Shown piece by piece: positions 1 through 64,000 of a stretch of DNA of 64,000 nt. Source of the stretch: Planctomycetota bacterium (GTDB lineage Bacteria > Planctomycetota > UBA1135 > UBA2386); the NCBI GenBank assembly GCA_965228735.1, contig OZ245838.1, forward strand, positions 1,728,001 through 1,792,000. The letters run 5' to 3'. Made by a program: the position numbers and the translations under genes. Positions within the stretch are counted from its first letter, which is position 1; the number at the start of each line of letters is the position of its first letter. Under the pieces are notes generated by a model. It made no database searches. It was not told the DNA's origin and was given only the letters and a program-made list of their open reading frames with translations.

Positions 1-284
1 CCCGCGCTCCGACACGCGCCGCGATCCCCATTCCGGTTCGATCGACAGCCCGCTCGAATGGCGCGAACAAAGGCGGTAGCCGCCGCGATGCTGAACTCGT
101 GGACCGGCGCCGACCGCCGACGACGGGCACGACGAGGGCGACGCAACAAAGCGCAAGGCGGACGTTGCCGCGATCGTACCGGACCGATTCGCCGGGCGCG
201 CCCACCGTCGTCACCCGCTGCGGAACGGCAGGACCAGTCTACGATCGTCCTCGAACGCGGCCCGATGCCCGCGCTCTGAAGCGA

Positions 285-1601
285 CTACACGTCGATGCCA
301 TCTCGTCGACGATCGTCCTCCGACGCGGGGCCGGCGACGGTGCCTTCCGGGTGCGCGAACCAACCCGGATCCCGATTCGCATCGAGGTCCTCGTCCGACA
401 GCCCTGCCCGCACCTTCAGAACCCCGGCCATGCCTCCGAGGCTGATGTTCTCGCCGAACCCACCTTCGGCCTTGACCATGGGCACGCTGTTCTCGGGCAA
501 CGGCATGCCGCTGTCGGTCATGTCCCCCATGCCCTTCGCCCCCATCGTCATGTAGCCCGGCAGCACCGATCGAACTCGGCGGTCGAAGCCCTTCGCATCG
601 AAGCCGATCATGTTGGGGAACGCGTGGCCCATCTGCGTCATGACGTGATGGGTCATGTGACAATGGAAGGCCCAGTCACCCACGTTGACGGCATCGAACT
701 CGATGTCGCGGGTCTCCCCGACACCGACCAACGTCGTCACGCGGCGCCGCTGCTGTTCGTCGGGAATGCGGCAGCCGTCGATCGCCGTCTCCAAGAACTC
801 GTAGCCATGGAGGTGGATCGGATGGTGATCCATCGCCGAGAGGTTGCCGATTCGCATCCGCACTCGCTGCCCCTTGCGCACGACCAGCGGATCCAGGAAC
901 GGGAAGACCTTGCCGTTCATCGTCAGGACGTTGAAGTCGCTCATCTCGTTCGGGTTCGGCCGGCGCGCACCGGCGTCGATACGCCACTCGTGCAGCATCA
1001 GCGCGAAGTCGCGGTCGACCGGCGCGCTCGCGCCGTCAGCCGGGTGGATCACGAACATGCCCGTCAGGCCCATGCCCTCCTGCGTCATCGTGTCGTGATG
1101 GCTGTGGAACATGTGGGTCCCGTTCTGGCGTAGCTCGAACTCGTACAGCCACGTCTCCCCGGGCGGGATCGGGGGCTGCGTCAAACCACTCACGCCGTCC
1201 ATACCGTTGGGCAGGATGAGACCGTGCCAGTGCGTCGAGGTCGGAGCCGGCAGCTTGTTGGTGACGTAGATGCGCACGCGGTCACCCTCGACCGCCTCGA
1301 TCACGTGACCGTTCACCATCTTGTTGAAGCCCCAGCACCGGGCCACGAGCCCCGGCGCGAACGTGTGCTCGAACTCTTCGACGACGAGGTGATAGACCTT
1401 GGCCCCGTCGACGTTCCGCATCGGCGCCTTGCTGCCGCTGGGGACGATGACCGGTCGATGGTCCCGTGGATGCGCCCCCCCCGCGCACGGCCGCCGCAAG
1501 TCGCGTCGGATACTGCGCGCGCTCGCACGCTCGGCAGCCGTCAATGCGGCCGCTGCGCCGGCGGCAGCGCCAGAGAACAGGAAATTGCGTCGGGTACTCA
1601 T
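285..1601 (-). CDS. Multicopper oxidase (two-domain, Tat-exported, copper resistance type)
   Basis: Tat motif RRNFL; copper ligand motifs HWHG, FHSH, HPIHLHG and HCHMTHHVM; Met-rich C-terminus. Confidence 0.92.
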   Translation of the reverse strand: MSTRRNFLFSGAAAGAAAALTAAERASARSIRRDLRRPCAGGAHPRDHRPVIVPSGSKAPMRNVDGAKVYHLVVEEFEHTFAPGLVARCWGFNKMVNGHVIEAVEGDRVRIYVTNKLPAPTSTHWHGLILPNGMDGVSGLTQPPIPPGETWLYEFELRQNGTHMFHSHHDTMTQEGMGLTGMFVIHPADGASAPVDRDFALMLHEWRIDAGARRPNPNEMSDFNVLTMNGKVFPFLDPLVVRKGQRVRMRIGNLSAMDHHPIHLHGYEFLETAIDGCRIPDEQQRRRVTTLVGVGETRDIEFDAVNVGDWAFHCHMTHHVMTQMGHAFPNMIGFDAKGFDRRVRSVLPGYMTMGAKGMGDMTDSGMPLPENSVPMVKAEGGFGENISLGGMAGVLKVRAGLSDEDLDANRDPGWFAHPEGTVAGPASEDDRRRDGIDV

Positions 1602-1641
1602 GTCGATTCGTTCGGTGAAACCATGAAGGACGATTCGTGGG

Positions 1642-1805
1642 CTAGTGCCGTGTACCGGAGGTCACCTTGTAGTTCGCGAGGTCATTCGCGTTCCTGGCAA
1701 GGAGCGATCCGCAGGAGTATTGGTGGATACGCCGAGGACGCGCGACGTAGCCAGGGGCGTGAAGGGCCCGCGAACTACAAGGTGACTTTCGGTACATGGC
1801 ACTAG
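1642..1805. mobile_element. MITE (non-autonomous miniature inverted-repeat element), 164 bp
   Basis: 37-bp terminal inverted repeats at 1642-1678 and 1769-1805 (34/37 match), each starting CTAGTGCC; no transposase between them. Confidence 0.8.
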
Positions 1806-3259
1806 TGACCGCCGTTGCCGCCGGCGCCCGCGATGGCCGATACCGATCCCAGTCCGGGCCCGGTGATCCCGAATCGCGTCGCCGGCAAGCGGCCCAGCAG
1901 CAGCGCCTCGAGCTGGCTGCGCGCGATCCAGTGCATCTTCAGCTCCTCGATGTAGCGCCGGGCAGCCTCGAGTTCGGCACGCTTGGCGTCGACGACGCGG
2001 AACACGCCGACCTGCATCGCATTGAACTGCTCCTGCGTCCGCTGCGTGATGCGGGTGCGAAGTGGCACGACGACCTTGAACAGGTGCCGGGCGTTGTTGC
2101 CGCTGACCTCGGAAGCGACGAGGCTGTCGCGCGCCGAGCGCCGGATACGGATCGCGAGATCGGTCAGCCGATGGAACGCCTGCTCGATCTCGGCCCGCAC
2201 GTGGGCGGAGACAGCCTGACCGAAGTCGAAGACCGGCAAGGAGAGCGACGCGCTGCCACCCACGATCCAGCTCTCGGAAGCCTCGCGCTCGCCGCTGACG
2301 CCGACGCCGCCCGTCGGCAACGCGGCACTCAGCTGCTCGAGCCCGAGTCGGTGGCCCAGCATCGTCAGCTCACGACGCCCAGCCTCGAGATCGAGACTTG
2401 CTGCGACGACCCGCTTCTCGAACTCGGCAGGCTCCATCGACAGCGGCGCCGGCTCGGGCATCCGGCCGGCGATCTGCCACTCTTCGCCCTCCGGACCGGA
2501 CAGCCCGAACAGGACGTTCAGGTTCTCGCGATGGCGACGGACGTTTTTGCGGGCTTCGGTCAGCGCCAGTCGCGCGTCTTCGAAGACCGCCTGCTCTTGC
2601 AGCAGTTCGAGCTCGATGACGTTGCCGGCGGCTCGCAGGCGCCGCGTCGCATCGAGGGTCAGCCGCGCGGCATCCATCGCCGTTTCGAAGAGCTCGACGA
2701 GCTGCTGATCAGCCTGCAGGGCGCGGTAGTTGGCCCGCACCTCGGTCGCGAGATCGAGGACCGCACCGGTGACGCGGGCCTCGACCTGGGCGAGCCGCTC
2801 GGCCGCGACCTGGCGGCGGCGCGGGATCAACAGCACATCGACGATGCTCTGGGCGACGCCGAGTTCGAGGATGTCGCCACCGCCGGCCTCGGCGAAACGC
2901 AGCTGCGCGCCGATCACCGGGTTCGGCGCGAGCGAAGCCTGCCAGATCTGCGCGCGCGCGATCTCGAGTTCGGCCAGCTCGGCGTGCAGCATCGGATTGT
3001 TCGCGACCGCCAGTCGAACGGCATCGTCCGCGCCGAGCCGCTCGCCGGCGAGCAACTGCTGGATGCCCTCGGGACGAAGGGGGCGGGTCGCGAGGTCCAT
3101 GCTGGCCCCCAGCCGCTCGTGAACGGCGTCCTGCACGTCGGCCAACACGCGCTCACGTCGCGGCACTGCGCATGCACCGGCCAGCAATGCGAGCGCGCCG
3201 CAGATCGCCACCCGGGATCGAGCGGCGCCCGAACGTCCTGGCAGTAGTCGACCACGCAT
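1802..3259 (-). CDS. TolC/CusC-like outer membrane efflux lipoprotein
   Basis: Lipobox LAGAC; OMF motifs AVRLAVANNP and LSLPVFD; ATG at 3259 overlaps the upstream TGA. Confidence 0.85.
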   Translation of the reverse strand: MRGRLLPGRSGAARSRVAICGALALLAGACAVPRRERVLADVQDAVHERLGASMDLATRPLRPEGIQQLLAGERLGADDAVRLAVANNPMLHAELAELEIARAQIWQASLAPNPVIGAQLRFAEAGGGDILELGVAQSIVDVLLIPRRRQVAAERLAQVEARVTGAVLDLATEVRANYRALQADQQLVELFETAMDAARLTLDATRRLRAAGNVIELELLQEQAVFEDARLALTEARKNVRRHRENLNVLFGLSGPEGEEWQIAGRMPEPAPLSMEPAEFEKRVVAASLDLEAGRRELTMLGHRLGLEQLSAALPTGGVGVSGEREASESWIVGGSASLSLPVFDFGQAVSAHVRAEIEQAFHRLTDLAIRIRRSARDSLVASEVSGNNARHLFKVVVPLRTRITQRTQEQFNAMQVGVFRVVDAKRAELEAARRYIEELKMHWIARSQLEALLLGRLPATRFGITGPGLGSVSAIAGAGGNGGH

Positions 3260-3552
3260 CAGCGCTGCTCCTTCGGCCTGTGGCCATGCATGGCGCCGTG
3301 GCCCTCGTCGCCGCCCATCTCGGCCATCTCGTTGGCCGGCTCCACCGCCTCGATCCGGTCCGGGACAGCCGCCGGGTCCGGCACGTCGAAGCCACCGCCA
3401 GTCGGCGCACTCGCGGAGGCCGGATGGTCGGGCGGCAGATCCAGACGAAACGTGCTGACGCAGGCGCCGGCACTGAAAGTGACGCAGAGCAGGGCGAGCG
3501 CCAGACGCCGGGAAGACAGGCGCGATGGCGATGGTGGTCGTTGCATGTTCAT
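3259..3552 (-). CDS. Small His/Met-tailed lipoprotein, possible copper-binding accessory protein
   Basis: Lipobox-like SAGAC, DHPAS motif, tail MAEMGGDEGHGAMHGH; coupled to the TolC gene; start could also be 3546. Confidence 0.6.
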   Translation of the reverse strand: MNMQRPPSPSRLSSRRLALALLCVTFSAGACVSTFRLDLPPDHPASASAPTGGGFDVPDPAAVPDRIEAVEPANEMAEMGGDEGHGAMHGHRPKEQR

Positions 3553-3800
3553 GGGAGGGGGTCGCGGGCGATCGCCGCAAACGATGTGCCAGGCCATGCC
3601 ATCCTGCCTACCGCGCCGAGTCGCGCCGAGATAAGCGTTGGATGGCCAATACGTTGTGTAGTCCGGATCCTCGGCGGCCGAACCCTTGCATGCCGGCAGT
3701 ACGCGCTCGAGTTCGGCACCGGTGCTTCTGGGCGGTGCACCAGCGCGGAGGCGGGTATGCACCGGAGGACCTCATTCTCTGGCCCACGCGCACCGACGCC

Positions 3801-4142
3801 TCACTTCAGGGTCTTCCAACTCTCGGCCACGAACTTGCCGTCCTCCATGGCACCGACGGTCTCGACCTTGGCGCCCTTGTCCTTGTGGGCGCACCACTCC
3901 ATCCGGCCGAGCGTCGGGTGGATCATCGGGACATACTTGCCCTCGATCAGGATGTAGTTGCCGCAGCTGCCGACGCTTTCGATCGAGCAACCGCACTTGA
4001 CGTCGTGCACGACGGCCTTGGCAACAGGGTCGCCCTGGCCCGCCGGGGCCGGCGGAGCGGCCTGATCCGGGACCTTGTCGGTCGTGCACGCGCCGAACGC
4101 GAACGGGATGGAGAGGACGAACGAAAGCAGGGTTCTACGCAT
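3801..4142 (-). CDS. Small Cys-rich lipoprotein (DUF6370-like)
   Basis: Lipobox FGAC; Cys pattern CGC...C...C and C-terminal GKFVAESW; lies directly after cusA. Confidence 0.6.
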   Translation of the reverse strand: MRRTLLSFVLSIPFAFGACTTDKVPDQAAPPAPAGQGDPVAKAVVHDVKCGCSIESVGSCGNYILIEGKYVPMIHPTLGRMEWCAHKDKGAKVETVGAMEDGKFVAESWKTLK

Positions 4143-4190
4143 CGTTGGTTGTTGGGTTGGAGGAACAAAGAAGGGGTCCAATTGCCCGTA

Positions 4191-7100
4191 TCAGGCCTGC
4201 TCGGACCGGGAAGGAGAGGCCGAGAACCGCAAGCGCAGCTCCTCGACCAACGCATAGAGCACGGGCACGACGAAGATCGTGACGACCGCCACGAGCATCC
4301 CACCGAAGGACGGAATCGCCATTGGCACCATCACGTCGCTGCCCTTGCCGGTGGAGGTCAGGACCGGAAGGAGCGCGAGAACGGTGGTCGCAGTCGTCAT
4401 CAGACAAGGGCGAATCCGGCGCTTGCCGGCAACGACCACGGCCTCACGGATCTCATCCACGTTCGTCGGTCGCCGCCGCTTGAAGCTCTGCTGCAGGTAG
4501 GTGCTCATCAACACGCCGTCGTCGGTCGCGATGCCGAAGAGCGCGAGAAAGCCCACCCAGACCGCCACGCTCAGGTTGATCGGCGAGACCTGGAACAGTT
4601 CGCGCACGTCGCGACCGAGAACCTCGAACGAGAGGAACCAGTCCTGACCGTAGAGCCAGAGCATCAGGAAGCCTCCCGACCACGCAACGAAGACCCCGGT
4701 GAAGACGAGCAGCGTCGTCGATACTCGCCGGAACTGCAGGTAGAGGATCAGGAAGATGACGAACAGTGCCAAGGGCAACACGATCCTCAACCGCTCCGTT
4801 GCGCGGACCTGGTTCTCGTAGTTGCCCGCGAATCGATAGCTCACACCTGCCGGCAGCTCGAGCTCACCCTCTTCGAGCTTCCGCTCCAGGAAGCGGCGAC
4901 AGTCCTCGACCACTTCGACTTCCGCGAAACCCGGATTCTTGTCGAAGATCACGTAGCCGGTCAGAAACGTGTCCTCGCTCTTGATGGTCTGCGGCCCGGG
5001 CTTGTAGCGCACCTCGGCAAGCTGGCCGATCGGAACTTGGGTCCCGTCCTTTGCTGCAACGAGGATTCGCTCCAGTTCGTCGATGCGGTCCCGCAACTCG
5101 CGCTGATAGCGCACCCGCACCGGGTATCGCTCACGCCCCTCCACGGTCGTCGTAATCCGGCGCCCTCCGATCGCGACCTCGATCACGTCCTGCACATCGC
5201 GCACGTGCAGCCCGTAGCGGGCGATCGCCTCACGGTCGATCTCGATCTCCAGGTAGGGCTTGCCAACGATTCGATCCGCCGAGACGGTCGCTGCGTTGAC
5301 CGACGGAACTTGCTGCAGCAGCTTCTCGATATCGACGCCGACTCGCTCGATCGTCGCGAGGTCCGGGCCACGCACCTTGATGCCGAAAGGCGCGCGCATG
5401 CCGGTTTGCAGCATGATCCGCCGCGTCTCGATCGGCTGCAGCATCGATGCCGTCGTCATGCCCGGAACCTCGGCAGCCTTCGCGACCTCGTCCCAGATGT
5501 CGTCGGGAGAACGAATGTGGTCGCGCCACTGTCGGAACGGCCGGCCGTCGTCATCGGGCACGAGCCGCCCAGCCTCATCTCGAACGAACTCGCTCTGGTC
5601 CGAGTCGTAGGCGAAACGCATCAAGTCGCCACGGGCATCGAGCCGGTACTCCGGCACGTAGTTGATGACGGTCTCAACCATGCCGACCGGCGCAGGGTCG
5701 AGGGCGCTCTCCGCACGGCCGATCTTGCCGACGACGTCCTGCACTTCCGGAACTGCTCGAATGCGTCGATCCTGGACCTGGAGCAGTTCGAGAGCTTCGC
5801 CGATCGATGCGTGGTACATCGTGATCGGCATCAGTAGAAACGAGCCCTCGTCGAGGCGAGGCATGAACTCCTGCCCAAGGCCCGGGAAGGCGTGCGCCAG
5901 ACCAGACCACGCCCTCGAGGCCTTGAGTTCGTCCGACGTCATGGCCCGTGTCTCCGTATCGGAGACCCAACCCGCGACCGACATCCCTGCTCTGCTCACG
6001 GCTGAGATGGTGTCGGGCACGAACGCGAACACGCGCCCGAAGCCGAACCAGATCGTCGCACCGAGCAGACACAAGAATGCAGGAGCAGTCAGGAAGACCA
6101 GTTTGTGCGCGAGGCACCACCGCAACAGCGGCTCGTAAGCCCACTGCACCAAGCGGAAGAACAGCAGGAATCCTCCAACCAGGACGAGCGTGAAGACGAC
6201 GTTGCCGACCGACTGCTCGGGCCCGAGCGGCGCCCAGGTCGATGCCAGCAGCACGCCGGTTGCAATCGCCAGCAACGCATTCACGCCCCAACGCAGGGCG
6301 GCTGCCATACCGTCCGGCATGCGACGCTGCACTTCTCTCCAGGTGAACAGGGCCGCAACGACAGCTGCCGCCCACCAGGCAACGAGCCACCCGAGGAGCA
6401 CGACTGCGCCGAGGACGGTCGCGGCGCGCGCGCGCCCAACCGTCCTGCCGCGCCCAACCGGAAACAGGAGGTGAGCGACCGGCGGAATGATCACGAGCGC
6501 GACGACGATCGATGCCAATAGTGCAAACGTCTTGGTGAACGCCAACGGCCGGAACAGCTTCCCTTCCGCGCCTTCCATCGTGAAAACTGGCAAGAAGCTC
6601 ACGACCGTCGTCAGTACCGCGGTCAGCACGGCCGAGCCGACTTCGCTGGCACCCGCTTGGATCGCGTCCTTGCGCTCCTTCGCTGTGTCGTTGGGGCGGA
6701 TCTTCCCGAGGATGCTCTCGCAGATGACCACGCCCATGTCGACCATCGTGCCGATCGCGATCGCGATCCCCGACAACGCGACCACGTTCGCATCGACACC
6801 GAACTGCTTCATCGCGATGAAGCACATCAACACCGAGAGCGGGAGCAGTCCGGAGATCAGCCCCGCGCTTCGCAAGTGCGCAATCATCAGCAGCACCACG
6901 AGTATGGTGACGAGAATCTCATCTCGTAGCGCGTCGTTGAGCGTCCCGAGCGTCTCCTGAATCAACCCGGTGCGGTCGTAGAACGGCACCACGCGCACTT
7001 GCGAGATGGTGCCGTCGTCCAAGGTCTTGCGAGGCAGACCGGCCTCGATCTCCTCGACGCGCTCCTTGACCCGCTGGATGACCGCGAGCGGGTTGGCGCC

Positions 7101-8045
7101 ATAGCGCACGACGACCACGCCACCGACCGCCTCGGTGCCGGCCTTGTCGAGCGCGCCTCGCCGCAGTGCCGGTCCACGGCCCACGGTCGCAATCTGCTTG
7201 ATCGTGAGCGGTACGCCTTCGGCACCGGTCACGGCGATCTTCTCGATGTCCTCGACTCCGCTGAGGAAGCCGACCCCACGAATCACGTACTCCGCGCGGT
7301 TGACCTCGATCGTCCGAGCACCGACGTCGCTGTTCGACATGCGAACAGCCGCGAACACCTGGTTGAGCGTTACGCCATGCGCCCGCATCGCATCAGGATC
7401 GACATCGATCTGATACTCGCTGACGTAGCCGCCGATGGATGCCACTTCAGCTACGCCGTCGACGCCCGCGAGGTTGTAGCGCACGTACCAATCCTGGATC
7501 GTGCGCAACTCGTGCAGGTCCCAACCGCCAGCCGGCGCCCCATCCGGCGTGCGTCCTTCCAGCGTGTACCAGAAGACCTGGCCGAGTGGCGTCGCATCCG
7601 GGCCGAGCGTCGGCTGCACTCCTTCCGGGAGGGTCCCGCGCGCCAAGCTGTTGAGCTTCTCGAGCAGTCGCGTGCGCGACCAGTAGAACTCCACGTCGTC
7701 GTCGAAGATGACGAAGATCGACGAGAACCCGAGCATGGAGCTGCTACGGATCGTCTTGACACCAGGGACCCCCAGCAGGGCGACGGTCAGAGGGTAGGTG
7801 ACTTGGTCCTCGACGTCTTGCGGCGACCGCCCAGGCCAGGATGTGAAGATGATCTGTTGGTTCTCGCCGGTATCGGGGATCGCATCCACCGGGACCGGCG
7901 ACCGCGGAACGCCCTCGATTTCCCAGTCGAACGGGGCCACCAGCACGCCCCACGAAGTGACCAGGACAAACAGCAGGCCAACGACAAGCTTGTTGTCGAG
8001 GCAGAACCGCAGGAGACGATCGAGCAAGCTCGGGCGGTCGCTCAC
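4191..8045 (-). CDS. cusA: CusA/CzcA-family heavy-metal RND efflux permease
   Basis: 1284 aa; motifs DAIPD, EDQVTYP, GPDAT, AIAIGTMVD and RIRPCLMT. Confidence 0.93.
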   Translation of the reverse strand: MSDRPSLLDRLLRFCLDNKLVVGLLFVLVTSWGVLVAPFDWEIEGVPRSPVPVDAIPDTGENQQIIFTSWPGRSPQDVEDQVTYPLTVALLGVPGVKTIRSSSMLGFSSIFVIFDDDVEFYWSRTRLLEKLNSLARGTLPEGVQPTLGPDATPLGQVFWYTLEGRTPDGAPAGGWDLHELRTIQDWYVRYNLAGVDGVAEVASIGGYVSEYQIDVDPDAMRAHGVTLNQVFAAVRMSNSDVGARTIEVNRAEYVIRGVGFLSGVEDIEKIAVTGAEGVPLTIKQIATVGRGPALRRGALDKAGTEAVGGVVVVRYGANPLAVIQRVKERVEEIEAGLPRKTLDDGTISQVRVVPFYDRTGLIQETLGTLNDALRDEILVTILVVLLMIAHLRSAGLISGLLPLSVLMCFIAMKQFGVDANVVALSGIAIAIGTMVDMGVVICESILGKIRPNDTAKERKDAIQAGASEVGSAVLTAVLTTVVSFLPVFTMEGAEGKLFRPLAFTKTFALLASIVVALVIIPPVAHLLFPVGRGRTVGRARAATVLGAVVLLGWLVAWWAAAVVAALFTWREVQRRMPDGMAAALRWGVNALLAIATGVLLASTWAPLGPEQSVGNVVFTLVLVGGFLLFFRLVQWAYEPLLRWCLAHKLVFLTAPAFLCLLGATIWFGFGRVFAFVPDTISAVSRAGMSVAGWVSDTETRAMTSDELKASRAWSGLAHAFPGLGQEFMPRLDEGSFLLMPITMYHASIGEALELLQVQDRRIRAVPEVQDVVGKIGRAESALDPAPVGMVETVINYVPEYRLDARGDLMRFAYDSDQSEFVRDEAGRLVPDDDGRPFRQWRDHIRSPDDIWDEVAKAAEVPGMTTASMLQPIETRRIMLQTGMRAPFGIKVRGPDLATIERVGVDIEKLLQQVPSVNAATVSADRIVGKPYLEIEIDREAIARYGLHVRDVQDVIEVAIGGRRITTTVEGRERYPVRVRYQRELRDRIDELERILVAAKDGTQVPIGQLAEVRYKPGPQTIKSEDTFLTGYVIFDKNPGFAEVEVVEDCRRFLERKLEEGELELPAGVSYRFAGNYENQVRATERLRIVLPLALFVIFLILYLQFRRVSTTLLVFTGVFVAWSGGFLMLWLYGQDWFLSFEVLGRDVRELFQVSPINLSVAVWVGFLALFGIATDDGVLMSTYLQQSFKRRRPTNVDEIREAVVVAGKRRIRPCLMTTATTVLALLPVLTSTGKGSDVMVPMAIPSFGGMLVAVVTIFVVPVLYALVEELRLRFSASPSRSEQA

Positions 8046-9991
8046 TTGCCACCCTCCGCCCGCGTCTCACCCACCGGTCCAGCGACGGGCAAGAACTCAC
8101 TCCGCGCCTCGCCGCAGACAAGCATCGCGGCGCCGAAGTACGGATTGTGAATCGTGCCCTTCGGCTGCAGCCAGGCCGCCCCCTTGTCATCAAAGGCCAT
8201 GGGGCAATACGCCTCGATCCAGACAGCTTCGCCGACATGGCCGAACATGCGCTCCAACGCCAGCACGTCGCGCGCGAGCGCTTCAAACGCCACCCGCATG
8301 GCCACGATGTCACCGGCATCCTGCATGGCTGACAGCGCCGTGGCCAACGAGGCCCGTTCGTCCTGCCACCGCTCCCGCGCAAGCCCCGCAAGCGCTTCGT
8401 CCCTGACGCCCGGGAGAGCAGCCACGAGGGCCGCGAGTTGCACGCGAGCGGTGTCGAAGTCATCGTCGCCGAGCGCTTTGGCTACGCCGAGGTACGACTC
8501 GTAGATCGCAGCCAGTGAAGCGCGGAACACCGTGGTCTCCGATCCAGTCCACCGCTCCGCCTCACCAGCCTGCGACATCATGCTCGGCTTGGCCTGGATC
8601 TGCATCGCACTGTCGAGGCGAAACGCCCCATTCACGACTACCAGCTCATTCTCCCGGACGCCCGAGCGCACGATGTAGTCGTCGCCGGCCCGCGGACCCA
8701 GCACGACCTCGCGACCCTCGAAGGTCGGGGCGTCGCCCTTTCGGACCTGGACGTAGACGACTCCGCGCTTGCCGGTCACCAGGACAGCAGTCGAAGGCAC
8801 GAGCAAGGGCTTCGGCGCGTCCTCATCAACGGCATAGCCGAGCTGCTCCGCGGGCACGAGGTCCATACCACAGACGTCGCAGGTGCCAGGACCATCCTTC
8901 ACGACCTCGGGATGCATCGGGCTGATCCACTTGCCCGCGAGACGCGAGTCCAGGACGGTTCCTCCGTCACCGATACGGGAGCGCACGACGCCTCGCACGA
9001 ACATGCCGGGCTTGAGCCGGGCGGACTTGTTCTCGACATCGACACGAACCGCGACGGTGCGGGTCCGCTCGTCCACGACCGGCGCGAGGAACGAAATGCG
9101 CCCCTCGAACGACTCGCCCGGAAGAGCTTCGGCGAACAGCGTCACGCTCTGTCCGTATCGCAGCCAGGGCAGATCCTGCTCGTACGCCGCGAGTTGCACC
9201 CAGACCTTGCTGAGGTCGGCGATCCGATACACGGCCACGCCTTCCTTGACGTAGTCACCTTCGTTCTTGTGCTTCTCGATGACGACGCCACTGACCGGTG
9301 AGCGAATCAACATGTGATCCTCTGCCGCCCCTCTGGCCTCGACTCCGTCGACCTGCGCTTCGGTTAGCCCCCAAAGCACGAGCTTCTCGCGCGCCGCGCG
9401 ATAACTCCGCTCGCTGCTCTCCTTCAGGAAATCGCTCGTCGAATCGGTCGCCTCGTCGATCCGCTTCTTGGCTTGCAGCAGCTCCTGCTGAGCGACCAGC
9501 AAGTCCGGGCTGTACAGAGAAACCAGGTGGTCCTCCCGCTGCACGGCAATGCCTGTGTAGTCGACATAGAGCCGGTCCAGCCGACCGGCGACGCGGGCGG
9601 CAACGGATCGCACCCGCGTCTCGTCGAAGTCGATCTTGCCGACCATCCGAATCGGCATGGTTGCGAAAGACCGTCGCACCGGCTGCGTCTGGATCTGGGC
9701 GAGCTCCGCCGCCTCCGCAGACAGCTTGATCCGATTGGGCCCCGGATCGTCGCCGGGCACCTTTGGCACCAGATCCATGCCGCACTTCGGGCAAGGGACG
9801 TTGGACGGCAACACGACCTCAGGATGCATCGGGCAGGTCCAAAGCGTCGGGCTACCGCCGCCCCCGCCTGCGGGCTCAGCCGAGTCTGGACCAGGCGAGT
9901 TCGGCCACCAATCGGTGCTGACGCGGCCGACCAGAACGGCCAACAGCACGACGCCGAGCAAGGCGAGAAACAACGCGATCTGGCGAATCAT
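8042..9991 (-). CDS. cusB: CusB-type RND periplasmic adaptor with heavy-metal-binding (CPMHP) motifs and a C-terminal DUF3347-like domain
   Basis: WTCPMHP..CPKCGMDL, ISPMHP..CDVCGMDL, YCPMAF..NPYFG; ATG at 9991 overlaps the upstream TGA and follows GGAGG. Confidence 0.9.
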   Translation of the reverse strand: MIRQIALFLALLGVVLLAVLVGRVSTDWWPNSPGPDSAEPAGGGGGSPTLWTCPMHPEVVLPSNVPCPKCGMDLVPKVPGDDPGPNRIKLSAEAAELAQIQTQPVRRSFATMPIRMVGKIDFDETRVRSVAARVAGRLDRLYVDYTGIAVQREDHLVSLYSPDLLVAQQELLQAKKRIDEATDSTSDFLKESSERSYRAAREKLVLWGLTEAQVDGVEARGAAEDHMLIRSPVSGVVIEKHKNEGDYVKEGVAVYRIADLSKVWVQLAAYEQDLPWLRYGQSVTLFAEALPGESFEGRISFLAPVVDERTRTVAVRVDVENKSARLKPGMFVRGVVRSRIGDGGTVLDSRLAGKWISPMHPEVVKDGPGTCDVCGMDLVPAEQLGYAVDEDAPKPLLVPSTAVLVTGKRGVVYVQVRKGDAPTFEGREVVLGPRAGDDYIVRSGVRENELVVVNGAFRLDSAMQIQAKPSMMSQAGEAERWTGSETTVFRASLAAIYESYLGVAKALGDDDFDTARVQLAALVAALPGVRDEALAGLARERWQDERASLATALSAMQDAGDIVAMRVAFEALARDVLALERMFGHVGEAVWIEAYCPMAFDDKGAAWLQPKGTIHNPYFGAAMLVCGEARSEFLPVAGPVGETRAEGGK

Positions 9992-11385
9992 CGACTTCCT
10001 CCGATCAGAGCTTCCAGTCTGGCGTGACTCTGATAGTGGTCGCGACACGCACGCCAGTAGGCAGTCTCGAACTGCAACAGGGCTCGCTCGCTGTCAATCA
10101 CCTCGAGCAGTGTCGAAGAACCCGCTGTGTAGGCAGCTCGCGTGACTGCAAGCGCCTCGCGAGATCTGGTCAACAGGGTGTCGCGATACAACACCACCTG
10201 GCGAGCCGCGTCCTCGAGCGCGAAAGCCGCCGCTTCGATCTCCGCCCTCAGCTTGGCGCGGTAGTCCTCGAACTCGGCCGTTGCCGCCCGAATCCCTCGC
10301 TCGGCCTCTCTCTCGGCGGCGTCGTAGCGGCCACGCCAGATGGGCAACGTGAACCCCACTCGCAAAGCCCAAGGATCATCGCCGCTTCCTCGTGTCGGCA
10401 TCAGTGCATCGTCCGTCTCGAGATAATCGACTCCGATCTGGAAGTCGGGCCACTTGTCCATGGCAGCAAGTCGGAGACGACGCTCGAACGTCTTGGCGCG
10501 CTCTGCGAGTTGGCGCAGACGCGGGCTGTTCTCGGTCGCTCGCTGCATCAGGGCGGCCGAGTCAACCGACGCGAGATCAGGTTCGCTCAGCTCGGGCAGA
10601 GGCAGGTCGGCTGCGCCCCTCCAGTTCATCGCAGCCGCGAGGCGCGAGCTCAACGACGGGCGCACACGCTCACGCGATTCGAGATCGTTCTCGACCCTGC
10701 CGATCTCGACCTGAAGGCGCAGCAGGTCGGCCTGCGTAGCTCGCCCAGCAGCGACCCGTTCTTGCAGCACGGCTTCCAGCTGCCTCAACAGCTCGAGGAC
10801 ATCGCGCGTGATCCGGATCACGTGCGACAGATAGGCGTATTCCGCGTAGTGCACGGCGACGTCGCGCTCCACCTCCAGGTGCTTCTGCACGACGACATGC
10901 CAGAGTTCTTCAGACTGCCCCCGTGCGACGTCGCTACGCAGATCGAGCTCCCCAAACCAGGGGAATGCCTGCGTAAGGGAATAGCGCCGTTGCTGCGGCC
11001 CAGTTCGCGTCTGAACCTCCTCGACGAACTGCGCGAACGTGAATTGCGGGTCGGGCAGGGACCCTGCCTGCGCCACCCGCTCAGCGCCCGCGAAGAACCG
11101 CTCGTAGGCGGCACGCAATCCCGCGTTGTGGTGCAATGCATACCGAACGTAGACAGTCAGGTCCGCCGATTGCCGCACCTGCGCCTCGGAAGGAGCAGGC
11201 GCCGCTCGACCCTCGCGGGCAAGACCGCTGCCAGAGCGATCCAGCCGTGAGCGCAGGCTCGGCGCCCTCATCGCGTCGAGGCGCGAGTCCCACAGACTCT
11301 GGTCGTAGGGCGTACCGCAGGAAGCAACGATCGCAGCTGCTGCTGCCAGACCGGCGAACCGCCGGCGGGGTTTCACGGAATTCAT
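9988..11385 (-). CDS. TolC/CusC-like outer membrane factor
   Basis: Lipobox VASC; LPDPQF, QAFPWFG and TLPIW motifs; first gene of a cusCBA-like operon. Confidence 0.88.
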   Translation of the reverse strand: MNSVKPRRRFAGLAAAAAIVASCGTPYDQSLWDSRLDAMRAPSLRSRLDRSGSGLAREGRAAPAPSEAQVRQSADLTVYVRYALHHNAGLRAAYERFFAGAERVAQAGSLPDPQFTFAQFVEEVQTRTGPQQRRYSLTQAFPWFGELDLRSDVARGQSEELWHVVVQKHLEVERDVAVHYAEYAYLSHVIRITRDVLELLRQLEAVLQERVAAGRATQADLLRLQVEIGRVENDLESRERVRPSLSSRLAAAMNWRGAADLPLPELSEPDLASVDSAALMQRATENSPRLRQLAERAKTFERRLRLAAMDKWPDFQIGVDYLETDDALMPTRGSGDDPWALRVGFTLPIWRGRYDAAEREAERGIRAATAEFEDYRAKLRAEIEAAAFALEDAARQVVLYRDTLLTRSREALAVTRAAYTAGSSTLLEVIDSERALLQFETAYWRACRDHYQSHARLEALIGGSR

Positions 11386-11494
11386 GGTCAGACCTGTCGG
11401 AAGGAGCAGTTCACACCGCGTCCATCCGCGGTGCAGAATCGGCGCGAAACGCACCGACCGGCCTCGTCGTCCCGCGACGGGCCGGCTCCACCGA

Positions 11495-11926
11495 CTAGAT
11501 CAGGAAGACCTCGAACAAGACGTACAGCGGCGGTCCCGTGCACCGCTGCTGCGTTTCATGACCAGCCCCAACAGACCGGGCCGCCGGGACTGGCCATTCG
11601 AAGTCTGCGCCCGCGGTTGGGGGCGAGACGGCAAACGAGGCATCCCCGCCGTCCTTTGGATCGACGGATCTCGGTCCCTGCTCTTCGTCACCGCAGCCGC
11701 AAGGCTCGCCGTCGTCATCTCCTGCGCCCGAACCATCACTCTCGCCGTCACGTTGCTCCGTCTCGGCAACGTCGTCGCGACAGCAACTCGTCGCACCGCC
11801 ATCCTCGTCGCCGGCCTCGAGGCTGATGCAGCAACACTGGACCTCGCCAGACTTGAGCATGCAGACCCAGCTCACCGGACCAGGCAACGTCATGATCGCG
11901 ACGAGCAGCGCTAGCAGGCTCGTCAC
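11495..11926 (-). CDS. Small Cys-rich protein upstream of the metal-efflux operon
   Basis: Hydrophobic N-terminus, C/CCC/CC/CGC clusters, C-terminal GPPLYVLFEVFLI; start codon uncertain (GTG assumed). Confidence 0.55.
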   Translation of the reverse strand: MTSLLALLVAIMTLPGPVSWVCMLKSGEVQCCCISLEAGDEDGGATSCCRDDVAETEQRDGESDGSGAGDDDGEPCGCGDEEQGPRSVDPKDGGDASFAVSPPTAGADFEWPVPAARSVGAGHETQQRCTGPPLYVLFEVFLI

Positions 11927-12072
11927 GATTCGGCGCGCAGGCACGTTGCGGGCGATCAAAGGCACTCGCTGGGAGCCTAGCCCACGTAGATGGCCGTGAC
12001 AACCCGCGCCAGGTCCGAAACCGTGCCGACCCACGCCATCCGCGGCACTTCGCCGCGCGCGTTCCACAGCGC

Positions 12073-12117
12073 TTTGGGACCAAGTGGTCGGTGGTTCGCA
12101 TCCTCTCGGTCCGACCA
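12073..12117 (+). pseudogene. Degenerate 3' half of tRNA-Pro(TGG); probable attachment scar of a genomic island
   Basis: TTTGGGACCA...GGTCGGTGGTTCGCATCCTCTCGGTCCGACCA gives the anticodon loop, T-arm and CCA end; no D-arm or 5' acceptor strand upstream. Confidence 0.78.
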
Positions 12118-12164
12118 TTCACGTCGACCGCTCCGTTTGGAGGACGCCGGTCGGGGGCCGGGCG

Positions 12165-13370
12165 TCAGGGTTTCTTCGCCGCTTCGAGTCGCATCAACTC
12201 GGCTGCCAGCACCGGGTGAAGCGTTCCCGCGCCGTAGTGCGCGCTGACCTCGAGCGCTCGTTCTACCGTCGCGCCGAGGACGTGGTAGGCGTGGCTGGCG
12301 ACCAGCGCGGCGCCGTACTCGGCGTTACCGCGCACGATCACGAATCGATCGCGGCCCTCCTTGCGACACTCGTCGTAGAACGCACCGAGGCGCTTCACCT
12401 CGGCGGTGCTCGGCAGCTGCGCTTGCCGCGGCAGGTGCAGATAGTGCCGGCCCAGGGCAGCCATCGCGCGGGCGGCCTCGGGAGCCGGCTGGGCCGACGT
12501 GTCGACGACGCCGTCCCAGTTGCGCTCCTTCACCCAGGCCAGGGTCTGCGCGTCGGCCACTTCGCCGACGACGAACCAAGGTACGGCTCTCGGGTAGCGG
12601 ACCGCGTTCGGGTCCTGGATCGGCAACGGTTCGGCCTCGTCCACCCCATCGCCATCCTTGTCGAACTCGACGCCCGCAGCCATGCCCCAGGTTCGAGACA
12701 GCGCCTCGTGCGACTGCTCGCGCATCTTGGCGAGCACCTTGTCCGCTGGATCACCGACGACGAGTGTCATGGCCGCGTAGGTGAACCGCGACATGCCTTC
12801 GGCCTCCAGGGCGCGATCGATCATGTAGTCGACACACTCCTCCAGACACGTGTCCGTCGGCACGAGCGCGACGAACTGCGCGCGTTCGAGCAGTGGTCCG
12901 GGCAGCCCGAGCCGCCCGTCGTCGCCCCGCACCGGAGTCGTGAGCATGTGCAGCGGCACGGCGGGATCGACGTCGATCTCCTTGCCGCCGGGCGCCATCT
13001 GGACGCGCGAGCCGAACTCGAAGTTCGCCTTCTCCTTGCCGCCGAACACTTGCTGGCACCACTCGGTGACGGCTTTCCCGTACTCCTCGGGATCCGCGAT
13101 CGGCAGGGGGTCGTCGAACGACAGCGCCAGAACGAGCCCGCGCTCCGGCGCGCTCCCGAGCATCTCGGCGACCGTCGTCCGCGCCGCGGCTACCCGCTGG
13201 TGAACCTCGGCCGCCGCGCTCTCGTCGCGCGCCAGGACGAAGGCCTCGTCGCTCACGAACAGACGATACTCCCGCCACCCGGTCGGCAGCTCCGGATCGG
13301 GCGGCGCCCAATCCACCGAAGTGCAGGCGGCAACGAGAACGAACAGGAAGACCGGGATCGATTCGCGCAT
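12165..13370 (-). CDS. Lipoprotein with a C-terminal DUF442/PTP-like domain lacking the catalytic Cys
   Basis: Lipobox VAAC; C-terminal region resembles the phosphatase-like fold (VVGEVADAQTLAWVKERNWDGVVD). Confidence 0.5.
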   Translation of the reverse strand: MRESIPVFLFVLVAACTSVDWAPPDPELPTGWREYRLFVSDEAFVLARDESAAAEVHQRVAAARTTVAEMLGSAPERGLVLALSFDDPLPIADPEEYGKAVTEWCQQVFGGKEKANFEFGSRVQMAPGGKEIDVDPAVPLHMLTTPVRGDDGRLGLPGPLLERAQFVALVPTDTCLEECVDYMIDRALEAEGMSRFTYAAMTLVVGDPADKVLAKMREQSHEALSRTWGMAAGVEFDKDGDGVDEAEPLPIQDPNAVRYPRAVPWFVVGEVADAQTLAWVKERNWDGVVDTSAQPAPEAARAMAALGRHYLHLPRQAQLPSTAEVKRLGAFYDECRKEGRDRFVIVRGNAEYGAALVASHAYHVLGATVERALEVSAHYGAGTLHPVLAAELMRLEAAKKP

Positions 13371-13418
13371 CGGATGAGCCGCTGACAGTCAGCCGGAACG
13401 CTACCAACACGACCGACC

Positions 13419-14600
13419 CTACCGCACCAGCGACACCCCGGGATTCGTCGCCTGCGTCCCGGTGACCGGTCCGAAGCACGCTGCCTGCCAGTGCAGGCGG
13501 AAGCCCCGCAGGCCCGGATTGTTCGGCACGGCGACGGCTCCCGTGACGGGCACGCCCTGCTGCTGCTGGCCGATCGCGACGAACACGTGCACGCTCGCGT
13601 CGAGCCAGAACGGGTCCATGAAGCCGGCGACGTTGCTCTTCACCCCGGGCAGACCGACCACGAGCACGACCAGATCCCCGACCTCGGTCTCGACCGCAGC
13701 CTGCAGGGTGCCGCCGAGTGGCGCTCCGTCAGCCACGAGCGCGGGCATCACATCGTCCGCGAGTTCCTGCGGGAGCACCATGTTCGAGCTGAACAACGTC
13801 GCGCGCGGCGAGACGCGCGACATCCCGACCGGCTGGATCGCGCTGCCGCCGAAGACCGGCTGTCCCGAGCCGGCGCTCACGATGCCGCCGCGAACCGCGC
13901 CGGCGACGACCCGCAGGCTCGCAGCATTCAACCCGATACCGTTGCCGGGCTGGTCCGCGGCGGGGCCGCCGATCCGACCATCGCCGCCTTCGATCACGGT
14001 GCTCGCCCCGGCGACCACGAGCGTCCCGTTCCGGCAGAACACGGCCGTCCGGCCGTTGCCGTTGGCCATGAGGTAGCCCTCGCCGCGAACGGTGCTGCTC
14101 TCGATCGTTGCATGGGTCGTGTCGAGCCCGACCGTGCAGAGGATCCGACTGTCGCGAATCGCGAGTTGGTCGCACCTGGTCGCGGAAATGCCGACCGCGT
14201 GGCTGAACGGCAAGGCATAGAAGCCGCCCGGGTGCGTGATCCGCTCCACCAGGACCGCGCCCGCGCAATCCGTGAGCTGCAGCAGTCGTTGGCCGCCGGT
14301 CGGAGCTGTCCAGGTCAGTTCGCGAATCGTCACGGCCTGGGCAACCGCGGTCGTATCGATCTGCACCTCGCCGGTGACTACGGCCCCGGGCTCCCCGAGG
14401 ATCGAGAGACCCTTGCCCGACATCGAGAACGCCTGGTAGTTGCCGGGCCGGACGATCAACACGGCGCCATCGGGAACGGCGGCGACGGCCGTCGGCAGAC
14501 TGGTGTAGTGCGACCCGGCCCCGCCATTCGCGTCGACGACGAACGTCTGCGCGGTGAGCGCGGCGAGGCAGAAGAACGGCGCGACGACTCGTGCAAGCAT
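13419..14600 (-). CDS. Secreted beta-helix-like protein with the shared C-terminal domain
   Basis: Signal peptide ending AQ; FVVDANGGAGSHYTSLPTAVAAVPDG..IVRPGNY; paralogous to 36525..37640. Confidence 0.7.
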   Translation of the reverse strand: MLARVVAPFFCLAALTAQTFVVDANGGAGSHYTSLPTAVAAVPDGAVLIVRPGNYQAFSMSGKGLSILGEPGAVVTGEVQIDTTAVAQAVTIRELTWTAPTGGQRLLQLTDCAGAVLVERITHPGGFYALPFSHAVGISATRCDQLAIRDSRILCTVGLDTTHATIESSTVRGEGYLMANGNGRTAVFCRNGTLVVAGASTVIEGGDGRIGGPAADQPGNGIGLNAASLRVVAGAVRGGIVSAGSGQPVFGGSAIQPVGMSRVSPRATLFSSNMVLPQELADDVMPALVADGAPLGGTLQAAVETEVGDLVVLVVGLPGVKSNVAGFMDPFWLDASVHVFVAIGQQQQGVPVTGAVAVPNNPGLRGFRLHWQAACFGPVTGTQATNPGVSLVR

Positions 14601-14735
14601 GGTTGACCCCGGTGGGCGTGCAATTCTCCGCGGTTTCCCGAGGGTGTCAACGCGCCCAGCATCGCCGGGCACGATCGCGGTTGGCTGCGGCACAACAACG
14701 TCGACCCGCAGAGGGACGACCGTTCTGATGGCGGC

Positions 14736-15650
14736 ATGAACGACGGCCACGCCGCAGCGTTCGCGGAGCGCGCGCGCGCCTACTGGACCGACGCCGAGCT
14801 GCTCCGCGTCACGGAGGGCAAGGACCTGATGATCCTGCCGACGACCGCGCCGGTCCTGCTGCGGACGCTCGGGCTGCTGCGCCGTGATGCGTCGATGCCA
14901 CCCCCGCAGGTTCGAAAGTTCCTGCAGCTCAACCACATGCTCAGACTCCTGCGGCCGCCGCTGCTCGAGCTGATGACCCGCGATGCACCGCTCCACATCG
15001 CGGACGCCGGCTGCGGGCTCTCGTATCTGACGCTGGCGCTCGCCTGGTGTCTGCGGCACGTGTTCGAGCACGAAGCGGCCTTGCTCGGCGTCGATCGCCG
15101 GCAGGACCTCATCGAAACGTGCCGGGTCAATGCGGAACGCGCGGGACTCGACGACTGCATGACGTTCCGCGCGCAAGCCGTCGACGATGTCGAACCGTCG
15201 CACCCCATCGACGTCGTCCTGGCGCTGCATGCGTGCGACGTCGCGACCGATCACGCCATCGCGCTCGGCCTGCGCCACGGGGCATCCCTGATCGCGGTCG
15301 CCCCCTGCTGCCAGGCCGAGCTCGCGAGCGCGTGGGCCGAACTCGACGAGACCAGCGCGCCACTGCACCCGATCTGGCACACGCCACACCTGCGCCGCGA
15401 AGCGGCCGCGACCGTGACCGACACCATGCGCATGGTGCTGCTGCGGGCCTGCGGGTACGAGACGCGCGTCGTCGAGTTCGTGCCTTCGCGACACACGCCG
15501 AAGAACACGCTGATCCGCGCGATGCGACGCGGCACCCCCGATCGCGCGGCGGCCGCCGCGTATCGCGAACTCAAGGCGGCGACGGGCGGCGCCGGCATCG
15601 CGCTCGAAGCATGCCCCGAGGTCGCCGCGGTGCTCGAGCAAGCGACGTAG
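14736..15650 (+). CDS. SAM-dependent methyltransferase (Methyltransf_32-like)
   Basis: DAGCGLSYL, LALHACD.ATD, APCC, EFV..HTPKN. Confidence 0.85.
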   Translation: MNDGHAAAFAERARAYWTDAELLRVTEGKDLMILPTTAPVLLRTLGLLRRDASMPPPQVRKFLQLNHMLRLLRPPLLELMTRDAPLHIADAGCGLSYLTLALAWCLRHVFEHEAALLGVDRRQDLIETCRVNAERAGLDDCMTFRAQAVDDVEPSHPIDVVLALHACDVATDHAIALGLRHGASLIAVAPCCQAELASAWAELDETSAPLHPIWHTPHLRREAAATVTDTMRMVLLRACGYETRVVEFVPSRHTPKNTLIRAMRRGTPDRAAAAAYRELKAATGGAGIALEACPEVAAVLEQAT

Positions 15651-15892
15651 CCGCGAGCCCGTCCGGCCTCCTCACCGCAGATCGACCACGCCGAGGCCCA
15701 ACCGCACGGCACTGGGTGCGCGCTGCTCGCCGCGCCCGCCCAGGCCGTCGTGGCGGTCGCGACCGACGGCTTCGAGACGAGCACGGCGCCGCTGACGCCG
15801 AGGACGCTGCAACGCCGCGAACGGCGCGCAGGGCCGGCGACATAATCGTCAGGGTTTTGGCAACCTTCTCGCTGCATCCGTACCTTGAACGC

Positions 15893-16477
15893 ATGACCGA
15901 TCCGTTCGACCCGAACGCGGAGCGCCGCTTCGTCGATGGCGTTCTGGCCGGTCACCCTGGAGCCCGCGCCGTGTTCGAGAAACGCATCCACTGTGTGCCA
16001 CGCATGCTCGCCGCGCTGAACACGCGGCGCGGTCGGCCGCTGGCGGCGCACGACCTCGACGATCTGGCGCAGGAAACGATGCTCGTAGCGCTGCGCAAGT
16101 TGCCGTCGTTCCGGCCGATCGCGCCGCTCGAGGGCTGGTTGTATCGGCTCTGCCACTACGAGTTCCTCAACGCGCTGCGGCGCCGCGGCCGGGATCGTCG
16201 GCGCGAGCAGTCCGCCGGTGACGGCCTCGACGCCGTCGCGGCGAATCCAGCAGCCGAACCGACCTCGGACGAGACCCTGCACCTCGCAATCGAGCGGCTC
16301 GGCGGCATCGAAGCCGAGGTCATCAGGCTGAAGCACTTCGACGGCCTGACCCTGGCCGAGATCGCAGCCCGGCTCGGAGAGCCCGAGTCGACGGTCAAGG
16401 CGCGCTACTACCGCGCGCGGAAGAAGCTCGAACGGCTGCTCCGCGAGGATCCGCCCGCGGACGAGGAGCCTTCATGA
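15893..16477 (+). CDS. ECF RNA polymerase sigma-70 factor
   Basis: DDLAQET region 2, EGWLYRL, region 4 HTH GLTLAEIAARLGEPESTVKARYYRA. Confidence 0.9.
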   Translation: MTDPFDPNAERRFVDGVLAGHPGARAVFEKRIHCVPRMLAALNTRRGRPLAAHDLDDLAQETMLVALRKLPSFRPIAPLEGWLYRLCHYEFLNALRRRGRDRRREQSAGDGLDAVAANPAAEPTSDETLHLAIERLGGIEAEVIRLKHFDGLTLAEIAARLGEPESTVKARYYRARKKLERLLREDPPADEEPS

Positions 16478-17157
16478 CGACCGAACATCACGACGAAGCG
16501 CACGAGCTCGTGCTCGCGGAGATCCTCGCCGGGGAACTCGATGTCGCCGCGGCCACAGCGGCAGCGGTGCGCGAGTGTCGCGAATGCCGCGCCGAGCTCG
16601 AGCGCATGCAGGCGACGACGGAGCGTCTCGACGCCGCCGGCAGGGAGCATCGCGAGATGGTCGCACTCGCGGCCGAGCCGAAGGAGGCGCGGGGTCTCGA
16701 CACCCCCGTCGCAGCGCCTCGCCGCTGGTTGCCGTTCGCCGCGGCTGCGGCGGTGCTGGTGGTCGTGATCCTGGGCCTGCGCTTGCGCTGGTTCGACGAG
16801 ACTGGGCCGCGCGGCCTCGATCGCAACATGCTGCTCCACGGAGCCGTCGACGTTCGCGGGTTCCATCCTGCCGGCGCCGTCGCCGAGACCGAGCTGTTCC
16901 CGTTCCGGTGGAAGAACGTGATCGAGCTGCTGGATCCGACCTATCGGATCGAGGTCCACGAGATCGACCGCGATGGCAACCTGTTGCCGACACCGATCGC
17001 GGAGGGCGAGGCCTTGCGCCAACGCGAGTGGCTGCCCGACGAGCAGGACCGCGCTAGGATCCTCGCATGCGCGGCCTTCCAGTGGCAGGTGATCGCCAAG
17101 GGCCAGGCGACGGAGGTCGAGCTCCGTCTGCCTGCGATCGTCGCGGCCCGCCGCTAG
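16474..17157 (+). CDS. Putative membrane-anchored anti-sigma factor
   Basis: ATGA overlap with the sigma gene; CxxC (CREC) in the N-terminus; one transmembrane helix. Confidence 0.7.
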   Translation: MTTEHHDEAHELVLAEILAGELDVAAATAAAVRECRECRAELERMQATTERLDAAGREHREMVALAAEPKEARGLDTPVAAPRRWLPFAAAAAVLVVVILGLRLRWFDETGPRGLDRNMLLHGAVDVRGFHPAGAVAETELFPFRWKNVIELLDPTYRIEVHEIDRDGNLLPTPIAEGEALRQREWLPDEQDRARILACAAFQWQVIAKGQATEVELRLPAIVAARR

Positions 17158-19700
17158 GCTGGGGCCCGCTCGTTCTCGCGCTGATCGTCGTGCTCGTAGC
17201 GGGCGGCGTCTGGTGGCTCGGCCGCGGTGCGGCGGCCGGAGCCGAAACCGAAAGCGAGCCGACCGCGTACGACCGCCTGTGGGCGCGTATCATGGACGCC
17301 GGCGCCGCCCGGGATGTCGGCGCGCTGCGCGTGCTGCTCGACGAGACGGCGGCCGGGCCGGTTGACCGTGATCACGGCGCCGCCTCGGCCTACTTCACGG
17401 TTGCCAGCTACGTCGCCGGTCTCGATCCCGACGTGAGCAGCGAGCTGCTGCGGCCCGCGTTCGAGGCCGCCCGCCGAGGGGCGAACGCACCCGACCTCGA
17501 AGCGGAGTCTCGCGCGGCCGCTGTCAGCAACGCGGCCTGGCTCGGCACGCGGATCGCCGACGCCATGCGACGGGAGAGCGCCACCCCGGCGGTGCGGCTC
17601 GCGTTCCTCGAGCGCGTGCCGTCGCCGCCTGGCGACCTCAACGGGTTGTGGGCCGCGGTCCAGAGGTTCGACTGCCTCCTGGAGCTCGGGCGGCCAGGCA
17701 ACATCGCGGCCGAGCTCGACGCGATTCGACTCGACGCGTTCGAGGGCCCGAGCGCCGCGGTGGCGCAGCTGCTGGTGCGCGCGTGCCGCGCCGAGCTCGA
17801 CCTGTACGTCGGCAATCACGACGAGGCGCTGCGGCATCTGCTGCCCGTGGTGCGTGACGAGACGCAATTGACGATTGCCGGTCAGCTCGATCCGGTCGCG
17901 GTGTTCCGGCTACACAGCACCTACATCAACTATCTGTTCGCCGCCGCCCGTTTCGACGAAGTCAGCGATGCCGTCGCCGCGGCCCGGGGCTCTGGTACGG
18001 CCGTGACGGACTCCGATGACGGGGAGTTCCTGGACCTGCACAGCGCGGCCGCGACGCTGATCGGCAGCAGCGCGGACGCCGCCGATCGCGCGGCGGCAGT
18101 CGCGGTCCTGGACCGCCTCGGCGCCGAGTCGCGATTCGACGAAACACGGTGTTGGGCCGCGATTCACCGCATGCGTGCGGCGCTGCGGACTCCCGACTTC
18201 GAAGCCGCCGCGGCCGCGCTCGCCCGCGCGCGGGCCACGGTGACGGCGGGCCTCGAAGGACCGCGGCGGTATCTGGAGACCGGCGATGCGGCGCTCCTGC
18301 TGCAGCGACACCGCGAGGAGCCCGTCGAGCCGGGCGAGCTCGCCGCCGCGGCCCGGCGGCTCGAGACGCTCTGGATCGAACTCACGGCGGAGGTCACGCA
18401 GCTGCCGCAACGGGCGGGCGGCGTCGGGTTCCTGCACTACGCGTTCCGCCGCGACGTGCTCGCGCAACGTCTGGCCCTGCGTCTTGCGCTCGACCCGTCC
18501 CCGTCCGGCGTCGAAGGTGCCCTCGAGTCACTGCTCGCCGCTCGCGAAGCGCTCCACCCCGGGGCCGGCACCGCGCGCAACGGTGGTTCGTCAGCGCCTG
18601 ACGTGACGCTCCGAGCCGTGCGCGATCAGGCGCTCGTCTCGGAGCGTCACGGCGTGCTGATCTACCTGCTGGGCGGCGGTTCGTCGCACGTCTTCGCCGT
18701 GGATCGCGATAGGGTCGTCCACGCCGATCTGCGGGGCACGGATGCGTTGCACGAGATGGCGCGCCGGGTCGCGGCCGCGATCGGGCGCGGACTCGACCTG
18801 GCCAGAGCCAAGGGTCGCGAGGCAGCGCTCGAGCAGCAGCGGTGGTCCGCTTGCCGAGACATCGAGGACGCGGCCGCGGCGGCTGCGGCAGCCGTGTTGC
18901 CGGAGTCGATCCGCGCCGTGATGGCGGATTGGGATCGACTGTCCGTCATGGGAAGCGACCTGCTGCCGCAGCTGCCGTTGGAGTGCCTGCCGTTCGACGG
19001 GGATCTGCTCGGCGAGCGCTTCGCCGTCGATCACTGGCCGGGCGCGGCGTTCGCGCTGGCCTGCACTCCGGCCGCGACGAGTTCGAGTTCGTCGGGCCCC
19101 GGTCCACTGCGGCTCGCACTCTTCGGTACCGTGCGACGCCCCGGCGACCGCGACGGGCTCCACTCGGGCCACGTCGCCCCATGGCTCGCCGACTTCGACG
19201 AGCCGATCGTGCGGCTGGAACAGCACTGTCGGCTCGGGGAGTTGACCGCGCTGGCGGCGATGGACGTGCTCGTGCTGTTGGCCCACGGCCGACGACGTCC
19301 GGACCTCGTCCGGCCGCTCGTGCTCGAGCTCGCGGACGGCGAGCTCGCCTGCACCGACGTCGCTCGGCTGCCGGCGCCGCGCTGCGCCGTGCTCGCCGCA
19401 TGCAACGCCGCTCTGGGGCCCAACCGCTTCGGCGCGCCGCTGCGCGCCGACCTGGGCGGAGCGTTCCTGGAGCACGGCACGCAGTGCGTCATCGCCTCGC
19501 CGTTCGCGCTGCGGCTCGCCCCGACGATGCGAGTCCTCGGTGTCGCGCTACCTCTGCTTGCGAACGGCGCCGACCCAGCCGATGCGTTGCAGCGCGCCCG
19601 CCGCGCGCTTGCCGAGGCGAAGGACGCGGAGGGCGCGCTCGACCGCTGGACGAGCGCGCCGCTGGCCGTCTTCGGCTATGGCCACCGCGCGTTCCGCTGA
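17067..19700 (+). CDS. CHAT (caspase-like) protease domain protein with an N-terminal TM and helical region
   Basis: LPQLPLECL, LVLLAHG (His) and VLAACN (Cys) motifs; GGAFLEHGTQCVIAS; start uncertain (17067 to about 17190). Confidence 0.8.
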   Translation: MRGLPVAGDRQGPGDGGRAPSACDRRGPPLGWGPLVLALIVVLVAGGVWWLGRGAAAGAETESEPTAYDRLWARIMDAGAARDVGALRVLLDETAAGPVDRDHGAASAYFTVASYVAGLDPDVSSELLRPAFEAARRGANAPDLEAESRAAAVSNAAWLGTRIADAMRRESATPAVRLAFLERVPSPPGDLNGLWAAVQRFDCLLELGRPGNIAAELDAIRLDAFEGPSAAVAQLLVRACRAELDLYVGNHDEALRHLLPVVRDETQLTIAGQLDPVAVFRLHSTYINYLFAAARFDEVSDAVAAARGSGTAVTDSDDGEFLDLHSAAATLIGSSADAADRAAAVAVLDRLGAESRFDETRCWAAIHRMRAALRTPDFEAAAAALARARATVTAGLEGPRRYLETGDAALLLQRHREEPVEPGELAAAARRLETLWIELTAEVTQLPQRAGGVGFLHYAFRRDVLAQRLALRLALDPSPSGVEGALESLLAAREALHPGAGTARNGGSSAPDVTLRAVRDQALVSERHGVLIYLLGGGSSHVFAVDRDRVVHADLRGTDALHEMARRVAAAIGRGLDLARAKGREAALEQQRWSACRDIEDAAAAAAAAVLPESIRAVMADWDRLSVMGSDLLPQLPLECLPFDGDLLGERFAVDHWPGAAFALACTPAATSSSSSGPGPLRLALFGTVRRPGDRDGLHSGHVAPWLADFDEPIVRLEQHCRLGELTALAAMDVLVLLAHGRRRPDLVRPLVLELADGELACTDVARLPAPRCAVLAACNAALGPNRFGAPLRADLGGAFLEHGTQCVIASPFALRLAPTMRVLGVALPLLANGADPADALQRARRALAEAKDAEGALDRWTSAPLAVFGYGHRAFR

Positions 19701-21467
19701 TCACTGCGGCGGCGTCTGGATCGGCTGTGTCGAGCCCGTCGACGAACCCGTGCGGGTGGGCTTGACGATCGGCGGGAGCACCCCGCCGGTCGGCCGGTAG
19801 CCGCCCGTCCTCTCGCGGCCGGCCTTCGGCGGTGACGAGCCGCCGTTCTTCGACAGCCAGACCGGACTCACGGGCCCGATGTTCGGATACAGCTCCTCGA
19901 GGTGGTCGTTCGCCATGTCGAGATACGTCTGGCTCGCGTTGGTCGTGGCGGAGAAGCCGGCCACCGTGAAGATGAGCCCGTCGCCGGGCTCGGTCGCGTC
20001 GCCGTTACCGAACACCACTTCGGCGTGCCAGAACGCATCCGCGCTGTGGGGCACGGTGCCGGTGTCGATGTAGATCGAATGCGCGGTCGGCGAGCCCGGG
20101 CCCGACCACGGCTCGATCTCGTAGATGCGGTTGATGGCGCTCTCCGTCGGGATCTCCTCGCCGGCAGCGGGCTCCACCCACACGTTGACCTGCACGTGCG
20201 TGTAGTTCGCGTTGCTGAGGTCGAACAGTGAGCTGTGCGCGAAGTGCAGGTGCAGGCCGGGGAACGACTGTAGGGAGTTCGCGAACACCGACCCCGAGTG
20301 CAGCAGCGGCGGCAGGTCCCCGACCGCCGACGCGTAGGTCCGGCCGTGGGACGTGCCGCGGACGATGACCAGCTTGTCGCCGTTGTCCATCGCGGCGACG
20401 ACGTCGTGATAGCCGTCACCGTCGACGTCGGCACCGGCGACCGGGCCGGTGCTGCCGCCCAGGAGCGGCAGCTGCGCGGCGAGCGCGACGTAGTACTGCT
20501 CGACATCGAGCACACCGGGGCTCGCGTCGGTGACGCGCACCTGGATCGACTGCAGCGTCGAGCTCTGGCCGACGAGCAGGTCGGGCTCTCCGTCCTGGTC
20601 GACGTCGGTCTCGACCATGCTGCTCAGCGTGAAGTCGCCGCCCGGCAGCACGATGTCGGGCGGCTGCGCGATCGGGTCGGCGCCGGCCACGACGGTGAGC
20701 TCCCACCGCGTGTCCTGGAGGTTGCGCCGCAGCCAGTAGATCTTCGAGCCGGCGCGGGTCAGGGTTCCGTCATCGTGCGGCCAGGGCAGGTTCGAGCGCC
20801 ACGTGCCGTCACGGTTGACGACGACGACCCCACTGTCGGTAAGCGCGAACGTCTCGAGCTGACCGTCGCCGTCCTCATCGCCCAGCGCGGTCGCGCGGAT
20901 CGTGCTGCCGACCCAGTGCGCCGAGACCGGCGCGATGCCGGTCGCGTCAACGCTTCCGCGCAGGAGGGTCTGACGATCCTGCGCGATCGCGGAGATCTCG
21001 TAGCCGCTCGCGGTCGAAGCCACGGTCAATTCGCTGATCGCCTGCCAGCCGACCATCGGGAACATCACGATGTGTTGGGTCTCGACGTCGTCCCAGTGGA
21101 TCCGGCCGATGGTATCGCTGCCCACGTGACCGAACAGGATCGCGTCGTGCGCCGGCGTCGTGGGGTTGCCGCCCGGAATGCGCGCGATGTCGGTGACCGC
21201 GACGGGGAAGGACAGCTCCTCGACGGCGTTGAAGGTACCGATGCCGTGGACGCGACCGAGCGCGCCGCCCCGCAGCACGATCGCGTCGCGCTGATGGCTC
21301 GGCAGGTGCGGCGGGAGCAGGAACTCGACCCGCTGGAAGTCGCCGCTCCCGATGGTGTAGTCCACCTCGGTGATCGACGGCTTGTGGGTCGGCAGTTGGC
21401 CCTGGGCGGCGAGGCCCGAGCAAAGCAAGAGGAGCACCGCTTGGGTGCGGAGGTGGCCGGAGTTCAT
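19701..21467 (-). CDS. Secreted FG-GAP/VCBS-repeat protein
   Basis: Signal peptide ending AQ; repeats GDEDGDGQLE, TDVDQDGEPDLLV, ADVDGDGYHDVV. Confidence 0.78.
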   Translation of the reverse strand: MNSGHLRTQAVLLLLCSGLAAQGQLPTHKPSITEVDYTIGSGDFQRVEFLLPPHLPSHQRDAIVLRGGALGRVHGIGTFNAVEELSFPVAVTDIARIPGGNPTTPAHDAILFGHVGSDTIGRIHWDDVETQHIVMFPMVGWQAISELTVASTASGYEISAIAQDRQTLLRGSVDATGIAPVSAHWVGSTIRATALGDEDGDGQLETFALTDSGVVVVNRDGTWRSNLPWPHDDGTLTRAGSKIYWLRRNLQDTRWELTVVAGADPIAQPPDIVLPGGDFTLSSMVETDVDQDGEPDLLVGQSSTLQSIQVRVTDASPGVLDVEQYYVALAAQLPLLGGSTGPVAGADVDGDGYHDVVAAMDNGDKLVIVRGTSHGRTYASAVGDLPPLLHSGSVFANSLQSFPGLHLHFAHSSLFDLSNANYTHVQVNVWVEPAAGEEIPTESAINRIYEIEPWSGPGSPTAHSIYIDTGTVPHSADAFWHAEVVFGNGDATEPGDGLIFTVAGFSATTNASQTYLDMANDHLEELYPNIGPVSPVWLSKNGGSSPPKAGRERTGGYRPTGGVLPPIVKPTRTGSSTGSTQPIQTPPQ

Positions 21468-21725
21468 GGTAGGCGTTGGGTAGTACCAGCGTAGCTACCC
21501 GGGCACGTCCGGACAGGGCGTCGCGGTTGCAGGAATCGACGGAATTGACCGGGGGGCGTCCCCCCAAGGGACGTCGGCTCGGCGCCAGGCGGTTGCACAA
21601 AGCGCCGATCCCATCGGGTCCGGGGATTTGCGACCGGCGCCCGGCCTGCGGACGGATAGCGGGTGCGGTCGCAACGGCGCCGCGCTTCCCGGACTTCCCA
21701 AACCCAAGATATCGCACTCACGACG

Positions 21726-22790
21726 ATGATCCAGCAGCTCCTCTTCGGCGCCCTGTCGCCGGTCCTGTTCGTCGCGGCCTCGGTCGCGCAGTCGTTCAAC
21801 ATCGACATCCACGAAACGCCGAGCACGCCGCCGCCGGCGTCCTATGGTGGCTACCCGGCGCAGCCCGGGACGTGGAACAACCTCTCTGCCTTCACCGGCG
21901 CGCCGATGCCGCTCGTCGACCTCGCTGGTCTGCCGACGACGAGTCGCGCGTGGTTCAGCACCCTCCCGTCGGCCTCGTCCGTGCAGCCGGGCATTCCCGC
22001 GCCGGACACCGAGCTCTACGAGGACTTCGCTGCGACGGACTTCGTCGCGCAGCTCTCGATCGACAACCTCGCCGCGGGGAACTACGTCGCGGTCGTCTAC
22101 TCCTACTATCCCAACGTCTCGACGGGGTTCACGGTGAACGCCGGCGGCACCGCGCAGTCGGCGAACGTGAGCTGCCCGCCGACGTTCCCCGGTCACCAGG
22201 TCGGCTCGACGTTGCGGTCGTTCCAGTTCTCCCTGACCGGGCCGGCGTCGACGATCACGATCGACTTCGCGTTCCTCAGCGGCGAGGGCGGCGTGTTCAA
22301 CGGCGTGCAGTTGGTCCAGTACATCGGCACGCCGGGCTGCCAGAACCAGCCGCTCAACAGCAAGGGCGCGGTGCCCGCGATCGCGGTCACCGGCAGCCCC
22401 GCCGCGAACGACATGGTGCTCCATGCGGGCCTGCTGCCGGGTCCGGGCCAGTTGCCAGACGGCGTCGGTGCGATCCTGTGCTTCGCATCCAACGTCGGCG
22501 GCACGGTGTTCCAGGAGGTCTGCCCTCGCGTCGGCTCCCGCTGCATCGGCAACCCGGTCGTGCGGGTCTTCGATCCGAACGCGCAACAGGGAACCGGCGG
22601 CGTCGGCGTCACGACGAGCTTCGGCACCTACGACCTGCCGATCGATCTGCCGTCACTCGCCGCGCTCGGACTGAACGTCTCGCCCGGAGCGACGCTGCAC
22701 TTCCAGATGATCTACCGTGACAACGACGTCCTCGGCGTGTGCGGTCAGTTCGTCGCCCGGTGGACCCAATCCGTCAGCGTGCAGCTCTGA
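21726..22790 (+). CDS. Secreted hypothetical protein
   Basis: Signal peptide ending AQ; strong codon bias; C-terminal LHFQMIYRD motif. Confidence 0.72.
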   Translation: MIQQLLFGALSPVLFVAASVAQSFNIDIHETPSTPPPASYGGYPAQPGTWNNLSAFTGAPMPLVDLAGLPTTSRAWFSTLPSASSVQPGIPAPDTELYEDFAATDFVAQLSIDNLAAGNYVAVVYSYYPNVSTGFTVNAGGTAQSANVSCPPTFPGHQVGSTLRSFQFSLTGPASTITIDFAFLSGEGGVFNGVQLVQYIGTPGCQNQPLNSKGAVPAIAVTGSPAANDMVLHAGLLPGPGQLPDGVGAILCFASNVGGTVFQEVCPRVGSRCIGNPVVRVFDPNAQQGTGGVGVTTSFGTYDLPIDLPSLAALGLNVSPGATLHFQMIYRDNDVLGVCGQFVARWTQSVSVQL

Positions 22791-22957
22791 GCCTGGTGGC
22801 TCGCCGCGGCGAGCCTCGTCAGCGCAGAACAGGCGCCTTGTCAGGCACGGGAGGAGAAGCTTCCGTGCCTGACGAGCGAACGAAGGCCGAACTCGCTCTG
22901 GTGCCTCAGGCCCGACTCTGAGCCTGGTCTGCAGGGACCTGCGACCTCGTCAGCGCA
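22785..22957. repeat. Two 42-bp REP-like hairpin units flanking a third hairpin
   Basis: CTCTGAGCCTGGT-N16-CCTCGTCAGCGCA at 22785-22826 and 22916-22957; central hairpin at 22840-22873. Confidence 0.6.
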
Positions 22958-22998
22958 TCGAGCCACTTCGTGGCAGACCCCAAAGCCCGACGCTCCCC

Positions 22999-23388
22999 TC
23001 ACCGCAGATCGACCCGCCGCAAGATCGCGCGCCGCAGCTTGACGTTCTCGTAGCCCTTCTCGCGCAGCGTGCGACCCGGCGACCGACCATCCTGCTTGGC
23101 GCGGCGCAGCTCGGTCTCGAGCTCGGGGTGTTCGTCGAGCGCCCGACGCGCTTCCCGGCCGATCGCCAGCTGGCGGACCAGAGCGCGCATGCCCAACCCG
23201 AGCACGGCGAGGCCGAACGCCGTCATCACGCTCGGATAGATCGTGCGCACGCTGCTGTCCGCCTGCTCCTGCAACCAGAACAGTCCGCCGGCCAGGAAGA
23301 CGGTGCCCAACAGGATCAGGCCGGGCGGCGATGAGACCGGCAGGTCGTTCGCGAAGGAATCCGAGTCCTGGTTTCGCCGTGCTCTCAT
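22999..23388 (-). CDS. Small membrane protein (2 TM)
   Basis: Two hydrophobic segments; ATGA overlap with the yghU stop. Confidence 0.6.
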   Translation of the reverse strand: MRARRNQDSDSFANDLPVSSPPGLILLGTVFLAGGLFWLQEQADSSVRTIYPSVMTAFGLAVLGLGMRALVRQLAIGREARRALDEHPELETELRRAKQDGRSPGRTLREKGYENVKLRRAILRRVDLR

Positions 23389-24242
23389 TGCAGCTTGTCC
23401 TGAGTCATCGTGTCGAAGTCGCTGCTGTCGTGGCGTTCGTGGAGCTGGTCCGACAACGGCCCCCACGTCCGGTTGACCTTCTGACCCCGCACGACGGCGT
23501 CACGTTGCGCGATCGAGTCGGCCCAACGCACGACGTGGGAGTAGGACGCCGCGTCGAGGAACTCGGCGGCTTCGTACACCCGGTTCTGCACGAGCGCGCC
23601 GTACCACGGATAGATCATGATGTCGGCGATCGTGTAGGTGTCGCCGACCATGTACTCGTTGTCGGCGAGGTGCCGGTCGAGCACGTCCAGCTGGCGCTTG
23701 GTCTCCATCGTGAAGCGGTCGATGCAGTACTTCAGCTTGACCGGCGCGTAGCTGTAGAAGTGTCCGAACCCGCCGCCGACCATCGGCGCGCTGCCCATCT
23801 GCCAGAAGACCCAGTTCAGGCACCGGGTCCGGTCCGCCTGCGACGAGGGGATCAACGCTCCGAACTTCTCGGCCAGGTAGAGCACGATCGACCCGGACTC
23901 GAAGACCTTCGTCGGCGGGCTCGTGCTGCGGTCGACGAGCGCCGGGATCTTGGAGTTGGGGTTCACGTCGACGAAGCCGCTCGTGAATTGATCGCCGTCC
24001 ATGATCCGGATCAGGTGGGCGTCGTACTCCGCGCCCGCGTGCCCGAGCGCCAGGAGCTCCTCGAGCATGATGGTCACCTTGACGCCGTTCGGCGTCGCGA
24101 GGGAGTAGAGCTGCAGCCGGTGCGCGCCGACCGGCAGCTCGCGGTCCTCGGTCGGGCCGGCGACGGGGCGATTGAGCGGGAACGCGGCGTTCTCGTCTCT
24201 CTCCCAGCGCCAGACCTTCGGTGGGGTGTAGTCGTCAGTCAT
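23385..24242 (-). CDS. yghU: Glutathione-dependent disulfide-bond oxidoreductase (GST, YghU type)
   Basis: YTPPKVW, NRPVAG, LYSLATPNGVKV, NPNSKIPAL, FESGSI, ERHD..DF. Confidence 0.93.
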   Translation of the reverse strand: MTDDYTPPKVWRWERDENAAFPLNRPVAGPTEDRELPVGAHRLQLYSLATPNGVKVTIMLEELLALGHAGAEYDAHLIRIMDGDQFTSGFVDVNPNSKIPALVDRSTSPPTKVFESGSIVLYLAEKFGALIPSSQADRTRCLNWVFWQMGSAPMVGGGFGHFYSYAPVKLKYCIDRFTMETKRQLDVLDRHLADNEYMVGDTYTIADIMIYPWYGALVQNRVYEAAEFLDAASYSHVVRWADSIAQRDAVVRGQKVNRTWGPLSDQLHERHDSSDFDTMTQDKLQ

Positions 24243-24386
24243 GGGTATCGTGTTTCGAACCGGTGGCAAGGCGGACCAGGATGTGGTGTCGGCCCGGCGC
24301 CGCATCGCTACTCTAACGGCCGCCCCCGCCGAACCGACCCGGTGACCGAAGCGCTCGCGGATCGGTCCGGGGAACAGGCCGAGACC

Positions 24387-25343
24387 ATGCCGATCATCGA
24401 ACGCGACCCGTGGCGTGACCAGTATTTCGAGAACGTCGCCTGCCCGGACGACGTGATCATCCCGACCGACGACGAGCACGCCTACGAGCTCTACCCCGAG
24501 CATCGCTGGATCTACAACAAGCTCGCGGTGTGCGACTCACAGGGGCTCGCCGGCGCGCCGCACGGCGTGCCGCCCGCGGCGTTCCCGGTCTTCAGCAAGC
24601 CGATCTACAACATGCACGGCATGGGCGTCGGCGGTCGGCTCATCGAATCCGCGGACGAGCTGGCGGCCAACATGCAGGCCGGCCACATGTGGATGACGGC
24701 GGCCGAGGGCGAGCACGTGAGCAGCGACGCGGTCGTCATCGGCGGGCAACCGCAGTGGTGGCGGCACTGCATCGGCAAGCAGCTCGACGAGGGCATGTTC
24801 GACTACTGGACGATGCTCGCCGAAGAGCGGCCGGAGCTCGAGCGCTACTGCGGCGACTGGCTGCGCAAGAACCTCAAGGGCTACAGCGGCGCCGTCAACA
24901 TCGAGACCATCGGCGGGCGGATCATCGAAGCCCACCTGCGGTTCGCCGACCAATGGCCGGACCTCTACGGCGCTGGCTGGCTCGACGCGATCGTGGAGCT
25001 GTATTCGCGGCATCGCTGGCGGTTTCCGGACGACGACCGACGCGATGGCTACAGCGTCGTGCTGTTCGGCGCGCACGGCGCCCCCTACCGCCATCCGCCG
25101 CCGGCCCTCGTCGACGAGATCCGGGCGCGCGAGGGCGTCACGAGCGTGCAGATCACGTTCCACGAGGACGTCCCGCAGGAACAGCACGCGATGCCGCCCG
25201 GCGGCTTCCGCCTCGCGATCGTGAACTGCACGCAGCTCGACGTCGGCCTCAAGGCCCGCGAGGACCTCGCGCTGACGTTCTGGTCCACCCAGAAGCTCGG
25301 CAAGCGTCGGCGCCGCGCCGGACCGCCGGCGCCCGGCCGATGA
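24387..25343 (+). CDS. Uncharacterised ATP-grasp-like protein
   Basis: FPVFSKPIYN..GMGVG, GEHVSSD, NIETIGGRIIEAHLR resemble ATP-grasp motifs. Confidence 0.6.
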   Translation: MPIIERDPWRDQYFENVACPDDVIIPTDDEHAYELYPEHRWIYNKLAVCDSQGLAGAPHGVPPAAFPVFSKPIYNMHGMGVGGRLIESADELAANMQAGHMWMTAAEGEHVSSDAVVIGGQPQWWRHCIGKQLDEGMFDYWTMLAEERPELERYCGDWLRKNLKGYSGAVNIETIGGRIIEAHLRFADQWPDLYGAGWLDAIVELYSRHRWRFPDDDRRDGYSVVLFGAHGAPYRHPPPALVDEIRAREGVTSVQITFHEDVPQEQHAMPPGGFRLAIVNCTQLDVGLKAREDLALTFWSTQKLGKRRRRAGPPAPGR

Positions 25344-27394
25344 ACGACACACCGACGAATGACTCGGCGTCCGCGGCTGCGACGGCCGTCCGCGAGATCG
25401 AGAACGTCTTCATCGAGCTCGAGGACGGCACCCGGCTGGCCGCGCGGATCTGGCTGCCGGCGAACGCCGATCAACGCCCCGTGCCGGCGATCCTCGAATA
25501 CATCCCCTATCGCAAGCGCGACTTCATGCGGCTGCGGGACGAGCCGATGCACCGCTACTACGCCGCCCACGGCTACGCGGCGGTGCGCGTCGACCTGCGC
25601 GGTTCGGGGGACTCCGATGGCGTCCTCGCCGACGAGTATCTGCCCCAGGAGCAACTCGACGCCATCGCGGTGATCGAATGGCTGACGGCGCAGCCGTGGT
25701 GCGATGGCAACGTCGGAATGACGGGGATCTCGTGGGGCGGCTTCAACGCCCTGCAGGTCGCGGCGCGCCGGCCGCCGGCGTTGCAGGCGATCATCACGCT
25801 GTGCGCCAGTGACGACCGCTACGCGGACGACGCTCACTTCATGGGCGGCTGCCTGCTCAACGAGAACCAGATCTGGGGCACGGTCCTGTTCGCGCTCAAC
25901 GCACTGCCGCCCGATCCGACCGTCGTCGGCGAGCGCTGGCAGCAGCTCTGGCGCGAGCGGCTGCAGGCGAACGTGCCGTTCCCGGCGCACTGGCTGCGCC
26001 ATCAGCGTCGCGACGCGTACTGGCGACAGGGCTCCGTCTGCGAGGACTTCGACGCGATCCGATGCCCGGTGTACGCGATCGGCGGCTGGGCCGACGGGTA
26101 CTCGAACGCCATCCCGCGACTGCTCGCCGGACTCGCGGGTGAACGCAAGGGCCTGATCGGGCCGTGGGCGCACGCGTTTCCGCACAACGGGGTGCCCGGC
26201 CCCGCGATCGGCTACCTCCAGGAGGCCGTTCGCTGGTGGGACCACTGGCTCAAGGGAGTCGACACCGGGATCATGCGCGAGCCGGTGCTCCGCGCGTGGC
26301 TGCAGGACTACGACGTGCCGGAGCCGTTCCACCGCGAGCGCAGCGGCCGCTGGGTCGCCGAGTCCGCGTGGCCGAGCCCGCGGATCACGCCCCGGCGGTG
26401 GCACTTCACGGGCACCAACGCGCTGCACGCGGAAGCCGCGGATCCGGCCCAGCTGCCGATCTGCTCGCCGCAGGCGACCGGCCTCATGGGCGGCAGCTGG
26501 TGCGGCTTCGGCAGCGAGGGCGAAGCCGCGCTGGATCAGCGCAGCGATGACGGGCGCTCGCTGTGCTTCGATACCGCCCCGCTCGAGAACGACATCGAGA
26601 TCCTCGGCGCGCCGGTCGTCACGTTGCGTCTGACCAGCGACCGCCCCCTCGCGCTGGTCGCGGTCCGACTCAACGAGGTCGCCGCGGACGGCACGTCATC
26701 GCGCGTGTCCTACGGCCTGTTGAACCTCACCCACCGAAACGGGCACGAGCAGCCCGAGCGCCTGACGCCCGGCGAACCCGTCGTCGTGCGGGTCGAGTTG
26801 AACGACGTCGCGCACCGCTTCGCGGCCGGCCACGTCATCCGGGTCGCCGTCTCGACGACCTACTGGCCCATCGCCTGGCCATCGCCCGCGCCGGTCACGC
26901 TCGTGGTCGACACGGCGGGCTCGACGCTCGACCTGCCGATCCGGGAGCCGGATCCCGCGGACGCGACCCTGCCGCCGTTCGCCGCGGCCGAGTCCGCCGA
27001 TTCGAGCTCGACCCTGACCGCCCTGGTCCCGGCGGGTCTGAAGCGCTCGATCGAGCGCGACCTGCTCACGAACGAGGTCGTCTACAAGCTGATCAGCCAC
27101 GGCGGCGACCTCGATGCCGCGCTCGTGCGCATCGAGGACATCGACCTCGAGCTGAAGCACCACGTCGAACGCTACTTCCGCATCGACGAACAGGACCCGC
27201 TCAGCGCCCGCACCGAGATCGTCGAGGTGCTGCTGATGCGTCGCGAAGGCTGGGAGGTCCGCGTGCACGCCCGAACGGAGCTGCGCGCGACCGAGACGCA
27301 GTTCGTGGTCACCGCGTCGCTCCTGGCCGAACTCAACCGCGAACAGGTCTTTCAGCGGGACTGGCAGGAGCACATCGACCGCGACTTCGTGTGA
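25340..27394 (+). CDS. CocE/NonD family serine hydrolase (peptidase S15-like)
   Basis: EYIPYRK, DLRGSGDSDG, nucleophile GISWGG, IGPWAH, C-terminal PepX_C-like domain. Confidence 0.92.
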   Translation: MNDTPTNDSASAAATAVREIENVFIELEDGTRLAARIWLPANADQRPVPAILEYIPYRKRDFMRLRDEPMHRYYAAHGYAAVRVDLRGSGDSDGVLADEYLPQEQLDAIAVIEWLTAQPWCDGNVGMTGISWGGFNALQVAARRPPALQAIITLCASDDRYADDAHFMGGCLLNENQIWGTVLFALNALPPDPTVVGERWQQLWRERLQANVPFPAHWLRHQRRDAYWRQGSVCEDFDAIRCPVYAIGGWADGYSNAIPRLLAGLAGERKGLIGPWAHAFPHNGVPGPAIGYLQEAVRWWDHWLKGVDTGIMREPVLRAWLQDYDVPEPFHRERSGRWVAESAWPSPRITPRRWHFTGTNALHAEAADPAQLPICSPQATGLMGGSWCGFGSEGEAALDQRSDDGRSLCFDTAPLENDIEILGAPVVTLRLTSDRPLALVAVRLNEVAADGTSSRVSYGLLNLTHRNGHEQPERLTPGEPVVVRVELNDVAHRFAAGHVIRVAVSTTYWPIAWPSPAPVTLVVDTAGSTLDLPIREPDPADATLPPFAAAESADSSSTLTALVPAGLKRSIERDLLTNEVVYKLISHGGDLDAALVRIEDIDLELKHHVERYFRIDEQDPLSARTEIVEVLLMRREGWEVRVHARTELRATETQFVVTASLLAELNREQVFQRDWQEHIDRDFV

Positions 27395-27411
27395 CGACCG
27401 CGCGGCGTCGT

Positions 27412-28449
27412 TCACGGCGCCGGGAACGGCAGCCCGGTGCGCTGGCCCGCCGCGTGCAGGATCGCGCCGATCAGCCAACTCTGGTCCTTGCCGACGAGCC
27501 CCGCCATGTGCGCGAGCTTGCCGTCCCAGCACCACGCGGGGTTGGGATTGATCTCCATGAGCTTGATGTTGCCGGCCGCATCCGTGCGGAAGTCGAACCG
27601 GGCGTAGTCGCGCAGTCCGAGCCGCTGGAACAAGGCCTCGCACCGAACGCGCAGCAGGTCCCGGACGTCCGCCGACAGATCCGCCTCGCGGAACCGGACG
27701 TCGCGCCAGTACGGCGACTCCGGGTCCGTCTTGGACGCGTAATCGAGCAACCGCGGCAGCGCCGGGTCGAGCGCCGAGTAGTCGACCTCGAGCGCGGGCA
27801 GCATCGCGAAGCCGTGCCCGGGATTGCCGATCAGGCCGACGCCGTACTCGGTGCCCGACAGGAACTCCTGGACGAGCACCGTCACTTCCGGCAACTGCGC
27901 GCGCAACCGCTCGACCGTCGCGCGCGCCTCGACCTCGTCGTGGACGAGGCTCTGGCCGGTGATCCCGACGCTGCCGTCGCCGCGGTTCGGCTTGATGAAC
28001 GCCGGATAGCCGACCGATCGAATCGGCTCACCGGGTGCGAGGACGATCTCGCTCGGTACCGGCACGCCGAGCGACTCGGCGACCCCGCGCACGAACGCCT
28101 TGTCGTAGCACAGGCCGAGCGGCACCGGGCCGCTGCCACTGAACGGGATGCCCAGCAACTCGAGCAATGCGGGCAAATGCAGCTCGAGCGTCGCGTCGTT
28201 CCGAAACCCGGTATCGCAGAAGTTGAGCACGAACCCCGGCGGATCGCTCTGCAGCTGCGCGAGCAGACGATCATGATCGTCACGGAACTCGAACGCGTAG
28301 CCCGGCAAGGCCGCGAGCGCGCCGCGGAGTCGTTCGACCTGCTGCAGGTCGTCCGCGGTGAACCGGCCACCGGGCTTGCTCTGATCGGGCAGTCGCGGAT
28401 CGCCGAGCAGGACCGTGATCAACGGGTTCTTCGTCGCGGCTTCGTCCAT
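27412..28449 (-). CDS. D-Ala-D-Ala ligase-like ATP-grasp protein
   Basis: GIPFSGSG, DKAFV, FIKP..GDGSVGI, QEFLSGTE, RFDFR, MEINPNP. Confidence 0.85.
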   Translation of the reverse strand: MDEAATKNPLITVLLGDPRLPDQSKPGGRFTADDLQQVERLRGALAALPGYAFEFRDDHDRLLAQLQSDPPGFVLNFCDTGFRNDATLELHLPALLELLGIPFSGSGPVPLGLCYDKAFVRGVAESLGVPVPSEIVLAPGEPIRSVGYPAFIKPNRGDGSVGITGQSLVHDEVEARATVERLRAQLPEVTVLVQEFLSGTEYGVGLIGNPGHGFAMLPALEVDYSALDPALPRLLDYASKTDPESPYWRDVRFREADLSADVRDLLRVRCEALFQRLGLRDYARFDFRTDAAGNIKLMEINPNPAWCWDGKLAHMAGLVGKDQSWLIGAILHAAGQRTGLPFPAP

Positions 28450-28543
28450 CGGCAGGTGGGCTCCACTATGCCGGGCGGCGCGCGCGCGACAAGTCAGCGG
28501 ACGACGTCGTCCACTGCGCACCCAAGACGCGGGCGCCCCCCAC

Positions 28544-28948
28544 CTACCCGAGGGCTTCCTGCACCGCGGCTTCGTCGATCGAACCGCGCTGCACGAGGAA
28601 CGTCAGGAAGTCGACCGCGTTGCGCGCCTCGACGATCTTGTCGTCGCGCACCGTCGCCGAGTAGCCGAAGGTGAAGTCGATCGGGCGGCCGTTCGAGGCG
28701 CCGGTGACCCGCGCGATCCCGATCGTGCGCTCGCCCTCCTCCATGCTCTCGATCACCTCGACGCGCATGTCGTCGATCAGCCCGAGCATCTTCTGCTGGA
28801 ACGCGATGAAGTCGTCGACGGAGAACGGGCTCGTCTGACTCATCCCGTGGATCGGGCACGGGTCCGCGAGATGGCTACGGATGAACTCCGTGTCCCGCTG
28901 ATTCCAGACCTGCTCGATCCACTGCTCCATCATCGTCCTGGGTCCCAT
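28544..28948 (-). CDS. SnoaL/NTF2-like (ester cyclase) protein
   Basis: WIEQVWN..., TVRDDKIVE; 134 aa. Confidence 0.75.
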   Translation of the reverse strand: MGPRTMMEQWIEQVWNQRDTEFIRSHLADPCPIHGMSQTSPFSVDDFIAFQQKMLGLIDDMRVEVIESMEEGERTIGIARVTGASNGRPIDFTFGYSATVRDDKIVEARNAVDFLTFLVQRGSIDEAAVQEALG

Positions 28949-29107
28949 GCCGCGATGGTAACAGGCCGCGCGCAGGAAGCCGCGCCCCGGTGTTCGACGC
29001 TGCCAACGTCGCCCCGAAGCTCACGCCGTTCGACTCCGCCCTCGGCATCCCTCGGTCTGCCGACAACGGCCCATACCCGACCCTGGGCATCGAGCCTATG
29101 GACGGGC

Positions 29108-30034
29108 ATGGCCACCCCCGCTGACTCATCGCCACCTCGTTTCCTCGTCGCATTCGACTTCTCCCGGACAGCCGAAGCGCACGTCGCATACGCGGTACGC
29201 CTGGCCAACGCGCTCGGCGCGCAATGCACCGTGCTCCACGCCGTGCCGCCACCCGAGACCGCGGTGGTCGGCGCCGTCGACCTGATCGACGCGCCACCAG
29301 CCACCGACGTCGCGGACGTTCGGCAGAGCCTGACGACGTTCGTCGAAGGGCTGAGCGCCGACCGGCCGGTCGAGGTCGAGGTCACCACCGGCTCGTCACC
29401 GGTCACGGCGGTGCTGTATGGCGCCGAACGACTGGCCGCGGACCTCGTCGTCCTGCCCTCGCACGGGCGCTCCGGCCTGAGTCGCCTGGTGCTCGGCAGC
29501 ACGGCCGAGCAGATCATGCGCCGTTCGACCAGACCGGTGCTGCTGTTGACCGATCGCATGCTGGACAACGAGTCGGATCCGACGACCGCGAAGCGACCCG
29601 TCGTTCTGGCGACCGACCTGTCCGAGACCGCCCGCTTCGCCCACCAGCCGGCTGCCGAACTGGCGCGCCGCCTCGGGCTGCCGCTGCAGGCGCTCTCGGT
29701 CGTGTCCGCGGTCGAGCCTCTGCCCTACTCCCCCGGCGCGCCCGTCAGCCCGCCGCAACCCGATGCTGCAACGTTGATCGAACACTGGGAGGACCAGCTG
29801 CGGCAGGCGACCCGCGGCCTGGGCGGCGGTACCGACCCCGACATCCGGGTCTTGATGGACGATGACGTCGCCACGACGATCGTCGATTCAACCGCCGCGG
29901 CCAACGCGTTCCTGCTGGTGCTCGCGACGCACGGCAGGCGCGGCATCGAGCGCATGGTCCAGGGCAGCGTCGCCGAGCAGATCACGCGCAACTCGACGGT
30001 GCCGGTGATCTGCATGCCGGCCAAGACGAAGTGA
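29108..30034 (+). CDS. Tandem-domain universal stress protein
   Basis: LVAFDFS, HGRSGLSRLVLGSTAE, LATDLSE, HGRRGIERMVQGSVAE. Confidence 0.92.
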   Translation: MATPADSSPPRFLVAFDFSRTAEAHVAYAVRLANALGAQCTVLHAVPPPETAVVGAVDLIDAPPATDVADVRQSLTTFVEGLSADRPVEVEVTTGSSPVTAVLYGAERLAADLVVLPSHGRSGLSRLVLGSTAEQIMRRSTRPVLLLTDRMLDNESDPTTAKRPVVLATDLSETARFAHQPAAELARRLGLPLQALSVVSAVEPLPYSPGAPVSPPQPDAATLIEHWEDQLRQATRGLGGGTDPDIRVLMDDDVATTIVDSTAAANAFLLVLATHGRRGIERMVQGSVAEQITRNSTVPVICMPAKTK

Positions 30035-30057
30035 TCGTCGGGCGGTCCGCCGAGCGC

Positions 30058-30570
30058 CTACTGGATCGTGACCTCGAGCACGCGCGTGAACGTCGGCGTG
30101 CCGCCGTGGATCGAGAAGCCCTGGAACGCGAGGGTCGCACCCGTGAGCTGGGTCGGCAGCGTGAAGTTCTGCAGGATGCGGTCGCCGCCCGTCGCGTTGC
30201 AACTCGTCGTCGAGAGCGCCATGAGGGAGACGTCGAGCGCCGCGACGAACGTGAAGCTCGGCGCCGGGTTGAGCATCAGCGAGTTGCCGATGCCGCCGAA
30301 CGCGATCCCGGGGCACGCCGCGACCGCCGGGAAGATGCTCACCATCAACGCGCCGAGCGCGCCCGCATCGCCCTGGATCTGGTAGGTCAGCTGATCGCCG
30401 GCCGGCGCGGTCACCTGGACGACGTTCGCCGGGTCGGCGCAGTCGAAGCCGCAGCCGCCGTGGATCTGGCTGCCGGACGGGCCGGAGATGACGGACAGGA
30501 AGCCGTACTGGGCCGGGAGGGCGGCGGTGAGGGCAGCAGCAGCGAGGATCGCGAGTGGGGTCTTGCTCAT
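30058..30570 (-). CDS. Small secreted protein made mostly of the shared C-terminal domain
   Basis: Signal peptide ending AQ; GATLAFQG motif. Confidence 0.7.
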   Translation of the reverse strand: MSKTPLAILAAAALTAALPAQYGFLSVISGPSGSQIHGGCGFDCADPANVVQVTAPAGDQLTYQIQGDAGALGALMVSIFPAVAACPGIAFGGIGNSLMLNPAPSFTFVAALDVSLMALSTTSCNATGGDRILQNFTLPTQLTGATLAFQGFSIHGGTPTFTRVLEVTIQ

Positions 30571-30740
30571 GGTTTGCGTACAGGGGTTCGAGCGAACGGC
30601 CCGGCGTTCGAGCGATCGATGATGACGCGCGAACTCGCGAAGCGATAGCCGCCACGGCTACGCCCATCGACCGACCACGGAGAACGGCCCGATCGTGGGC
30701 GCCGGGTGCACTGCCCGAAGAACGGTGGCCCGGAAGCCCC

Positions 30741-30776
30741 AAACCCAACGCAGAAAAAACCCGACGCAGAAAAACC
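30741..30776. repeat. 16-bp tandem direct repeat (A-tract) in a divergent promoter region
   Basis: AAACCCAACGCAGAAA / AAACCCGACGCAGAAA / AACC. Confidence 0.6.
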
Positions 30777-30811
30777 ACAACCTTCGCTGGCGCGCCAGGG
30801 CCCGGTCGGCG

Positions 30812-31012
30812 CTAGGGTTTCGCGCTGTGATCGAGCAACCGATCAAGCCCTGGCTGCTGCCCTACACCTGAAGCAGCCCCCGACCGATCCGTGGTGCAAC
30901 ACCATGGAGGGTCGGGCGGACCGGTCGGTTCCCCACGAGTCCTCTGCGGCGCTAGCCGGCGAGGACACGCGCTCTCCTGGTCGCCAGACGTCGTTGCTCC
31001 GGGTCGGTCCTC
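30812..31012 (+). promoter_or_regulatory. Highly structured putative 5' leader of the porin-DsrE-TusA-MetE operon (family not recognised)
   Basis: Consecutive hairpins at 30812-30853, 30852-30878, 30879-30916 (16 bp of stem) and 30939-30966. Confidence 0.4.
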
Positions 31013-31033
31013 ACGACTCCTCAGCAACAACCG

Positions 31034-32323
31034 ATGAAGCGACTCCTCAACGGCGCCGCCGCGACTGCCGCGGCGCTCTCTCTCTCCGCGTACACCACCG
31101 CCCAGCAGTGCTACTCGCCGCAGAACCGCTGCTTCTCGTTCGCATCTCCCGGTGAAGAGGTCGAACGGCTCGACACCGGCCTGACGCTGCGATCCGATCA
31201 GCTGCGTATTACGGGCGACACCCGCCTGCGTTCCCGATTCGCCGAAACGCCGACGGACGCGCCGTACAACGCCAACGACAACCACAGCACGCGCACGCGC
31301 GTGCAGCTCGACTACACGGTCAACGACTGGGCGCGGGCGTTCGTGGAGTTCAACTACTCCGAGGTCTGGGCCGGCGCCGAGGGCTACTCCGACGCAGCGC
31401 CGTTCCAGAACGGCGCCAACGGCATCCTGTCGCGGCAGAACTTCAACGGCATCGCGCAGGCCTACATGCAGCTCGACGACGCGTTCGGGCTCGGCGAGAG
31501 CATCCGGATCGGCCGCAGCAACTACTTCCTCGCGAACGGCATGATCCTCGGGTCGTGCGACTTCCTGCAGTACCCGGGCGCCTTCACGGGTATCTGGGTC
31601 TCGCGCGGCTTCGGCGACGCCGGCTTCGAGGACGAAACGCCCTTGATCGAGGCCGAGGTCTTCGCGTTCGACAACTACGGTCCGCTGCAGAGCCAGCTGA
31701 CGGGCGGCGGCGAGCGCTACGCCGGCGCCACGGCGCGCTGGAACGCGTCCGAGAACGGTCCGATCGAGACGCTCAACGTCTACTACATGACGGGCACCAA
31801 CGACGCCGACGTGCGCCGCAACAGCGAGGACTGGTGGGCCGGCATCGAGGGCGTGGGCCACATCACGAAGAACCTCCGGTGGGAAGCCCAGTTCGCCAAC
31901 CGCGGCGTCGACATGGGTGCCGACGTGTCGGCCTACCGCGCGAGTTTGATCTACGAGTTCGACGAGCCGGCCGGCGGCTTCCTGCGCAACGTCTCGTTCA
32001 CGCGCACGGACAGCGAAGGCGCGCTGCACATCAACCCGGCCGACTTCAACTCGGCGGGCCTGCTGCACCAGTACGGCGGCATCTGGCGCAGCGACCTCGA
32101 CACCAACCAGCTGAGCGCGCAGTTCACGCCGGGCGGCGACTACGACTGCACGGCCACCGTGCTGACGCTCGACCGCGACGGCGGCGCGACCCAGCTCGGC
32201 GAGACCGAGTTCGACTTCCTCGTCGGCAAGATGTTCCGCGAGGGCCTGCACGTCGGCGCGGGCTACGCCGTCGACGACGACGCCCGTCAGGTCGGCTACG
32301 CTCAAATCACGCTCTACTTCTGA
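31034..32323 (+). CDS. Outer-membrane beta-barrel (alginate-export-like porin)
   Basis: Signal peptide; GDTRLRSR..TRTRVQLDY..QAYMQL..IRIGR pattern; C-terminal Phe (ITLYF). Confidence 0.8.
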   Translation: MKRLLNGAAATAAALSLSAYTTAQQCYSPQNRCFSFASPGEEVERLDTGLTLRSDQLRITGDTRLRSRFAETPTDAPYNANDNHSTRTRVQLDYTVNDWARAFVEFNYSEVWAGAEGYSDAAPFQNGANGILSRQNFNGIAQAYMQLDDAFGLGESIRIGRSNYFLANGMILGSCDFLQYPGAFTGIWVSRGFGDAGFEDETPLIEAEVFAFDNYGPLQSQLTGGGERYAGATARWNASENGPIETLNVYYMTGTNDADVRRNSEDWWAGIEGVGHITKNLRWEAQFANRGVDMGADVSAYRASLIYEFDEPAGGFLRNVSFTRTDSEGALHINPADFNSAGLLHQYGGIWRSDLDTNQLSAQFTPGGDYDCTATVLTLDRDGGATQLGETEFDFLVGKMFREGLHVGAGYAVDDDARQVGYAQITLYF

Positions 32324-32353
32324 TCCACCCCTGCACCCCCCTTGGAGAACCCC

Positions 32354-32719
32354 ATGAGCAACTCGTTCTGCGTCACGATCACCGAGTGCAAGAGCAACCC
32401 CGACAAGGCGACCGTCGGCTTCGTCGTCGCCAACGCTGCGCTCGGCAGCGAGAAGGACACGATGGTCTTCCTCAGCGCGGACGGCGTGTGGGCCGCCGTG
32501 ACGACCGAGATGGAGAAGGTCGAGGCCGGTGAGCCGTTCCTGCCGCTGCGCGAGCTCGTCCAGAAGTTCATCGGCGCCGGCGGCAAGGTCCTCGTCTGCA
32601 CGCCGTGCATGAAGAAGCGGCAGATCACCGAGGACATGCTCGTCGACGGCGCGACGCCGGCCGGCGGCGCCGCGCTCGTCGAGTGGCTCTCGAACGGCTC
32701 GCCGAGCGTCGGCTACTGA
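32354..32719 (+). CDS. DsrE/DsrF-like protein
   Basis: ATVGFVVANAA, VFLSADGV, GGKVLVCTPCMKKR; GGAG RBS upstream. Confidence 0.88.
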   Translation: MSNSFCVTITECKSNPDKATVGFVVANAALGSEKDTMVFLSADGVWAAVTTEMEKVEAGEPFLPLRELVQKFIGAGGKVLVCTPCMKKRQITEDMLVDGATPAGGAALVEWLSNGSPSVGY

Positions 32720-32729
32720 GAGGCCGACC

Positions 32730-33485
32730 ATGCTGAGCCCCGACGAACTCCGGGCAATCGAGCCTGCCACCGTCTTCGACGGCGGCGCGCTCGATTGCGG
32801 CTCCGGCCTCGTGCTGCTCATTCGCGAACGGATGACGGAGGTGCCGCCCGGCGCCGTCCTCGAGATGAAGAGCTTCGAGCCGACCGTCCGCGACGACCTG
32901 CCGCCGTGGTGCCGCATGGTCGGGCACGAGTTCCTCGGGGAGCTGCCCGGCGACGCGGCGCGGCAGGCGCGCTACTTCGTCCGCCGCGGCAGCGGCGAGG
33001 CAGCGCAGGAGGAGACCGCGGCGCTGCAGACCGACAAGGACCGCGCCCGGACCTACGAGTGGCGGCTGCGCGCCCGTTCGTCGGCGCCGCTCGTGACCAC
33101 CGTCTACTGCCGCAACTTCCAGTGGCAGGTCGGCCAACCCGCGAGCTTCGAAGAACGCGACGAGCATCCGTCGGCGGTCGAATCCGCGCTCGGGGCGCTC
33201 GCCGCCGATCTCGTGACGGGCTTCGCGGTCACGTGCTCGCGCGAGGGCCTCGAGGTCGACGACATCGAGCTCACCGCGAAGGGGCGGCTGCACGACGTGA
33301 CCGCGCACCTCGGGATCGGCGACGGCGACCCGGCGTTCGCGGCGATCCAGATCAAGCTGTTCGCGTCGACGTTCGCGGACGAAACCCGCGTGCGAGCGGC
33401 CTGGGACGCGACCGTCCGCCGCTCGCCACTCGCGTGCACGCTGCGGCGCGCCACCGAACTCACCACCGGCATCGCCATCGTCTGA
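32730..33485 (+). CDS. TusA-like sulfur carrier fused to an OsmC-like domain
   Basis: DGGALDCGSGL..DLPPWCRMVGH (TusA); HPSAVESALGALAADL..RRSPL (OsmC fold). Confidence 0.82.
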   Translation: MLSPDELRAIEPATVFDGGALDCGSGLVLLIRERMTEVPPGAVLEMKSFEPTVRDDLPPWCRMVGHEFLGELPGDAARQARYFVRRGSGEAAQEETAALQTDKDRARTYEWRLRARSSAPLVTTVYCRNFQWQVGQPASFEERDEHPSAVESALGALAADLVTGFAVTCSREGLEVDDIELTAKGRLHDVTAHLGIGDGDPAFAAIQIKLFASTFADETRVRAAWDATVRRSPLACTLRRATELTTGIAIV

Positions 33486-33497
33486 GGAGAAGAGAAC

Positions 33498-34649
33498 ATG
33501 TTCGACGTGACCCAGGTCGGCAGCTGGCCGCGCTCCCGTGACCTGCTGCGCGCGCTGCGCGACAAGCAGCAAGGTCGCATGACCGCCAGGGAGTTCGATG
33601 CCGTCGCCGACGGTGAGGTTCGGCGCTGTGTCGCCCATCAGGTCGACGCTGGCGTCGACGTCGTCGTCGACGGCGAGCAGCGGCGTGACAACTTCTACTC
33701 CTTCGTGACCGACAAGCTCGACGGCACGCGGCTCATGTCGCTCGCCGAGATGCTCGACACGGTCGAGGACAAGGCCGCGTTCGAAGAGATGCTGTCCACG
33801 CTCGACGTGCCGGCGTCCGCGATCCGCAACCCCACCTGCGTCGGCAAGCTGCGCCGCCGCGAACCGCTGGCCGTCGACGAGCTCAGGTTCGTGCAGCAGC
33901 TCACGGACAAGCCGGTGAAGATCTCGTTGCCCGGGCCCTACCTGCTGACGCGGGCGATGTGGGTCACGGCGCACTCGCGCGACGCCTACGACGACAAGAC
34001 CGCGATGGGCGACGACGTCGTCGACATCCTGCGCGCCGAGCTCACGGAGCTGCGCGACGCGGGTGCGGCGTTCGTTCAGTTCGACGAGCCGGTCCTCACC
34101 GAGATCGTCATGAGCGAGGAAGCCGACCGACGAACGTTCATGTGAGCCACCCTTGCTACCCGCCGTGATGCGGGTGCCGAACTCGAATACGCCGCGGAGC
34201 TGCTCAACCGGGTCGTCGACGGCATCGACGGGGTCCGGACCGGGCTCCACGTCTGCCGCGGCAACTGGAGCCGCCAGGAGGACGTTCTGCTCACCGGTGA
34301 CTACCGCGCCCTGCTGCCCGCGTTCACTGCGATGCACGTCGATCAGTTCGTGCTCGAGTACGCGACGCCGCGCGCCGGCGAGCTGGCCGTCGTGGGGCAG
34401 GCGCTGGCCGACCGCGAGCTCGGCCTCGGCTGCGTCAACCCGCGCACGGACGAAGCCGAGGACCCGGCGACGATCGTCGCGCGGGCCGAGGAGGCGCTCG
34501 CGTTCTTCCGACCCGAGCAGATCTTCCTCAATCCCGACTGCGGGTTCGGATGCTTCGCGAACCGATGCGTGAACGAGGAGGACCACGCGGCCGCCAAGCT
34601 GCGCTCGATGGTCGCGGCCGCGCGCGAGCTGCGGGACAGACACGGCTGA
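33498..34649 (+). CDS. Cobalamin-independent methionine synthase II (core MetE)-like zinc enzyme, probable selenoprotein (TGA at codon 216)
   Basis: VGSWPR, DGEQRR and VQFDEP before the TGA at 34143-34145; the same frame continues through HVCRGN, VLEY and NPDCGFG to a stop at 34649; 383 aa when read through. Confidence 0.88.
34143..34177 (+). promoter_or_regulatory. In-frame UGA plus bacterial SECIS-like hairpin
   Basis: GC-[bulged U]-ACCCGC / loop CGUGAU / GCGGGU-GC at 34155-34177; the loop starts 19 nt after the UGA and has G at position 2. Confidence 0.75.
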
Positions 34650-35251
34650 TGAGCGAGACCGACGAACCACAGGATCCACGCACGGTGCGTGCGCTGGCCG
34701 ACGCCGAGAGGCTCACGGGAACGCCGTGCGGCGGCTGCAGCGCCACGCTCTGCGGTCACGACGCCGTGTTCTCGCTCGTGCTGGGCTACAAGAACGCGGC
34801 CCGGTGCCTCCGCTGCATCGCGGCTCACATGCGCGAGCCGCTCGCGGATCTGCGCGAGCGCACGCTCGACTACGTCCGCCACCACGAGTGCTTCCTCGCG
34901 GCCTGGCATCGCGCCGGCGAACGCGAAGGCTTCGGGCCGGTCGAGCGCCCGGCGTGTCTGTGGGGTATCGCAGCCGCAGACCGGTCCGCGCTCCCCGCGC
35001 CCGCCGACGACCCGCCGGCGGCCGCGCCGCTTCGCGACGACGTCGCGAGCTGGGACGCCGGCGACATGGGCTGTGGCGACCTCGTGCTCGAACTGCGACT
35101 GCGCCTGCGCGAGCTGCCCCCCGGCGGCCTGTTCGATCTGATCGCGACCGACCCCGGCGCACCCGTCGACATTCCGGCGTGGTGCAACCTGACCGGTCAC
35201 ACGCTCGTGGCGCAGCAGCACCCGAGCTATCGCATCCGGCGGAAGAGCTGA
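34649..35251 (+). CDS. Cys-rich (Zn-finger-like) N-terminal domain plus TusA-like sulfur carrier
   Basis: TGATG coupling to the MetE-like stop; CGGC..CGH..CLRC..HHEC; WDAGDMGCGDL..DIPAWC..TGH. Confidence 0.85.
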   Translation: MSETDEPQDPRTVRALADAERLTGTPCGGCSATLCGHDAVFSLVLGYKNAARCLRCIAAHMREPLADLRERTLDYVRHHECFLAAWHRAGEREGFGPVERPACLWGIAAADRSALPAPADDPPAAAPLRDDVASWDAGDMGCGDLVLELRLRLRELPPGGLFDLIATDPGAPVDIPAWCNLTGHTLVAQQHPSYRIRRKS

Positions 35252-35254
35252 GGG

Positions 35255-36157
35255 CTACTTGTCCGGCTTCTTGCCCGCCGTGCTGCCCGCGCTCCCGGGC
35301 TTCCGGCCAGGCACGCTGCCCTGCCGGCGCAGGTACTGCTCGAGGGCCTGCAGGCGTTGGAACAACTGCGCGTTGTCCTGCTCGAGTTTCTGCAGCCGCT
35401 GCTGCACCTCGCCGGACGGCGGCGGCGGCTCGCGCGGCGGCAGGTCCGCCGCCTCCAGAAGCTGCAATGCGGCGGCAACCATGTTCTGAGGCCCGGACAA
35501 CAGCAATGAATTCTCGTTGCCGACGTTCCCGATGATCAGGTTGCCCGCGCCCTGGCCACCGGATTGCGCGAAGAACGGCCGCAACGCGTTGTTCGCGATC
35601 GCGGCGTTGATGTGTTTCGTGGCGCACGCGACCGTAACGTGCAACCGCAGGGTCGGCCGCGCCAGGACCTCCGCCGGTGACCGCTGCACCGCCCGGGTGA
35701 CGATCTCGCGACTCCGCGGCCCGTTCATCGACAGGACCTCGTAGACGCCCTTCGGCTCGTCGATCGGCACGAGCGCGAACCCGTACGACCACAGCACCCC
35801 GGTCAGCAGCTCCTCGCACCCATCGGCATCCGTGACGACCGGGATCTCCAGGTTCACGACCGGCCCCATCGGGCCCTGGGCCGCCGGCGCTGCCGGTCGA
35901 GCCCGCCCACGCCGCACGACCGCCCCGCCACCCTGCGCGAGCGCCATCTGACCGCCGTCGAACAGGATGTTACGCTGCAGGTACGCCGCACACCGGTCCA
36001 CGAGCTCGACGAGCTCGATCTCGCCCGCTTCGAACACGAACGGCGCGCGGTCCGCCGGCCCCTTCGCCGACTGGACGGCAGGATCCTGAGCGACGCCGGC
36101 GCACGGCGTCAGCAGCGCGCAGAGCACAATCCGGTGCACGATGGTGATCGGGTTCAT
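35255..36157 (-). CDS. Secreted protein resembling secretin N-terminal (N0/N1) domains, with no barrel
   Basis: Signal peptide ending AQ; KHINA..NSLLLSGP..LLEAAD pattern; coiled-coil tail. Confidence 0.55.
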   Translation of the reverse strand: MNPITIVHRIVLCALLTPCAGVAQDPAVQSAKGPADRAPFVFEAGEIELVELVDRCAAYLQRNILFDGGQMALAQGGGAVVRRGRARPAAPAAQGPMGPVVNLEIPVVTDADGCEELLTGVLWSYGFALVPIDEPKGVYEVLSMNGPRSREIVTRAVQRSPAEVLARPTLRLHVTVACATKHINAAIANNALRPFFAQSGGQGAGNLIIGNVGNENSLLLSGPQNMVAAALQLLEAADLPPREPPPPSGEVQQRLQKLEQDNAQLFQRLQALEQYLRRQGSVPGRKPGSAGSTAGKKPDK

Positions 36158-36524
36158 TGCTACCTCTGGTCAGGACGGTGAGACGCTACACCGGCCGGCT
36201 CCTTCCATCGATTCTCGTTCTGTGCCCCCGCAGCGCGGCGTCTGGACCGGAATCTGCCCGTCCCATGACCGTTCGGATCCCGGGGTGTCGCTCTCACTTC
36301 CGAAACCCTCGAAAAGCGAACCTGTCCGCTGGCGGCGCTGGCGTTGGCTTCGTGCCCGGGACGCCCTGGTGGGATAGCGGTCGCGAGCGCGAAGCGTCGC
36401 TGGCCAACGGCGCCAGCCGCGCCCGGAACGAGGTCGCGTCGACGCTCACGCCCATGAACAGACCGTCCGGCGATAGCATGATCCCGGTAGCAAGAACTCG
36501 TCAGCCACCGATACCCCTCGAACG

Positions 36525-37640
36525 ATGCGACGACTCCTCCTCGCCCTGGCTTGCTGCGCCGCACCACCAGCGCAAGTCTTCATCGTGGACTCCGCCAACG
36601 GACCGGGGGCGAACTTCACCTCGATCGCCGGGGCGATCGCAGGTGTGCCTGACGGCGCCATCCTGCAGGTCCGTGCCGGCACCTACTCCGAGTTCGTGGT
36701 CACGGACAAGAGTCTGACGATTCTGGGCGAGCCCGGCGTCGTCGTGCACTCACTGGGCATGCCACCGGTCACGATCGAGAATCTCGCTGCCGACAAAGCC
36801 GTGACGTTGCGTGGCGTGACATGGACCACGGCCCTCGGACAACCAACCACGTTGTGCCGGAACTGCATCGGCACGGTGCTCATCGAGGAGTGCAACGTCG
36901 ACTTCGCCACGACGCCGAGAGGCGGACACATCGACGTCCAGATGTGCGAGCGGGTATTCGTCCGCCACTCGCGCATCGAGACGGGGGGACCAACGCAGTC
37001 ATGCGTCACGTCTTGGCTGAGCAGCGTCGTGCTCGAGCGTTGCTGGCTGCGCGCAGCGAGCCGAGCAGTCGAGATCATTGACGGCCGGGTCCACCTCGCC
37101 GACTGCCACCTCGAGAGCACCGGCAACAGCTTCTGGGGCTCGACGTTGGTCGTCATGAACCAGGGGCATCTGGTCGTGAATGCGGACACGACATTCGTCG
37201 GCTCGCCCGCGACTCCGACACCTGCTGCGGGCGGGTCGGGCCAGGTCATCTACGATCCGTCGACGGTCTTTCAGGCAATCACCGTTCCCGCGTTCTCGGG
37301 CGGCGCCTCCGCCGCCGCCCGTTCCGTTCCGCGAGTGTATGCGTCGACCGAGCCGCTCGGTGGCACCGCGACCGCGCAGTTCGATCTGCCGCTTTGGTCG
37401 GCCGGCTTGCTCGCGGCAGGCTTCCCCGAGTCACCTCTCACCGTCCCGTGGGCGGACCGCCCGCTCTGGATCGGCGGCGACGCGGTGGTCCGCGCGGCGG
37501 GCAGCGTGTCGCCGTTGCGCCACACCTACCGGGTGCCGAACGCTCCCTCGATCCTGGGCACTCAGATCGCCTGGCAGGGCGCGGCGCTCGGCTTCGGCAA
37601 CGTCACGCTGAGCAACCCGTCCGTCTACGCTCACTTCTGA
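36525..37640 (+). CDS. Secreted beta-helix-like protein (paralog of 13419..14600)
   Basis: FIVDSANGPGANFTSIAGAIAGVPDG..VRAGTY; KSLTILGEPG. Confidence 0.72.
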   Translation: MRRLLLALACCAAPPAQVFIVDSANGPGANFTSIAGAIAGVPDGAILQVRAGTYSEFVVTDKSLTILGEPGVVVHSLGMPPVTIENLAADKAVTLRGVTWTTALGQPTTLCRNCIGTVLIEECNVDFATTPRGGHIDVQMCERVFVRHSRIETGGPTQSCVTSWLSSVVLERCWLRAASRAVEIIDGRVHLADCHLESTGNSFWGSTLVVMNQGHLVVNADTTFVGSPATPTPAAGGSGQVIYDPSTVFQAITVPAFSGGASAAARSVPRVYASTEPLGGTATAQFDLPLWSAGLLAAGFPESPLTVPWADRPLWIGGDAVVRAAGSVSPLRHTYRVPNAPSILGTQIAWQGAALGFGNVTLSNPSVYAHF

Positions 37641-37732
37641 GACCGGGGAGGCGGCCCCGAGCCGATCCCATGGGGCCGCGGGTCGACCGCCACTTGGTGG
37701 CCGCCTACGATGCACCCATGAGGAGAGCTTCG

Positions 37733-38737
37733 ATGATTCGTTACGCGACCGCCTGGGGCATCGCGTGGACCATGACGACGTCGCTTCTCGCTCAAACCGT
37801 GTCGGCCACGGCGACCGCCGGCAACCTGCCCGTGTCCGCGACGTACGCACCCGCTCGTTCGATACCGGCCGGCACCGACTTGACCGCCGGCGGCAGCGTC
37901 TCGACGACCGGCGCCGGCCCGCTGGGAACGACGATGGCAACGACGACGTTGCATCCGCTCGTCACCGACGAGTACGAGGTCGCCGCCACGCTCATTGCCG
38001 ATGTCGCGGCCAACGCCAACGCTCCCTTGTCGCAACTCCAGGCGACGTGCGGAACGCTGTGGGCGACGCCCGTCGGGCGCAACGACGTCCTCCTGCGGCT
38101 GTCCGCGACAACGACCGTGTTCGGCCGATTCGAGGTCACGTTCATCGGCAGCGCGAATTGGCAGGCTTCCACCCTCCACTTCGTCGACGTCATGGACGAC
38201 GGCACCTACGAGGCCAGCGCGCATCTGCCGACGCAGCCGCTGACGCCGGTGAGCTTCGGCCCCGGCACGCTGCCCGTGCGCCTGAGCAGCTACGCCGGCG
38301 GCCAGCTCAGCGCCGAGCACTGGAGCTTCGCGGAGACGGGAACGCTCGAGGTCAAGTTCGTCCCCGACTCGCGATGCGTGGCCACCATCACGTCGCCACC
38401 ATGCGGGGCGATCCGGCTCCGATGCCGCCAGAACTTCACGCTCGGAACGGACCAGCACGTCACCGGACTGCGCCCCCCCGGCCAGAGTCTGGCGGTGCTG
38501 GTGTACGGGTTCGCACCGGCGAGCTCGGCGCTGCCATTGCCGCCGGGTTGCCTCCTCACGAACGATGCCACCGCTCCGCGCCTGCTGCAGCAAGACCCCG
38601 GCGGCGAAGCCATGCACTCGATCCGCTCCGTCCCGCCAGCCCTACGCCCGATGCAGATCTTCGCGCAAGCGATCGAGCTCGACGCGTCGCAGGGCACTGC
38701 GACGACCAGCGAAAGCGTTCGAATCGACTGCCACTGA
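37733..38737 (+). CDS. Secreted hypothetical protein with the shared C-terminal domain
   Basis: AGGAG RBS; signal peptide ending AQ; IFAQAIELD motif. Confidence 0.68.
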   Translation: MIRYATAWGIAWTMTTSLLAQTVSATATAGNLPVSATYAPARSIPAGTDLTAGGSVSTTGAGPLGTTMATTTLHPLVTDEYEVAATLIADVAANANAPLSQLQATCGTLWATPVGRNDVLLRLSATTTVFGRFEVTFIGSANWQASTLHFVDVMDDGTYEASAHLPTQPLTPVSFGPGTLPVRLSSYAGGQLSAEHWSFAETGTLEVKFVPDSRCVATITSPPCGAIRLRCRQNFTLGTDQHVTGLRPPGQSLAVLVYGFAPASSALPLPPGCLLTNDATAPRLLQQDPGGEAMHSIRSVPPALRPMQIFAQAIELDASQGTATTSESVRIDCH

Positions 38738-38856
38738 CGCCGTCGACTCTCGGGGCCGACCGTTCCCCGCAGTTTGTTGTCCGCTCCACGCGCGACCCGA
38801 CGCCTCCACGGGTGTGCCAGCCGGCACTGTCACCCAACTACTCGAGAGGCCCGTCC

Positions 38857-39426
38857 ATGAAGTCGCTTCGTTCCCGTCTGCTGTCCCGCTCTGCCCTTTG
38901 CGCCATGATCGCCGCGCCGGCGCTCGTCACCGGCCTGACCACGCTCCATGACGCTTCGACGAGCGTCAACGAGACCGCGATCGAGGCGGGCCTCGAAACG
39001 CCCCCGGCGATGTTCGACCTCGCCACGGCGCAGGAGACCACGACCGTCCTGACCAACGCGCTCGTAGCGGCGGTCGCCAGCATCTCGGACACGACGCCGC
39101 CCGGCGCGACGCTCATGGAGATCGAGGCCGGCTCGAAGGCCGTCTCGGCGCTCGTCCCGGGGCACGGCTGGAACTACCGGCTGATCGACGCGACCGGGTC
39201 GCCGCTCGACCACAAGAACCAGCCGTTCGGCAACTTCGAGGTCCAGAGCCTCGCGCAGCTCGTGCTCGGCAGCCCGACGATCCAGGAGGTGCGCTTCGGC
39301 AAGCTGCGCACGCTCGTGCCGCTGACGAACGACATGCACCCCAACTGCAAGACGTGCCACGTCAACTACGACGCGCTGCCGGCCGGCACGGTCGTCGGCG
39401 CGGCGTCGATCCGCGTCAAGCTGTAG
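38857..39426 (+). CDS. Mono-heme c protein (DUF3365/Tll0287-like)
   Basis: Signal-like N-terminus; KNQP..FE and CKTCH..VVGAASI. Confidence 0.72.
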   Translation: MKSLRSRLLSRSALCAMIAAPALVTGLTTLHDASTSVNETAIEAGLETPPAMFDLATAQETTTVLTNALVAAVASISDTTPPGATLMEIEAGSKAVSALVPGHGWNYRLIDATGSPLDHKNQPFGNFEVQSLAQLVLGSPTIQEVRFGKLRTLVPLTNDMHPNCKTCHVNYDALPAGTVVGAASIRVKL

Positions 39427-39458
39427 CTCGACGCGAACCGCCGCGGGCGCTGCGGCGC

Positions 39459-40034
39459 TCAGTTCTTCTTGCGCCCGCTCGCCTCCGCCGCCTTGCCCTG
39501 CTTGGCGGCGCGGCGCGTGTACTTGATCGTCAGCGTCTTCATCATCTCGCCGTTGGCCTTCATGTACATCTCGAAGAGGTGCTCATCCTTGCTCTTGGTC
39601 GTGGTGACGTAGCGGTAGTCGGTCATGTTGCCGTCCATCCCGATGGCCTTGCCGGTCATCGTGAGGACCTTGCCCGAGTCGTCGAAGGTGCCCTTCATCA
39701 CGGAGAGGAACGGGCTCATCGAGTCCGTCCACGTCGCGATGTGCTTCTTCTCGAGCGGGTCGTAGCCGTTCATGCCGTGACCGACGAACTTCTGCCCCAT
39801 GACCTCGCTCTGGAAGTCGTCGATGAGCCAGAAGCCGCCGGGCAGCATCTTCTTCTTGGAGACGCCCTTGGACTTCTCCCAACCGGTCGGGCCCATCACC
39901 GACATCTCGGCGTCCCAGGTGCCGACCATCGCCGCGAGCGCCTTGTGCTCGGGACCGGGCGTCGGCATTTCTTCCTGCGCGGCGAGGGGAAGGGTGAGGC
40001 AGAGAGCAAGAGCGGAGAGCGAGAGGTTCTTCAT
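39459..40034 (-). CDS. DUF1579-like secreted protein
   Basis: PGPEH..MVGTW, GYDP..TWTDSM, YTR C-terminus. Confidence 0.82.
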   Translation of the reverse strand: MKNLSLSALALCLTLPLAAQEEMPTPGPEHKALAAMVGTWDAEMSVMGPTGWEKSKGVSKKKMLPGGFWLIDDFQSEVMGQKFVGHGMNGYDPLEKKHIATWTDSMSPFLSVMKGTFDDSGKVLTMTGKAIGMDGNMTDYRYVTTTKSKDEHLFEMYMKANGEMMKTLTIKYTRRAAKQGKAAEASGRKKN

Positions 40035-40174
40035 GAGTGGATCGCGAGCTTCGGTTCGGGAGTAGCCGGGCCATCGCGCCGGCTGGGCGCAGTGTAGCGG
40101 CACGCGCCCGCCATACGTCGCAGGAAGCCCGGGGGGCTGGCGAACTGCCCGAATCGGTGATCCGATTCACCGTC

Positions 40175-42418
40175 ATGGGATCTGCCACGGCCCTCTCGCG
40201 AGCGCTGCTCGCGCTCGGCGTCTCGCTGGCGGCCGGCTGTGCGATCGTCGGGCCCTGGGAGCGGGAGCTCGAACGGGCCGCGCTGGCGCAGGACCTCGGC
40301 CAGGATCCGGCCGAACTGCTCGCGGCCATCGCCCGAGCCCCCGCGGAGGAGCGCCGCCTGCGAGTGCTCGACATCCAGGCGGACATGCCGGCGGACGACC
40401 GACTTCGTCTGCTGCGGTTCGGACTCGGCCACGATCGCGAGATGGTCGTGTTCGGTGCCGTTCTCTTGATGCCGATGCGCCTGGCGGTGCCGGAGCTCGC
40501 GAACGCGGCCCGCATCGTGCTCCCCCGCATCGGCCAGGCGGACTGCCCGGTGTCCGCGGAGCAGGCCCGGCCCTTGATCGGCAGCGCCGACTTCGGCGCC
40601 TTGGCGAAGGTGCTTCCGCGGCTGGATCCGGAAATCGCCACGCGCTTCGTGCACGACCTTCACCGTATGGCACGACCGAGCGCGATCCCGACGATGTGCC
40701 GACTCGCGAATGAATCCGACGGCGCACTGCGTGACGCGTGGCTCAGCAACTTGCGTCTCGTCGTGAACTACGACGGACGGCACGCCGAACGCGTGTTTCG
40801 CGCATGGCTCGCGGGCCGCGACCTCGAGCCCCATCCCGACGCGTCAGGCCGACTGCCTGGCGTGCTGCGGGCCATGCTGCGCGCCGCGCCGGAGCACGGT
40901 TTTCCCGGCACTCGATGGCTCTATCGCTCCACGCCGGGCGCCGCCGACCTGCCGCTGCTCCAGGGACTGCTCGCGACCGACTGCTGGGCAACCGGCTGTT
41001 CGGCGGCGTGGGCGCTCGGCGCGATGTCGGATCCCGAATCCCTCGCGATCCTACGCGGCGATCCGCCGGCCAACGTGCACTCGCTGGTCTGGGTCGCGGC
41101 GCGCGCGCGGCGCGGTGACGCTGCGGCTCTCGACGCGTTGTTCGCCGGCGACACCGCGCACCTGATGTTCGCGCTGTCGATCGCGGAGCCCGAACGTCGG
41201 CGACGCTACTTCGCGGAGCTGCTCTCGCGACCGGCCGCGGAGGCGGCGCAGACCGCCTACCATCTCGGCTGGTGGCCTCGCGCCAGCGTCGTCGAGACCC
41301 CGGTCGATCCGCCATACGACGATCTGTGGTTCGACGGCCTCGAGCCGATGCTCGCCGCGCGCGACGACGTGCACCCCGTCGTGCTGCGCGCGTTCGTCGA
41401 CGCGCTGCCCGCCTGCGAGACGATCCGCCTCGCGGATCGGCTGCTCGATGCCCCGACGAACGAGCTGTTCGGCAGACTCGACGACGAGGACTGGCTCAAC
41501 TATCGGTGCGTCGGTCACGGCGGGGTGTGGGCCTTTCTCGAGGTCACGCGACCGGAACGGTTTCGTCGCCTCCTGCGCGCCGGCGTGACCGGCGACGACG
41601 AGGCGGTACGGGCTCGCTGCGCCGCGCTGCTGGCGCGACTGGGCAGCCACACGGAAGCCGAGCCGCTCGCGGCGATCGCGGAGTGGCTGGTGGCCGAGGG
41701 CGACGACATCGACTGGCAGCTGTTCGCCAGAGGCGGCGACCGCGCGGTCGTCCAGGTGCTGGAGAAGAAGCTCGACACCGTCCCCGCAGTTCTCCGCGGC
41801 ACCGTGCTCGCTGCCATCGCCGTCGCGCACGGCATGCCGGTCGGCGTCGGCTGGGATCCCGAACGCTCCGCGGGCGACCCCGCCGGCGTGCGCCGAGCCG
41901 TCCTCGCCGGCGATCCAGCGCGGGCGTACGTCCTCAGCAAACCAGAACTGCCGACCTTCCGCGCCCTGCCGGTCGTGCAGTGGCGACAGCCAGGCGTGAC
42001 GACGTACCTGGCCGAACGCCGCGCCAACCCGGACGAGTCCCACGATCCCCAGTCGCTGTACGGGTTCGACCTCGCGTGGAACCTCGCCCACGGCACAACA
42101 GTGGATCGCGAGCGCCTGATGCAACCGATCATCGACGGACGCTATGCGACCCACGACACGTTCCCGGCCGACGTCGCGGCCGCGGCCTGGGACCTCGACG
42201 GTCTGCCGTTCTGGATCGACGAACTCGGCACCAACTGCTGCAAGGTCGGGTTGATCGACGAGGTTCTTGAGCAGTTCTTCGGCTGCGACAGCGAAGCGTT
42301 CGACCGCAGCGAGTACCTCGAACCAGCCGCAGCGTTCCTCCGTCGCACGCTGCTGCCCGTGCGGGACCGCCTGCGCTGGAGCCGCATCGCGAACGGCTAC
42401 GTCGTCGCTGGCCGCTGA
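40175..42418 (+). CDS. HEAT-like repeat lipoprotein
   Basis: Lipobox AAGC; AAWALGAM and VRARCAALLARLG helical repeats. Confidence 0.6.
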   Translation: MGSATALSRALLALGVSLAAGCAIVGPWERELERAALAQDLGQDPAELLAAIARAPAEERRLRVLDIQADMPADDRLRLLRFGLGHDREMVVFGAVLLMPMRLAVPELANAARIVLPRIGQADCPVSAEQARPLIGSADFGALAKVLPRLDPEIATRFVHDLHRMARPSAIPTMCRLANESDGALRDAWLSNLRLVVNYDGRHAERVFRAWLAGRDLEPHPDASGRLPGVLRAMLRAAPEHGFPGTRWLYRSTPGAADLPLLQGLLATDCWATGCSAAWALGAMSDPESLAILRGDPPANVHSLVWVAARARRGDAAALDALFAGDTAHLMFALSIAEPERRRRYFAELLSRPAAEAAQTAYHLGWWPRASVVETPVDPPYDDLWFDGLEPMLAARDDVHPVVLRAFVDALPACETIRLADRLLDAPTNELFGRLDDEDWLNYRCVGHGGVWAFLEVTRPERFRRLLRAGVTGDDEAVRARCAALLARLGSHTEAEPLAAIAEWLVAEGDDIDWQLFARGGDRAVVQVLEKKLDTVPAVLRGTVLAAIAVAHGMPVGVGWDPERSAGDPAGVRRAVLAGDPARAYVLSKPELPTFRALPVVQWRQPGVTTYLAERRANPDESHDPQSLYGFDLAWNLAHGTTVDRERLMQPIIDGRYATHDTFPADVAAAAWDLDGLPFWIDELGTNCCKVGLIDEVLEQFFGCDSEAFDRSEYLEPAAAFLRRTLLPVRDRLRWSRIANGYVVAGR

Positions 42419-42533
42419 GCCGACAGCACTTGCGCTGTCGGGCAACGTCGCGCCCGGCCGTCGCCACACTACCTCTCGGCGGACGCTATCCTGAACGACG
42501 CACCCGATCCGGCAACGCGTACCCGTCCACCGC

Positions 42534-42554
42534 TATTGCGACTGGGTCTCAAAT
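42534..42554. promoter_or_regulatory. Fur-like palindromic operator (copy 1)
   Basis: TATTGCGACTGGGTCTCAAAT; near-identical copy at 52281. Confidence 0.55.
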
Positions 42555-42605
42555 TGCTTTAGCGTCCGCACCCCAGGCCCCCACCCCACAGACGACCCCA
42601 CACCG

Positions 42606-44039
42606 ATGAAGCACCCGTCCATCCTCTCGCTGCTCACGCTGGCGCTCACGTCCCCCGCGCTCGCCCAGATCCCACAGCTCGTGCCGTTCGACGGGACGCT
42701 CGATCTCATGGTCGTCGACTCCTCGTTCGACGGCATCTGGCGGCTCGCCGATCTCAACCAGGACGGTGACTACCTCGACGGCGGCGAGATCACGACGTTC
42801 TACAGCGACACGATCGGGTCGATCGCACTGACCAACCCCAACTGCATCGCGGTTTCGCCGCTCGGCTCGACCTACATCGGCGACTCGACGGCCGACGTGA
42901 TCGTCGCGCTCGTCGACCTCGACGCGGACGGCAGCGCGAACGGTGCCGGTGAACACACCGTGTTCTTCGACAGCGCGACCAACGCGAGCGGCATCGTCAT
43001 GCCGTCGATCCAGGGGCTCACAGTGGCGGCCAGCAGCGAGGTGTTCGCCGCGGTGTCCAACACGAGCTCCAGCGGCGTCGACATGATCGTGCGGCTCTTC
43101 GACAGCAACGCCGACGGCGACGCCAACGACCTCGGCGAGGCCACGATCTACTGTCAGATTCCCAACGCGTCGACGGGCGTCGGGGACTCGATCCCGACCA
43201 TGGTCGTCGCCGGCCCCGACACCAGGCTGTACTACACCGACGTCGGCGCGACCGGCGCGGTCACGAAGGGCGTCTGGCGGCTCGACGACCTCAACTTCGA
43301 CGGCGACTGCAACGACCCGGGCGAGGTCAACCTGTTCTGGACGCCGCCCGCCCCGGGCAATGCGTTCTACTGGTCGCTCGCCGTCGACCGCGACGGCTAC
43401 TTCTACGTCACCGACCACGGCAACGAGACGATCTGGCGCGGCCGTGACGGCAATGGCGACAACGTCATCGACACGACCGAGGAGCAGCTGTTCTACCAGA
43501 CTGCGAGTTCGACCTGGTGGGACATCGTGCTGCGCGACGACGGCGTCGTGCTCGTCTGCGAGGACCAGAGCCCCGACCGCATCACCGCGCTCGTCGACCT
43601 CAACAACGACGGCGACGCGCTCGATCCCGGCGAGTCATCCGACGTCTACGCCGATGGCCTCACCGCCGTCGACCTGCGCCCGCGCGGCGCGGCCTTCCTG
43701 CGGGCGCCCGAGCTCGCGGTCGTGCCGAACACCGTCATGATCGGCAACGCGAGCACGGTCTTCGTCACCGCGGGCAAGCCCGGCGACCTCGTGATCCTCG
43801 GTGCGTCGTTCGGCCTGCAACCGCCGAGCCCGCTCGCGCCGTTCGGCGAAGCCGAGCTGAACCCGGCGCTCGTGGTGTCGTTCGGCCTGAGCTTCGCGAA
43901 CCCGTCGGCGCAGACCTCGACGCCGATCAACATCCCGAACAACCCGAGCGTGGTCGGCAACTACGGCTTCCAGGCCCTCGCCGGCGATCTGTTCCGGCCG
44001 TTCCTGAGCAACGGCGGCCTCCTGACCGTCACGCCGTAG
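42606..44039 (+). CDS. Secreted beta-propeller-like protein with DxNxDGD Ca-binding-like repeats
   Basis: Signal peptide ending AQ; about six repeats such as DLNQDGD, DSNADGD, DLNFDGD and DLNNDGD. Confidence 0.75.
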   Translation: MKHPSILSLLTLALTSPALAQIPQLVPFDGTLDLMVVDSSFDGIWRLADLNQDGDYLDGGEITTFYSDTIGSIALTNPNCIAVSPLGSTYIGDSTADVIVALVDLDADGSANGAGEHTVFFDSATNASGIVMPSIQGLTVAASSEVFAAVSNTSSSGVDMIVRLFDSNADGDANDLGEATIYCQIPNASTGVGDSIPTMVVAGPDTRLYYTDVGATGAVTKGVWRLDDLNFDGDCNDPGEVNLFWTPPAPGNAFYWSLAVDRDGYFYVTDHGNETIWRGRDGNGDNVIDTTEEQLFYQTASSTWWDIVLRDDGVVLVCEDQSPDRITALVDLNNDGDALDPGESSDVYADGLTAVDLRPRGAAFLRAPELAVVPNTVMIGNASTVFVTAGKPGDLVILGASFGLQPPSPLAPFGEAELNPALVVSFGLSFANPSAQTSTPINIPNNPSVVGNYGFQALAGDLFRPFLSNGGLLTVTP

Positions 44040-44116
44040 CTCCGTCCCTGCCCGCGGCGTCGGAGCGGTGCGGGATTGCATAGCGCCCGCGGCCGCACCA
44101 CACTCCCGGTCCGCTC

Positions 44117-45484
44117 ATGGCGTTCCACGGTCTCGCCTTCCGGGTCGGCCTGCCGATCCTGCTGCTCGTCCTCGTCGAGACCATCGCGCTCGCCGTCTAC
44201 ATGACGATGCAGGTCGCGGCCGAGGCGCGATCGCAGCTCGAACGACTCGCGGCCGCCGACGCCGCGTTCATCGCGCAGGCCAGCCTGCCGCTCACCGAAG
44301 GGCTCGCGCGCGACCTGCAGCGGGTCACCGGGTTCGAGGTGTTCTTCCGCGGCCCGCGCGACGTGATGCCGGCCGTCAGCGACCCCCTGAAAGCGGCTGC
44401 GATCGAACGCATCCCGGCCGACGGCAGCGCCCACGCGGACGGCGCCTTCGAGTTCGTCGCCGTGCCGCTCGCGGCGAGCATCGACTCCGCCTCGGGTCGC
44501 GCGCTCGTGCTCGCGCGCGCGCGCGGCGGCGAGGCGTTCGACCCGCGCATCCTGCAGGTCCTCGGGGCGTTCTGGCTGCTCGCCATCGTGGCCGCCTGGC
44601 TCGGTGTGCGCAGTCTCGTGCGTCCGCTCCGCCGACTGACGGCCCACCTGCCGGCGATCGAGAGCACGGCACCGATCGACGTGCCCGAAGCCACCCGCCC
44701 GGACGAGATCGGCGACCTCGCGCGCGCGTTCATCGGCACCCGCCGGGCGCTGCACGAAGAACGCGAATTGCGGGCACGCATGGAGAAGACCGCGATGCTC
44801 GGGCGCATGACTGCCTCCCTCGCCCACGAGGTGCAGAACCCGGTCGCGGCGATCCAGCTGCACGCCCAGCTGCTGCGGGACGGTGACCCCGAGAGTTCGC
44901 GCGCAGCCGCCGACGTCATCGAGCGCGAGGCCGCGCGGATCGACGGACTGATCAGCCAGTGGCTGTTCCTCACCCGCCCCGAGCCGCCGGCGCTGCTGTC
45001 GCACGACCTCGGCGAGATCGCCGCCAAGGCGCTCGCGACGCACCGGGCCCAGCTAGAGCACAGCGACGTCGAGGCCGCGCTGCACCGCGACGGTGACGCG
45101 ACGCTCCTGTGCGACGCGCGTCGCCTCGGCCAGGTCGTCGACAACCTCGTCGTGAACGCCATCCAGGCGATGCCGAACGGCGGCGCGCTCGACATCCGCG
45201 TCGCCACTGCAGGCGCCGACGACGTCCACCTCAGCGTCGCCGACCGCGGCACGGGCTTCTCCGAATCCGCGCTCAGCAAGAGCGCCGAGTTCTTCTACAG
45301 CGAGAAGGAGGGCGGCATGGGCATCGGCCTCGGCGTCGCGACGGAGATCGTGCGCGCGCACGGCGGCACGCTCGCGGTTGCGAACCGGGACGGCGGCGGC
45401 GCCGTTGTCACCGTGACCCTGCCGCGGCACGGACCCGAGAATCCCCCCACCCCCGCCGCTCCCGAGGAGTCGGCCCAGCGATGA
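44117..45484 (+). CDS. Sensor histidine kinase (HAMP, HisKA, HATPase)
   Basis: Two TMs, DEIGDLA, LAHEVQNP, NAIQA, DRGTG, GMGIGL. Confidence 0.93.
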   Translation: MAFHGLAFRVGLPILLLVLVETIALAVYMTMQVAAEARSQLERLAAADAAFIAQASLPLTEGLARDLQRVTGFEVFFRGPRDVMPAVSDPLKAAAIERIPADGSAHADGAFEFVAVPLAASIDSASGRALVLARARGGEAFDPRILQVLGAFWLLAIVAAWLGVRSLVRPLRRLTAHLPAIESTAPIDVPEATRPDEIGDLARAFIGTRRALHEERELRARMEKTAMLGRMTASLAHEVQNPVAAIQLHAQLLRDGDPESSRAAADVIEREAARIDGLISQWLFLTRPEPPALLSHDLGEIAAKALATHRAQLEHSDVEAALHRDGDATLLCDARRLGQVVDNLVVNAIQAMPNGGALDIRVATAGADDVHLSVADRGTGFSESALSKSAEFFYSEKEGGMGIGLGVATEIVRAHGGTLAVANRDGGGAVVTVTLPRHGPENPPTPAAPEESAQR

Positions 45485-46866
45485 AGTCGATCGTCATCAT
45501 CGAGGACGAAGCCGCGCTCGCCTCCGCGCTCGCGATCAGCGTTCGGCGCATGGGCTTTCTGCCGTACACCGCGGCGTCGGCGATGCGCGGCCTGCAGGTC
45601 GTCGGGCGGGAGCGGCCGGTGCTCGTGGTGCTCGACATCGGCCTGCCGGACGCGAGCGGGATCGAGGTGCTCGCCGAGATCCGCAAGCGGGCACCGGAGC
45701 TGCCCGTGCTCGTCATCACGGCCCACGGCAACCTGCAGAACGCGGTCGACGCGCGCCAGCGCGGGGCATCCGGATACCTCGTCAAACCGCTCGACGTGGC
45801 CGAGTTCGAGACCACGATCCGCTCGCTGCTGCGCACCGACGTCGCGATCACCGCCGCCCCCACGGCGGTCGAGGACCCGACGCCGCTGCTCATCGGGTCG
45901 GCGCCCGCGATGCAGCCGGCGTTCGCGGCGATCGCCCACGCCTGCGCCGCCGATGTGCCGGTCCTGCTCTCCGGGCCGATCGGCGTCGGCAAGTCACTCG
46001 CGGCGCGCATCGTGCACCGGAGCAGCGCCCGGCAAAGCGGCCCGTTCGTCACGATGCGCTGCGCCGGCCTGCCAGGGGATCGACTCGAGGCCGAGCTCTT
46101 CGGCAGCGGCGCGAACGCCGGCCAAGTCGAACGCGCCGCGTCGGGCACGTTGTTCCTCGACGAAGTCGGCGAACTGCCGCCGAGTGCGCAGATCGGGCTG
46201 CTGCGGCTCATCGAGGACGGGACCTTCGCACGGGTGGGTGACCCGGAGGACCGACGCGCCGACGTTCGCGTCCTCGCTGCCTCGACCGCGGACCTGCTGA
46301 CCGCCTCGCAGGAGAAGCACTTCCGCGAGGACCTGCTCTACCGGCTGCGCGTGCTCGAGGTGCAACTGCCCGCACTCGCCGAACGCGCGAGTGACGTGCC
46401 GGCGCTCTGCGCCTACCTGCTCGCGCGGATCCGGAAGGGCGATGCGAACGAGCTGGCCCTGTCGGAGGAAGCGCTCGCGGTCCTGCAACGCCACAGCTGG
46501 CCGGGCAACGTGCGTGAACTCCGCAGCGCGCTCGAGCACGCGGCCACCGTGAGCAACGGTTCGATCATCCTCGAACGGAACCTGCCCGCCGATCTGCTCG
46601 CGGCCGCCGGCGACGCGCCGGCGGCAACCGCGTTGCTCGACCGCGTGCTCCCCGAGTGGATCGAGCGCCGGCTGCCGGTGGCCAAGACCTACGACGCGCT
46701 CCACGGCGAGCTCGAGGCGCGCCTGCTCGCGACCCTGCTGCCGCGCTACGAGGGCAAGCCGACCCTGCTCGCCCGCGCGCTGTCGATGAACCGCGCGACG
46801 TTGCGAAAGCGGCTGCGCGAGTACGGGCTCGCGAAGGCCGGCGACGGCGATGACACCGACGCTTGA
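45481..46866 (+). CDS. NtrC-family response regulator (REC-AAA+-HTH) lacking the GAFTGA loop
   Basis: LDIGLPD, GPIGVGKS, LFLDEVG, FREDLLYRL, WPGNVREL. Confidence 0.9.
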   Translation: MKSIVIIEDEAALASALAISVRRMGFLPYTAASAMRGLQVVGRERPVLVVLDIGLPDASGIEVLAEIRKRAPELPVLVITAHGNLQNAVDARQRGASGYLVKPLDVAEFETTIRSLLRTDVAITAAPTAVEDPTPLLIGSAPAMQPAFAAIAHACAADVPVLLSGPIGVGKSLAARIVHRSSARQSGPFVTMRCAGLPGDRLEAELFGSGANAGQVERAASGTLFLDEVGELPPSAQIGLLRLIEDGTFARVGDPEDRRADVRVLAASTADLLTASQEKHFREDLLYRLRVLEVQLPALAERASDVPALCAYLLARIRKGDANELALSEEALAVLQRHSWPGNVRELRSALEHAATVSNGSIILERNLPADLLAAAGDAPAATALLDRVLPEWIERRLPVAKTYDALHGELEARLLATLLPRYEGKPTLLARALSMNRATLRKRLREYGLAKAGDGDDTDA

Positions 46867-47033
46867 GCGACGCGCGCGAGGGCCGGGAGGGACAGAAGTT
46901 GCCCAGCCGGCGTTCGTTCGTGGTCACGCCCCATCCATCTGTCAGCAACGAGGATAGAAACAGGGCCGAAGGTGGACTCCCGGCGGGTCGGGGCTGAACT
47001 TCGACGGCTCGACGCCCGTTCCGCGACCCGACG

Positions 47034-49226
47034 ATGGCAGCCCCCCGCTCTCCCCGATCCATCCTGTGCGCCGCCGCCGCAGCGCTCTCCCTCTCCGCCA
47101 CCACCCCGCTCTTCGCTCAAGGGGAAACAACCCCGCCGCCGACCGGCCCGGAGCCTGAAGGATCGACCGAAGCGACGGAGCAGAATCCCCGCACCCGCCC
47201 CGTCGTCGTCACGGCGACACGCTCGGCAGAAGACCCGTTCCGCGTGCCGTTCTCGACGGCCACGATCACGCGCGAGCAGTTCCGTCGCCGCTCCTACCGC
47301 ACGACCCCGCAGGCGCTGCGCGACACGCCCGGGGTGATGGTCCAGGAGACCGCGCACGGCCACGGCTCGCCCTACATCCGCGGCGTCACGAGCTTCCGCA
47401 ACCTGTTCCTCATCGACGGGATCCGACTCAACAACTCGGTGTTCCGCCCCGGTCCGAACCAGTACTGGAACACGGTCGATCCCTACTCGCTCGATCGCCT
47501 CGAACTCGTCAAGGGCCCGAGCTCCGTGCTCTACGGCTCGGACGCCGTCGGCGGCACGGTCAACGCGATCACCAAGGACCCGTACACCTACGGCAGCGGC
47601 ACTGATGGCGTGACGTACGGCGGCAACAGCTACGTGCGCTACGCGACCGCCGAGAACTCGCTGCACGGCCGCGGCGAGATCAGCGTCGGCTACACGCACG
47701 AGGACGGCAGCCGCACCGGTGTCCTGTTCGGTGGCACCGCGAAGAACTTCGGCGACCTCGAAGGCGGCAAGGCCGTCGGCACGCAGCCCGCGACGGGCTA
47801 CGAGGAGTATGCGTTCGATCTCAAGGTCGAGCACTGGTTCGACGAGAACACGCGCCTCGTCTTCCTGCACCAGAACCTCGCCCAGGACGACGTGCCGCGC
47901 ACCCACCGCACCGTGAACGGCATCACGTGGCGCGGCCTGACGAGCGACAGCGACCTGCAGCGCAACTTCGACCAGGACCGCCACCTCAGCTACGTGCAGT
48001 TCCACAAGGAACGCATGGGCGGGATCATCGACGAGGTCCACGCGAGCGTGTCGTTCCACCGGCAGGAAGAGGTGCGCAACCGCGTGCGGGGCAGCGGCGC
48101 GGCCGAGGCCCAGGGTTTCGACGTCGACACCTACGGCGCGTTCGTCCAGCTCGCCAGCGATTCGCCGATCGGCCGGCTGACCTACGGCATCGAGCTCTAC
48201 CACGACGAGGTCGACACGTTCTTCCGGGACGGCACGCCGACGGCCGCGGAGATGATCCAGGGCCCGGTCGGCGATGACGCGACCTACGACCTGCTCGGCG
48301 TCTACGTGCAGGACGAGATCCAGGTCTCCGACTGCTTCAGCCTGAACCTCGGCGTGCGCTTCAACTACGTGGCCGCCGACGCCGACAGCGTGCGCGACCC
48401 CGTGACGTCGACGCAGATCGCGCTCGACGACGACTGGAACGCGTTCGTCGGCAGCGCCCGCTTCCTCTACGAGGCCGTCGAGGACACCGTGAACGTGTTC
48501 GGCGGCGTCTCGCAGGGCTTCCGCGCCCCCAACCTGTCGGACCTCAGCCGGTTCGACAGCGCGCGCTCCGGCGAGCAGGAGATCCCGGCCCCTGGCCTCG
48601 ATCCGGAGAACTACATCCAGTACGAGATCGGCACGAAGGTGGAGAGCGAGAACCTGTCGCTGCAGGCGGCCTACTTCTACACGGACATCGAGGACCAGAT
48701 CCTGCGATTCCCGACGGGCAACCTCAACGGCGGCAACGTCGAGGTCACGAAGGACAACGTCGGCGAGGGGCACATCCAGGGCGTCGAGTTCGGCGCCGCG
48801 TGGCGCGTCTACGACTGCACGACGCTGTTCGGCAACACGACGTGGCTCGACGGCGAGATCAGCAACTTCGACAACACGGGTTCGACGTTCGCGGAAACCT
48901 ATCCGACGCGCCTGATGCCGATCACGACGCAGATCGGCCTGCGCTGGGAAGAGGCCGCAGGCAACTGCTGGGCCGAGACCGTCGTCGTGCGCGCCGAAGA
49001 CGCGGACAAGCTGTCGTTCGGCGACCTGCGTGACACCAGCCGCATCCCGCCCGGCGGGACGCCGAGCTACACCGTGTGGCACATCCGTTCGGGCTGGCAG
49101 GTCTCGGACCAGACGTCGGTCGAGTTCCTGCTCGAGAACATCACCGACGAGGACTACCGCGTGCACGGCTCGGGCCTCAACCGGCCGGGCCGCAACTTCA
49201 TCTTCGGAGTCGCGACCACCTTCTAG
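47034..49226 (+). CDS. TonB-dependent receptor
   Basis: VVVTATR, IDGIRLN, LELVKGPSSVLYGSDAVGG, QGFRAP, ENITD, terminal F. Confidence 0.95.
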   Translation: MAAPRSPRSILCAAAAALSLSATTPLFAQGETTPPPTGPEPEGSTEATEQNPRTRPVVVTATRSAEDPFRVPFSTATITREQFRRRSYRTTPQALRDTPGVMVQETAHGHGSPYIRGVTSFRNLFLIDGIRLNNSVFRPGPNQYWNTVDPYSLDRLELVKGPSSVLYGSDAVGGTVNAITKDPYTYGSGTDGVTYGGNSYVRYATAENSLHGRGEISVGYTHEDGSRTGVLFGGTAKNFGDLEGGKAVGTQPATGYEEYAFDLKVEHWFDENTRLVFLHQNLAQDDVPRTHRTVNGITWRGLTSDSDLQRNFDQDRHLSYVQFHKERMGGIIDEVHASVSFHRQEEVRNRVRGSGAAEAQGFDVDTYGAFVQLASDSPIGRLTYGIELYHDEVDTFFRDGTPTAAEMIQGPVGDDATYDLLGVYVQDEIQVSDCFSLNLGVRFNYVAADADSVRDPVTSTQIALDDDWNAFVGSARFLYEAVEDTVNVFGGVSQGFRAPNLSDLSRFDSARSGEQEIPAPGLDPENYIQYEIGTKVESENLSLQAAYFYTDIEDQILRFPTGNLNGGNVEVTKDNVGEGHIQGVEFGAAWRVYDCTTLFGNTTWLDGEISNFDNTGSTFAETYPTRLMPITTQIGLRWEEAAGNCWAETVVVRAEDADKLSFGDLRDTSRIPPGGTPSYTVWHIRSGWQVSDQTSVEFLLENITDEDYRVHGSGLNRPGRNFIFGVATTF

Positions 49227-49355
49227 AACTTCTCGATCACGACACACGCGCGAAGGGGCAACCGAGCGCGACGGCAGGTTCAGGGACGTGTCTGCCGGTG
49301 CCGGGGTCGATGCGCCCCGCTGCGGATGGATCACCGCGGCGGGGCGCTGCTTTGT

Positions 49356-50336
49356 TCACAGCGCGGCGAGCGCCTGGCGTGTCATGGCGCGGGTGTAGCG
49401 GTGGATCTTCCAGTGATCCGGGGCCCAGCCGACGAGGAAGCGGTGGAAGTCGGCCCACGCCGCCGGATAGAGGGCGCGCCACTCGCGCTCGACGGCCACA
49501 CCGTCGACCGCCGGATCCAGCCGTTCTCGCAGATGGCCGAAGTAGTCGTCGAGCAGCGCCGGCGCGCGCACCTCGCACTGGGCGTCGTCGAGGCAGCTGC
49601 TGAGGAAGTAGGCGACGTCCTTGATGCCGGGACCACCGCCCACGTACTGGAAGTCGACGGCCGCGACCGGTTCGGTCCCGCCATCCGCGAAACAGAAGTT
49701 GGCCGCCTTGCAGTCGCCGTGCACGAGCGTCTGGAACCGGCACGACTCGAGCTTCTCGGCCAGCACTGGCGCTGCCGCGCGCAGCTCGTCGTCGCGCATC
49801 GCAGCGAGCTCGTCCTGCCGCGTCGCGAGGTGCCAGTAGGTGCCACACGGCCACAGCCCGCGCGGCTTCACACCGAGATTGCGCGCGTGGAAGGCCGCGA
49901 GCCAGCGCAGGCACGCTTCGATTCGCTCCGGCGGGAGCTCGATGCCACGGCCCCCGTAGCCCGCCGCGTCGAGATCTTCGAGCAGGAAACGCCAGCCGGT
50001 GCCGTGGCGTTCGGCCACGGCGCACGCCGCTGTGCGTGATCCCGGCTGCGGCTGCGGCACCCAGTCGCGATACCACGCGCACTCGACCTCGTAGGACCGC
50101 AGCTTGCGGCCGTGCGCCGTGGCGCCGCTCCAACCGCGCGGATGCGCGTTCTCCGGCGCGGGCTCGACCCACTTCACGATCACGCTCGCAGCAGGTCCGC
50201 CGTCGAGGTGAACGCGGACGATCTCGCCGTAGCCGCTCCAGAGCGACTGCACGGTCTCCGCGTCGACGGGGCGGCCGCCGGTGTGGCGCAGCAGCCACTC
50301 GGCGACGTCGGGGTCGGTCAGCAGCCGGTCACGCAC
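49356..50336 (-). CDS. Aminoglycoside/choline kinase-like phosphotransferase
   Basis: SLWSGYG, LLEDL, HGDCKAANF, VDFQYVG. Confidence 0.85.
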   Translation of the reverse strand: MRDRLLTDPDVAEWLLRHTGGRPVDAETVQSLWSGYGEIVRVHLDGGPAASVIVKWVEPAPENAHPRGWSGATAHGRKLRSYEVECAWYRDWVPQPQPGSRTAACAVAERHGTGWRFLLEDLDAAGYGGRGIELPPERIEACLRWLAAFHARNLGVKPRGLWPCGTYWHLATRQDELAAMRDDELRAAAPVLAEKLESCRFQTLVHGDCKAANFCFADGGTEPVAAVDFQYVGGGPGIKDVAYFLSSCLDDAQCEVRAPALLDDYFGHLRERLDPAVDGVAVEREWRALYPAAWADFHRFLVGWAPDHWKIHRYTRAMTRQALAAL

Positions 50337-50411
50337 GGAGCGGAGGCCACATCCGGTTGCTGGGCGATCGTCGCGCGGCCGCGATCGCGGCCGCGGCGAC
50401 GGAATGCGAAC

Positions 50412-50948
50412 TCAGCCCTTCTTGTCGGCCTTCTTGGCCGTGACCGGCACGACGACCTGCTTGTCGCCGAACACGATCGCGAGCGAGCACGCGTCGTTCT
50501 CGGCCGACGGCTCGAGCGACATCTTGAGGCACTTCGACTTCTTCGGCGCGTCGGTCATCACCATGCGCCAGCGCACGGGCTCGCCTTCCTCGGGCGCGAG
50601 GTTGAGGATCCAGCCGGCCTGCTCGTGAACGGTGAAGTACATCTTGTACTTGCCGGCCGGGACCATCTTGCCCGCAGTCTCGAGATCGCAGGAGGTCTCG
50701 ACCATGCCGATCGGACGCTTCGCGGCGAACTCGTTGAAGCGCTCGTGACGGTCGGCGTTGTCCTTGATGCCCTGCCACGCGCCGTCGCCGAAGCGGATCG
50801 ACGTGTACTGCAGCTTCAGCTTGTTGTCGCCCATCTCGATCGCGTTGGTGATCTTCGGGGCGCCGCGGTTGATGCTGCCGCTGATCTGGGCCTGCAGCCC
50901 GACGGACAGGGTCGCCGCGCAGGCGAGGGAGAGAACGAACTTCATCAT
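50412..50948 (-). CDS. Secreted DUF2911-like protein
   Basis: Signal peptide ending AQ; GKMVPAGKYKMY..W. Confidence 0.65.
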   Translation of the reverse strand: MMKFVLSLACAATLSVGLQAQISGSINRGAPKITNAIEMGDNKLKLQYTSIRFGDGAWQGIKDNADRHERFNEFAAKRPIGMVETSCDLETAGKMVPAGKYKMYFTVHEQAGWILNLAPEEGEPVRWRMVMTDAPKKSKCLKMSLEPSAENDACSLAIVFGDKQVVVPVTAKKADKKG

Positions 50949-51190
50949 GGTCATCCTTGAGGGTTGGCGAGGCGAGAGCGTCGCCGTCTTGGGTTTTGGG
51001 CCCTTCGTCGTAACACGGCGGGACGCCAGCGGGAGCAAGATTGGTCGCATTTTCGTGCCGATCCCGCCGCTGGCATCGGAGCCAGGAAGAACGCCCCGCG
51101 CCCACCCATCGGGCGCCGGCCCGTCGCCCGAACCGAGGCCCGGCCGGTCGCCGCTGCTCCTTGCCGGACGGTCACCGACTCGACGCCGGG

Positions 51191-52219
51191 CTACCAGATC
51201 GCGGTGATCCCGGCATTGCTGAACGCCGCCTGCACGCTCGACGCGGCCTGCGGGTCGAGCACGGCGAACTGGCTGTAGACGCACAGACCGCGGACCGCCG
51301 ACGAGCCGGGGATCGCGAGCCCGACCGCCGCGCTGCCGACGTTGTCGACCGTGACACCGGCGAACGCATCCGACGCAACGCGCAGCTCGCAGCCGCCGCC
51401 GAACGCGATCGGCAGCGGCGCGCCAGCCCAGTCGTTGCGGGAGAACCCGAGCGCGAACCCACCGAACGCCCCCGGCAGGGCATCGGTCGCGAGCAGCAGA
51501 TACTGCGCATTGCCTACAGCCGGCGCGCCGAGCCCCGTGTGCACCGGCGTCCGACCGGCGGTGCCCGCACAACCCGCACCGTAGGTCACGAGCTCGTGCG
51601 GCCCGAACACGAGGCGCACGGACACGCCGCCCGAGTTGAACGAGGTCGCCGGCTGGCCCGGCGTGTAGACGAAGTTGTACGCGCGTTCGACGCCGCCGAC
51701 CGTGGTGCCGAGCAGCACGCCGGGCAGTTCGAGGCGGCTCGTGACATCCACGACGACGCTCTCGCCCGGCGTGTAGAAGAACGGGTGATCGAGTTCGAAC
51801 TCGACCCACCGGTTCAGCGGGTTGCCAGCGGTGCCGCCGCCCGCGATCGTCGTGCCCGACAGATCGTTCTGCACGCGCTGGTCCGGGAGGTTGACCGCCC
51901 AATCGGGTCCGAGGCTCGGGACCGCGGTCACGCCGGCGCGCAGGACGAACGTGTCGTAGGGCGCGACGCCGCCGAGGGAGAACCCGACGCGCGTGACCAG
52001 ACCGGCCGCGACGTTCTGCTGCTGCAGGAACGCGGCCGGCACGCGCAACTGCAGACGGACGGCGTCCCCCGTCGAACCGGAACCCGTCGTGTAGAACGGG
52101 AACGAGAACGCCGGCGGGTGCGCGTGGCTGGAGTCGGGGAAGTCGACGGCCTGAGCCGCGACGGAGGCTGCGAGCAGGCTCGCGAGGAACGAACAACGGA
52201 GTGGACTGACGTGAGTCAT
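51191..52219 (-). CDS. Secreted protein with the shared C-terminal domain
   Basis: Signal peptide ending AQ; YGAGCAG linker; VYSQFAVLD..FSNA. Confidence 0.72.
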   Translation of the reverse strand: MTHVSPLRCSFLASLLAASVAAQAVDFPDSSHAHPPAFSFPFYTTGSGSTGDAVRLQLRVPAAFLQQQNVAAGLVTRVGFSLGGVAPYDTFVLRAGVTAVPSLGPDWAVNLPDQRVQNDLSGTTIAGGGTAGNPLNRWVEFELDHPFFYTPGESVVVDVTSRLELPGVLLGTTVGGVERAYNFVYTPGQPATSFNSGGVSVRLVFGPHELVTYGAGCAGTAGRTPVHTGLGAPAVGNAQYLLLATDALPGAFGGFALGFSRNDWAGAPLPIAFGGGCELRVASDAFAGVTVDNVGSAAVGLAIPGSSAVRGLCVYSQFAVLDPQAASSVQAAFSNAGITAIW

Positions 52220-52280
52220 GCGCACTCCTGTAGCTCGGCCCCGATGCGCGCATGTCACCACGCCGTCATTCTGGAATCTT

Positions 52281-52300
52281 TATTGCGACTGCGTCTCAGT
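52281..52300. promoter_or_regulatory. Fur-like palindromic operator (copy 2) between divergent genes
   Basis: TATTGCGACTGCGTCTCAGT; 17/18 identical to the core of the 42534 copy. Confidence 0.55.
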
Positions 52301-52318
52301 CTCGATACCACAACGGAC

Positions 52319-54403
52319 ATGACGCTCGCTTCCTCCCCCGACCACGCCACCCCGATACTCGCAGCCGGACTGGCCCTCACAGCCGGACTGGCCCTCACAG
52401 CGCTCGCCCCGGCGCAAGCTGCCGCAACCGAAGCGGCCGCGACCAGGATCACGTCCGACGAGCACCGCTCCGCTGCGACGATCGTGCGCCCGCCCGTGAT
52501 GCCGAACGCGATCACGAGCTTCGGCGCGGCCAGGGTCGGCGGCTGGCTCTACGTCTACGGCGGCCATGTCGGCCGCGCCCACGCGCATTCGCGTGACAAC
52601 GTGCTCGGCACGTTCCAGCGCCTCAACCTCGCGGACGGATCGTCGTGGCAGGCGTTGCCCCCGGGGCCGGCGCTGCAGGGCACGGCGCTCGCTGCAGCGC
52701 CGGACGGCCGCCTCTACCGCGTCGGCGGCACCGATGCGCGCAACGAACGCGGCGCGGACGCGGACATGCACTCGACGGCGTCGGTCGCGCGCTTCGACCC
52801 GGTGACGGGCCGCTGGGAGGCCGTCACGCCGCTGCCCGAGCCGCGCTCGTCGCACGACGCGATCGTCCACGACAACAAGCTCTACGTCGTCGGCGGCTGG
52901 CACCTCGCTGGCGCGGGCGACGGCGATTGGCACGACACGGCGTGGGTCGCCGACCTCGCGGGCGAACCCCTCGTGTGGCAGCCCCTGCCGTCACCCGGCA
53001 AGCACCGCCGCGCCTGCGCCGTCGCCGCGTTCGGCGGTCGCATCGCCGTTCTCGGCGGCATCGATCCGGACCGGACGATCGCGACGGTGCAGGTCTTCGA
53101 CCCCGCGACGGACACGTGGAGCGACGGCCCCGAGCTGCCGGGCTTCGCGTTCGGCACGGCCGCACTGGGGGTCGGTGACACGCTCTACGCCACCGTGCTC
53201 GACGGTCGCGTCCTCGCGTGGGACGGCCAGGCCGAATCGTCATGGCGCGCGATCGCGCAGCTCGAGATGCCGCGATTCTTCCACCGCATGGTGCCGCTCG
53301 ACGGGCGGCGCATGCTGGCGTTCGGCGGCGCGGGCCGCGGCGGGCACATGCGGACGATGGAGACCGTCCGCCTCGACCGCACCAGTTCGGGTGCCGAGCA
53401 GCTGCCGCGGCAGAGCCCGGAGATCAGGGAGTGGGTCATCCCCGCCCCCGGCGAGGTCGCCTACCGCCAGGCCCTGTTGCTCAGCGACAACGTGATCTAC
53501 GCCTTCGGCGGCAACCGCGGCCGGCCCGGTGAACGCTTCGCGGCCACCCAGTTCGCGGACGATGTCTGGCGCGTCGAACTCACGACGATGTCGGCGAAGC
53601 TCGCGGGTCGCCTCCCCGCGGGCCGGCAATCGGCCGCCGTTGCCAACTGGGGTGGCCGACGCGAGAACGTGATCCTCGGCGGACTCGGCGTCGCGAACGC
53701 GGAAGGCGCGGTGCAGAGCCTCGCGAGCGGGTTCCGTTGGGATGCGCGCCGCAACCGGCTGCTGCCGTTCGAGGCGACGCTGCCCGCGCCGCGCACGCAG
53801 TTCCGGGTCGTGGCGCACGACGGCAGTCTGTTCGTCCTCGGCGGCGTCGATTTCCGTCCGGACCCGACCGGCGGCTCGACCGGCGACGACACGAGATCGG
53901 TTCTCACGTGTGACCCCGACAGCGAAGAACCGACGTTCGCCGCCAGCGGCATCGAGCTGCCCCGCGCTCGCCGCTCGTTCGGCGCGGCGATCCTCGGCAA
54001 CGAGTTGATCCTCGTCGGCGGGCTCGGCAAGGGCTTCGAGCATGCGGGCCCGTGCGACGTGCTCGACTTCGAGACCCGAGCGTGGCGCGAACTCGAGGCG
54101 CCGGAGCCGTGGGTGTCGCCGCAGGTGGCGACGATCGGCGATCGGCTCTACGTCGCGTGCGGCGGGACCATGCGCGGCATGAGGTTCACGAGCGACCGCT
54201 CGGTGTGGAGCTACGACCGCACGAACGGTTGGCAACGCATCGTCAGCGAGCTGCCGTTCGCCGTGCGCCACGTGCAGATGCTCGGCAGCCGCAACCAGCT
54301 GCTCTTCTACTCCGCGAACGAGCCGACCCGCGACCGCATCGTCATCCGGACGCTGGTGCCCGATCCCGATGTGCGGGTCCTCGAGGCCGGCTTCCACCGG
54401 TAG
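52319..54403 (+). CDS. Secreted Kelch-repeat protein (two propellers)
   Basis: Repeated YVYGG / YRVGG / YVVGG / FVLGG with W..LP.PR motifs; GRAHAHS. Confidence 0.88.
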   Translation: MTLASSPDHATPILAAGLALTAGLALTALAPAQAAATEAAATRITSDEHRSAATIVRPPVMPNAITSFGAARVGGWLYVYGGHVGRAHAHSRDNVLGTFQRLNLADGSSWQALPPGPALQGTALAAAPDGRLYRVGGTDARNERGADADMHSTASVARFDPVTGRWEAVTPLPEPRSSHDAIVHDNKLYVVGGWHLAGAGDGDWHDTAWVADLAGEPLVWQPLPSPGKHRRACAVAAFGGRIAVLGGIDPDRTIATVQVFDPATDTWSDGPELPGFAFGTAALGVGDTLYATVLDGRVLAWDGQAESSWRAIAQLEMPRFFHRMVPLDGRRMLAFGGAGRGGHMRTMETVRLDRTSSGAEQLPRQSPEIREWVIPAPGEVAYRQALLLSDNVIYAFGGNRGRPGERFAATQFADDVWRVELTTMSAKLAGRLPAGRQSAAVANWGGRRENVILGGLGVANAEGAVQSLASGFRWDARRNRLLPFEATLPAPRTQFRVVAHDGSLFVLGGVDFRPDPTGGSTGDDTRSVLTCDPDSEEPTFAASGIELPRARRSFGAAILGNELILVGGLGKGFEHAGPCDVLDFETRAWRELEAPEPWVSPQVATIGDRLYVACGGTMRGMRFTSDRSVWSYDRTNGWQRIVSELPFAVRHVQMLGSRNQLLFYSANEPTRDRIVIRTLVPDPDVRVLEAGFHR
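52362..52401 (+). repeat. 18-bp perfect tandem duplication in the signal-peptide coding region
   Basis: CAGCCGGACTGGCCCTCA x2 (AGLALT AGLALT). Confidence 0.85.
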
Positions 54404-54457
54404 CCGGGCCGTGCCGTTTCGGCTTCCGCCCCCGGCCGGCGACCGACGAAGCGGCCC

Positions 54458-54874
54458 CTACTCCGCCGCTCGATCCGCCACGAGGAACCGCAGCACGGCG
54501 GGGACCATCGGCCGCCAGTCCGTCCAGCGGTGGCTGCCGTCGTGCCAGTTCTCCCAGAACCCGCGCTCGCCGTCGGGCACGCAGATCACGCAGCGCGGCG
54601 CGCGGCCCGCCGTGATCTCCGCATCGAGGAACGGACCGAACCCCGCGCGATCGAAGCAGTCCTCGTCGTCGCCACCGCCGTGCAGGAACAGTACGAGCGG
54701 GAGCTGTTCGTCGGGCCGCCAACCCGGCGGCGTGTAGACGGCGTAGGTCATCTCGCGCGCCATCGCCGCGCTCGGGAGCGAACCGTAGGTGAGATGACGT
54801 TCGAAACTGGCGCAGGCCGCGAGCGGCAGGAGCGCTGCGGCGGCGAGAACGCACGATGGCCGGAGAACACGCAC
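54458..54874 (-). pseudogene. Internally deleted alpha/beta-hydrolase (putative esterase family) lipoprotein
   Basis: YAVYTPPG..LPLVLFLHG..ICVPDG runs straight into a C-terminal H.W..W..MVP.VL.FL segment; no GxSxG; 138 aa. Confidence 0.6.
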
Positions 54875-55042
54875 TGCCGGGCGACGTTAACTGCGCACCC
54901 GACGTTGCAGAAGCGGCCGACGACACCGAGCACGCGCAGGTCGAAGCGCTGGGGCGCGAAGGCGACGAACCCCGAGTACCACCGGGTCCGGGCGCGGTAA
55001 CGGAACTGCGTTGCGCCCGCGTTTTCGCTACGCTCCGCGACG

Positions 55043-56182
55043 ATGAAACCGTCGCTGCTCGTCCTCTCCCTCGCCGCGGTCACCCTCGCCGCCTGCTCCA
55101 CGATGACCGACTCCAGCCCCGCTTCGGCGAACCACGAACCCGTCTCGATCCGCCCCTTCGGCGTCGCCCGGAGCGGGCAGCCCGCCACGCTGTGGACGCT
55201 GCGCACCAAGGGCCTCGAGATCGACGTCACCGACCACGGCGCGACGCTCGTCGCGGTGCGCGCGCCGGACGCCGCGGGCACCCTCGGCGACGTGATCCTC
55301 GGCTTCGACGACGTGGCGGGCTACGAGTCCGAGGACAACCAGTACTTCGGCTGCACGACCGGGCGCGTCTGCAACCGGATCTGCAAGGGCAGGTTCTCGC
55401 TCGACGGCAACGACTACACGCTCGCCGTCAACAACGGTCCCAACCATCTGCACGGCGGCGTGCGCCGCAGCTTCGACAAGGTGCACTGGGAGTCCGAGAT
55501 CCTCGCGCGTGGCGATGCGCCCGCGATCCGATTCACGTATCGCAGCCCCGAGGGTGAAGAGGGTTACCCCGGCACCGTCGACGCCGTCGCGATCTACCGC
55601 CTCGACGCCGAGGGCCTGCATATCACCTACGAGGCGATGACCGACGCGCGCACGCCGATCAACATCACCAACCACGCGTACTGGAACCTCGCCGGCGCCG
55701 GTTCGGACACGGTGCTCGATCACACGCTGCGGCTGAACTGCGAGTCCTACACGCCGACCGACGACACGCTGATCCCGACCGGTGAGCTCGCGCCGGCGCG
55801 CGGCCCGCTCGACTTTCGCGAACCCAGGCGCATCGGCGACGCGATCCACCAGCTCGACGACACGCCCGCCGCGGGCTACGACCACAATTACGTGATCACC
55901 GAGTCGCCGAACGAGATGCGTCACGCGGCGACGCTGCGGGCGCCGAGCACGGGGCGGGCGATCGAGATCTGGACGGATCAGCCCGGGATCCAGTTCTACT
56001 CCGGCAACTACCTCGCCGGGCAGCGCGGCAAGGGCGGCATGAGCTACGCGCACCGCAGCGCGTGCTGCCTCGAGACGCAGTTCTTCCCCGACAGCGTCAA
56101 CCACCCGAACTTTCCCGACACGATCGTCGAGCCCGGCGCCACCTACCGCTCCCGCACGACGATCAAGTTCGCGTATCGTTAG
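55043..56182 (+). CDS. galM: Aldose 1-epimerase (lipoprotein)
   Basis: GRVCNRI, NHLHGG, EGYPG, TNHAYWNL, YDHNY, QFYSGN, CLETQ. Confidence 0.93.
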   Translation: MKPSLLVLSLAAVTLAACSTMTDSSPASANHEPVSIRPFGVARSGQPATLWTLRTKGLEIDVTDHGATLVAVRAPDAAGTLGDVILGFDDVAGYESEDNQYFGCTTGRVCNRICKGRFSLDGNDYTLAVNNGPNHLHGGVRRSFDKVHWESEILARGDAPAIRFTYRSPEGEEGYPGTVDAVAIYRLDAEGLHITYEAMTDARTPINITNHAYWNLAGAGSDTVLDHTLRLNCESYTPTDDTLIPTGELAPARGPLDFREPRRIGDAIHQLDDTPAAGYDHNYVITESPNEMRHAATLRAPSTGRAIEIWTDQPGIQFYSGNYLAGQRGKGGMSYAHRSACCLETQFFPDSVNHPNFPDTIVEPGATYRSRTTIKFAYR

Positions 56183-56196
56183 GCCCGGACCGAATC

Positions 56197-57180
56197 ATGC
56201 TTCGCCGCTGCCCCATCGCACGAACCGTCGCCGCCACGCTCACAGCGCTGCTCACCGGCGGTGACGCGGTCGCGCAGACGCCGTCGTTCGACGTGCTGCG
56301 CACACCGCCGCGCGGGCTCCCGCCGATGCCCGCCCCGGTCGGCTACGAACCGACCCGGGCGATGTTCGATCTCGGGCAGCTGCTCTTTCACGACGCGGTG
56401 CTCAGCAGCGACCGCACGGTCTCGTGCGCGTCGTGCCACCCGGCGGCGGGCTTCGCCCACGCCGATCCGCGGCCAGCCGGCGTCGGTGGCCGGCGCGCGA
56501 AGCGCCACGCCCCGACGCTGTTCAACCGCGGCTACGGCACGCTGCAGCGTTGGGACGGTCGCAGCCCGACCCTGGAAGCCTTCGTGCTCGAGCCGATCGA
56601 GGATCCGGACGAGATGGCGCTGCCGCTCGACGACGCGCTCGGGCGACTGGCCGGGGATGCGACCTACAGCGATGCGTTCCAGGCCGCGTTCGGCGGTCCA
56701 CCCGATCGCGTCGGCCTGCAGCGCGCGCTCGCAACGTTCGTGCGCGGCATCACCCGCGGCGATGCGCCCTACGACCGCTTCATCTCGGGCGACCGCGCCG
56801 CGATGACGGCGGCCGAACGCACGGGGTTCTGGCTGTTCGAGAGCAAGGCCAAGTGCTGGCAATGCCACACCCCCGGCCTGTTCACCGACGAGGCGTTCCA
56901 CAACACGGGCGTCGGATACACGCCGACGGCAGCGCCCGCCGGCCGCGCCGCGGTGACGGGCGACGCGACGGACACCGGCGCGTTCAAGACGCCGACGCTC
57001 CGCGGCGTCCGCCTCACCGCGCCCTACATGCACGACGGCTCCGTGCGGACCCTCGAGGAGGTCGTCGATTTCTACGCGCGCGGCGGCAACGCGAACCCAC
57101 ATCTCGACGCGCGCATGCGACCGCTCGAACTCAACGCCGCGGAACGCACGGCGCTCGTCGCGTTCCTCCGCTCCCTCTGA
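56197..57180 (+). CDS. Di-heme cytochrome c peroxidase/MauG family protein
   Basis: CASCH and CWQCH; WDGR, FKTPTLR, PYMHDG. Confidence 0.9.
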   Translation: MLRRCPIARTVAATLTALLTGGDAVAQTPSFDVLRTPPRGLPPMPAPVGYEPTRAMFDLGQLLFHDAVLSSDRTVSCASCHPAAGFAHADPRPAGVGGRRAKRHAPTLFNRGYGTLQRWDGRSPTLEAFVLEPIEDPDEMALPLDDALGRLAGDATYSDAFQAAFGGPPDRVGLQRALATFVRGITRGDAPYDRFISGDRAAMTAAERTGFWLFESKAKCWQCHTPGLFTDEAFHNTGVGYTPTAAPAGRAAVTGDATDTGAFKTPTLRGVRLTAPYMHDGSVRTLEEVVDFYARGGNANPHLDARMRPLELNAAERTALVAFLRSL

Positions 57181-57202
57181 CGGCCGGCGAGCGGCCGGGC
57201 GC

Positions 57203-59056
57203 TCACTGCGAACCCAGCTCCGGGCAGTCGAGCAGGCCGTCCTCACCGACGGTGCCGTCCTCGAACACGAGCGTGCGGTCGCCCGGCCGGCCTTCCATCG
57301 TGAGTCGCAACATCGTTCCGGCCGGTGAGGTCGCAGTGGCGGCGTCCGGCCCCACGATCGTCAGCGCGACGGCGAACGGCGGCGGCTCGGCACTCGGGCG
57401 GCAGGACGTGAACTTCCGGCTGCCGCGCCAGCGGACCTGCAGGATCGGTGCGTGATCCTCGAAGTCGAGCGCAAACCAGCTCTCGACCCGCCCGCGCTCC
57501 GCGATCGAACCGACGTACCGCACTCTCGCGAGGGCGCCGTGGTCCGCCAGCAGTCCGGCGACCGTCGTGCTCGCCGCGGTCGCCGCCGTTCCGCTCACGA
57601 AGCCGTCGTCGACGACCGTCGCATCACCGTCGGCGAGCCGCTCGAGGATGGCGATCCCGCGGTCCGCGTACTGCCCGGCCGCGGCACCGGTGCGGCCGGG
57701 CCAGACGCCTTCGAGCAGCCGCGTGGACGGTTCGACGCCGGCCGCGACGAGCTGCAGGGAGCCGCCGTCGTCGCGGATCTCGAAGCGGCCGCCGTTCGGC
57801 ACGGTGAACGTGCCGACGAAGCGCGCCGCCACCTCGGCGTCGATCGCACCGCCCGCCGTCGGACTGCCGGCCTTCGAACTGCCAGCCTTCGAAGTGGCCG
57901 TCGGCGGCGGCGTTGTTGTCGGCGCCGGCGGCTCCGAGGCACCCGCGCCGTCCCCCACACCGGGGCCGCCGCTCCGGAACGCCGGCGCGAGCACCCCGAC
58001 CAACGCGACCTCGACCGCGTCGAGATCGCACGTATCGCCGGCGCAGAGCACGACCCAGCTGCGGGATTCCGGGTGAATCGTCCACCGCGTGCGGTAGCCC
58101 TCACACCGACCGTCGATCCGCCGCAGACGCGTGCCGAGGAGATCCGCCTGCTCCACCCGCAACCGACCAGCCGGCACGGGCCGCCACCAGAGATCGCGTT
58201 CGCGCGCGTCGAGCAACTTGCCGCCGGTCACGCCGGCGAGCAGCGCGTGGACATCGAGCGCAGTCGCGAGCACGCCGCTGACCCCGCGTTGATGCCAGTT
58301 GAAGAACAGCTTGTCGGCGCGCTCGTCGCCCTTCAGGCTGCGGCGGGTCGTCAGGTACTTGCTCGAGAAGCTGCCACCGAGCACGTCCGCGTCCTTCATG
58401 CCGAACGGCTTCAGCACGTGCCGTCGCAGCGCGCGCTCGAAACCGCCGGCCGCGCTCTCGACGAGCAGCGCGAGCAGGATCGGGTTGAGGTCCGTGTAGC
58501 GCCGATCGACGCCCGGCTGCCCCACGACCGGCGCGTTCGCCACGGCAGCGAGGGCGAGCCGCGCGGACATGCCGCTGCCGCGCGGCCACTTGCCCTTCAC
58601 GGACATCCCGGACGAGTGGCGCAGCAGCTGGTCGATCGTCAGCTCCCGATCGGCCGGCCAGTCCGCCAAGTGGCGGCGAACCGGATCCTCGAGGGCCAGC
58701 GTGCCGTCGCTCGCGAGCCGCAGAACGAGCAGCGCCGTCAGCATCTGCCCGGCGGCGCCGAGGTCGAACAGCGATCGCGTGGACATGTCGCGCCGGCGGC
58801 GTCCGGACGTGCTGCGATCGGCCGGCCCGAACCCGCGCGCGAACACGACCTCGGCATCGCTCGCGGCGAGCATCACGCCCCAGAACGGGGACTCTTTCTC
58901 GATCTGAGAAACGGTCTCGAGCGCGGCCCGCTCGAGCTGTTCGCCGAGATCACCGCGAACCACGGTCCCAGGGGGCCGCGACTGCGCGTTCGCCGCCAGC
59001 GCCAGCACGACGGCGGTGAGTCCCGGAGCGAACACCAGAGTCCGAAGGTTGCGCAC
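57203..59056 (-). CDS. Beta-lactamase/serine-hydrolase fold protein with a degenerate active site
   Basis: LFDLGAAGQ in place of F.xGSxxK; LTIDQLLRHSSG; VLKPFGM; start GTG inferred. Confidence 0.72.
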   Translation of the reverse strand: MRNLRTLVFAPGLTAVVLALAANAQSRPPGTVVRGDLGEQLERAALETVSQIEKESPFWGVMLAASDAEVVFARGFGPADRSTSGRRRRDMSTRSLFDLGAAGQMLTALLVLRLASDGTLALEDPVRRHLADWPADRELTIDQLLRHSSGMSVKGKWPRGSGMSARLALAAVANAPVVGQPGVDRRYTDLNPILLALLVESAAGGFERALRRHVLKPFGMKDADVLGGSFSSKYLTTRRSLKGDERADKLFFNWHQRGVSGVLATALDVHALLAGVTGGKLLDARERDLWWRPVPAGRLRVEQADLLGTRLRRIDGRCEGYRTRWTIHPESRSWVVLCAGDTCDLDAVEVALVGVLAPAFRSGGPGVGDGAGASEPPAPTTTPPPTATSKAGSSKAGSPTAGGAIDAEVAARFVGTFTVPNGGRFEIRDDGGSLQLVAAGVEPSTRLLEGVWPGRTGAAAGQYADRGIAILERLADGDATVVDDGFVSGTAATAASTTVAGLLADHGALARVRYVGSIAERGRVESWFALDFEDHAPILQVRWRGSRKFTSCRPSAEPPPFAVALTIVGPDAATATSPAGTMLRLTMEGRPGDRTLVFEDGTVGEDGLLDCPELGSQ

Positions 59057-59092
59057 GCGCGCAGCATAGACGGCTATGCTGCTACTGTCCTC

Positions 59093-59752
59093 ATGCGCCC
59101 CCCCTCCGCAGCACCCGTCCCCGCCGCCGCTCCCGTCGTTCGTCGCGGGCTGCACCGGTCCACGCGTTCGCCGCTCAGCGTGTTGCTCGTCGTGGTCGCG
59201 GCGTGTTGCGGACAGCGCGCCGTCGAGCCACTGCCGACCGCGGGCGGCGACCCGACCGCCGCCGTCTCACCGACCGAGGAAGCCGCGCGACCGACGGTGC
59301 GGGTCGACCGCCTGCATCCGCTCGCCCATCGGCTGCTCGACGACACGGCGACGGACCAGGATCTGCGCGCCGCCCGCGCCGAGCCCGATCCGGTCGTCAA
59401 CGACCTCCTCACCCTGGCGCTCACGAGCGACGCGAGCGCGGTCAGCCGCGCGACCGCGGCGCTCGAACGGGTCGGCCCGGAAGCGGTCTCGGCACTGACG
59501 ACCGCGCTCGGCTCGGGTGACGTCCGTCGTCGCCGCATCGCGGCGCTCGCGTTGCTGCAGCTCGCGGCCGAGTTGCACAGTCGCCCCGACGCGAGTCAGC
59601 CCGACCTCGCAGCCGCGCTCGCCGCGGCCCGCGCGGACAGCGACCCGGCCGTCGCCGCCGCCGCCAAGCACGCGCACCGCCGCCTCACCGGCGAGATGAC
59701 GCTCGTGCAGTCGACGCGCACGCCGCCGAGCGCGCCGGCGAACGAACGCTGA
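59093..59752 (+). CDS. HEAT-repeat protein, possible lipoprotein
   Basis: AALERVGPEAVSALTTAL and DSDPAVAAAA; VAAC; start uncertain. Confidence 0.55.
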   Translation: MRPPSAAPVPAAAPVVRRGLHRSTRSPLSVLLVVVAACCGQRAVEPLPTAGGDPTAAVSPTEEAARPTVRVDRLHPLAHRLLDDTATDQDLRAARAEPDPVVNDLLTLALTSDASAVSRATAALERVGPEAVSALTTALGSGDVRRRRIAALALLQLAAELHSRPDASQPDLAAALAAARADSDPAVAAAAKHAHRRLTGEMTLVQSTRTPPSAPANER

Positions 59753-59771
59753 GGCGCACCTCGACCTCGGC

Positions 59772-61565
59772 TCATTCCGGCTCGGGTTCGCGGATCGAGG
59801 CGACCATCGCCTGGACCTTCGCGGACGGCTTCGGGAACAGCGGCGTGAGGCCGAGCGCCACCCCGAAGTTGATGACCATGCCGACGATGCCGATGCCCTG
59901 CGGATTGATGCCGAAGCACCAGTGGGAGTGACCGAGGTAGACCGTGCCGAGGATGTAGTAGCCGGTGAACCCGATGCCCGCGAGCATGCCGGCGACCGCG
60001 GGGACCGCGCTCGTGCGCGCACCGAAGATGCCGAGCACGAGGATCGGGAAGAACGACGACGCGGCCAGCCCGAACGCGAACGCGACGACCTGCGACACGA
60101 AGCCCGGCGGATAGATGCCGAAGACGCCGGCGACGACGACCGCGAGCCCGATCGTGATGCGTGACACGCGCAGGCGTTGCGCCTCCGTCGCATCGGGACG
60201 CAGCATCCGATAGTAGAGATCGTGCGCGATGCTGCTGCTGATCACGAGCAGCAGACCCGACGCCGTCGACAGCGCCGCCGCGAGCCCGCCGGCCGCGACG
60301 AGCGCGATGATCCACGCCGCGAGCTGCGCCATCTCGGGCGTCGCGAGCACCATGATGTCCGGATCGGGCCCGCTGAGGCCGGCGGCCGTCATCGTGACCC
60401 GGCCATCGGTGCCGCGCGCACCGTCGCTCTCGAGCCACGTCGCGTGCTCGGCGCGGATGTCCGCGAACTCGATCGCGGACAGCTTGCCCATGCGGAAGAG
60501 CTCGTTCTGCGCCTGCTGCTCCGGCCCGTGATACTCGAGCCTGCCATCGCCGTCGTCGAGCCAGACGACGAGGCCGATCTCCTCCCACGTGCGATACCAC
60601 GTCGGCAGTTCGGCCGCGGTCTTGTGCTGCAGGCTCTCGAACACGTAGTAGCGCGCGAACGCGCCGGTCGCGGGCGCCGTGAGGTAGAGCAGCCCGATGA
60701 AGAACAGCGCGAAGAAGCCCGACCAGCGCGCCGCCCCGACGCTCTTCACGGTGTAGAAGCGCACGATCACGTGCGGCAATCCCGCGGTGCCGACCATGAG
60801 CGCCGCGGCGGTGCAGAACACGTTGAGCTGATCCCAGCGCCCGGTGAACGCGGTCGTGTAGTCGGCGAAGCCGAGGTCGCGGTGGATCTCGTCGAGCTTC
60901 TGCAGCACGGGCACGCCGCTCTCGAGCGTGCCGCCGAGGCCGACCTGCGGCACCGGGTCGCCCGTGAGCCGCCAGCTGATCGCCACGGCGGGGATCACGA
61001 ACGCGGCGATGAGCACCCAGTACTGCGCGACCTGCGTCCACGTGATGCCCTTCATCCCGCCGAGCGTCGCGTAGACGAACACGAGCGCCATGCCGATCAT
61101 CACGCCGACGTCGACATCGACCTCGAGGAAGCGCGCGAACACGATGCCGACGCCGCGCATCTGACCGGCGACGTAGGTGAAGCTCACGAACAGAGCACAG
61201 AGCAGCGCAGCGAGGCGCGCGGCCGACGACTCGTAACGATCACCGACGAAGTCCGGCACCGTGAAGTGGCCGAACTTGCGCAGGTACGGCGCGAGCAACA
61301 CCGCGAGCAACACGAAGCCACCCGTCCACCCGATGAGGTAGACGCCGCCCGCGTAGCCGAGGACCGAGATGAGCCCGGCCATCGACAGGAACGACGCGGC
61401 CGACATCCAGTCCGCCGCGGTCGCCATGCCGTTGGCGAGCGCGGGCACGCCCTGGCCCGCGACGTAGAACCCCTTGGTGTCGCGCACCCGCGCGCGCCAC
61501 GCGAGGAACAGGTAGAGACCGAAGGTCAGCCCGACGAACAGGAACGTCCAGGTCTGGACCGTCAC
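59772..61565 (-). CDS. Sodium:solute symporter (ActP-like)
   Basis: NGMATAADWMSAASFLS, APYLRKFG.FTVPDF, GTAGLPHVIVRFYT. Confidence 0.93.
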   Translation of the reverse strand: MTVQTWTFLFVGLTFGLYLFLAWRARVRDTKGFYVAGQGVPALANGMATAADWMSAASFLSMAGLISVLGYAGGVYLIGWTGGFVLLAVLLAPYLRKFGHFTVPDFVGDRYESSAARLAALLCALFVSFTYVAGQMRGVGIVFARFLEVDVDVGVMIGMALVFVYATLGGMKGITWTQVAQYWVLIAAFVIPAVAISWRLTGDPVPQVGLGGTLESGVPVLQKLDEIHRDLGFADYTTAFTGRWDQLNVFCTAAALMVGTAGLPHVIVRFYTVKSVGAARWSGFFALFFIGLLYLTAPATGAFARYYVFESLQHKTAAELPTWYRTWEEIGLVVWLDDGDGRLEYHGPEQQAQNELFRMGKLSAIEFADIRAEHATWLESDGARGTDGRVTMTAAGLSGPDPDIMVLATPEMAQLAAWIIALVAAGGLAAALSTASGLLLVISSSIAHDLYYRMLRPDATEAQRLRVSRITIGLAVVVAGVFGIYPPGFVSQVVAFAFGLAASSFFPILVLGIFGARTSAVPAVAGMLAGIGFTGYYILGTVYLGHSHWCFGINPQGIGIVGMVINFGVALGLTPLFPKPSAKVQAMVASIREPEPE

Positions 61566-61912
61566 AGCTCGCCTCCGGCGGCAGCGGCGCGCAGCTGCGC
61601 GAGCACGCGGCGATAGCGGCGGTCGAGCAAGGCCATGCCCACGGCATACACGAAGATCAGCGCGACGAACGCGATGATCGCGCCCTGCTGCGCGAACCAG
61701 AACCCGAGCGGGAAGCCGCCGAGGCGGTGCTCGTTCAACGGCTCGGCGAAAAGCACGCCGCAGCCGAGACCGGCAACGAACCAGCCGACGAGCAGCACCA
61801 GGGTGAAGATCACGTTGCGGCGCCAGTAACCGGCGTTCGCGGCCGCGATCACGGCTGGATCGACGTTCTGGTTCGCGATCGGCGCGCTGGCCGGGTCCGA
61901 GTCCGAGGGCAT
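61562..61912 (-). CDS. SSS small subunit (DUF4212-like)
   Basis: YWRRN, GGFPLGFWFAQQG; GTGA overlap with the symporter. Confidence 0.88.
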   Translation of the reverse strand: MPSDSDPASAPIANQNVDPAVIAAANAGYWRRNVIFTLVLLVGWFVAGLGCGVLFAEPLNEHRLGGFPLGFWFAQQGAIIAFVALIFVYAVGMALLDRRYRRVLAQLRAAAAGGEL

Positions 61913-61955
61913 CCGAGGATGGTAGTAGCGCGCCCGGACCGCTTCACCTGTCGGC

Positions 61956-63998
61956 TCAGGCGACGCGACCGCGCAGCACGGCGACCCGTTCGACGACAGC
62001 CAGCAACAGCACGAGGGCGAGCGCGCCGAGCGCCCAGTCGGGCAGCCGCGACGTCGTCCGCCGAACGAGCGCCGGCGCGGGCGCGGTCGCTGCCGCGGTG
62101 ACGCGGTCGCCGCCGAGGCGTTCGAACGCGGCGATCCCGGCCGGCAACGGCGCGGGTTCGTCGAGCTCCCACGACAGCGCGACCGGCGTCGGCTCCGCAT
62201 CGCGCTCCGCCCGCATCACGTGCTGCACCCAGAGCGTGAGCCGGGCGGGGAACGCCGACTCGCCGCGCATCTCCGCCCCCGCCCCACCGAACAGATCGGC
62301 GGCGAACGCGCCGATGCGCCCGAGCCCGCGATTGCCGAAACAAAGCAGCGGCCAGCCGTCGTCGCCCGCGACGAGCAGCACCGCGGCGTCGAGCGGCGCG
62401 GTCGTCGGCACCGCCGCGCCGAGCGTCGGCCAGGTCGTGCCCGCCGCGGGCCGCGGCAAGAGCAACGGTGAGCGCGCGACCGCGCGCACGGGCACCCGCT
62501 GCGGCGGCTCCGGCTCCGGCTTCTCCGCCTCCTCCGGCTCGGGATCATCGGGCGGATCGTCCACCGGGTCATCCGGTGGCTCGGTCATCGAGTCGGGGGC
62601 CGGCTCGCCATCGCCCTCGCCGTCCCCTTCCCCTGGCCCACCACCGCCACTTCGCCCCGCGCGATCGAGCGACCGCGCGACCTCGGCGCTCACGAACACC
62701 GGCACCTGGTCCGCCGCCGGGATCTCGAAGAACTGCCCGCCGCCGTCGTTCGTGATGCTCAGCGCGTCTTTCGCGAACTCGGTGTTCGTCGTCTCGTCGA
62801 CGATCGACAGGATCGAACACGAGATGCCCTGCTCGCGGAACAGCCGGTGGGCCAGCGCGCGCAGCGCGAACGTCTCTTCCATCCGGAACTCGCCGTCCGT
62901 GACGACGACGATGTGTTTCACCGCGACCTGTGCCGGCGCGAGCAGCTCGCCCGCCCGCTGCAGGCCCGCGAGCAGGAACGTGTTGTCGAGCCCGTGGGCG
63001 AGCCGCGCGACCCCGGCCCGGATCGCCGCGCCGTCCTCGGCATTCGTGAGCGGCAGCTCGACGCGCGCCGCGTTCTTGTTGCCGAACGTCACGATGCCGA
63101 CCTGATCGTCCGCGGTCAGTGCGCGCGCGCTCTCGAGCGCGCTCGTCTTCGCGTAGCTCATCTTGGAGCGCCGCTCCGGGCCGACGACGATGCCCATGCT
63201 GCCCGAGCGATCGACGACGAGGACCATCGCGATCGAGCGCTTGTCGACCTCGATCGGGTCCTCGCTCACGGGCGTCGGGTCCTCGATCTCGCCGGTCGGC
63301 GGCGGGCGGTCGGCCGGCGTGGGCTGCGGCGGCGTCGGGTCGGCCGGGACTGGGTCCGCCGTCGGGTCGGGCTGGGTCGGGTCGGGCTGAGTCAGCGAAT
63401 CCGGCGTCGACGACGGTGCGGTTGCGCCCCCGCCCGCGCCGGCGGTGCCGCCACCCTCGATGCGAGCACCGGCAGCCCCGCGCGGCTCGGGCAGGAGCGG
63501 CAGCGCATCGAAGAGCGGCTCGCCCGGAGAGCCGAAGCCCGGCGCGAGAACGAAGACACCGAGGCCGTCGGTCATCGCGTCCGCGATCACCCGCTGCGCG
63601 TTGGCCGGCAGCTCCGCGCCGACCACGACTGCCGCGAGGCCTTCGAGTTCGGCAGCCCCGATCGCTCGACGGGCAGCCGGAACGTCGACCGCGACCCCCT
63701 GCGCCGCGAGCGCCGCCGCCGCGTTGCCGCTCGGCTCGAGCACGAGAACACGGGGTGCCGGCCGGGCATCGAACGCGCCCGTGTACGTCAGCTGCCGATC
63801 CGGCACCTGCACCGCGAGCGTCACGCGATGGCGACCCGCCCGCGTCGGCACGAACGATGCCTTTGCGGGCCGGTCCGCGCGCAGCACGGCGGTCTTCTCG
63901 AGCACGCGACCGACCGCGTCGAGCACCGTGAGCGTGACCGGGTAGTCGCCGGCGATCGGCGTGCCCCCAACCCGCGGCGACCGGACCTCGCGCGGCAA
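61956..63998 (-). CDS. VWA-domain membrane protein (5' end outside the window)
   Basis: MIDAS motif VVDRSGSM, VVVTDG, Pro/Asp-rich linkers, C-terminal TM ending VER. Confidence 0.82.
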   Translation of the reverse strand: MPREVRSPRVGGTPIAGDYPVTLTVLDAVGRVLEKTAVLRADRPAKASFVPTRAGRHRVTLAVQVPDRQLTYTGAFDARPAPRVLVLEPSGNAAAALAAQGVAVDVPAARRAIGAAELEGLAAVVVGAELPANAQRVIADAMTDGLGVFVLAPGFGSPGEPLFDALPLLPEPRGAAGARIEGGGTAGAGGGATAPSSTPDSLTQPDPTQPDPTADPVPADPTPPQPTPADRPPPTGEIEDPTPVSEDPIEVDKRSIAMVLVVDRSGSMGIVVGPERRSKMSYAKTSALESARALTADDQVGIVTFGNKNAARVELPLTNAEDGAAIRAGVARLAHGLDNTFLLAGLQRAGELLAPAQVAVKHIVVVTDGEFRMEETFALRALAHRLFREQGISCSILSIVDETTNTEFAKDALSITNDGGGQFFEIPAADQVPVFVSAEVARSLDRAGRSGGGGPGEGDGEGDGEPAPDSMTEPPDDPVDDPPDDPEPEEAEKPEPEPPQRVPVRAVARSPLLLPRPAAGTTWPTLGAAVPTTAPLDAAVLLVAGDDGWPLLCFGNRGLGRIGAFAADLFGGAGAEMRGESAFPARLTLWVQHVMRAERDAEPTPVALSWELDEPAPLPAGIAAFERLGGDRVTAAATAPAPALVRRTTSRLPDWALGALALVLLLAVVERVAVLRGRVA

Positions 63999-64000
63999 CC

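Follow-up and report, generated by a model that had tools for sequence, protein, structure and literature searches.

A predicted MetE-fold selenoenzyme encoded with TusA- and DsrE-type carriers in Planctomycetota and other bacteria

Not all zinc enzymes of the MetE fold are methionine synthases; epoxyalkane:coenzyme M transferase has this fold and alkylates a thiol instead. Canonical MetE (E. coli, T. maritima 1T7L/3BQ5, N. crassa 4ZTX) is about 750 aa long and carries a folate-binding barrel in addition to the catalytic one. The core methionine synthases MesA, MesB, MesC and MesD, the last acting with MesX, consist of the C-terminal barrel of MetE and lack the folate domain (Price et al. 2021, PMC7857596; MesD structure 3RPD). 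For sulfur carriers, sulfane transfer from DsrE to TusA is established for other members of these families (PMC11094781). Here we describe a locus in which a single-barrel MetE-like protein is encoded together with TusA, DsrE and OsmC-like proteins. It shares the catalytic barrel fold (TM up to 0.76) and the zinc site of canonical MetE, but is half as long and has no folate-binding barrel.

The locus and its conservation

The window, i.e. the whole stretch of 64,000 nucleotides analyzed from a Planctomycetota contig (OZ245838.1), contains five co-oriented genes with gaps of 30, 10 and 12 bp followed by a 1-bp overlap (TGATG), as ORF analysis confirmed for an arrangement first proposed in a sequence-only reading of this DNA. 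The features are as follows.

31034..32323, + strand: AlgE/alginate-export-like outer-membrane beta-barrel porin, 429 aa; lineage-restricted accessory gene
32354..32719, + strand: DsrE-family protein, 121 aa, with C82-x-x-C85 and a near-invariant C6 (PF02635, 49.8 bits; cut-off 22.7)
32730..33485, + strand: TusA-like domain (C23 in CGSG, C61 in PxWC) plus a cysteine-less OsmC-fold domain, 251 aa
33498..34649, + strand: single-barrel MetE-like zinc enzyme (PF01717), 383 aa, predicted selenoprotein (U216)
34143..34145, + strand: in-frame TGA, predicted selenocysteine at residue 216, from TGA/Cys alternation among homologues
34158..34175, + strand: predicted bacterial SECIS-type hairpin, 6-bp stem and 6-nt loop, from folding and synonymous-site constraint
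34649..35251, + strand: Cys-rich N-domain plus a second TusA-like domain (C142 in GCGDL, C179 in PAWC), 200 aa (PF01206, 37.4 bits; cut-off 28.6)

The cysteine motifs originally listed (CTPC; DCGSG and PPWC; U216, HVC and DCGFGC..C; GCGD and PAWC) are all present and, in homologue alignments, conserved beyond chance. Read with translation table 11, the MetE-like gene ends at residue 215 and is therefore easily missed.

The conserved core of the system is TusA, DsrE, TusA/OsmC and the MetE-like enzyme, and in many bacterial phyla the carriers adjoin the enzyme or are fused to it. Where 2.5 kb or more of upstream sequence is available (69 TGA loci), DsrE is present in 65 and TusA-OsmC in 64; in the remaining 4, DsrE is encoded elsewhere in the genome (4 of 4), as is the whole trio in the 3 genomes checked. 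Where DsrE and the enzyme share a locus they always lie on the same strand (106/106), with DsrE no more than 1.6 kb upstream in 105 of the 106. Twelve of 20 loci of the class to which the host belongs encode TusA and the enzyme as one fused protein, its TusA domain being the same as that of TusA-OsmC, and database proteins P0245, P0249, P0258, P0265 and P0267 are also fusions. Neighborhood, fusion and co-loss thus uphold the earlier proposal that carriers and enzyme form a conserved, functionally coupled unit. The same cannot be said of the five-gene order, which recurs exactly in only 3 of 74 loci; usually, the second TusA is a stand-alone protein of about 80 aa encoded upstream of DsrE. We found no description of the system in the literature searched, in agreement with its having been called undescribed.

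Of 41 Cys loci with enough flanking sequence, 20 have no nearby DsrE or TusA but a stand-alone OsmC gene, to which 13 add genes of acyl-CoA-dehydrogenase-like and SBP-like type; one further locus lacks both modules nearby. A DsrE match was likewise found in none of 6 Sec-to-Cys revertant genomes. Therefore, the enzyme family does not strictly require the carriers, and the OsmC/acyl-CoA-dehydrogenase/SBP-like module can replace them. Sporadic neighbors include sulfur and selenium genes, namely rhodanese, cysteine desulfurase with TusE, and a putative selenate-binding protein (TIGR04553, locus L184). In one Sec locus (L175), metK, ahcY and fhs are close by, and related TusA domains occur fused to MerT-like (below cut-off) and radical-SAM proteins.

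The porin at this locus has no Pfam match; a homologue matches PF13372 weakly, and 30 of 30 Atlas hits are Alginate_exp (score 0.97). Twenty-six of 201 genomes of the class encode the porin, and 25 of these also have the MetE-like gene; in 20 genomes, by manual comparison, the same contig carries both, no more than about 4 kb apart. These counts bear out the suggested link between porin and system in this lineage. The relative orientation varies (5 same strand and 9 opposite, of 14 loci), only 25 of the 61 enzyme-bearing genomes of the class have the porin, and among named records it appears only under Planctomycetota titles. It is an accessory gene restricted to this lineage, yet closely linked to the system.

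Predicted selenocysteine at residue 216

Translation very likely inserts selenocysteine at the in-frame UGA, as the sequence-only reading had proposed when it asked whether other members carry Sec as well. Residue 216 is encoded by TGA in 67 of 74 genome loci (6 have Cys and 1 is frameshifted) and in 42 of 80 metagenome loci (Cys in 38), while 119 of 120 database homologues have Cys there; across three sequence sets it is Cys or TGA in 93/94, 80/80 and 119/120. The host genome encodes selA, selB, selD and tRNA-Sec. The loop of the SECIS-type hairpin begins 18 nt past the UGA and has G at its second position, and the five lowest-entropy sites among the gene's 93 four-fold sites are codons 221, 222, 223, 225 and 226. 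All six stem pairs form in 60 of 67 TGA copies and five of six in the other 7, vs. all six in 0 of 26 Cys copies; in the metagenome set, at least five pairs form in 41 of 42 TGA copies vs. 1 of 38 Cys copies.

That the TGA is instead a real stop, from a pseudogene or a sequencing error, in a chance arrangement of genes has a practically negligible probability. The hairpin is weak on folding alone (z from -0.67 to -1.89, the latter for a 45-nt piece), and read-through is a prediction from sequence. However, the same codon recurs across both locus sets and alternates with Cys, the SECIS constraint is confined to TGA copies, the Sec machinery is present, and the two halves of the gene on either side of the TGA are equally conserved. 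Contigs from 4 of 4 public runs, which may include the source sample, cover the codon (34143-34145) without a difference there, so it is no assembly error.

Selenium is not specific to the system, since many members use Cys even in Sec-utilizing genomes. In the class, selB was found in 197 of 201 genomes, yet only 7 of 61 enzyme genes have TGA; the enzyme therefore shows no tie to selenium supply. No MetE-like or PF01717 entry stands in the 119-family table of prokaryotic selenoproteins of May 2026 (PMC13188914, the whole of Table 1), and no NCBIfam r20 model scores above cut-off for the protein. The predicted selenoprotein would thus add a widespread family missing from the current catalogue and place Sec in a zinc alkyl transferase fold, outside the usual redox selenoproteins.

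The enzyme and its carriers

Fold and residues identify the MetE-like protein as a predicted MetE-fold zinc thiol alkyltransferase with a His-Cys-Glu-Cys zinc site. As previously stated, the folate-binding N-terminal half of MetE is absent: at 383 aa, the protein matches PF01717 above cut-off (119.5 bits) and PF08267 only below it, and no split-MetE partner lies near the gene. The predicted zinc ligands (H251, C253, E287 and C348) and two residues of the predicted amino-acid pocket (E60 and D196) are invariant in 120 of 120 homologues and the third, S9, is kept in 117; all correspond to the MetE residues given in PMC7857596. The structure model (pLDDT 90.1, low at 201-220) matches MetE and MesD folds (TM 0.63-0.76, 16-22% identity). 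Residue 216 falls in an insertion relative to the MetE and MesD alignment and has no counterpart in either; its invariance as U or C points to a catalytic role. U216 would sit on the catalytic face, within a flexible insertion that follows the strand whose last residue is D196. Additional cysteines, C352 (39 of 42 metagenome TGA copies) and C357 (29 of 42), are typical of the Sec clade. The protein scores 97.8 of 930 bits with the canonical MetE model (TIGR01371) and 183/406, 99/258 and 80/392 bits with the core-synthase models PRK04326, PRK00957 and PRK09121, respectively; direct comparison covered these models and the MesD structure.

Among the carriers, the DsrE protein conserves C82 and C85 in 79 of 79 homologues and C6 in 76 of 78; C82 aligns with a Cys of archaeal 3MC3 (E 0.013), and no NCBIfam model matches, SaoD included. 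The TusA-OsmC protein scores 20.1 bits for TusA (below cut-off) and 28.9 bits for OsmC (above); C23, which aligns with C19 of E. coli TusA, is conserved in 80/80 and C61 in 81/81. The structure model of a homologue matches OsmC/Ohr folds. The positions that we take to be those of the OsmC/Ohr catalytic cysteines, the first checked against 2OPL, are D160 and S232 here; among 95 fused copies, just 3 and 4 have Cys there. With both missing, the domain does not fit an OsmC/Ohr peroxidase, and it probably serves as an adaptor or a subunit for binding. In the last gene, C142 (82/82) and C179 (81/82) are conserved; its N-domain, which resembles unnamed protein clusters of 81-98 aa, is optional (24 of 94 loci), keeps its cysteines (C27xxC30, C53xxC56 and C81) in 24 of 24 copies, and is probably zinc-binding. 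Both TusA domains have CGSG or CGDL in place of CPxP (PRK00299, 24 and 36 of 78 bits). The proposed role as persulfide carriers is consequently upheld only in part: the TusA fold with a Cys at the active position and a DsrE with conserved Cys stand, whereas CPxP and the OsmC cysteines are lost, and for this reason we infer persulfide transfer rather than assert it. With two invariant cysteines per TusA and the DsrE CxxC, a disulfide-reducing chain fits as well as a group relay.

Possible functions and comparison with known systems

We give a probability of about one half to the reading that the enzyme moves a sulfur- or selenium-linked group, most plausibly methyl, between the TusA/DsrE relay and zinc-bound homocysteine; the substrate is a prediction. 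A small S/Se compound would enter the cell, in this lineage through the porin; the DsrE CxxC would load or reduce the TusA cysteine, TusA would exchange the group with U216, and zinc-activated homocysteine would accept or donate the alkyl group. In one chemically coherent version, a U216-Se-S-CH3 intermediate would methylate homocysteine, and the sulfane sulfur left behind would be carried off by TusA and DsrE; in reverse, Met or SeMet would be demethylated onto a persulfide. The more specific proposal of a first MetE-fold selenoenzyme passing methyl between homocysteine/methionine (or their Se analogues) and a sulfane-sulfur relay via Sec-S-CH3 is a tentative one. If true, it would mean that uncultured bacteria of about 10 phyla have a route, independent of folate and B12, that either turns equivalents of methanethiol, dimethyl disulfide or methylselenol into methionine or sets them free.

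An alternative that we hold to be unlikely, though deserving of weight, is a fifth family of core methionine synthases whose donor bypasses the carriers (methyl-cobamide or a partner-bound methyl, as has been proposed for MesX), TusA and DsrE only keeping U/C216 or the zinc site reduced. The earlier statement that this is not ordinary methionine synthesis is unproven, as the zinc site keeps its four ligands and the homocysteine pocket its three residues; characterized core enzymes make methionine (PMC7857596), locus L175 has the neighbors named above, and, since the genome has no other PF01717 gene, this one could stand in for MetH without B12. The main reading draws on the MetH, the metX-like gene and the PLP Cys/Met enzymes already encoded by the host, and on a MetH match in 57 of 61 enzyme-bearing genomes of the class; the 4 without one, incomplete MAGs, speak for the alternative. 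MesD, however, is accompanied by MetH in 75% of cases (PMC7857596), so that such co-occurrence says little against methionine synthesis. Against the alternative, the core-synthase scores fall far under cut-off, methionine-pathway genes are not among the recurring neighbors, and maintenance alone hardly explains the invariant Sec/Cys and the TusA fusion. Moreover, no corrinoid Fe-S protein (CoFeSP, PF03599) match was found in the genome (93% complete), while control genomes matched.

It is improbable that the enzyme serves catabolism or detoxification as a thiol-alkyl transferase in the manner of epoxyalkane:CoM transferase, its substrate being an electrophile or an organometal(loid) (methyl-As, -Hg, -Se or -Te) that the two-cysteine carriers would bind and bring to it. 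The extra cysteines of the Sec clade, the MerT-like and radical-SAM fusions, the acyl-CoA-dehydrogenase fold in the alternative module and a CxxC DsrE reminiscent of SaoD in the organometallic SAO system (bioRxiv 2022.07.06.499078) would suit such a role, but the amino-acid pocket (S9, E60, D196) is retained, DsrE does not match the SaoD model, and ars, mer, alkene monooxygenase and CoM genes are not among the recurring neighbors. Quite improbable, too, is sulfur or selenium trafficking in assimilation or salvage with no alkyl transfer, in which the relay would form or resolve a persulfide, S-sulfo or seleno adduct of zinc-bound homocysteine or cysteine. TusA, DsrE and neighboring rhodanese as sulfane or thiosulfonate carriers, the anion-type porin and the putative selenate-binding protein of L184 are in keeping with it; against it stands the lack of a tie to selenium supply, and we know of no MetE-fold enzyme with S-S chemistry at a zinc thiolate.

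Overall, the sequence-only interpretation is supported in part: the coupling, the very likely Sec and the porin link hold up, and the five-gene order, the carrier motifs and the place of selenium call for correction. Operon, fusion and co-loss tie the TusA/DsrE sulfur-carrier families to the methionine-synthase fold, which bears on a question raised by work on core methionine synthases, namely which non-folate, non-cobamide donors feed such enzymes. A cultured carrier, Desulfopila aestuarii DSM 18488 (L062), and the natural Cys versions make the system testable.

Compared with MesA-D, the enzyme shares the four zinc ligands and three homocysteine-binding residues (PMC7857596) and, like MesD, would depend on an adjacent partner. 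However, identity to MesD (3RPD) is 19-20%, all core-synthase scores are below cut-off, and the insertion with the invariant Sec/Cys is an extra feature. Their partners are MesX or corrinoid proteins, whereas here they are TusA, DsrE and OsmC-like proteins; MesX (PF08908) was matched in 0 of 41 family genomes, with control genomes likewise unmatched, and is not among the recurring neighbors. In the sHdr- and rDsr-associated relays (PMC11094781), DsrE and TusA folds are also encoded together, and their known active cysteines correspond in alignment to DsrE C82 and the first Cys of TusA. In place of their CPxP, CGSG or CGDL is found here; each carrier here has a second invariant Cys, and the proposed acceptor is a MetE-fold enzyme rather than sHdr, DsrC or MnmA. 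The SAO system of Clostridioides difficile (Haft and Gwadz, bioRxiv 2022.07.06.499078) is likewise a conserved neighborhood built around a selenoprotein, with transport genes and the DsrE-like SaoD, which has CxxC, but its MerB-like lyase, ABC subunits and thioredoxin-like genes are missing here, and the predicted Sec of the present system, unlike that of SAO, lies in a MetE fold. The uncharacterized Rv1679/Rv1680/Rv1681-type clusters (NF049984, NF049985, NF049973) are the best match of the acyl-CoA-dehydrogenase and SBP-like genes of the alternative module (385/600 and 200/400 bits), and one TusA copy weakly matches the Rv1681 model; every score is under cut-off, and nothing of these clusters occurs at this locus. 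Finally, epoxyalkane:CoM transferase shares the MetE fold, but the present system retains the amino-acid pocket and has no alkene or CoM genes among its recurring neighbors.

Operon layout and the probable selenocysteine codon

We re-read the open reading frames of the operon. All five genes were confirmed exactly as the sequence-only reading had described them, spaced by 30, 10 and 12 bp, with a 1-bp overlap.

31034..35251, + strand: operon of porin, DsrE, TusA-OsmC, MetE-like enzyme and second TusA
33498..34649, + strand: gene 4, single-barrel MetE-like (PF01717) zinc enzyme, read-through product 383 aa
34143-34145, + strand: in-frame TGA of gene 4 (codon 216), predicted selenocysteine U216
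35255-36157, - strand: convergent 300-aa gene ending 3 bp past the operon's last stop

The convergent gene has a weak Secretin_N match, under cut-off, and no link to the operon was seen. An Rfam search of the window returned 0 matches, and neither a sigma-70 promoter match nor a + strand terminator was found. A search of RNA data listed no data set that contains the sequence. Conservation of the five-gene order did not hold up, the exact order recurring in only 3/74 loci (L025, L034 and L040).

The UGA at residue 216 is very likely read as selenocysteine (Sec), as originally proposed, on the basis of codon pattern, SECIS constraint and Sec machinery. The read-through product matches PF01717 over its full length (119.5 bits), and contigs from four public runs, which may include the window's own source sample, span the TGA with zero differences at the codon; the sole difference across the stretch was one base at position 31419 in one run. 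Members in other genomes also carry the predicted Sec codon: a protein-query search gave 74 genome loci with TGA (67), Cys (6) or a frameshift (1) at codon 216, and 80 metagenome loci had TGA (42) or Cys (38), although the two sets partly overlap and kin are not independent. Residue 216 is Cys in 119/120 database homologues. A SECIS-type hairpin with a 6-bp stem has its loop beginning 18 nt past the UGA, and codons 221-223, 225 and 226 hold the five least variable of the gene's 93 four-fold-degenerate sites. A full stem is seen in 60 of the 67 TGA copies, with 5/6 pairs in the other 7, and in 0/26 Cys copies, a contrast reproduced in the metagenome set; the hairpin is under RNA-level selection. 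The window's genome (G000; 7.19 Mb, one contig, 93% complete) carries tRNA-Sec and, over cut-offs, selA, selB and selD, the last itself with a TGA. A true stop in a pseudogene was rejected, as were '1 TGA' flags in genomes G153 and G046 as Sec codons, the TGA lying elsewhere and residue 216 being Cys. Frameshifts within the enzyme gene of two MAGs (L079:7645-7647 and L050:7882), one precisely at the Sec codon, are probably assembly errors. A YeeE/YedE-family transporter, a known selenoprotein type, also has an in-frame TGA in G000 (G000:C1:4851280-4851756; L194).

A quick tree was built from 101/163 rows, comprising the window together with all 62 Cys rows and roughly half of the Sec ones. All 39 sampled Sec rows formed one clade (support 99), with which two groups of three Cys revertants were placed. 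By record titles, Sec loci occur in Planctomycetota, Verrucomicrobiota, Chloroflexota, Acidobacteriota, Gemmatimonadota, Calditrichia, Krumholzibacteria, Latescibacterota, Eisenbacteria, Fibrobacteraceae and Desulfocapsaceae, the last including a cultured carrier, Desulfopila aestuarii DSM 18488 (L062). The suggested phylogenetic profiling against selD/selAB, run with selB, was not discriminating. Since selB is present in 197/201 genomes of the window's class, yet TGA is used in only 7 of the 61 that bear the enzyme, selenium supply is not the explanation of the Sec/Cys pattern; selA was found in 5/5 revertant genomes tested.

Carriers, porin and alternative partners

Neighbourhoods were counted in those 111/174 loci whose upstream flank reached 2.5 kb or more, among them 69 Sec and 41 Cys loci. 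DsrE lies near the enzyme in 65/69 Sec loci and TusA-OsmC in 64/69; DsrE is co-oriented with the enzyme in 106/106 loci, and the second TusA adjoins the core (TusA, DsrE, TusA-OsmC and enzyme) in 97/106, mostly upstream of DsrE. For the 4 remaining Sec loci, DsrE is encoded elsewhere in the genome, and the carrier trio is intact in 3/3 checked. DsrE and TusA are kept in all 20 distant class loci (41-58% identity, Cys), hand-picked from 61 hits for long contigs, and in 12 of these the enzyme carries an in-frame TusA fusion (L104 is of this type), in agreement with database fusions. The proposed association of carriers and enzyme is therefore borne out by DsrE conservation in Sec loci and by the TusA-enzyme fusions.

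The carriers themselves retain invariant cysteines: C82xxC85 in DsrE and two in each TusA-like domain, the first aligning with active C19 of E. coli TusA. However, known TusA proteins have a characteristic CPxP motif (available text of PMC11094781), whereas the domains here have CGSG or CGDL. The OsmC-fold domain has lost both cysteines, so that it is unlikely to be a peroxidase, and this role was rejected. An optional Cys-rich domain, present in 24/94 loci, forms the N-terminus of the last gene's product. In database proteins P0235, P0215, P0242 and P0135, the same CG-type TusA domain has as its fusion partners PqqD-radical SAM, a 421-aa protein that is unassigned, a MerT-like domain and an SDR domain.

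The porin is AlgE-like and occurs in 26/201 class genomes, 25 of which carry the enzyme, compared to 61/201 class genomes overall; by hand comparison it lies within about 4 kb of the enzyme in 20 of those 25. Its orientation relative to the core varies, and some loci have different outer-membrane genes in its place. The porin, originally placed within the candidate relay system, is a real accessory in the window's lineage but lies outside the core. Eight distant class loci (L094, L096, L098-L100, L103, L104 and L107) share, upstream of the core, genes for a secreted transglutaminase-like protein and for a DcaP-like porin. A third outer-membrane-like gene, for which Pfam and NCBIfam searches gave no match, precedes the core in 4/74 loci (L017:4465-5532, L020, L022 and L072).

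Among Cys loci, 20/41 lack nearby DsrE/TusA but have a stand-alone OsmC, and 13 of those 20 also have acyl-CoA-dehydrogenase-like and SBP-like genes, which come closest, under cut-off, to the NCBIfam models Rv1679 and Rv1680, both uncharacterised. Both modules stand together in 5 Sec loci, and rhodanese is present in other Cys loci. The six revertants retained the second module, and a DsrE match was found in 0/6 of these genomes, which are incomplete MAGs. The family therefore uses one or other of two sets of partners, with an OsmC-like domain common to both. The second module is seen at L041:2973-5503 and many other loci, its SBP-like protein having an N-terminus without an obvious signal peptide; the fold pair is presumably reminiscent of DszC and DszB. 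A divergent Sec lineage (L175:88-10162, also L163; 58-59% identity) has the same SECIS, and the L175 locus is flanked upstream by metK, ahcY, fhs and a DsrE gene, with an Rv1680-like SBP gene after it, a context that hints at a methyl-cycle role. The gene at L184:2261-3157, downstream of a Cys-type operon, scores over the cut-off of TIGR04553, the model for a putative selenate ABC substrate-binding protein. Three related loci (L007, L009 and L016) have TusE/DsrC-like, HmcF/DsrK-like Fe-S and cysteine desulfurase/Sec-lyase-like genes 1-5 kb downstream of the enzyme.

The enzyme and its possible chemistry

The predicted enzyme model (pLDDT 90.1, pTM 0.91) matches the catalytic barrel of both MetE and MesD, a core methionine synthase, in structure, at 16-22% identity. 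The four zinc ligands and amino-group residues E60 and D196 are unchanged in 120/120 homologues and S9 is kept in 117/120, all being counterparts of residues named in the available text of PMC7857596. With this pocket intact, the substrate would likely be methionine, homocysteine or a selenium analogue of either. The enzyme falls under cut-off for every NCBIfam methionine-synthase model. Residue 216 aligns within an insertion that MetE does not have, where the model's confidence is lowest; as it follows the strand ending in D196, topology would place it on the catalytic face. The Sec clade gains C352, usually also C357. A complex prediction for a Cys-encoded homologue pair (enzyme, TusA-OsmC and Zn) scored 0.24, under the mark of 0.32, and was not drawn on.

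Taken together, the CxxC DsrE, the TusA fusion and the additional invariant Sec/Cys say that a second thiol or selenol would be served by a dedicated carrier chain. Relay-coupled group transfer by enzyme and carriers has, in our estimate, a probability of roughly 0.5: the carriers would swap an S/Se-linked group with U216, and zinc-bound homocysteine would accept or donate an alkyl group. In one coherent version, which is our own inference, a Sec-S-CH3 intermediate would form and TusA and DsrE would take off the leftover sulfane sulfur. It is doubtful that the enzyme is instead a core methionine synthase with carriers for maintenance only. G000 has MetH, a metX-like gene adjoining a PLP Cys/Met enzyme and three such PLP enzymes in all, and therefore the system is not required as sole methionine synthase; its role as a replacement for missing methionine genes was rejected on the same grounds. 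A detoxifying transferase is unlikely, pure S/Se trafficking slightly more so, and a pseudogene extremely improbable.

Relation to known systems

A full-text literature search found no description of the system, although recent candidate-family lists beyond its reach could include the family. The selenoprotein table of PMC13188914 (119 families, ten of Haft-Tolstoy type) shows no MetE-like entry, and a term search of the accessible text of PMC12013277 gave no mention outside its references. The system is real and apparently undescribed, with a new predicted selenoprotein family, and the chemistry proposed for it is putative.

The enzyme is the only PF01717 gene of G000, where no CoFeSP match was found, and MetH is matched in 57 of the 61 class genomes that bear the enzyme. 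In a search for MesX, the MesD partner, control genomes gave no match. As with MesD, the enzyme may serve as a B12-independent backup methionine synthase.
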